The position numbers were made by a program, and so were the translations under genes. Below the pieces are notes generated by a model. The model searched no databases. It was not told the origin of the DNA and saw nothing but the letters and a program-made list of their open reading frames with translations. A stretch of 63,868 nucleotides of DNA, the filler included, from Octopus bimaculoides (taxonomy: Eukaryota): NCBI RefSeq assembly GCF_001194135.2. It is 8 parts of 5 records of this genome, joined end to end, with 100 filler letters (N's around TTAATTAATTAA, not from the genome) between each part and the next. Parts side by side here need not be neighbours in the genome. Positions count along the whole stretch, not along the records: positions 61,251 to 63,868 come from NC_068981.1; 7 more parts are not named here. One strand, given 5' to 3'. Every line of letters begins with the position of its first letter. Positions within the stretch are counted from its first letter, which is position 1. Below, piece by piece: positions 1 through 63,868 of the stretch.

Positions 1-792
1 ATATATATATATATACACGTGTGTGTTTGTGTGTGTATACATAGATACAAACAAATATGTGTCAGTGTGTGTGAATGTATGTTTATATGTATGTTCATAT
101 GCATGTGTATATACGATATATGTATGTGTGCGTGTGCGTGTGTGTGTGTGTGTGTCTGTATAAGTGTGCATATGCATGTGTACGTTAATGTTTCTAATGT
201 ACACACCTCTGTGTCTCTACCAAGCTAATGTAAGTAATGTGTATCTATATTTGTATTCATGTTACTTTCCACATAAACTACGTATATATTTTCCTAATTT
301 TATGTATGTGTTTGTGTGCGCATGCGTCTGCATATGTATATATGTATGTATGTATGTATGCTTACGCGCCTGCTTGTTTATGTGCATGTACGCGTATATA
401 TATATATTTGTGTATGCTTATGAAGTGCAGTGGAGAGTGCAAACACCACCCTCTCACGTCACGCTCTAACTAATGGACCGTGATGTCACACAGCGTAATA
501 TAGTCGCGTCCATTTCATCTTGTGCTCATCGCAAGAATATTAATTATCAATGGCCAATAACACGTAGGGAAAACATTTCAAACAGTCTTCAGACCATTTT
601 CTACTTAGACCCTGGCCATCTCACCTGATCACGATTAATCATCGGCCAGAATTGCTTTCATTACCTGATACGAGGATGTGTGAAGGTATTACTGAATACA
701 GACATATACAGTTGCACACATGCACACACACACACAAAAAAAAACAGGCAAACACATGTAGATACATAGATACATGCATACATAAATACACG

Positions 793-844
<52 letters not shown>

Positions 845-1276
845 NNNNNNNNNNNNNNNNNNNNNNNNNNNNNNNNNNNNNNNNNNNNNNNNNNNNNNNN
901 NNNNNNNNNNNNNNNNNNNNNNNNNNNNNNNNNNNNNNNNNNNNNNNNNNNNNNNNNNNNNNNNNNNNNNNNNNNNNNNNNNNNNNNNNNNNNNNNNNNN
1001 NNNNNNNNNNNNNNNNNNNNNNNNNNNNNNNNNNNNNNNNNNNNNNNNNNNNNNNNNNNNNNNNNNNNNNNNNNNNNNNNNNNNNNNNNNNNNNNNNNNN
1101 NNNNNNNNNNNNNNNNNNNNNNNNNNNNNNNNNNNNNNNNNNNNNNNNNNNNNNNNNNNNNNNNNNNNNNNNNNNNNNNNNNNNNNNNNNNNNNNNNNNN
1201 NNNNNNNNNNNNNNNNNNNNNNNNNNNNNNNNNNNNNNNNNNNNNNNNNNNNNNNNNNNNNNNNNNNNNNNNNNNN

Positions 1277-1315
<39 letters not shown>

Positions 1316-2066
1316 CGTGTGTATGTGTGTAAGAGAAAGTTTGATGTGACGATCTCAATCAGATAGTATCATGTAAGGAATGGTCTGAATGCAAATGCGT
1401 TTAAAGCGGTAATACGTCTGTAAGTACACCCCTACACACACACCCACACACACAGACAAACACACTCGCACAGTTACACATACAAACCCGCAAAGTAATG
1501 CATACATACATCTATATAGATGTGTGCGTGTGTGTGTGTGTATATATATATATTCATATATAGTGACAACGCTTAATGAAACAGTTATGGGTTGTGTTTT
1601 TTTATTGGTAGTATGTTACTTATTAGTCAATATTTTCAGATTTTTTTTATTTTATTCTGAAATATTTTTGTTATCGTGTGAAGTGACTTAATTTGAAAAG
1701 GTAATATCGTTGAAGAGCTCATTTCTGGCCACTCGAAGTTGTAAAGTCGATGATGAACCGGAGATAAAAAAAAAAAAAGTAAGAACCTGAATATTTATGG
1801 TTTAGTTCGCGAGTAGCTTTAATAATTGTAACTTTTATAGTAATTTTTGACCTGCCCGTAGATAGTCGTGATAGATATAGATCGAAAGATAGATTGTTGC
1901 GGTCGAATTATTCATAGATGGACCGATAGATAGTTAAAGAGAATCAAGACAGGTGCAAGTGCTACATATGCGTGCACGAAATATCAACTCACACACATAT
2001 AAATATATGTTTTGTGCGATGGAGAGTGAGAACTTGCAAATTTCAACGGCCTAAAGAAGTCGTAAT

Positions 2067-2139
2067 GTTGCTTTGGTGTAGTGGCAAGCATAGCAACACG
2101 GCTTACAGCAGGCGCGGGTGTTCGAATCTTGCAGATGAC
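2067..2139 (+). pseudogene. Degenerate tRNA-like sequence (tRNA pseudogene or SINE head)
   Basis: A-box TGGTGTAGTGG and B-box GTTCGAATC at tRNA spacing. T-stem GCGGG/CTTGC carries a 2-nt insertion and the anticodon arm does not fold. Confidence 0.45.
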
Positions 2140-2199
2140 GCTATATCATTTTTCTATGCTCTTCTATATTAGATATCACTGTACCGTCCAGATTACACT

Positions 2200-2683
2200 T
2201 TGTAACCCGATTTTTGTCCTTGGGTTATAACTGTTATTTCTTAATTGCTCACCCCTAGAAAGTATGAAAAACAGCTAATATTTCCTTCAAACTTTGATTT
2301 TATTATATTTATTCGAACCCCAAAGAATCCTTCTTAACACATGGCTATGATGCTCCCCCACTACTCCTGCTCATGATCAGAGATGTACATATTGTCAGCC
2401 GCTAAGGGACATGCTCAACTGGTTAAGGTCAAGCAACTGACAAGCAAACACCTGGTATTGAGCAGAATATTTGCTATAACGCTATTCCTGCTTCGGCAAC
2501 TCAACGCTGAATCTGTTTGAAATGTAATGGAAAATAAGTCAGTTTCAAAACATTGATGTCCAGGTGCAAAAGCAAAGTTTGAAGGGAATATTAGTCATTT
2601 CCTTTGATTTCTTGAAAGAAACAAATAGGAAATAACACTTACTGACCAATGACAAAAAAAAATATTTTAATTTTGTTACCCTG
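2200..2683. mobile_element. Non-autonomous DNA element (MITE) with long imperfect terminal inverted repeats
   Basis: 2215-2300 (tttgtccttgg..tgttatttcttaattg..ctaatatttccttcaaactttgatttt) is the reverse complement of 2575-2665 (caaaagcaaagtttgaagggaatattag..caaataggaaataac..caatgacaaa). Right end reads CAGGGT on the minus strand, a Tc1/mariner-type terminus. Left terminus is not clean. Confidence 0.6.
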
Positions 2684-2789
2684 TTATTGGATGTTGTTAT
2701 ACATTGCTGGTCACGATGTGCTTCTTTACATTGTTGTACATTTCGAATGATGTCACCCCGTTGGCTAGGCAGGCAAACCAACATCCCCC

Positions 2790-2936
2790 ACCCGAACAGA
2801 ATGCCAGCCCGTCTCAAGGTTACCTATTTACAGCTGAATGGACTAGAGCAACGTAAAATAAAGTGTTTTGCTCAAGGATGCAACGCACTGCCTGTCCGGA
2901 AATCGAAGCACGATCTTACGATCATAAGTCACCTCC
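2790..2936 (-). mobile_element. tRNA-derived SINE (family C head and central domain)
   Basis: Minus strand reads gatcgtaagatcgtgcttcgatttccgg..gcgttgcatccttgagcaaaacactttattttacgttgctctagtccattcagctg; the same head occurs at 21480-21605 and 38482. Confidence 0.7.
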
Positions 2937-3059
2937 ATATATTAGATATATATATATATAAAATAATGTATCGATTGAGATCCCATTGACAGAACACTAG
3001 TATGCCATTGCAGCCACTTAATGTATGTCTAGTTTTGATAATAATAATAACATCGAAAA

Positions 3060-3205
3060 ATATCTTAGGAATGAGAACCCAGGTTCGAAATTTCCCCAAG
3101 ACACCTGAAGAAGGCTGGAGGGTACATCAGCCGAAACTTTGTGTTAACAACAAACAAGATAAGGACAAATATCCGTCGAATGTAAATAATGTAAATAATG
3201 TGTCT
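3060..3205 (+). mobile_element. Penelope-like element terminal-repeat fragment containing a minimal hammerhead motif (3100-3145)
   Basis: GACAC-CTGAAGA-A-GGCTG(gagggtacat)CAGCC-GAAACTT-T-GTGTT: stem I, core, stem II and GAAA are all present. The helix-III palindrome reads ACTT instead of ACGT. Confidence 0.65.
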
Positions 3206-3269
3206 AGTTTAGATGTTCAAGCTACATGTATATTGTCATTATTTGATACATAATATGTGTGTGTGTGTG

Positions 3270-3350
3270 TAGCTGCATGCAAGGCTGTGTGGTAAGAAAA
3301 GAAGCTTGCTTCCCAACCACATGGTCCAGGTTCAGTCCTGCCGCATGATA
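3270..3350 (+). mobile_element. SINE family B 5' head (truncated by gap)
   Basis: ggctgtgtggtaag..aagcttgcttcccaaccacatggtccaggttcagtcc matches the heads at 6700 and 60430. Confidence 0.75.
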
Positions 3351-3929
3351 NNNNNNNNNNNNNNNNNNNNNNNNNNNNNNNNNNNNNNNNNNNNNNNNNN
3401 NNNNNNNNNNNNNNNNNNNNNNNNNNNNNNNNNNNNNNNNNNNNNNNNNNNNNNNNNNNNNNNNNNNNNNNNNNNNNNNNNNNNNNNNNNNNNNNNNNNN
3501 NNNNNNNNNNNNNNNNNNNNNNNNNNNNNNNNNNNNNNNNNNNNNNNNNNNNNNNNNNNNNNNNNNNNNNNNNNNNNNNNNNNNNNNNNNNNNNNNNNNN
3601 NNNNNNNNNNNNNNNNNNNNNNNNNNNNNNNNNNNNNNNNNNNNNNNNNNNNNNNNNNNNNNNNNNNNNNNNNNNNNNNNNNNNNNNNNNNNNNNNNNNN
3701 NNNNNNNNNNNNNNNNNNNNNNNNNNNNNNNNNNNNNNNNNNNNNNNNNNNNNNNNNNNNNNNNNNNNNNNNNNNNNNNNNNNNNNNNNNNNNNNNNNNN
3801 NNNNNNNNNNNNNNNNNNNNNNNNNNNNNNNNNNNNNNNNNNNNNNNNNNNNNNNNNNNNNNNNNNNNNNNNNNNNNNNNNNNNNNNNNNNNNNNNNNNN
3901 NNNNNNNNNNNNNNNNNNNNNNNNNATAT

Positions 3930-4075
3930 ACAGTCAATTCAAATAAACGAATAAAGAAAACGTAAAAAGCGAACGTGAGAACGTGCACAAGAAATGTATT
4001 AGCTTGACGCTCGGTGAAAGAAGAGAGTTTGACATTTCGAGCATAACTCTTCGTCAGAAAGGAGAAAGGGAAAAG
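3930..4075 (-). mobile_element. Penelope-like terminal-repeat fragment
   Basis: Minus strand ctgacgaagagttatgctcgaaatgtcaaactctc..ccgagcgtcaagctaatac is homologous to 41833-41905. Confidence 0.6.
4028..4060 (-). ncRNA. Minimal type-I hammerhead ribozyme motif
   Basis: Minus strand TTT-CTGACGA-A-GAG(TTATG)CTC-GAA-ATGT-C-AAA: CUGANGA core, 3-bp stem II, GAAA, GUC cleavage triplet and 3-bp stem I. Confidence 0.55.
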
Positions 4076-4079
4076 TCCA

Positions 4080-4748
4080 AAGATGGACCTTGCAGCAGCA
4101 ACCCTCTCCAGCCATGTTTGACCACAGCCTCCAGCAACTTTACATAGCTGTTTGAATTGAGCCTAAGGCCTTGTCCGCCAGTTGTTGGATGAAATCCAGC
4201 GTGTGGACGCAGCCAAGACGCCTATTGTGCCACTTTCTGCTGTCAAAGGAATCGGAGTTCCCGCTGCAGCTGTCCATATCACGCCTTACAGCCTTTGCAG
4301 TGTTCACAGAGCATTGTACAGCACTCATGATGTTGGCATTTTGATACCCGGTGCGAATCATCAATTTACAGGCAACACTTTTCCAATATTCAGATGGCTT
4401 CCTGTCCTCCATATCAGTCAACTTTTTCTCAACTACAACTTTAACCTTTATGCTTTCCAACGCCGTTGACTGTTCACCAATACATCAAGCTCTTCCTGAA
4501 AAAAGAAGACATAGGGAATCGTCAAATTTAGCCAGAACCCGCTGTAGTTTCAGTTTAATTTCGTTTATATCACTCAGTTTTGTTTTTAATGTGTCCTTAA
4601 TTCTTCCAATGAATCGCATGCGTTCATTTGAAGTCTAATTTATCTACAATAGTTGAAACACAGTCTATACTTTCAGAAACACTTTTTAATTACGATGTCA
4701 ACTCCGAACGTTAATTGAAACTCATCAATTTGTAGCGTATTCACTTAC
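4080..4748 (-). mobile_element. Internally deleted Tc1/mariner-superfamily (maT-like) transposon relic
   Basis: ORF 4460-4140 encodes an HTH-like N-terminus (..IRTGYQNANIMSAVQCSVNTAKAVRRD..RKWHNRRLGCVHTLDFI). It is fused to a catalytic-domain remnant KLLEAVVK-[frameshift]-WLERVAA at 4140-4090. A TIR-like sequence lies near 4725-4748. Confidence 0.65.
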
Positions 4749-4782
4749 CAAAGTTATATGTAAATGTATTGCTCTAATTAAT

Positions 4783-4847
<65 letters not shown>

Positions 4848-5005
4848 TATATGTATCTATNNNNNNNNNNNNNNNNNNNNNNNNNNNNNNNNNNNNNNNN
4901 NNNNNNNNNNNNNNNNNNNNNNNNNNNNNNNNNNNNNNNNNNNNNNNNNNNNNNNNNNNNNNNNNNNNNNNNNNNNNNNNNNNNNNNNNNNNNNNNNNNN
5001 NNNNN

Positions 5006-5059
<54 letters not shown>

Positions 5060-6439
5060 CGTATGTATGTATGTATGTATGCATTTATGCATCCTGTTTA
5101 TTTTATTCGAATCTATCATCGATTAAGCATCTATATTTATAGTCTTACATAAGAATTAGATTCCTAAACTTAATCCAGCTTTACATTGCAATGTATAAAA
5201 TATCTGAATATTTGACTATAAAATAAATATATACACATTTTGCTAATTGCATTTGCATACACACTCACACACACATACACACGTGCACACAATCACACAC
5301 ACGCACATCCGCGCACACCCACATATGTATGGATGTATGTATGTATGTACGAACACATATGCATACGTGCATATGTACAAACATACACATATACACACAC
5401 AGCGAATATTGTTTATACTTCGCTTTTATAAAAGTTAGCAGACTACTTTTCCCATTATACACAACGAATAAAGAACATTTTTTTTATCATTTTGCTTATA
5501 TACCCTGTACCCAATCAATACGTGCGCGTGGCGTGTGCGTGTGGATGTATTTAGTGTGATGTGCGTGTATGTGTAGTTTATATTTGTGTTCGTGTGTGCA
5601 TGTGAGTGTGTGTGTGTGCGTGTGCACGCGTGTGCATGCGTGTGTGGGGGGAGGGGTATCGGTGAGAGTTTTTGTGTGGTGTGTGTTATGAATGTGTGCG
5701 TTTTGTGTTTGGGGTATGCGCCTTCGTGTGCATATACACACGTGTGTGTGTGTGTGTGTTTGTAACAACGGAAGTGGTTATTATCGAAAATGTTATTACG
5801 CAATGATTGTAGAATGAAATGATTTTTTTTTCTTTCTTTCATTTGATAAAAAATGACGTTTCCGTAATACTTTGCAAAATGTCGAATTAGAATAAAGATG
5901 ATATGTCCATGAAGCTGGTTATGATATCGGGGTTATATGAGGACTTCAGTAATAAACAGTTAGAAATGGTGTCTTCAGCAGGAGACCAGAAGCTGACCTG
6001 GAACAGAGAGAAAGTGTCATTGAAGAGGTCACGAATGGCGACGAAATGACTTTGATAAACACAACTGATTGATCGATTAACCAAAATAAAAAAAAAACTT
6101 TCGCTGAAGTGGTCACAAGGTGTGTGACGAAAGAGCTTTGACAAAGAAACTAAAATAATATTAAAGCTGAAGTGAAGACCAAACATATATATAGTGTGTG
6201 TGTTTAATTGGAAAAATATGACCATCCCTAAGTATAACAAAACTTTTTCTTCAGAATTATAAAGCATTTGTTGTTCCTAACTTTTGAACACTGTTGCTCA
6301 AAATAGTTAACTCTTTCCTCCATTGCTTTCACTGGTCGATGGGAACACTCCTAAATTTCATACAAGCGTTCTTCATTGAATTGATGTTTTCATTTGTGTA
6401 TTTTTGTCTTTTCCTTTTAGGAATATTAGAATTGAGCTG

Positions 6440-6628
6440 AAAGAGCACAGTAAGGACGGATAGAAAACTAAATATATTCCATCAAAGGTGCCACAGAAAG
6501 GTCCTGATAGTCAACTGCGGGATCGTGTTACAAATGAGGAGATTCTGAGAGGAGTAAGGTCACAATCACTGCAAGAGATCGTGTTGCAGAGAGCCGATTC
6601 CATCTGGAGGGCTACATTTCCCGTCTAA
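6440..6628 (+). mobile_element. RTE-clade LINE ORF2 C-terminal fragment
   Basis: Frameshifted translation DRKLNIFHQRCHRKVLIVN(W)RDRVTNEEILRG..RFHLEGYISRL fits the RTE post-RT motif (FHxRCLRxIL.I.WxDxVTNEEVL..RxRWxGHV). Confidence 0.8.
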
Positions 6629-6630
6629 TC

Positions 6631-6695
6631 CAATGGTTCTCAACCAGGGCTCATATGGCCCTTGGGGGTCCATATGAGATTTTGTTGTCAAAATG
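6631..6695 (+). mobile_element. hAT-type MITE 5' end
   Basis: Starts CAATGGTTCTCAACCAGGG (hAT-like CAGTGGTTCTCAACC terminus) and has an internal hairpin catatgg..ccatatg. It is interrupted by a SINE. Confidence 0.5.
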
Positions 6696-6699
6696 CAAG

Positions 6700-6786
6700 T
6701 GCAGGCCGTGTTGTAAGAAGCTTGCTTCCCAACCACATGGTTCCGGGTTCAGCCCCACTTGGGCAAGTGTCTTCTACTATAGCCTC
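6700..6786 (+). mobile_element. SINE family B 5' head
   Basis: gtaagaagcttgcttcccaaccacatggttccgggttcagccccacttgggcaagtgtcttctactatagcctc. Confidence 0.8.
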
Positions 6787-7412
6787 ATTTTTCTTCTCAA
6801 TCATAACTATTGTAATTGCTTGACGAATTTGATTTTCCGACGGATATTTTTTCTTATTGCCTCTTTTAATATTGTTTCACAGTTTCTCAATTCTTTGAGT
6901 CTTGATATATGAATTACCGTTTTGTGTTATTTTACAATTTGCTACTTGAGGTAAGAATATACAGAAAACATTACTAAATTTAGAACATTTAGAACTTCTA
7001 GAATTTATTACATATATTTTTCAGTGTCACTATAATTTCATGCAAGTATAACTGTATAACTTCTTCACATGACATGGTTGCTACTATGTTCGATAAACGA
7101 AAATGTCTTCATGAAAATTAAAAAAAAAAAACATCGTTTTTGTTGGTTTAAGATCAATTAAAAGTATTCCCTAAACATTATTAAATGTTGAAATTCATAT
7201 TCTAACAGATATTTGTCATGATTTCATGGCGTGACTATGTGCGTGTGTGCGTGTGTGCAGGTATCACTTTAGGTTTCTTTGGGTCTACGTATGTACATAC
7301 ATATACACACGCAGGCACGCATTAGCACACGAGAGAGAGAGAGAGAGAGTGACAGACAGACAGACGGACAGACAGACAGAAACAGAGAGAGAGAGAGAGG
7401 GAAGAGCGATTA

Positions 7413-7472
<60 letters not shown>

Positions 7473-7707
7473 NNNNNNNNNNNNNNNNNNNNNNNNNNNN
7501 NNNNNNNNNNNNNNNNNNNNNNNNNNNNNNNNNNNNNNNNNNNNNNNNNNNNNNNNNNNNNNNNNNNNNNNNNNNNNNNNNNNNNNNNNNNNNNNNNNNN
7601 NNNNNNNNNNNNNNNNNNNNNNNNNNNNNNNNNNNNNNNNNNNNNNNNNNNNNNNNNNNNNNNNNNNNNNNNNNNNNNNNNNNNNNNNNNNNNNNNNNNN
7701 NNNNNNN

Positions 7708-7767
<60 letters not shown>

Positions 7768-8825
7768 ATATGTATATGTGTATGTATATATTAATGTTTG
7801 TTTTTATGTTCAGTTATAAAACAATTTTACATTAATCTGATGAGTTACTCTATACTTTTGTAGAATACAAGTCTATTATTTCATACAAGAATGTAGTTGA
7901 CAGTGACTTCGAAGTTTCGGCCAGCTAAAGCATCGCCGAAAAGCTTGGACAGTCTGGTCTCATCAATCTTAGACTCGTTCTAAGACAAAGAGACGGTATA
8001 AAGAAGAATTTATTAAATAGTTCACGTAAAGATGACGAAAAAAATAACTGATTTTCCCATATTCGAGCCATGTTTGATTCTGTCTTTCTTTGTTTCTCCT
8101 TATTTTGTGTTTAAGTGGCGGTGGAAGACGGTAGGGACATTTCTTTGTAATGCTGTTTGTTTTATCGTTATTTTTCTTTCTTTTGTGTGTGTGTGTGTTT
8201 TTGTTTTTAATATTCACTTTATGTTTCGTTTTTGTCTCCTCTGCTCTTTAACCTAAGGCCAGATTCCTTTATTCTTTTCTATTTATTCTGAACCAACCAC
8301 TGTTAATTTGTCTATAACGGATTTGTCACAAAGTTACGTACGGAGAATTAAACAGACTTTTAACTACAATAGCAGCAGAAAGGAGAATGGAGATGAAGGG
8401 AGGAGAAGGAAGACGGGGAGGTCTGAGATTATCAAAGTCAGAGAACAAGAGACGACTATACACAAACACACGTACACATACACACATACACACATACACA
8501 CATACACATATACACATATACAGGAACGAAATCATACTGCGTTCATAGAAAATCCCATGCTTCCTTCTGTGTATATACATTATACAAACACATATGCAAC
8601 TACAACGTTGTACGAACACGACAATATATACATGTGTGTGAATATGTGTGTGTGAGAGTAATATGTATATATATGTACATATACACAGACACATACATAC
8701 ATAGATACTTACACATACACACACACTCACATATATATATATATATATGTACACAGGTATATATGTATATGCATATATACCATAGTCTATATATATATAT
8801 AACGATTAATATATCAATATATATA

Positions 8826-8865
<40 letters not shown>

Positions 8866-9177
8866 NNNNNNNNNNNNNNNNNNNNNNNNNNNNNNNNNNN
8901 NNNNNNNNNNNNNNNNNNNNNNNNNNNNNNNNNNNNNNNNNNNNNNNNNNNNNNNNNNNNNNNNNNNNNNNNNNNNNNNNNNNNNNNNNNNNNNNNNNNN
9001 NNNNNNNNNNNNNNNNNNNNNNNNNNNNNNNNNNNNNNNNNNNNNNNNNNNNNNNNNNNNNNNNNNNNNNNNNNNNNNNNNNNNNNNNNNNNNNNNNNNN
9101 NNNNNNNNNNNNNNNNNNNNNNNNNNNNNNNNNNNNNNNNNNNNNNNNNNNNNNNNNNNNNNNNNNNNNNNNNNNNN

Positions 9178-9215
<38 letters not shown>

Positions 9216-10001
9216 GTAATACAAAACACCCGCGCGTAATACAAGACACACACACGTACACACAGGCACACACGCATGCACTTCATATTCATATATACTG
9301 TGTAAGAAGAAGACAATTTTCCATAGTATGGATCCATACTTGTATGAAAAATGCGGAGGAAAGAAAAGAATATCAACAAAAGAAAACAATATAAATAGAA
9401 ATGGAGTGTAATTCATCGTAACCAAATACATACTTGCATACAACACACATACATACATACATACATACATACGTACACATGGACCATTATGTATGTATGT
9501 ATGTATCTATGTATGTATGTATGTATGTATGTATGTATGTATGTATGTATGTATGTATGTATGTAGGGATGTGTGTGTGTATGTATGACAGGAAGACAAA
9601 AGATGGTATGAGGTTCATGATGTAGTCTTGTTCAGACAGAAAAAGGGAAAACTTCACAGCTGGCTTTATTGTGTGTTTGATGTCACTAGAGAAGAAAAAG
9701 TGGGTCCTTTTCCTCAGTTATTTTTTTTCCTTATTTTGGCTTCCTCCTCCCAGATGTCCCCGAGCAGTGAACAAGAGGAGGTGAACGAATTTATGTATGT
9801 GAACCTACGCTTCCTAGATCCCCATTATATATATATATATATACACATAAATGCAGATACATACACAAATACATACATACGTACATGCATACATATATAC
9901 ATGCATACATACATACATATATATATATAATACATTCATATATACATACATATATATACACATGTATATATGCATATATATATGTATATATTAATATATC
10001 A

Positions 10002-10034
<33 letters not shown>

Positions 10035-10134
10035 NNNNNNNNNNNNNNNNNNNNNNNNNNNNNNNNNNNNNNNNNNNNTTAATTAATTAANNNNNNNNNN
10101 NNNNNNNNNNNNNNNNNNNNNNNNNNNNNNNNNN
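10035..10134. other. Assembly spacer N44-TTAATTAATTAA-N44
   Basis: An identical 100-bp structure occurs seven times in the window. Confidence 0.95.
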
Positions 10135-10799
10135 CACGCATTTTTTCTATATTGATTAAATTACATGACACAAGACAATTTTTGTTATTTCCATTATCTC
10201 ATGATTGTTTAAATTATGCAAATTAGCTAGACCGTGTATGTATTCGACTTGTTTTTGAAGGCCGAAGTCTCCTACCTACAAGAGTTAAGGTCGGAATGTT
10301 GTCGTGCTGATGACATTTATTGTGGTAGAAACACGTCTGTGAATGTTCTCTTATTTCCAGATTATAAACCTGCCTTTCTCCTTAACGGCATGCTAGCTTT
10401 GAAGGAATTCGTTAATCTTGAGATTATCTCTACTTCTCGATTGATGCTGGTCTCAATAAAATTTTGGTAATGTTGATACATCTTTTGGCGGGTGGGGGTG
10501 GGGGGATTATTTAAATAAGTGAAAACTTTATGTTGTATGGTATTTGATACACCTGTATTTGTCAATAGGATACAAATGAGGAATTACAGCAACAGGTAAC
10601 CTTGAAACCTAAGATCTGAGATTCCGAGATTGTCTTTCAAGGAACCGACCCTGTTTCTTTACTCTTTTTTCTGTTATGCACAGCAGCGGACGCTAGGGGT
10701 TGCTATTTGGCGAATAGGAAGTACGATGTATGGTATGGTAAGCAACAGAAACTACATCGGGTAAAGGCACTATACAGAGTGGACGGTAAAACGGTAGGA

Positions 10800-11340
10800 A
10801 GTGTGTGTATACATGCGCGTGTGTGAAATGTGTGTGTCTGTGTATAGTGTGTATGTGTGTGCTGTATCTGCTTGCGTTGCGTGTATAAGTGTGTGTGAGA
10901 GTTGCATGTGTGTGTGTGTGTGTTCGTCTGAGTGTTGTGTTGTGTATATGTATGTGTATGTGCGTAGGCGTGCTCTGTTGTGTTTGTGTCTTGTGTGTGT
11001 GTGTGTGAGTGCGTTGTATGTCTGTGTGTGTAGGTGAGTGTATGTGTGTGAGTATATGTGCGTGTATATATGTATGTGTGTGTAGGTGAGTGTATGTGTG
11101 TGAGTGAATGTGTGTGTGTGTGTGAGTGAATGTGTGTGTGAGTGACTGTGTGTGTGAGCGTGTGCGAGTGTGTGTGTATGTGTGTGAGTGTGTGTGAGTG
11201 TGTGTGCGTGCGTGAGTGTGTTGGTATGTCTGTGTGTACGTGTGTGTAGGTGAGTGTATGTGTGTGAGTATATATATGTGTGTGTGAGTGTGCGAGTGTG
11301 TGTGAGTGTGTGTGTGCGTGCGCATGCGTGTGTGTGTGGG
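10800..11340. repeat. Degenerate (GT)n-rich tract with a recurring higher-order unit
   Basis: The unit tgtgtgtaggtgagtgtatgtgtgtgagt recurs near 11027, 11077 and 11243. Confidence 0.85.
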
Positions 11341-25859: not shown

Positions 25860-26506
25860 CGTGTGTGTGTGTGTGTACATGGACAAGAAGAGACATTTCG
25901 TATGAATATCTCTACAACAATGCTTTCATATCAAAACAATATTTCGACAAGTTGACCTTTTCCGTCAATGGAAACCACTGACAATTTGCTGTGTCTGTCG
26001 CGGCTCCAAACACAAAGCAAAGAACTTGTTGCCTTTGTTAATAATTCTCATAAATATTGTGGAACAAATGAATGAATTATGTTAAACGACATGCTCCATT
26101 CACCGGATTCACAATTGTCGGTCAAATCCGAATGCGATAGTTCAAGTTTGATTGAAAAATATGTAAAAGAAAACAGCTCGTTGTGGACCTTTTCTATTTT
26201 ATGAATGTTGAGTGATTTCAAGATTGTATATTTGTGATATTGTCCTTCTGATTTAATTAAATATAGATTATGTGTTTAGGTCAATGTTTTATTAAATATA
26301 TTGTAGAGTTTGCAAGCAATGGTGTACGTAAAACTGGGTGGGAATTTAAGCTTACCTCCCCTGCGAAGTAAACGTAGCTTTGCTTTGTTTTGGATTCCTC
26401 AGTGCGGCATGGATTGGAAGCAATGGCGTCGAGACACATGGAGTGTCTATGGGATATTTTTTAGTTGGTGGAGCGCATTATTCTCCAGTTCTGGACAGGG
26501 CCTAGT

Positions 26507-26897
26507 GGAGGCGCAATGGCCCAGTAGTTAGGGCAGCGGACTCGCGGTCATAGGATCGCGGTTTCGATTCCCAGACTGGGCGTTGTGAGTGTTTATTGAG
26601 CGAAAACACCTAAAGCTCAACGAGTCTCCGGCAGGGGATGGTGGTGAACCCTGCTCTGCTCTTTCACCGCAACTTTGTCTCACTCTTTGTTCCTGTTTCT
26701 GTTGTACCTGTATATCAAATGGCCAACCTTGTCACACTGTGTCACGCTGAATATCCCCGAGAACTACATTAAGGGTACACGTATCTGTGGAGTGCTCGGC
26801 CACTTGCACGTTAAATTCACGAGCAGGCTGTTCCATTGATCGGATCAACTGGAACCCTCGATGTCGTAAGCGACGGAGTGCCAACAACAACAACAAC
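26507..26897 (+). mobile_element. Full-length tRNA-derived SINE (family D) with (AAC)n tail
   Basis: GGAGGCGCAATGGCCCAGTAGTTAG (A-box) and GGTTTCGATTCCC (B-box), about 390 bp, ending gtgccaacaacaacaacaac. Confidence 0.9.
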
Positions 26898-27934
26898 CTT
26901 ATTCTTATATCGAGGTCTTCAATTTTTAACAAAGGCTTCCTTTCTTCAGACGTAAGTTTAATTTCGATGAAATTTGGCTATTATCTATAGCAGAACAAGC
27001 CACAACGTAGAGGTTAGGTCATTGACTGTCATGTCATATAATAATTTCGAACTTCGTGATCGGTCCAGTCTGTTATTCTAGCGAATCTCCTCCAACCCAA
27101 ATCCCACCTAATCTCAAAATTTCATTTTATGATCATTATTTTACTTAGTCATCATATCACCCCCTACTGGTCATTACAACCCCATACTTAGTCATTAAAA
27201 CCCCCTCCTTAATGTGTCATATATCACTCGACCTGTGCCAAGTTATACTTATCCACACATCCCTGGATATCGGTCTTCTAGCAAATACCTTCAGAATGAA
27301 ACTGCATCACTTTTATATAAGCTTCACATGGAGAGAACATAGATGATTATTGCATGAGATGGTCAGCAAATTCTTTTAATGTCATTTAGCGGTTATTGTC
27401 ATTATTATATTGCAATAACTGGGCTTGACCATTGTGTCACATGGCTATTACGTAATTTAATCATTAAATCGTTATATCATTACCGCACTTGACTGTTACT
27501 CCCAACAGACGCGGAACCAATTATATATTGCATTATTACAAAGTGATTACGAAATTTGACCGTTGCGATAATTCCCTATTAGTGATTGTTAGTTATTGCA
27601 CATGCGGCCATTGTGTGTCACGTGATAAATTTCGAGAGTTACAAAACGCAGAACATAGAGATCAAAATCTTATAAGATGCAAGAATACATGAATACAACC
27701 GCAGGCGGCCTGATTCGGTTAATGGGATAAAAGACAGAATCTGAAGAGATCGGGTTAGGGTGTCTTCGTCTGAGACTGTTTCAGTGTCTGCTTCGGCAAA
27801 AATAAATAAAAAACAGAGATATTGGAATGTAGATTAGGTTTAATTAATAAGAGTGGATCTAAGTCTAGTGTTCCGACTTCTTCACAACCTTTTCTTCTAC
27901 ATTCCACATCCTCCCAATATCAATCACACATTAA

Positions 27935-28158
27935 AGGTGGCAAATTGGCAGAATGGCTAGAAAGAATCCTTAGCAGAAAGAATCCTTAGCAGCATTTTGT
28001 CCGTTTTCACGTTCTGAGTTCAAATTCCGCCGAGGTCGACTTTACCTTTCATTCTTTCAAAGCTCGATGAAACAAGTACCAATGGCAGATTGAAGTCAAT
28101 GTAATCGGTTTAACTTTCTACCCCGAAATTACTAGCCGTGTACCAAAATTTGGAACCA
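27935..28158 (+). mobile_element. SINE family A with a 16-bp internal tandem duplication
   Basis: aggtggcaaattggcagaa..(agaaagaatccttagc)x2..gttctgagttcaaattccgccgaggtcgacttt. Confidence 0.85.
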
Positions 28159-28194
28159 CTGTCTGTCACACCTCTCCTCCTTGGTCGTTGCTTT

Positions 28195-28240
28195 CCTCTA
28201 CGTTTCGGCTGTTGCACACTCCAACCTTTTTCATCTCACA
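28195..28240 (-). mobile_element. Decayed Penelope-type hammerhead-like repeat
   Basis: Minus strand GGTTG-gagtgtgcaa-CAGCC-GAAACGTA, homologous to 3113-3140; the CUGA core is mutated. Confidence 0.4.
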
Positions 28241-28609
28241 CCGAACTATATAGTTTACTAGAAGCCATCACAATATTCCCCCTACACATCTATATTAATA
28301 TTCAAAACAAAGATATACTGAATCGACAAAAATAAAAATGGAATAGAAAAGACAAAAAAACAATGAATAAACTATTTAACAAACAAATATTTGAAAATAA
28401 CGACCATATTTCTGTTGTTAAAAAACGTAATTTGTGAGAGCTACCTAGCCAGAAATTAATCGTTAATACGTTAAAATGAAAATACCAAACATAGTTTTGT
28501 CGCTGTACAACAATATCGTGACGACAACACCAACAACATTAAATGAATCAGCCAATTACGATATGTAAAATAAATGTAAACTAAAACAACTAAAATAACG
28601 GCAATTGAA

Positions 28610-28642
28610 ATAATAATAACAATAATAATAATAATAATAATG

Positions 28643-28682
<40 letters not shown>

Positions 28683-28735
28683 TAATAAGAAGACAAAGAG
28701 CAAAAAAGTAACAACAACAATAATAATGATAATTG
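28610..28735. repeat. (TAA)n/(CAA)n microsatellite
   Basis: Trinucleotide run. Confidence 0.9.
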
Positions 28736-29291
28736 ATATAAAAAAGTACAATTCATTTAAAATCGAAATGGCGTTGTGTGTGTATTTTAATGTACGTATG
28801 AATACATCTATGTTGATAGATGTGTATGTAACGTATGCATGCATGTATGCGGATGCATGTGTGAAATATATATATAGATAAATATATATAAATATATACG
28901 TATGTATATATGTATATNNNNNNNNNNNNNNNNNNNNNNNNNNNNNNNNNNNNNNNNNNNNNNNNNNNNNNNNNNNNNNNNNNNNNNNNNNNNNNNNNNN
29001 NNNNNNNNNNNNNNNNNNNNNNNNNNNNNNNNNNNNNNNNNNNNNNNNNNNNNNNNNNNNNNNNNNNNNNNNNNNNNNNNNNNNNNNNNNNNNNNNNNNN
29101 NNNNNNNNNNNNNNNNNNNNNNNNNNNNNNNNNNNNNNNNNNNNNNNNNNNNNNNNNNNNNNNNNNNATATGCGTGTATCTACATGTATGTACGTGTGCC
29201 TCTATGACCGCATTTCTATACGTACATACATACATGTATATATATATGCATATATATAAATACATACACACACATATATATATGCATGCAT

Positions 29292-29328
<37 letters not shown>

Positions 29329-30204
29329 TATGCATGCACGCATGTACGTATGCTTGTTCGTTTGCGATATTCGCTTCTTAAATTCCATACGCCGTACGAA
29401 GTATGAATGTCGAACAAAACACAAGTAAAATTAACAAAGCCTGAGAGATTGATGATTAGAAAACACAAACAGAGGGATTTTTATCTCACTGTCGAAATGT
29501 CAGCTGAGAAATCCGATCAGCCTAGCTTGAAGGTTAAATCGTTGCACTTGGAAACGTTGTTATTGGATTAAACCAAATGATAAACGGCAAGTTTACTGGA
29601 TTTGTTCGGAGTAGCTTGTAATATATTACCGCCAATTCTCGTTCGAATAAAGAAGGTTGGTGGGATGGGAGATTATCAGAATATGGGGGTAAATAATAAA
29701 ATATTTATAAACAAAAAATATTTGAAAATTAAAGCAGCGAAAATTATGAAAGCTATTAAGATTATAGTTTGTTGTAGATTAAAATTTTATTACATATGAA
29801 ATTGAAATATAATATAACGCTAAGCGGGAACATCTTTATTGATACTCATATAATATAGTATAATATAATACATATATATGTATATGTATATATAAAAGAG
29901 ACCACTAAGTGGACTATTAATGTGCTAGAAGAAGATCACTGAAAAATTCTCAAAGAAAAAATTGCTGTCGTGTTTAATTGCATTGCAATCTCTTACGAGA
30001 CTACTGGGACAGTTAATATGTCTCTTGTCCCATATTTTCGTTATTACAAATTTTCTAGTCATTGTATTTGTTTAAGAGGAAATTTTACATTATTTTAATT
30101 ATGTATATGTATATATAGATTAGATGATATCCTTTCGAACGCAGAATTGCCGTTAGAACAACAGAAATACTGGGTGAATTACCCTTAAAAAGTGAAAAAA
30201 ACAT

Positions 30205-30290
30205 TTGTTAACATCCAACCATAGGACTCTAATCCATATCCCCCAAAGACTCCAGCAGAATGCTTTACCATTAAGCTAAACTGCCTGCTG
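30205..30290 (-). mobile_element. Degenerate tRNA-derived head
   Basis: Minus strand has A-box-like TAGCTTAATGGTAAAGC and a degenerate B-box. Confidence 0.35.
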
Positions 30291-30469
30291 ACAAATTCGT
30301 CCGCGATTTTAGAAATAGCTAATTGTACAACTACGTGTATAAATATAAACAAGCTAGCATTTCTTTATATAAGCATCGAAATGTGTATTGAACTATACAA
30401 ATTAGATGATATTTCTGCTGTTCTAAGTGGCATTCTGCGTTCGAAAAATATCATCTAATTTCTCTCGTT

Positions 30470-30610
30470 CTGATAGAATAAATGTACTGATAGAATAAGT
30501 ACTAGGCTTACAAAGAATAAATCCATGGGTCGATTTGCTCGACTAAAGGCGGTGCTCCAACCTGGCCGCAGTCAAATGACTGAAACAAATAAAAGAATAA
30601 AAGAATAGTC
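30470..30610 (+). mobile_element. SINE family B 3' tail
   Basis: gatagaataagtactaggcttacaaagaata..gggtcgatttgctcgactaaaggcggtgctcca..ggccgcagtcaaatgactgaaacaa. Confidence 0.8.
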
Positions 30611-31824
30611 ATGGCGATATATAGTGCGTGACAATATCTTCTGTTGAAGCTTCTCAATTGAAACGTGACGGTAGGACCTGTAAGACGTGTATGTAACTAG
30701 AGATAAATGGCAAGCGAGAAAGAAACATTTGATAGTTATATTCTTCCTACAGTGGTTAACTATACTTCCCGTCAAAAATGTCCGCTTCACTTGGTTAATG
30801 TAAGATAGCAAGGCATCTCTTTTTTTTTTTGCGTGTACTTCTTTGTGGATGCGTGTGTGTGTGTGATGGAGAGTAATTTAGCGTAAGCGACAAGATATTC
30901 GAATAGAAATAGTTTTTACGTAAATTATTTTAGAGTATTTTGCTTACGATATCGGGATTTTGGTGGATGTTGTTAACTTCATCAAGGAGTATCGATTTAG
31001 TGTAGAAAGTGAATCAGATGCGAGCCATTCAAATATTGTGGCTAGTTTGTTGAATATTCAAAGCACTGAGACATAGGACAGATAAATATATGTATACATG
31101 CATGTATGCATACATAAATATATACAAGAACGCGCATGCATATCATATCACCAAGCACACTGGCTCCCAGTTACGTTATCTGGTCTCTTGTACGTATGAA
31201 ACTTCTTTCTTTCACCTTCACTCCAGTCGTTCCCGTAGTCGTTCATTTTAAAAATTACCTGAAATTTATCTAATTTTTACGAATTTTTTTGCACGAAAAA
31301 CAAGACCGTAAGAAAGAATATAACATTTCTGCTAAAATCACTCGCACTTTTAACAATTTCTTCTAATTCCATATTAACTCTTATCTTTAGAATTTCAAAC
31401 GACAACGATCCAATGTGTTTTACATTTAAGACAAGTGAATTTGGAGTTAAATAAATTCATTTGAAATCCGGTGATGAGGGTTTCATTCGCTAGTGCAACG
31501 TTTTTTATGATTTACCGATGGCTTCCAGAAAATTTCAGAAACAACCTATGCATATAATCATTTCATTTAGAAGATGAGAACGGGATGGTCTTAAAGCATT
31601 AATGGATTTAGTAGCGGTATTGCTACGGAGACAATGAAATAATAGATACAAAAATCACTTATGAAAGATAATCTGGAATAAAGAAATGTCATACAGACAG
31701 GCACACATACAAAGATACATTCACGCATATACATACATACATGCATACACATACATACACATACATACATGCATACACATACATACATACACATGCATAC
31801 ACATGCATACACATACATACATAC

Positions 31825-31855
<31 letters not shown>

Positions 31856-32865
31856 TATAAAATATATATATATAGCTGTATATATGAATGCGTGATTACA
31901 CATCTGTATATGTATGCACGCTTACTGGGATCGTGTCTATNNNNNNNNNNNNNNNNNNNNNNNNNNNNNNNNNNNNNNNNNNNNNNNNNNNNNNNNNNNN
32001 NNNNNNNNNNNNNNNNNNNNNNNNNNNNNNNNNNNNNNNNNNNNNNNNNNNNNNNNNNNNNNNNNNNNNNNNNNNNNNNNNNNNNNNNNNNNNNNNNNNN
32101 NNNNNNNNNNNNNNNNNNNNNNNNNNNNNNNNNNNNNNNNNNNNNNNNNNNNNNNNNNNNNNNNNNNNNNNNNNNNNNNNNNNNNNNNNNNNNNNNNNNN
32201 NNNNNNNNNNTCTCTCAATAACACTACTTCTGTCTCTCTCCAATATTAACAGACTCTCTCACACACACACACACACACACGCAGATGGTCTTATATCTTC
32301 ATATATATACTTCTGTACATTTGTCAGTGTATGTAGTAATGAAGTAAATCTATAACCATGGCCTGTCTCTTCTGAGGTGTCTTAATTGGAAAAGCTAATA
32401 AGTACTTGTCAGTCGATTCTTCAAGTCCAGTAGACGGAGCCATGTTTCTACCTATCACTGGATGATCGATAGACTGCTTGGTTAACAACAAACATCCCGG
32501 ATGTAATACATACACTGACGCACGTTCATATACACATCTCTACACATACGTGCGAATACACGTATTTATATATCCGTATGTGTAGCTGTTTATTTGTATA
32601 TTCGTGGATACATCAACGTGTATGCACATAAGTACGCATGAATATGTAGAGGACGGTTTATGTCCAATAATTTACACTAAGATACACACAGATACACAGA
32701 CATGGAGTTATTTTATGTTTTACTTTAAACTTGGTGTACAAATTCACAAAGATATGTATGCGTGAACGCATATATATGCATCACATGTATATGAGTATAT
32801 ATGTGTATACGAATATATATATATACACTTTCTCACATGTATATCTATATCTACCTGCCTGTCTT

Positions 32866-32905
<40 letters not shown>

Positions 32906-33528
32906 NNNNNNNNNNNNNNNNNNNNNNNNNNNNNNNNNNNNNNNNNNNNNNNNNNNNNNNNNNNNNNNNNNNNNNNNNNNNNNNNNNNNNNNNNNNNNNN
33001 NNNNNNNNNNNNNNNNNNNNNNNNNNNNNNNNNNNNNNNNNNNNNNNNNNNNNNNNNNNNNNNNNNNNNNNNNNNNNNNNNNNNNNNNNNNNNNNNNNNN
33101 NNNNNNNNNNNNNNNNNNNNNNNNNNNNNNNNNNNNNNNNNNNNNNNNNNNNNNNNNNNNNNNNNNNNNNNNNNNNNNNNNNNNNNNNNNNNNNNNNNNN
33201 NNNNNNNNNNNNNNNNNNNNNNNNNNNNNNNNNNNNNNNNNNNNNNNNNNNNNNNNNNNNNNNNNNNNNNNNNNNNNNNNNNNNNNNNNNNNNNNNNNNN
33301 NNNNNNNNNNNNNNNNNNNNNNNNNNNNNNNNNNNNNNNNNNNNNNNNNNNNNNNNNNNNNNNNNNNNNNNNNNNNNNNNNNNNNNNNNNNNNNNNNNNN
33401 NNNNNNNNNNNNNNNNNNNNNNNNNNNNNNNNNNNNNNNNNNNNNNNNNNNNNNNNNNNNNNNNNNNNNNNNNNNNNNNNNNNNNNNNNNNNNNNNNNNN
33501 NNNNNNNNNNNNNNNNNNNNNNNNNNNN

Positions 33529-33559
<31 letters not shown>

Positions 33560-34065
33560 TAGATAGATAGATAGATAAACAGATAGATAAATAGATAGAA
33601 AGAGAGAGAAAGAGAAGGAGAGAGAGATGGAATTGTATGCGCAAGTGTAAGTAAGAGAAAGAGTAGAGTGTACATTGTCTTAAACCTATGGCGATATAAC
33701 TTATTGGACTCCTGCTGCGCAAGGATGTGTAGTAGCGAGTTTTGCCAGGAAAGATACTGCTTTAGCTATGAGAGTCGTGACAAAGAGAGAAGACTGTTCA
33801 TCTAATACTACATGATGAAACACTTTTGAGCGAATATTTGCCAAACCGTCCAATGACGTCTTTAATAATTATCGATTGAACTGAACATTTTACCTACGTG
33901 ATCATATTTTCTATCGACAAGCATATTTATCCATATTAAGGGGTTGAAAGTAAACGAGAGAGATGCAGACACTTGTGGTCCAAAATCATGAGTCCCTATT
34001 ATTTACACAATCCGAAATCATTTTTTGACCAACTAAGAGATCACTCTATAAATAAAGGAAGGTTT

Positions 34066-34253
34066 TGTGTCGACGCCCCCAAGCGAAGAAGTAGGATCGC
34101 CCAAGACATATAAATAGAGGTAGTCTAGCCGTAGTATAGGGTTGAGTGACAGTTGAGTAGCTCTTGGGTAGCAGTCGAGTAGAGATCATCCGAAGGTGTT
34201 AGATAGCAGTAGCTTGAGACATAACAGAAAGAATCAAACACGCCGAGTACACA
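34066..34253 (+). mobile_element. Possible short solo LTR
   Basis: TGTGT..ACACA inverted termini and an internal TATAAATA; flanks gttt/tttt are only a near-match target-site duplication. Confidence 0.25.
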
Positions 34254-34531
34254 TTTTAGTTTTTAATGATAGTTAATTTTCCCTGCGTCTTGAAATATGT
34301 CACCACGATAGTTTGTAGGTAAATGTCGGAAAGCCAGTTCCTTCCACCAAAAATAAATATTAAGAACAAATGTATTAAATTCTCTAATAGTACACTTTAA
34401 AATTTGCAAAGTTAGCGATCTGAATCTATTGAAATATTTGATTTCGTTTGTTTTCTTGTGTATTTCATTTTATACGCCGGATCCCTTATTTCTGTCTGTT
34501 TCTGTCTGTTTCCGTCTTTTTCTGTCTCCCT

Positions 34532-34534
<3 letters not shown>

Positions 34535-34610
<76 letters not shown>
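34535..34610. repeat. (CT)n microsatellite
   Basis: Perfect run. Confidence 0.95.
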
Positions 34611-34620
<10 letters not shown>

Positions 34621-35699
34621 AGTATTTTAATTTTTTGGCCCCGTACAATGAAGATAAATTGACTTCTATGTATGGTTCCAAGAATGAATGTAAAGCGAAC
34701 AAAGAAAGAATAAAACAAGCTATGATAAGTGACTATTCAAAGACATCACTTGACAGTTAGAATGCTTGATAGAAAGTGAGGAATAAAAAATACATTTTAA
34801 ACATTACAGAAAAAAAAAATTAAGCCAATAAAATAAAAGTACAAAAATAAAACGTCTACTTTAAGAAAACTAAGCTTTTTTGTGAAAAATAAAATCGGAA
34901 AGACAAAAATAAAACCAAGTATAATCAAACAAACAACAAACAAGCGTAGCCATAAACCACCATTGAGCTGTTTCGTTGTTCCCTCCATTTTATTTTACTT
35001 TAATTTATTTTCAACAAATTTGCAGCAATTGTCATTAAAATTTTCTTTTGATTTCCCCAAGGATTTATTTGTCTTTAATAAATGCTTTATAATAGAAAAA
35101 AATTCATAAAAATGAAGTGAGAAATATAATAAATGAACTAAAGAAAGAAAGAAAGAAAGAAAGAAAAATGTGAGGAAAAAATATTACTATTTTTTGGTTT
35201 TGTTTCTATAATTATCTGAAATTTATGGAGGCAGAAAGATAATTAATAATTTCGAGTCCAGCTTTGACCAATAATTTCGGAATTTGTAGCTTAAGAGAAA
35301 TGCAGAGAAATACAGGAAATAATGCTTGAAAAAAGAAAACGGTAAAAATAAAGAATCCGTTAAAATAATGAAATAGAAAATGAAGAAACAACCTATCACA
35401 GCTCGAAAAACAACGATTGAAAGAAATAACACCCAGAAAAATAAGCAACAACAAGCAAAAGAAGAAAAAAATTGATAAAAACAACAGAAAAAATATAAAA
35501 TGAATTATCACAAAACCGGTTAAGAAAATTGTCGTGAGTTTTTAAAAATGTTTCTAAAAGTGTTTTTTAAAAGCGTTTGTGTTATAGTTTTTCATTTCTT
35601 CGTTCTAAAGTATGTCATATCGATTGTTTCTTATTGTTGTCTCGTAGGAATTATTTTTTCCTAATCAATTTGATTATGATAGAGAAAAAAACAACAACA

Positions 35700-35835
35700 C
35701 AAAACCACATTTTTATAACAACAATAACAACAACAACAATAATAATTACAATAATAATAAAATTACAACTAATATAGCAATAATTATTATAATAATAAAA
35801 TTACAACTAATATAGCAATAATTATAACAACAATG

Positions 35836-35902
<67 letters not shown>

Positions 35903-36003
35903 TGATGATGATAATAAATTATTATTACTATTATTATTATTGTTATTATTATATTTATTATTGTTATTGTTATTATTATAATTATTATTGTTATTATTAT
36001 TAA

Positions 36004-36090
<87 letters not shown>

Positions 36091-36110
36091 CATCATCATC
36101 ATCATTATTA
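35700..36110. repeat. Convergent (AAT)n/(ATT)n AT-rich quasi-palindrome
   Basis: AAT repeats run to about 35915, then TTA repeats to about 36090. Confidence 0.9.
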
Positions 36111-36771
36111 TACATTTTATTCAAATTTATCCTTTGCTGTCAATGAAAAGTATACGTAAACTCTCTGTTATTAAAAAAGATTGAGAAGGAACATACGAGA
36201 AATAATGACAAACACAAAAAGAAAACGAAAAAAACAAACAAACAACAACGGAACAATTACAAAAGAAAACAAAAACAAAAATGAAAAAAAGGGTTTATAA
36301 AGATGTTTTTGCCACTCATAGGAACAAATAAAAAATATTAAAAAAAAATTTTTTCATTTAAATAGAAATATATATTCGTGTATTTCTTGTTGATTTAAAA
36401 AAAATTTATTCAAAAATTTATTCGCTAAATTTTCTTCGCTAGTTATATGATGGTCGCTGTTGTTTCTCTTGTTGCTGCTGCTGCTGTTGTTGTTGTTGTG
36501 ATATCGAGGAATCTTGTTGTTGTTATTGATATTGTGGCATTATTATGTAAAAATAAATTGTTATTCTATTATTGCCATTCATATAATAATTACGATCATT
36601 ATTGTTATTAATCGTAATTTAAAAAAAAAAATTTATTGACTTTTGAAGCATTGTTGATATTGATGTGGTTGTTATTGTTGCATTTATCATCATCATCATC
36701 ACCATCGTCATCATCATCATCATCACCATCATCATTATCATCATCATCATCATCATTATTGTCATTAACAT

Positions 36772-36805
<34 letters not shown>

Positions 36806-37344
36806 NNNNNNNNNNNNNNNNNNNNNNNNNNNNNNNNNNNNNNNNNNNNNNNNNNNNNNNNNNNNNNNNNNNNNNNNNNNNNNNNNNNNNNNNNNNNNNN
36901 NNNNNNNNNNNNNNNNNNNNNNNNNNNNNNNNNNNNNNNNNNNNNNNNNNNNNNNNNNNNNNNNNNNNNNNNNNNNNNNNNNNNNNNNNNNNNNNNNNNN
37001 NNNNNNNNNNNNNNNNNNNNNNNNNNNNNNNNNNNNNNNNNNNNNNNNNNNNNNNNNNNNNNNNNNNNNNNNNNNNNNNNNNNNNNNNNNNNNNNNNNNN
37101 NNNNNNNNNNNNNNNNNNNNNNNNNNNNNNNNNNNNNNNNNNNNNNNNNNNNNNNNNNNNNNNNNNNNNNNNNNNNNNNNNNNNNNNNNNNNNNNNNNNN
37201 NNNNNNNNNNNNNNNNNNNNTCTTCATAATTCCTTATTAATTCTTTTGCAGTTGGCAAGGAAGTATCACGGGAATAATTTTACAACTGACAACATCACCA
37301 TCGCCAGATATAAAATGCTTATGGACGCCACACACGATTGTCTT

Positions 37345-37565
37345 CATTCGTTTATTTTTTCTTCTGTATTAGTCTTTGTTGACTTATATTCGTTTATTCG
37401 CTTATTTGTTTCAATCATTTGACTGCGGCCATGCTGGAGCATCGCCTTTAGTCGAACAAATCGACCCCACGACTTACTCATTGTAAGCCTAGTCTCTTTT
37501 GCCGAACCGTCTAGGTTACGGGGACGTAAACACACCAGCATCGGTTGTCAAGCGATGGTGGGGGG
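37345..37565 (-). mobile_element. SINE family B 3' half
   Basis: tttcaatcatttgactgcggccatgctggagcatcgcctttagtcgaacaaatcgacccc..catcggttgtcaagcgatggtggggg is the reverse complement of the family B tail. Confidence 0.85.
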
Positions 37566-38481
37566 ATGAATTGAATATTCTCACATAATCTCTTGTCATC
37601 TCAAATACAAATGATGAGTTTCTGAAGACAACTGTAGTAAAACAGGATATGAATGACGTAGCAGAAAAGCAAATGCATTGCAAATAAGGAACCACCCATT
37701 AAATAAGGAATAAAGAAACAAAGGATTGAAATTAAACACGATACTGTTCTGCAAAATGGTTATAATCACAAACAGGACGACAGAGAGAGAAGGGCGACCG
37801 AATTAAGATAAGATTAAAAGAGTTTTAAAAAAACGGTTTCAGAAAAACAACCGATGATAACCGCGAATGCTCGTTTATTTCGGAATAGAATTCTGTGGGT
37901 GTTCATGTCTTAAAACGCTCGTAAAACTAACGATATTGTGCGTGGTTTCAACAATACTATTTATGGACCGAACATAGACTTGGAAAATGTTTTGCTGATA
38001 TTTTTCTTAATTGCAGACAGAATTTCACACATTGCTCTTCAAAGTCAATTTTTGTTCAAATGCTACGTATATATATATATATATATATATGAAGAATATG
38101 GGGGGGGGGTTAGTTTAGTGGTGATCTAAACGAATAGGTACGCTGTGTATGTGCTATCACTGGTCATCCATTAGGTTCCAAGTTCCCAGCTGAGGCTGGA
38201 GCTACGGATCCATATTAGGTTTTCCTGTTAGCAGATATATATTAGAGGAAAAAAGAGAACAAAACCAAAACAGGACGAGTGTCTCAAGTCATTTAGAATA
38301 TTCAATTATACATATATGCATGTACTTAATTAAATATTCTAAATGACTTGGGACACTCGTCCTGCCACGGTTTTGTTATCTTTTTTCTCTAAGATATATA
38401 TGTATGTGTGTGTGTGTGTTTGAGTGTGTGTATGTGTGTGTGTGTGTGTATGTGTGTGTGTGTATGTGTGTGTGTGTATGT

Positions 38482-38685
38482 GAGGAAGCATGGCCGAATG
38501 GTTAGGGTGTTGCACTAAGGCTCGCAAGATCGTTCTTTTAAATCGGGTGGTGCGTTGAGGTTCTTGAGCAAAGCACATCAACTCAAGTTGCTCTGTAGAC
38601 CCCTTGACAGCTGGCTTTTGGTACAACGTTCACCTGATCAGGCAACGTTGATCTGATGGCAGGAATAAGCTAATGTACAGCATAT
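38482..38685 (+). mobile_element. tRNA-derived SINE (family C head, distinct tail)
   Basis: A-box TGGCCGAATGGTTAG and central cttgagcaaagcac..ttgctctg..cagctgg. Confidence 0.65.
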
Positions 38686-39109
38686 ACGTTTCACCATTAT
38701 CGACAAATCATTTGTGCTTGTTGTCCAGCCAGAAACTGCGTAGGCGTCTTTCTTGGACAACGCGAGATTACCATCATGTAGAGTACAGGCGATTAAACCC
38801 AGGAGAATCGCAGCGAACATGCTATGCTATGCATTGGACTATGTTAGAAACGGTTATCATGTCTGAAATATAGCAAGACTAAGTACCAAAGTATCGTTGC
38901 GAAACGAAATTCTTCACTGCACTCCAAGTTCATTAGATGCCTCATACCAAAAGAAGCGGTTAACGAAATTACGTGAATCTTATCATAAAATCGATCTATA
39001 AAATATAAAGTTATTGAAAATCGAAAGGTTTTGAGGGAAAATTGTGTCGCATCAAAAATATATTGTCGGATTGAGTTCCAAACTTTACACACATCTATAT
39101 CTATTCCTG

Positions 39110-39150
<41 letters not shown>

Positions 39151-39406
39151 TTATGTTTATCTACCTATCACTCTGGCAAAATTTCTCTCTCTCCCTCTCC
39201 TTCTCTTTCCATATATATATATACATGCGTGAGTGCGTGGGTATGTATATATACTATATCATATTTTTACATACATAAATATCTACAGATATATACATAC
39301 ATAGACACACATGCACATACACACATACACACTCGCAAGCACACATATATGGGTGCATGCTATATAAACCTATATATTTATTTTACATATATAGATAAAT
39401 GTATAT

Positions 39407-39443
<37 letters not shown>

Positions 39444-39543
39444 NNNNNNNNNNNNNNNNNNNNNNNNNNNNNNNNNNNNNNNNNNNNTTAATTAATTAAN
39501 NNNNNNNNNNNNNNNNNNNNNNNNNNNNNNNNNNNNNNNNNNN
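39444..39543. other. Assembly spacer N44-TTAATTAATTAA-N44
   Basis: Same 100-bp structure. Confidence 0.95.
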
Positions 39544-52392: not shown

Positions 52393-53077
52393 NNNNNNNN
52401 NNNNNNNNNNNNNNNNNNNNNNNNNNNNNNNNNNNNNNNNNNNNNNNNNNNNNNNNNNNNNNNNNNNNNNNNNNNNNNNNNNNNNNNNNNNNNNNNNNNN
52501 NNNNNNNNNNNNNNNNNNNNNNNNNNNNNNNNNNNNNNNNNNNNNNNNNNNNNNNNNNNNNNNNNNTGGGTGTGCGTGTTTGTATGGGTGTTGGAATTTT
52601 CTGCATATGTGTCCGCCATGAAATCGGAAAATACAACCGAACACCCACGAGACCATATTTATTATCTTTCCCATTTATATCGATAAGTAGCTGCAAAATT
52701 TCTCAAAACATACACACCGCTGCCCAACAAGAAAGATATCATGAAAAACCAAACGTTGAAATGGAGTTGTATCAGCAAAAACTAAAAGAGCATACAGTTA
52801 GAAAAATGTTGTAATGTCAGCAAAACAAATATTCTAAAATACGTTTATGTAACGTCAAACTTTCTGTTTTCTTTTTACTTATGATCTTGATTTAATCCTA
52901 TTGTCTCTTTCTCCTTGTCGCTTTGTAGAATGATGAAACAAAAATTGATAGAGAATGGAGACACTCATAAAAGAGAAGAACATAGAGTAAAGTATGGTGT
53001 GCTGCCAATTATAGTTGCGACGAACCATAATCGTGCAACAGTCGATTGCGAACTTTTTTAGACTGAAACCATAACTC

Positions 53078-53177
53078 GAAACTGAATAATGATGAATATA
53101 TTACATAATGCAATGTAGACCCTAGTAGAAACTGAATAATGATGGCTATATTACACAATGCAACGTAGCTCCCAATA
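53078..53177. repeat. 50-bp tandem duplication
   Basis: gaaactgaataatgatg..tatattac..aatgcaa.gtag occurs at 53078 and 53128. Confidence 0.9.
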
Positions 53178-54499
53178 GATAAAAAATTATGGGATGGGCA
53201 CGAATTGAAAGTAAATTCAACTTATTATGTCTACTACAGTTCGCTCTACACATGGAGGAAACGACATAGAACTACTTACTTTAGATAACAGAAGTCATTG
53301 GCGCTGAATATCTTCATTTGCATATTAGAACTATTCACCTTTTGTACAGTATGGGTATTTGAATGCGGAGAAATTGCGAATAAGTAGACATGCTCACACT
53401 TGAAGGCAAATAGTTTCGAAACTCTTTATAAAAAGACGCGGAGTGGTTCGAGATTTCACCCACAAAGGGACCAGTAATTTGAACATGGAATCGGTTTACA
53501 TCGCTAGATTTAATATATATTTATCAACCGTATCAATATGAACTTATTTACAGCTTATCCATATGGACGACACTTCAGCTTTTTAGTTAATATATATATA
53601 CTCACACATATACATACACGTAAACGAGTACAGTGCACGCGCGCGCACTCTCTTACACACACACGCAGGCACACACCCACGCAAGCAGACACACACACAC
53701 TCGTACACACACACAAACATATGGATTACTCATCGTAAACATAAATACAGCCGGACCAGTTAATTTATTTCATTTATGGAGTCTTAAATAGACACGCATA
53801 TCGAAATTCATAAATAGAATGCCAGCTTTTTAATATTCTTATATATATTAACACTCAATATATATTTTTTAGTCTTGTTTAAAATAGACATGACTCCAAG
53901 AACAAACACATTACAACATAATTACTAAGAGAAAATCTATGTACTTCTAACGTCTTTTTTAGTTTTTATCTAGGCTACCGACGAATACAAATTTGACAAT
54001 TCTGATTTTCTATTATGAATATCTGTCCTTTTGTATGAAACAAATTGTAGAGCAACATGAGTAATAAAAACTATAATCCATTTTAACATCTAATCTCCTG
54101 CATTTACATAAATATGAGTAAATTTGTTGAACTGTGTTTAATCAGTTAAATCATATACTGAATATTTCTATATAAGTTTTTATATCTACACTAATTTACA
54201 TGAGTAAATTCAAAAATAAAGTATGAAGAAACAACGTTAGAAATCTTTGAAAATTACTCCAATTAAAGGACGAACTCATTCATCCTTTTAGTAAAAATAT
54301 ATGTATATAAGCAATGTTAAAACTCTGAACGAGGTGTTAACAGTAACTGCACGATAAAGTGAAGTATATTTGCGATTTAAATGTGGCTGACCCCTAAGGG
54401 TGGATGTTACTGTTGCTTTTAGCCCCAGGAGAACATCTCCTCCAGCTGGCTTATCGACACATATCTGTGTCCTGTCTATTTTTGCCAAGGGAAGTTATC

Positions 54500-54599
54500 N
54501 NNNNNNNNNNNNNNNNNNNNNNNNNNNNNNNNNNNNNNNNNNNTTAATTAATTAANNNNNNNNNNNNNNNNNNNNNNNNNNNNNNNNNNNNNNNNNNNN
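54500..54599. other. Assembly spacer N44-TTAATTAATTAA-N44
   Basis: Same 100-bp structure. Confidence 0.95.
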
Positions 54600-54990
54600 G
54601 TGGAATCTGAAGACGAAAACAATACCTATTGTCATAGGTGCCCTGGGAATGACAGCGAAACGGGCTGATTACTACCTAGCTCAGATACCAGGAAACCCCA
54701 AAATGGCTGAAGTTCAAAAAATAGTGCTCATGGGAACTGTCCATATCCTACGTAAAATACTGTCTATGTGATCTCAAATTTTAAAGCAAACACATAATTT
54801 TCTTATGGTTTCTTAAACATTCTCTAGAACAACACTGTACAAATCCAAATATATGGTACCATAGACATAACACCTACATGAACTTCTAACTTGTTGTCTC
54901 TTGAGGTCTCTGGGTGAGACTTGGATCCAACTTGTACAAATGCAAAGCAAAAGTCAAACATAAAATAATAATAATAATAATAATAATAAC
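54600..54990 (+). mobile_element. R4/Dong-like non-LTR retrotransposon 3' end (copy 1)
   Basis: Uninterrupted WNLKTKTIPIVIGALGMTAKRADYYLAQIPGNPKMAEVQKIVLMGTVHILRKILSM* (54601-54771), typical of the C-terminus of the restriction-like endonuclease domain, then a 3' UTR and (TAA)n. Confidence 0.85.
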
Positions 54991-55013
54991 AACATCAACA
55001 ACAATAATAATAA

Positions 55014-56500
55014 TGGCCACTCTCCAAAAAGGGAAATCGAAGACAAAGAACTTGAGCAAGAAAAAACTTACAAAACTCGGAATAAATGCGGGCTCTGGCA
55101 TTCAGCATGCAAACATAAACGAAATGATCAGAAATGAATGGTACAAGAGAGTTGGAGCAGTCCTAAAATCCGAGTTGAAATGCACGTAACAAGGTGTTAA
55201 CAATACATTTCTTAGCAGTTACAGTTGTTATTTATAGTTTAAATGTGTTGAACTCAATATCAGCGAAATAAAGATAACTGACAGAAAAATCTGCAAGATG
55301 TTGATGTGTAATAAAATGCACCACCCAAATGCAAATGTGCATCGTTATTATCTTTCTGAGAGACCAAGGAGGTGGAAGCATGATCTGATTTGAAATATTT
55401 TACAAAACCAGCGCCATCGAAGACCTAACGACTGAATACTAAAACTCGTTATACCAAGGTTGAACATGATTGAAATGCGACAACGGTTGTAGCAAAGAAG
55501 GTTAAATCAATGACAAAGAAAAAAGTGTGTGAATAATTGGCTGATTGGCGGGGACAAAATCCTCTACATGACAAATATGTGGCCCGTAGCAAATAACCTG
55601 ATGTAGACCATAAGAACACCCATCAATGGCTACGTAGCTCGGTCTATCGGCAGAGAGCGAAATCTTTATCTTAGCTGTTCAAGATCAGAGTTTCTTGACC
55701 CGAAACTACCAAGCCAATGTGATGAAATGGAGAAGTGCCGATACTGCGACAATATGATGGAAGCACTTAATCTCTGGGTGTAAAGTTTGATCACCTATAG
55801 GGTATAAATCAAGACATGACAGAATTGGCCAATATTTACACTGGTTAATATGTCGGTATTATAAAATCAAAACCGCTGATAAATGGTGCAAGCACAACGC
55901 TGAGGCTGAAAAGTAGGGAGAAAATATAACGATTGTGTAGGAATTTCCAGTATTTGCAGACAGGACCATCAAAGCTAATAAATCAAATATTGCGAAAGAC
56001 AAAAACAATAAAGTCTGTTTATTGATTATAATACCTCGGCAAAATAAATTCATAAGCTCAGAAAATATGAAGATTTCCTGATCGAAATCGAAGCAAATGT
56101 GGCACCTCAAGACGGCTAGAAAATCCAGTGATTGTAGGAGAATTTAGACTGATCAAAAAGGGAACTGAAAGTTATTTGAAGGTGTTCATTGGCATATCAT
56201 CCTTGTAAAAAATGCAAACGCTTGTTTTAACTGGTATGTCACAGGTAGTGAGAAGAGCATTGCTGCTCGGAATTTACTTTCATTTTCCCCCTTAATTTTC
56301 TTTCTTGCGTTTATTATTTTTTTCTTTTTTCCTTTTTTTCTCCTTTTTCCTTCCCTTTTTTCTATCACATGACTCTATAAATGCAAAATCTGGTGTGATT
56401 ATTTGAATGTTCTGTCGATGTAGACACTGAGTTTATTTGCCCTGGGTGTGAGGAAGACCCTCGGTAAGAGATAGAAAAAAAATGGAAAGACAATGGTTAA
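55014..56500 (+). mobile_element. R4/Dong-like non-LTR retrotransposon, 5'-truncated and degenerate (copy 2)
   Basis: Frameshifted RT thumb (TYK.LGI..KRVGAVLKSELN..HHPNANVHR), THQWLRS, CCHC region KCRYC..LISGCKV..YKSRHDRIGQYLHW, endonuclease DRTIKANK..MWHLKT, then a 3' UTR and TAA repeats. Confidence 0.9.
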
Positions 56501-56564
56501 TAATGATGATGATAATAATAATAATTATTATTTTTACTTCTTTATTGCCCACAAGGGGATAAAC

Positions 56565-56676
<112 letters not shown>

Positions 56677-56776
56677 NNNNNNNNNNNNNNNNNNNNNNNN
56701 NNNNNNNNNNNNNNNNNNNNTTAATTAATTAANNNNNNNNNNNNNNNNNNNNNNNNNNNNNNNNNNNNNNNNNNNN
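56677..56776. other. Assembly spacer N44-TTAATTAATTAA-N44
   Basis: Same 100-bp structure. Confidence 0.95.
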
Positions 56777-57333
56777 ATATATTTATATACATATATATAT
56801 ATATGTACGTATGTCTATAATATCCCGGAATCCCTGCATGCAGGCTGTTGCATGTTTATAGTTGTAGACTCTGAACTGCTAAGAGCAGGCTCGGTGAAAG
56901 TATCTACATATTCCAGTCCTACGATATTTGTGTATTTGTTCAGAAAATTCAAATTGCCGCCCCAAACATACAAGATATTTAGAAAATTAACATCCGAAAC
57001 CAGCCGTCTTTCGCTTCCAAATTCACATTGTACACAGGCCTAGAGCGCATGCGTAAGTTATTAAAGTTGTGCACATACTTCTAAATCAATCAATCACTCT
57101 TGCCTGGTTTCGCTCTCCTTCTTTCTCCACCCTCTTTCTCTCCACCTCTCGCCCTGTCACTCTCTCTTTCTCTCTCATTATCTCTGTCTCTCTCTTGCTA
57201 TTTCTTTCTCATCCGTTTCCTACGTTTGTGTGTAATATACATACATACACACCTATATATACTTATATATATATATATACGTACATACATGCATGTCTAG
57301 ATATTTATTTAATATATACACGTATATATGTAC

Positions 57334-57368
<35 letters not shown>

Positions 57369-57618
57369 TACATATCTATATATATCTATCTATATATACA
57401 TATATATAAATATTTATACATACAAAACATGCACACACACACATATATACACATAGGTACATTTACATATATATTATTTTATTCTTTTACTGTGGCCATG
57501 CTGGAATGTTTATATATAGCCATAGATAGATAGATAGACAGATAGATAGATGTTTACAAATCCGAAAGCATGTATATATGTATATGTATACGTACAGGTA
57601 CATATTTATGTATATATG

Positions 57619-57690
<72 letters not shown>

Positions 57691-58081
57691 NNNNNNNNNN
57701 NNNNNNNNNNNNNNNNNNNNNNNNNNNNNNNNNNNNNNNNNNNNNNNNNNNNNNNNNNNNNNNNNNNNNNNNNNNNNNNNNNNNNNNNNNNNNNNNNNNN
57801 NNNNNNNNNNNNNNNNNNNNNNNNNNNNNNNNNNNNNNNNNNNNNNNNNNNNNNNNNNNNNNNNNNNNNNNNNNNNNNNNNNNNNNNNNNNNNNNNNNNN
57901 NNNNNNNNNNNNNNNNNNNNNNNNNNNNNNNNNNNNNNNNNNNNNNNNNNNNNNNNNNNNNNNNNNNNNNNNNNNNNNNNNNNNNNNNNNNNNNNNNNNN
58001 NNNNNNNNNNNNNNNNNNNNNNNNNNNNNNNNNNNNNNNNNNNNNNNNNNNNNNNNNNNNNNNNATATTTATGTATATATG

Positions 58082-58128
<47 letters not shown>

Positions 58129-58487
58129 TTGTTTTTATATATATATATATATATATATACATATATATATCCATTTATATAAACATATAAGCATGTGTAT
58201 ATGTATATACAAATATATATAATCTGTATGCGAATGTATGTTTGCGTATGTATGTCAGTGTGTACGTGTGTGTCTGTGTATGTGTGTGTGCTTCTATTTT
58301 CATCTCCTTCCTTTGTTCCGTCCTTCCCTTCTTTCTCTCTTAATTTCTTTCTATCTCTTGTCTTTCCTACAGCTTTAAGCGCCAAATTCTTTTCTGAAAA
58401 ACTACAGAAATAACAGCTTCTTTGCAAATAAAGGGACTCGCATACGTAAACCCATATATACGCAGATAGATACACCTACACACACAT

Positions 58488-58534
<47 letters not shown>

Positions 58535-58631
58535 AAATGTGTGTGTGTGTGTGGAAAGATAGATACGATAGTCATATTGAAACAATCAAACATAGTTACT
58601 CTTATATACATTCCCGCGTTTGTATATGTGT

Positions 58632-58665
<34 letters not shown>

Positions 58666-58907
58666 TAGCATAAATATTTGTATATTCATAGTAGTTTGTT
58701 CATTTATACACTCATACATATACAAGCACGTATATTTACACGTACAAAATATACAATATATAATATATACATATATATATATATACACACACACATGTAT
58801 ACGTATGCACACACACATATATATATACATATATACATACACATATATGCATAGATATATATATATATGCATGCACACATACATATGCATACATTATATA
58901 TAGATAT

Positions 58908-58954
<47 letters not shown>

Positions 58955-59054
58955 NNNNNNNNNNNNNNNNNNNNNNNNNNNNNNNNNNNNNNNNNNNNTT
59001 AATTAATTAANNNNNNNNNNNNNNNNNNNNNNNNNNNNNNNNNNNNNNNNNNNN
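58955..59054. other. Assembly spacer N44-TTAATTAATTAA-N44
   Basis: Same 100-bp structure. Confidence 0.95.
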
Positions 59055-59419
59055 TATATACGTAGATAGATAGATAGATAGATATATAGATATATAGATA
59101 TATATATAGATACAATAGATATGAAGGTCACGTGTGAAATATAATAGTATAAATTGATTAATACATACTTCATAGATGAATGGATGGAAAGTAGTAATCA
59201 ACACTAATACATATCGATCGATAGAAAGAGATATAGGAAATACTGATGTATATATTCAAGTCTAAAGCAACTAAACGTAGCTAAAAGTACCACCAGATAT
59301 TGCCGGCCAACTTATTTAAACGCACGAACATACTGAAACACGCATTTACGAGACTCACACGCTCATACAGACATACGATCATCATCATAAATGCATTTAT
59401 CTTTTATATTCTGTGTGTT

Positions 59420-59600
59420 TCACTCATTAGTTTGCGGCCATGCTGTTGCACCGGTTTGCAGACATTTTAGTCTAAACGAATGATCCATTTTCTTTTGTTT
59501 TAAATGCCTGGTGCTTATTCTACCGGTCGCTTCAGCTGAACAGCTACGTTATGGGAACGAATAACACCAACAAAGCTTGTCAAGCGGTGATGGCACACAC
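59420..59600 (-). mobile_element. SINE family B 3' half (diverged)
   Basis: tttgcggccatgctgttgcacc..cttattctaccggtc..acaccaacaaagcttgtcaagcggtgatgg. Confidence 0.65.
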
Positions 59601-59960
59601 ACACCCAAACACATACACACATATATATGCATATATATATATATATATATATATANNNNNNNNNNNNNNNNNNNNNNNNNNNNNNNNNNNNNNNNNNNNN
59701 NNNNNNNNNNNNNNNNNNNNNNNNNNNNNNNNNNNNNNNNNNNNNNNNNNNNNNNNNNNNNNNNNNNNNNNNNNNNNNNNNNNNNNNNNNNNNNNNNNNN
59801 NNNNNNNNNNNNNNNNNNNNNNNNNNNNNNNNNNNNNNNNNNNNNNNNNNNNNNNNNNNNNNNNNNNNNNNNNNNNNNNNNNNNNNNNNNNNNNNNNNNN
59901 NNNNNNNNNTATACATACATATGTGTGTGCTTGTGTGGGCGTGCATGCGTGTGTGTGTAT

Positions 59961-59999
<39 letters not shown>

Positions 60000-60429
60000 G
60001 AGAGGGAGACTGAGAACAGAGAAAGACTGAGCAAGACAGTTACCGAAGGACGGTACAGGCGTGTATGCGTGGTAAAATCTTTTCTGTAAACGCTTGTGGC
60101 TCCGAGTTCAGCCTCATTTGGGAACATTCGGAAGGAAAAGATAGATACGTAGAGAGATATGGATATGTATCGGTGTGTGCATGACGTGACTTGAGTATAA
60201 TCATGTACAAGGCAGGTAGGTGTGGCACAAAGACGTGCAGATATACAGGGAGCAAACATACAGACAAAATGAATATAGGATTCATAGTTGTATGCATAGA
60301 AGATGGAAGGAAATAATGAATAAACGAAATATTACAACGAAAGATCATTTTAGACACCGACAAATGAAGTCATGCAAAGTGTACAATATATAAATTTATA
60401 TGTACATATCAATATACACAACTCTATAC

Positions 60430-60840
60430 GTGGCTATGTGGTAAGAAGCTTGCTTCCCAATCGCATGGCTTTGGAGTCAGTCCCATTTGGAACCTTCAGC
60501 GAGTGTCTTCTGCTATAACCTCGGGTCGACCAAAGCTTTGTGAAAGTATTTAGCAGACAGAAACTGAAAGAAGCCCGTCGTATGTATGTATGCAGTACGT
60601 ATGCATGTACGTATGTACATACGTATGTATGTGTGTATGTGCACATGTATGTATGTGCATATGTGTGTGCATCTGTATTTGTCCCACCCAGTATCGCTTG
60701 ACACCGATGTTGGTGTGTTTACTTACACGTAACTTCGATTGATAAAATAAGAACTCGGCTTATAAAGATAAGTTGTGGGGTCGATTTGTGCTCCAACATG
60801 GTCGCAGTTAAACGACGGAAACAAGTAAAAGAAAAAAAAG
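60430..60840 (+). mobile_element. SINE family B, full-length, with an internal microsatellite
   Basis: Head gtggtaagaagcttgcttcccaa..cagaaactgaaagaagcccgtcg, (TATG/TG)n at 60581-60670, then tail atcgcttgacaccgatgttggtgtgtttac..tggggtcgatttg..aaacaagtaaaag. Confidence 0.85.
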
Positions 60841-61094
60841 AATTAGAGAATATATATATTTTTTTTCTTTAATTCGAAGAATGAAGGTAAAAATACGTTC
60901 CGTTAAAATAAATTCCATGTATACAATTTTAAATCCTGTTTCAAATACATACAAAGACACATACATAACGTTTGTATGTGTGTATATGTATACATATATG
61001 TGTGTGCGTGTGTGTAGATATATGTGTGTATAAATATATATATATATGTATATATATGTATGTATAAATATATATGTATATATAAATATATGTA

Positions 61095-61150
<56 letters not shown>

Positions 61151-61250
61151 NNNNNNNNNNNNNNNNNNNNNNNNNNNNNNNNNNNNNNNNNNNNTTAATT
61201 AATTAANNNNNNNNNNNNNNNNNNNNNNNNNNNNNNNNNNNNNNNNNNNN
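61151..61250. other. Assembly spacer N44-TTAATTAATTAA-N44 that truncates the CDS
   Basis: Same 100-bp structure. Confidence 0.95.
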
Positions 61251-61982
61251 ATATGCCCATAGAATAGCTCCTACGATATTTGCATAATTGACATACATAC
61301 TATGTTCCATGATATTTCCAGAACAAATCGATTTTGGGTGATAAACATTGCTTCCATTTTTATAGAGTTTACAGCAATAGTTCTCCGCTAATTCTCGATT
61401 TATACCCAATCTTCTGTAAGCTTTAAATGACTCAGGGCTGTTCTTCTTCATGTCCTGAGATAAATTTATTAGAAAACACATGTAACCAGATTCTCCTATT
61501 TTCAATGTATCGATAAATACAATTCTCTTCAATTCGCCGAAAATCAAATATATTAAATCATGTCTCTGAATATTTTGTTTTCCACAATTTATATCGATAT
61601 CAATCCTTGGAGTAGCAATGTAAGCTCCTAGTAAATTCAAAGAGCGCATTGAAAAATCATAATAGAAATTCTTATACGCAATCAAACCATCTGGTTCGTT
61701 TGGAATCCAGGTAAATTGTCTCGCGTTCGCAAAATAATCCATTCGTACAGGATTCAGAAGGTCATCTAGCTTTTTATCGGATAAATGGACTTCAAAATTG
61801 AAAACCTTTTTATCTGATCTTACTAAACGAGATAAAATCATATTGACGTCGGGAGAAATCTTAATTTCACAATTATTTCCAAGTTCCTTCGCTTCTGTGT
61901 TTAATGATATTAGAATGACAATAAAAGTAATCACAAGGAAAAGTGTACCGGTTGCTGTTATTGTCATCTGCATGGCAGCCAT
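61251..61982 (-). CDS. Uncharacterised secretory-pathway, probably membrane, protein (partial, 244 aa): signal peptide, Cys-containing ectodomain, start of a hydrophobic segment
   Basis: 732-nt open frame of complex sequence. Hydrophobic signal TLFLVITFIVILISL with T-E-A|K cleavage site; Cys 38/133/169/203/204/220; sequons N173-L-S and N209-G-S; ends IVGAILWAY at the gap; splice acceptor immediately upstream. Confidence 0.8.
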
Positions 61983-61992
61983 ATTTCGTTTT

Positions 61993-62010
61993 CTGTAAGA
62001 GAAAAATAAG
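61993..62010 (-). promoter_or_regulatory. 3' splice acceptor 10 nt upstream of the ATG
   Basis: Minus strand cttatttttctcttaCAG|aaaacgaaatATG. Confidence 0.65.
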
Positions 62011-62531
62011 ATATATAGAAGTCATAAAATAATGAAGATTCATTTTAGATTCGTTATTTTGTATATATTTGAAATAAAGAGTATTTACTTAAAGTAAATG
62101 AATGAAGAGCAGGAGAACTTGCAGGACGAACATAATAGAACAGTAGTTAAATAGCACATGATTTAAGACATTAATTCAAACGTCGAATGTGCTTGTTTTC
62201 AATTTATTACATTACCTGATGCAAACTTTACATAACGGAGTTATGGAAAATGTGCACACATATGTTTTTGCTTTATAAAGATAATTGGCATAAATGTGAA
62301 TATAATTGGCCTGACGTAAAGAGAAAAAGCAGATGACGGGCGCGTTTGTTGCAGTGGACAGCAAACACAATTTGCTTAATGTTAAATTGTAACAGCCGAT
62401 TCTATTCTGCATTTCTTTCTCGTTGTCTGTAGACAGAAATCAATGGAAGAGTGTGACTCGTAGATGAGAAAGTCAAAGAAAACAATGAAGAGACAATTTG
62501 TGTTCTGTCGAGGCGAACCCAAAACTAACAA

Positions 62532-62900
62532 CTAGATAAAGAGAATGAGAGAAGATTGATTGTAGAATTTGATTCTTTTCTCAAATCTGCGTATTCTCTG
62601 AGATTTTGCTTGAACTTTTTGTTTAAGTGTTTCATTCGCTGACATTAATTCTTCTCTTGTTGAGAGTCTATATTTTCTCACGATCTTCCTGCCTTTTCTT
62701 GGTCTCACACCATTTCCAGAGACTAGCTCAGTTAATATTAAATATCTCCCTTCACAATGATTCAATCTCAGTTTCAATACTCCTCCAGTTTTATTTTATT
62801 TTCGAGTTTGGTATTGTTGGCTTTTTGGGTACTAAACAGCGTCTTTCGATTACCTTAGCAACAGAGTAGATAAAATGTCTACTACTGCTAGCAGCGAACA
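62532..62900 (-). mobile_element. R4/Dong-like retrotransposon ORF N-terminal fragment
   Basis: ..ETLKQKVQAKSQRIRRFEKRIKFYNQ resembles the LKQxxxAKAxRIRRYxxRxxxYxQN motif upstream of the RT in R4-clade ORFs; stops upstream. Confidence 0.65.
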
Positions 62901-63109
62901 ACAGCAACAGTGACCTTGACCTTAAGAAAAATTAAGAAAGCACCGACTTACTCTGTTCTGTATTATTTGTGAATAGAGATGTTGTGTTCGACCAGAGAGA
63001 ATCTATTATTATCACTGTTATTATTATTTTTTTTCCACGTGCATTTGTTATTACATATTTCGGCTATTCAAGGAGAAAATAAGGGTAATTTTGTAGAAAT
63101 TAAAGTTGA

Positions 63110-63334
63110 CTTTTCCAGAGATGTTTTTTTGTTTGTCCAGTTAGAGAAAACAGTTGTATTTTTGCAATAAAAAGGATGCTTGTATTTTTGAATACTCAGG
63201 GAGAAAGGAAAGAAAAGACAAGAAGAGTCAAATTTTCACAGAGAGTTTTAAGATTCACCAAAGAGTGTCATTTGTATGTCCACACAGAAAAAAAGGGATG
63301 TTTACTTTTTCGAATACTCAGGGAGAGAGGAAAG
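63110..63334. repeat. Diverged tandem duplication, about 120-bp period
   Basis: aaaaaggatg..tttt(t/c)gaatactcagggaga(a/g)aggaaag at about 63170 and 63290. Confidence 0.75.
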
Positions 63335-63534
63335 GATGAGTATTCACAACAGTTGTGGATGTTATAGTTTTCTTCTTTTGTTTTCATGTGTGTACACTGA
63401 GCAATTACCATACACACATATTCATACACACACATACAATACACGTTTAATGTTCTTATATACCGTTAATAACACACAGACACACACATACACACACACA
63501 CAGATACACACACACATAGCTGTCTTTCTCACAG

Positions 63535-63680
63535 TTTCTATTCATCAAATTCACTCACGAGGTATTTGTCGACATGTGGTTACAGTAGAAAACACTTGAT
63601 CATGATGCCGTGCACTGGGACTGAACCGGAAACCTTGTGATTGCAAATGAGATTCTTAACCACACAGCCATACTTGTACC
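63535..63680 (-). mobile_element. SINE family B 5' head
   Basis: Minus strand tggctgtgtggttaagaatc..ccggttcagtcccagtgcacggca..aagtgttttctactgta..gtgagtgaatttga. Confidence 0.75.
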
Positions 63681-63868
63681 TAACCAATGTTTTTCCATAA
63701 AACTCACTTCAGTTCCACCAGTTTTGCAGTCTTTGGACTGAGCCATAAGCACTGCCTTAACTTAGTTATTAAAGAAAATACGGCCCATCGTTTATACAAA
63801 AACATAAAAATTCTTAAAATATTTATTGAACATTGTATGAATGTTTATAAAATAAAACAAAGTCATAT

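What the first reader, a model, noticed from the sequence alone, without database searches (positions are those of the whole stretch)
61251..61982. Orphan-looking cell-surface protein: signal peptide, 200-aa six-cysteine ectodomain, then a hydrophobic segment
Seen: the only convincing host exon, at least 742 nt with no intron, a cleavable signal, two N-glycosylation sequons, a YCC-x15-C cluster just before a hydrophobic stretch, and distinctive motifs FTWIP and YDFSMRSLNLLG. I recognise no named domain. Inference: a receptor-, channel- or adhesion-like protein from an uncharacterised, possibly mollusc-expanded family; the number of TM segments is unknown because the ORF is cut. This is the best candidate for novel biology in the window.
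Basis: partly seen in the sequence, partly recalled or inferred. Interest (0 to 1): 0.7.

Follow-up and report, generated by a model that had tools for sequence, protein, structure and literature searches.

The report
Unnamed nine-helix membrane protein family
The ORF is the first third of an intronless Octopus bimaculoides gene from an unnamed family of about 730-860-residue surface membrane proteins found in molluscs and a brachiopod, which resembles no characterised protein in sequence or predicted fold and whose function is unknown.

Summary
On the minus strand (61982 down to 61251) lie 244 stop-free codons: a signal-peptide-like start, an ectodomain of about 195 aa with six cysteines (including YCC-x15-C), two sequons, and the start of a membrane helix. 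The frame is cut by a scaffold gap of the O. bimaculoides assembly, not by an intron.

It is not an orphan. Octopus paralogues are single-exon ORFs of 731-747 aa. An exhaustive profile search finds 128 clusters, in cephalopods, bivalves, a gastropod and the brachiopod Lingula, all labelled uncharacterised. All six cysteines and the FTWIP tryptophan are conserved family-wide.

AlphaFold models (pLDDT 80-83) plus family hydropathy and loop charge give an alpha/beta ectodomain and nine membrane helices, N-terminus outside, with an invariant Glu in helix 4. Pfam, PDB sequence profiles and Foldseek (PDB, viral) find nothing significant.

The only database name, an automatic "STRA6", fails four tests. 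A Cys-loop channel reading is also rejected.

The family is tandemly clustered, evolves fast (dN/dS 0.3-0.45) and sheds pseudogenes in sister species. Whether the window copy is intact cannot be told. The proposed function, a ligand-sensing or ligand-uptake surface protein, is inference only.

The parts
61251..61982 (-). Codons 1-244 of a single-exon gene (NCBI LOC128249435, O. bimaculoides chr CM046601.1). The C-terminal side is cut by a scaffold gap.
   Evidence: The piece equals L001:8115-10732 in reverse complement. It is 93% and 89% identical to the intact paralogues P0011 and P0012.
61890..61982 (-). Predicted cleavable signal peptide (codons 1-31: hydrophobic core 7-25, then TEA|K).
   Evidence: Hydropathy. 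An N-terminal hydrophobic segment is conserved across the family. It is modelled as a low-confidence helix detached from the fold. Cleavage is inferred, not tested.
61299..61889 (-). Ectodomain (codons 32-228): alpha/beta fold with six conserved cysteines, W92 of FTWIP, and sequons N173 and N209.
   Evidence: Model of the window's own sequence: pLDDT 82.7, pTM 0.74. Cysteines invariant or at least 90% conserved in 40- and 22-member alignments. No PDB fold match, best E = 0.12.
61323..61379 (-). Y202-C203-C204-x15-C220 cluster. YxCC and C220 are family-wide signatures just before membrane helix 1.
   Evidence: C203 and C204 are invariant in both alignments. C220 is invariant in A3 and at least 90% conserved in A7.
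61251..61298 (-). Start of membrane helix 1 (codons 229-244 of a helix spanning about 229-253 in paralogues).
   Evidence: AlphaFold helices 229-243 and 245-253 in P0012. Family-averaged hydrophobic segment 228-257.
61983..62104 (-). 122 nt directly upstream of the ATG, conserved among paralogues and orthologues. Probably the 5' UTR or core promoter of the duplicated unit.
   Evidence: blastn 88-93% identity to the corresponding upstream sequence in L003-L006, with similarity ending at about 62104. The function is inferred.

Best explanation
SHOWN. The ORF is the 5' third of an intronless gene. The gene belongs to an unnamed, lophotrochozoan-restricted family of about 730-860-residue membrane proteins. 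The visible part encodes a signal-peptide-like leader, an alpha/beta ectodomain of about 195 residues carrying six family-conserved cysteines (including a YxCC pair), and the first membrane helix.

SHOWN FOR PARALOGUES, INFERRED FOR THIS COPY. Full-length relatives continue as one open frame into nine membrane helices, with the N-terminus outside and the C-terminus inside. There is an 86-residue basic cytosolic helical insert between helices 3 and 4, a conserved beta-hairpin after helix 7, and an invariant glutamate (E490) toward the outer end of helix 4, next to a conserved YYGxP turn.

SHOWN. The family sits in loose same-strand clusters on one chromosome. It evolves quickly and loses copies to pseudogenisation.

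INFERRED, LOW CONFIDENCE. The likely mechanism is a cell-surface, environment- or ligand-facing protein. The disulphide-locked, glycosylated ectodomain would bind an extracellular molecule. The nine-helix bundle, using the buried Glu, would pass a signal, an ion or the ligand itself across the membrane. That would make it a lineage-specific receptor, channel or uptake protein, evolving like chemosensory or immune receptor families.

UNDETERMINED. Whether this particular copy is intact is unknown, because about 1.2-1.35 kb of its middle lies in a scaffold gap.
For: - Identity and family: (Octopus and Argonauta paralogues of 731-747 aa); 128 clusters at E <= 1e-3, 104 at E <= 1e-10, mostly aligned end to end.
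- Taxa: (Mytilus, Ostrea, Mercenaria, Mactra, Potamilus, Sinanodonta, Haliotis, Lingula).
- Single-exon CDS: L002 has a 731-aa ORF. P0012 and P0013 each occupy 2,205 contiguous nt. Oyster has 2,376 nt and Lingula 2,343 nt.
- The gene's C-terminal tail and stop are visible after the gap, at L001:11958-12074.
- Conserved Cys6, W92, E490 and prolines.
- Architecture: AlphaFold models with pLDDT 80.3 / pTM 0.77 and pLDDT 82.7 / pTM 0.74. Family-averaged hydropathy and K+R distribution are consistent with 9 TM, N-out/C-in.
- No known relative: sequence; fold.
- Constraint: dN/dS is 0.34-0.45 for the window copy against its nearest relatives, and 0.30 (ectodomain) and 0.43 (membrane part) for an intact ortholog pair.
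- Birth-and-death evolution: a nonsense codon in the O. sinensis ortholog and three indels in an O. vulgaris copy.
- Clustering: about 130 kb from P0012 on the same strand.
Against: - There is no functional, expression or localisation data for any member.
- Topology and fold are predictions.
- The 49-residue hydrophobic helix 6 could be two spans, which would change the helix count.
- The fold search covered only solved structures and viral models, not AlphaFold DB. No profile-profile search against all of Pfam was possible, so a remote link to a known superfamily is not excluded.
- dN/dS of 0.3-0.45 is only moderate constraint.
- The closest relatives in two sister species are broken, so this copy may also be non-functional.
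- NCBI models this locus as a 314-aa protein, not a full-length one.
Confidence: 0.55

Rival explanations
1. This copy is a pseudogene or truncated relic. The visible 244 codons are a still-open remnant and no functional full-length protein is made from this locus.
For: - The O. sinensis ortholog carries TCA->TAA at codon 111 at both loci that encode it.
- The most similar O. vulgaris copy has +4, +1 and -14 nt indels.
- NCBI could only build a 314-aa model, whose second exon has no family similarity.
- If the N-run length were exact, the C-terminal tail would be out of frame and 119 nt too close.
Against: - The N-run is a native scaffold gap of estimated size, so frame and length cannot be compared across it.
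- Both visible ends (244 + 39 codons) are free of lesions and end at a family-typical stop.
- The window has the intact TCA at codon 111.
- Its dN/dS (0.34-0.45) equals that of intact paralogues.
- The odd NCBI model is expected when a predictor cannot cross a gap.
Confidence: 0.35
2. The family is a very remote branch of STRA6 / STRA6-like retinol-uptake receptors, as the automatic UniRef name of two paralogues says. On this reading it takes up a lipophilic ligand from a carrier protein.
For: - UniRef names P0016 and P0017 'Receptor for retinol uptake STRA6'.
- 5sy1_A appears in the Foldseek list with the highest TMq and one of the longest alignments (rank 10, 592 columns).
Against: - Pfam RBP_receptor matches 0 of 86 members, the window ORF and the full-length L002 ORF.
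- Family profiles find no PDB sequence, although 5SY1 is in the set.
- hhalign of the family against zebrafish plus human STRA6 gives probability 0.3%.
- The Foldseek hit is noise: E = 4.2, probability 0.04, TM 0.14/0.16.
- In the STRA6 sequences used, the first hydrophobic stretch starts about 50 residues in, so there is no signal peptide or large Cys-rich ectodomain (alignment).
- STRA6 is reported absent from the annelid Platynereis (PMC5821490).
Confidence: 0.08
3. The short NCBI isoform is real. The locus would make a 314-aa secreted or single-pass protein, consisting of the ectodomain spliced at 'NYANI|GT' to a downstream exon. It could act as a soluble decoy of the family ectodomain.
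For: The RefSeq model P0001 exists, and a GT dinucleotide stands at the proposed donor.
Against: - Exon 2 (L001:13987-14220) has no similarity to any family member.
- The open frame continues through the 'donor' into a conserved membrane helix.
- All well-assembled relatives are single-exon.
- A comparable annotated intron in O. vulgaris (P0004) is contradicted by an uninterrupted 731-aa frame.
Confidence: 0.05
4. It is a divergent Cys-loop (pentameric ligand-gated) channel subunit, such as an octopus chemotactile-receptor-like gene. This was my own first guess, from the signal peptide, the ~200-aa ectodomain, and YxCC before a membrane helix.
For: Only the superficial layout, plus a YxCC motif reminiscent of loop C of nicotinic alpha subunits (the resemblance is from memory).
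Against: - No Neur_chan Pfam hit at E <= 10.
- No pLGIC appears in PDB sequence or fold searches.
- The ectodomain is alpha/beta with long helices, not a beta-sandwich.
- No C-x13-C loop: C133 and C169 are 35 residues apart.
- Nine helices and about 730 aa, instead of four helices.
Confidence: 0.01

Closest known systems
STRA6 / RBP receptor family (Pfam PF14752; zebrafish structure 5SY1)
   Same: Polytopic protein of similar size (about 670 against about 730 aa). The family's predicted nine helices with the N-terminus outside match the topology I recall for STRA6. It is the only name any database attaches to family members (automatic UniRef name).
   Different: No detectable sequence, profile or fold similarity. 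The STRA6 sequences used have no signal peptide and no six-cysteine ectodomain of about 195 aa. The family's conserved motifs (YxCC, FGGP, LNPxFW, CExxLC-YYGxP) were not aligned to STRA6 by any method.
Cys-loop pentameric ligand-gated channels, including the nicotinic-receptor-like chemotactile receptors of octopus (recalled from the literature, not checked here)
   Same: Signal peptide, glycosylated ectodomain of about 200 aa, a YxCC motif shortly before the first membrane helix, and multi-copy lineage-specific expansion.
   Different: Different ectodomain fold class (alpha/beta, not beta-sandwich). No C-x13-C loop. Nine helices, not four. No Pfam, PDB or Foldseek match.
General class of 'luminal/extracellular domain plus multi-helix body' proteins with solved structures (for example SID-1 family, GOLD-domain seven-helix proteins, Wntless)
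   Same: Overall layout only: a leader, one folded extracytoplasmic domain, then a helical bundle.
   Different: None of them, nor any other solved chain, is recovered by the family profile or by Foldseek with either model. They were not compared individually.

Membership tests
Unnamed lophotrochozoan Cys6-ectodomain / nine-helix family (defined here by alignment A3) | N-terminal signal-type hydrophobic leader | tested here: met
   Residues 7-25, with TEA|K following. The leader is conserved family-wide.
Unnamed lophotrochozoan Cys6-ectodomain / nine-helix family (defined here by alignment A3) | Six conserved ectodomain cysteines including YxCC, plus the xWxW(T/I) tryptophan | tested here: met
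   C38, C133, C169, C203, C204, C220 and W92 are all present in the window protein. They are invariant or at least 90% conserved in A3 and A7.
Unnamed lophotrochozoan Cys6-ectodomain / nine-helix family (defined here by alignment A3) | Significant full-length sequence similarity to members | tested here: met
   89-93% identity to intact paralogues over all 244 visible residues. The C-terminal tail after the gap is about 79% identical to that of O. sinensis P0020.
Unnamed lophotrochozoan Cys6-ectodomain / nine-helix family (defined here by alignment A3) | Uninterrupted single-exon ORF encoding all nine membrane helices | tested here: inconclusive
   Helices 1 (end) to 9 (start) fall in a scaffold gap of estimated size, L001:10733-11956. 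Only the two ends are visible, and both are intact.
STRA6 / RBP_receptor | Match to Pfam PF14752 or to STRA6 sequences | tested here: not met
   0 of 86 members plus the window ORF and the full-length L002 ORF match. Family profiles do not find 5SY1 at E <= 10. hhalign probability is 0.3%.
STRA6 / RBP_receptor | Fold similarity to the solved STRA6 structure | tested here: not met
   Foldseek against 5sy1_A: E = 4.2, probability 0.04, TM 0.14/0.16.
STRA6 / RBP_receptor | Nine membrane helices, N-terminus outside, C-terminus inside | tested here: met
   Prediction only, from the AlphaFold helices plus family hydropathy and K+R distribution. This feature is shared by unrelated families and does not define membership.
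STRA6 / RBP_receptor | Calmodulin-binding C-terminal helices; binding of RBP and retinol transport | not testable with these tools
   Needs biochemistry.
Cys-loop pentameric ligand-gated channels | Neurotransmitter-gated channel ligand-binding and membrane domains (Pfam), beta-sandwich ectodomain | tested here: not met
   No Pfam hit at E <= 10. The ectodomain is modelled as alpha/beta with six helices of at least 4 residues.
Cys-loop pentameric ligand-gated channels | Signature C-x13-C loop and four membrane helices | tested here: not met
   Cysteine spacings are 95, 36, 34, 1 and 16 residues. Paralogues have nine helices.
   No Pfam hit. Best BFVD fold match is E = 1.4. The intronless state is shared by oyster and Lingula genes, so it is ancestral and not a recent retrocopy. 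LINE fragments lie beside the gene, not within it.

The most novel reading that the evidence does not exclude
The family is a previously unrecognised class of animal surface receptor, channel or uptake protein with its own ectodomain and nine-helix folds. It would be restricted to lophotrochozoans and expanded by tandem duplication in bivalves and octopods, serving environment-facing sensing (chemosensory or immune recognition). The invariant intramembrane Glu would form part of a conduction or coupling site.
Probability: 0.2. Interest if true: 0.75.

Novelty: categorically new. Interest (0 to 1): 0.45.

Why it matters
The sequences are already in public databases, but only as 'uncharacterized protein'. 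No family, domain, structure or paper describes them.

If the architecture holds, this is a large lophotrochozoan-specific gene family of more than 100 clusters at 50% identity. It has a disulphide-locked ectodomain and a nine-helix body that no sequence or fold search available here could relate to anything characterised. The family is multi-copy and fast-evolving.

Such families are typical sources of lineage-specific sensory or immune biology, and octopus chemotactile receptors are a recent precedent. Defining the family also corrects several public annotations: false introns, chimeric models, models truncated by gaps, and an unsupported 'STRA6' name that could mislead studies of retinoid signalling in molluscs.

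The limits are clear. The function is unknown, the window holds only the first third of one copy, and that copy's integrity is undetermined.

Tried and rejected
1. Cys-loop channel / chemotactile-receptor hypothesis (note). Rejected by Pfam, fold class, cysteine spacing and helix count.

2. The 'orphan' reading. The word-indexed search returned only Octopus and Argonauta proteins. The exhaustive HMMER profile search then overturned the idea.

3. STRA6 membership. Four tests failed. The human STRA6 sequence used as bait was recalled from memory. It was used only to retrieve and accompany the deposited zebrafish sequence, which it matched at E = 2.6e-169.

4. My own interim claim that the window copy carries a frameshift (notes). 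I withdrew it after showing that the N-runs are native scaffold gaps of estimated size in this assembly.

5. Retrocopy origin of the intronless gene. Rejected because the oyster and Lingula genes are also single-exon.

6. Transcript evidence from recurring 3.7-kb oyster contigs. They are collinear with the genome and have no splice, so they do not prove transcription.

7. RNA or tRNA-SINE content upstream. There is no tRNA, only sub-threshold Rfam noise, and no copy of 63035-63868 in the other octopus loci.

8. Literature. No paper mentions the six LOC identifiers searched, and a STRA6/mollusc search gave only incidental mentions.

Full report
**1. The observation**

The piece (window 61251-63868) carries one long ORF, on the minus strand, from the ATG at 61980-61982 to the piece edge at 61251. 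It is 244 codons long with no stop. The next-longest ORF in the piece is 107 aa.

- A hydrophobic leader at residues 7-25, followed by TEA|K.
- Six cysteines: 38, 133, 169, 203, 204, 220.
- Y202-C-C-x15-C220.
- Sequons at N173 and N209.
- FTWIP at residues 90-94 and YDFSMRSLNLLG at residues 108-119.
- A hydrophobic segment that begins near residue 229 and is cut at the edge.

The real coding length in the piece is 732 nt, not 742.

**2. Source and why the frame is cut**

The protein is 100% identical to the N-terminus of O. bimaculoides LOC128249435 (P0001, E = 3e-155). The locus fetched around it (L001, chr CM046601.1) contains the piece as L001:8115-10732 in reverse complement. Directly beyond the edge stands a run of 1,224 N.

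I first took this run for a mask of true length. After it, in a different frame and 119 nt closer than collinearity with paralogues predicts, lies the family's C-terminal tail, LIPKFLSIINTNRRLTIPMLDKVIETINVYHGDVYQAI, followed by a stop. From that I inferred a frameshift.

That inference is withdrawn. An unrelated locus from the same assembly (L006) is also full of irregular N-runs of 133-4,267 nt. Loci from the four other assemblies have essentially none: only 1- and 9-nt runs in the Lingula locus. The N-runs are therefore scaffold gaps of estimated size. The piece is the contig between two gaps, and frames cannot be compared across a gap.

What can be said is that both visible ends of the gene (244 + 39 codons) are lesion-free and the gene ends at a family-typical stop. 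The 314-aa RefSeq model joins 'NYANI' to an exon 3.2 kb downstream that has no family similarity. It is most simply an artefact of predicting across the gap.

**3. The full-length gene**

Gene models of the first eight hits agree for about 220 residues and then diverge wildly. In O. vulgaris (L002) the frame runs uninterrupted for 731 codons and contains both 'exons' of the annotated 389-aa model in one frame, so the annotated intron is spurious.

A search with that ORF found full-length proteins of 731-747 aa in O. sinensis, O. bimaculoides and Argonauta hians. P0012 and P0013 each occupy 2,205 contiguous nt of genome.

The window protein is 93% identical to P0011 and 89% to P0012. P0012 lies about 130 kb away on the same strand of the same chromosome. 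The O. vulgaris and O. sinensis copies likewise lie on one chromosome each.

**4. Breadth of the family**

The word-indexed searches saw only octopods. The exhaustive HMMER search with the family profile found 128 clusters at 50% identity with E <= 1e-3, of which 104 had E <= 1e-10. Most are 750-860 aa and align nearly end to end, ectodomain included.

Named members come from:
- Bivalves: Mytilus, Ostrea, Mercenaria, Mactra, Potamilus, Sinanodonta.
- The gastropod Haliotis asinina.
- The brachiopod Lingula anatina.

All are labelled 'uncharacterized' or 'hypothetical'. In a 40-member alignment C169, C203, C204, C220, G362, P381, E490, P501, Y604 and P646 are invariant, and C38, W92, C133 and others are at least 90% conserved (ectodomain-only alignment).

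The coding sequence is also a single uninterrupted stretch in oyster (2,376 nt) and Lingula (2,343 nt). Intronlessness is thus ancestral and not a sign of retrocopying.

**5. Architecture**

AlphaFold2 on P0012 with the 40-sequence alignment gave mean pLDDT 80.3 and pTM 0.77. The window's own 244 residues, with a 22-sequence ectodomain alignment, gave pLDDT 82.7 and pTM 0.74.

The ectodomain (about residues 38-225) is alpha/beta. The remainder is helical, with hydrophobic helices at about 229-253, 297-325, 363-379, 466-499, 501-523, 527-575, 577-601, 647-674 and 681-701. There is a helical insert at 384-462 and a beta-hairpin at 623-633.

Family-averaged hydropathy reproduces these segments. 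The K+R excess falls in the loops predicted to be cytosolic: 380-465 has 11.5 K+R against 5.5 D+E, and 602-646 and the C-terminus are also basic. This fits nine helices with the N-terminus out and the C-terminus in. Helix 6 is 49 residues long and could be two spans, which is the main uncertainty in the count.

**6. Comparison with known families**

Sequence searches found nothing:
- Pfam: no hit for the window ORF, for the 731-aa ORF, or for 86 further members.
- PDB sequences: nothing significant with single sequences or with family profiles.

Fold searches found nothing significant:
- Full model against 350,542 PDB chains: best E = 1.3.
- Ectodomain against PDB: best E = 0.12, TM <= 0.17.
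- Full model against viral models: best E = 1.4.

The only name in any source is an automatic UniRef 'Receptor for retinol uptake STRA6' on two paralogues. I tested it four ways:
- Pfam's STRA6 model matches none of the members.
- Family profiles do not find 5SY1, although it is in the set.
- hhalign of the family against zebrafish STRA6 plus human STRA6 gives probability 0.3%. The human sequence was recalled from memory and matched 5SY1 at E = 2.6e-169.
- Foldseek lists 5sy1_A only at E = 4.2, probability 0.04.

STRA6 membership is therefore not supported. The shared nine-helix N-out/C-in topology is not diagnostic. My own first idea, a Cys-loop channel, fails on every defining feature.

**7. 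Evolutionary behaviour**

dN/dS over the ectodomain-coding part is 0.25-0.56 in all pairs, and 0.34-0.45 for the window copy against its nearest relatives. In the intact pair P0012/P0013 it is 0.30 for the ectodomain and 0.43 for the membrane part. That is purifying but relaxed, so the family is fast-evolving.

The window copy's 5' part is closer to same-species paralogues (dS 0.139 to P0012) than to the sister-species copy that shares its distinctive tail (dS 0.176). This suggests gene conversion among paralogues, which is an inference.

Real lesions occur in relatives:
- The O. sinensis ortholog has TCA->TAA at codon 111 at both loci that carry it.
- An O. vulgaris copy has a 4-nt tandem duplication, a 1-nt insertion and a 14-nt deletion.

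This is birth-and-death evolution of a clustered multigene family.

**8. Surroundings in the piece**

The 122 nt upstream of the ATG (61983-62104) are 88-93% identical among paralogues and orthologues, and similarity then stops. A LINE fragment occupies about 62556-63034. (AC)n-type microsatellites lie at 63409-63516. No tRNA and no significant Rfam family were found.

**9. Mechanism, verdict and limits**

Shown:
- Family membership.
- Conserved Cys6 ectodomain.
- Single-exon structure.
- Wide lophotrochozoan distribution.
- Absence of any detectable known relative.
- Clustering and turnover.

Predicted:
- Signal cleavage and glycosylation.
- Alpha/beta ectodomain fold.
- Nine-helix N-out topology.

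Inferred with low confidence: a surface protein whose ectodomain binds an extracellular ligand, and whose helical bundle transmits a signal or conducts an ion or the ligand, with the invariant Glu toward the outer end of helix 4 taking part.

Unknown:
- Expression.
- Ligand.
- Oligomeric state.
- Whether this copy is intact.

I rate the family as lying outside every characterised kind that I could test. Overall interest is moderate, for three reasons: lineage-restricted 'dark' membrane families are not rare, no function is in hand, and AlphaFold-DB and HHpred-level searches remain to be done.

Noticed in passing
window 62556-63034 (includes the 81-aa ORF 62532-62777, minus strand): A fragment of a LINE-type retrotransposon lies about 570 nt upstream of the gene. 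It is 74-78% identical to the ORF1-like region of a full LINE next to the O. vulgaris paralogue (L002:15134-16818), and it shares the peptide motif ETLKQKVQAK.QRIRRFEKR.
   Followed up: partly
window 63409-63516: Two adjacent microsatellites: (CATACACACACATA)n at 63409-63444 and (AC)n with 22.5 copies at 63472-63516. They also produce sub-threshold Rfam noise (mir-297, SCARNA7).
   Followed up: no
window 63590-63700: By eye this stretch looked like a tRNA-derived SINE. ARAGORN finds no tRNA, Rfam finds nothing, and no copy occurs in the other octopus loci held, so it remains unidentified.
   Followed up: partly
L002:10001-12196 (O. vulgaris OX597814.1): The annotated 389-aa protein P0004 removes a 1-kb 'intron' (10694-11701) that is in fact open and in frame. 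The real product is a 731-aa single-exon protein.
   Followed up: yes
L003:6001-8193 (O. vulgaris OX597814.1): The locus annotated as the 278-aa protein P0002 is a pseudogene of the family. It has a 4-nt tandem duplication (ATGGATGG), a 1-nt insertion and a 14-nt deletion.
   Followed up: yes
L004 and L005 (O. sinensis CM016859.1, 213.37 Mb and 205.01 Mb): Two loci 8.4 Mb apart encode the identical 569-aa model P0020 and share the same upstream TAA at family codon 111. This is either a recent segmental duplication of an already broken gene or an assembly duplication.
   Followed up: partly
P0006 and P0008 (O. vulgaris gene models): Both contain 'KYGC(H/R)ADDNN', which is the start region of a family gene (ATGGCTGCCATGCAGATG...) read one base out of frame. 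These are chimeric models that fuse neighbouring or partial copies.
   Followed up: partly
L001:13987-14220: The second exon of RefSeq model LOC128249435 (78 aa, TFSKVAFGSRSQ...) has no similarity to any family member. It is probably an artefact of prediction across the scaffold gap.
   Followed up: partly
P0016, P0017 (UniRef entries for O. bimaculoides): The automatic name 'Receptor for retinol uptake STRA6' is not supported by Pfam, HMMER, hhalign or Foldseek. An Aplysia transcript carries the same label in a published table (PMC8195618), but I did not check whether it belongs to this family.
   Followed up: yes
L008, L010, L011 against L009 (Ostrea edulis): At least 10 independent sequencing runs give near-identical 3.7-kb contigs. 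Three of these were aligned. They share the same 5' end, are collinear with the genome, and have about 690 nt before and about 680 nt after the ORF. This is compatible with an unspliced mRNA but not proof of transcription.
   Followed up: partly
P0024-P0027 (Octopus models; P0027 is 1,010 aa with gelsolin domains): Several models match only about 36% of the family protein at 62-66% identity. One is fused to gelsolin-repeat domains. These are likely partial copies or mis-fused gene models on other chromosomes.
   Followed up: no
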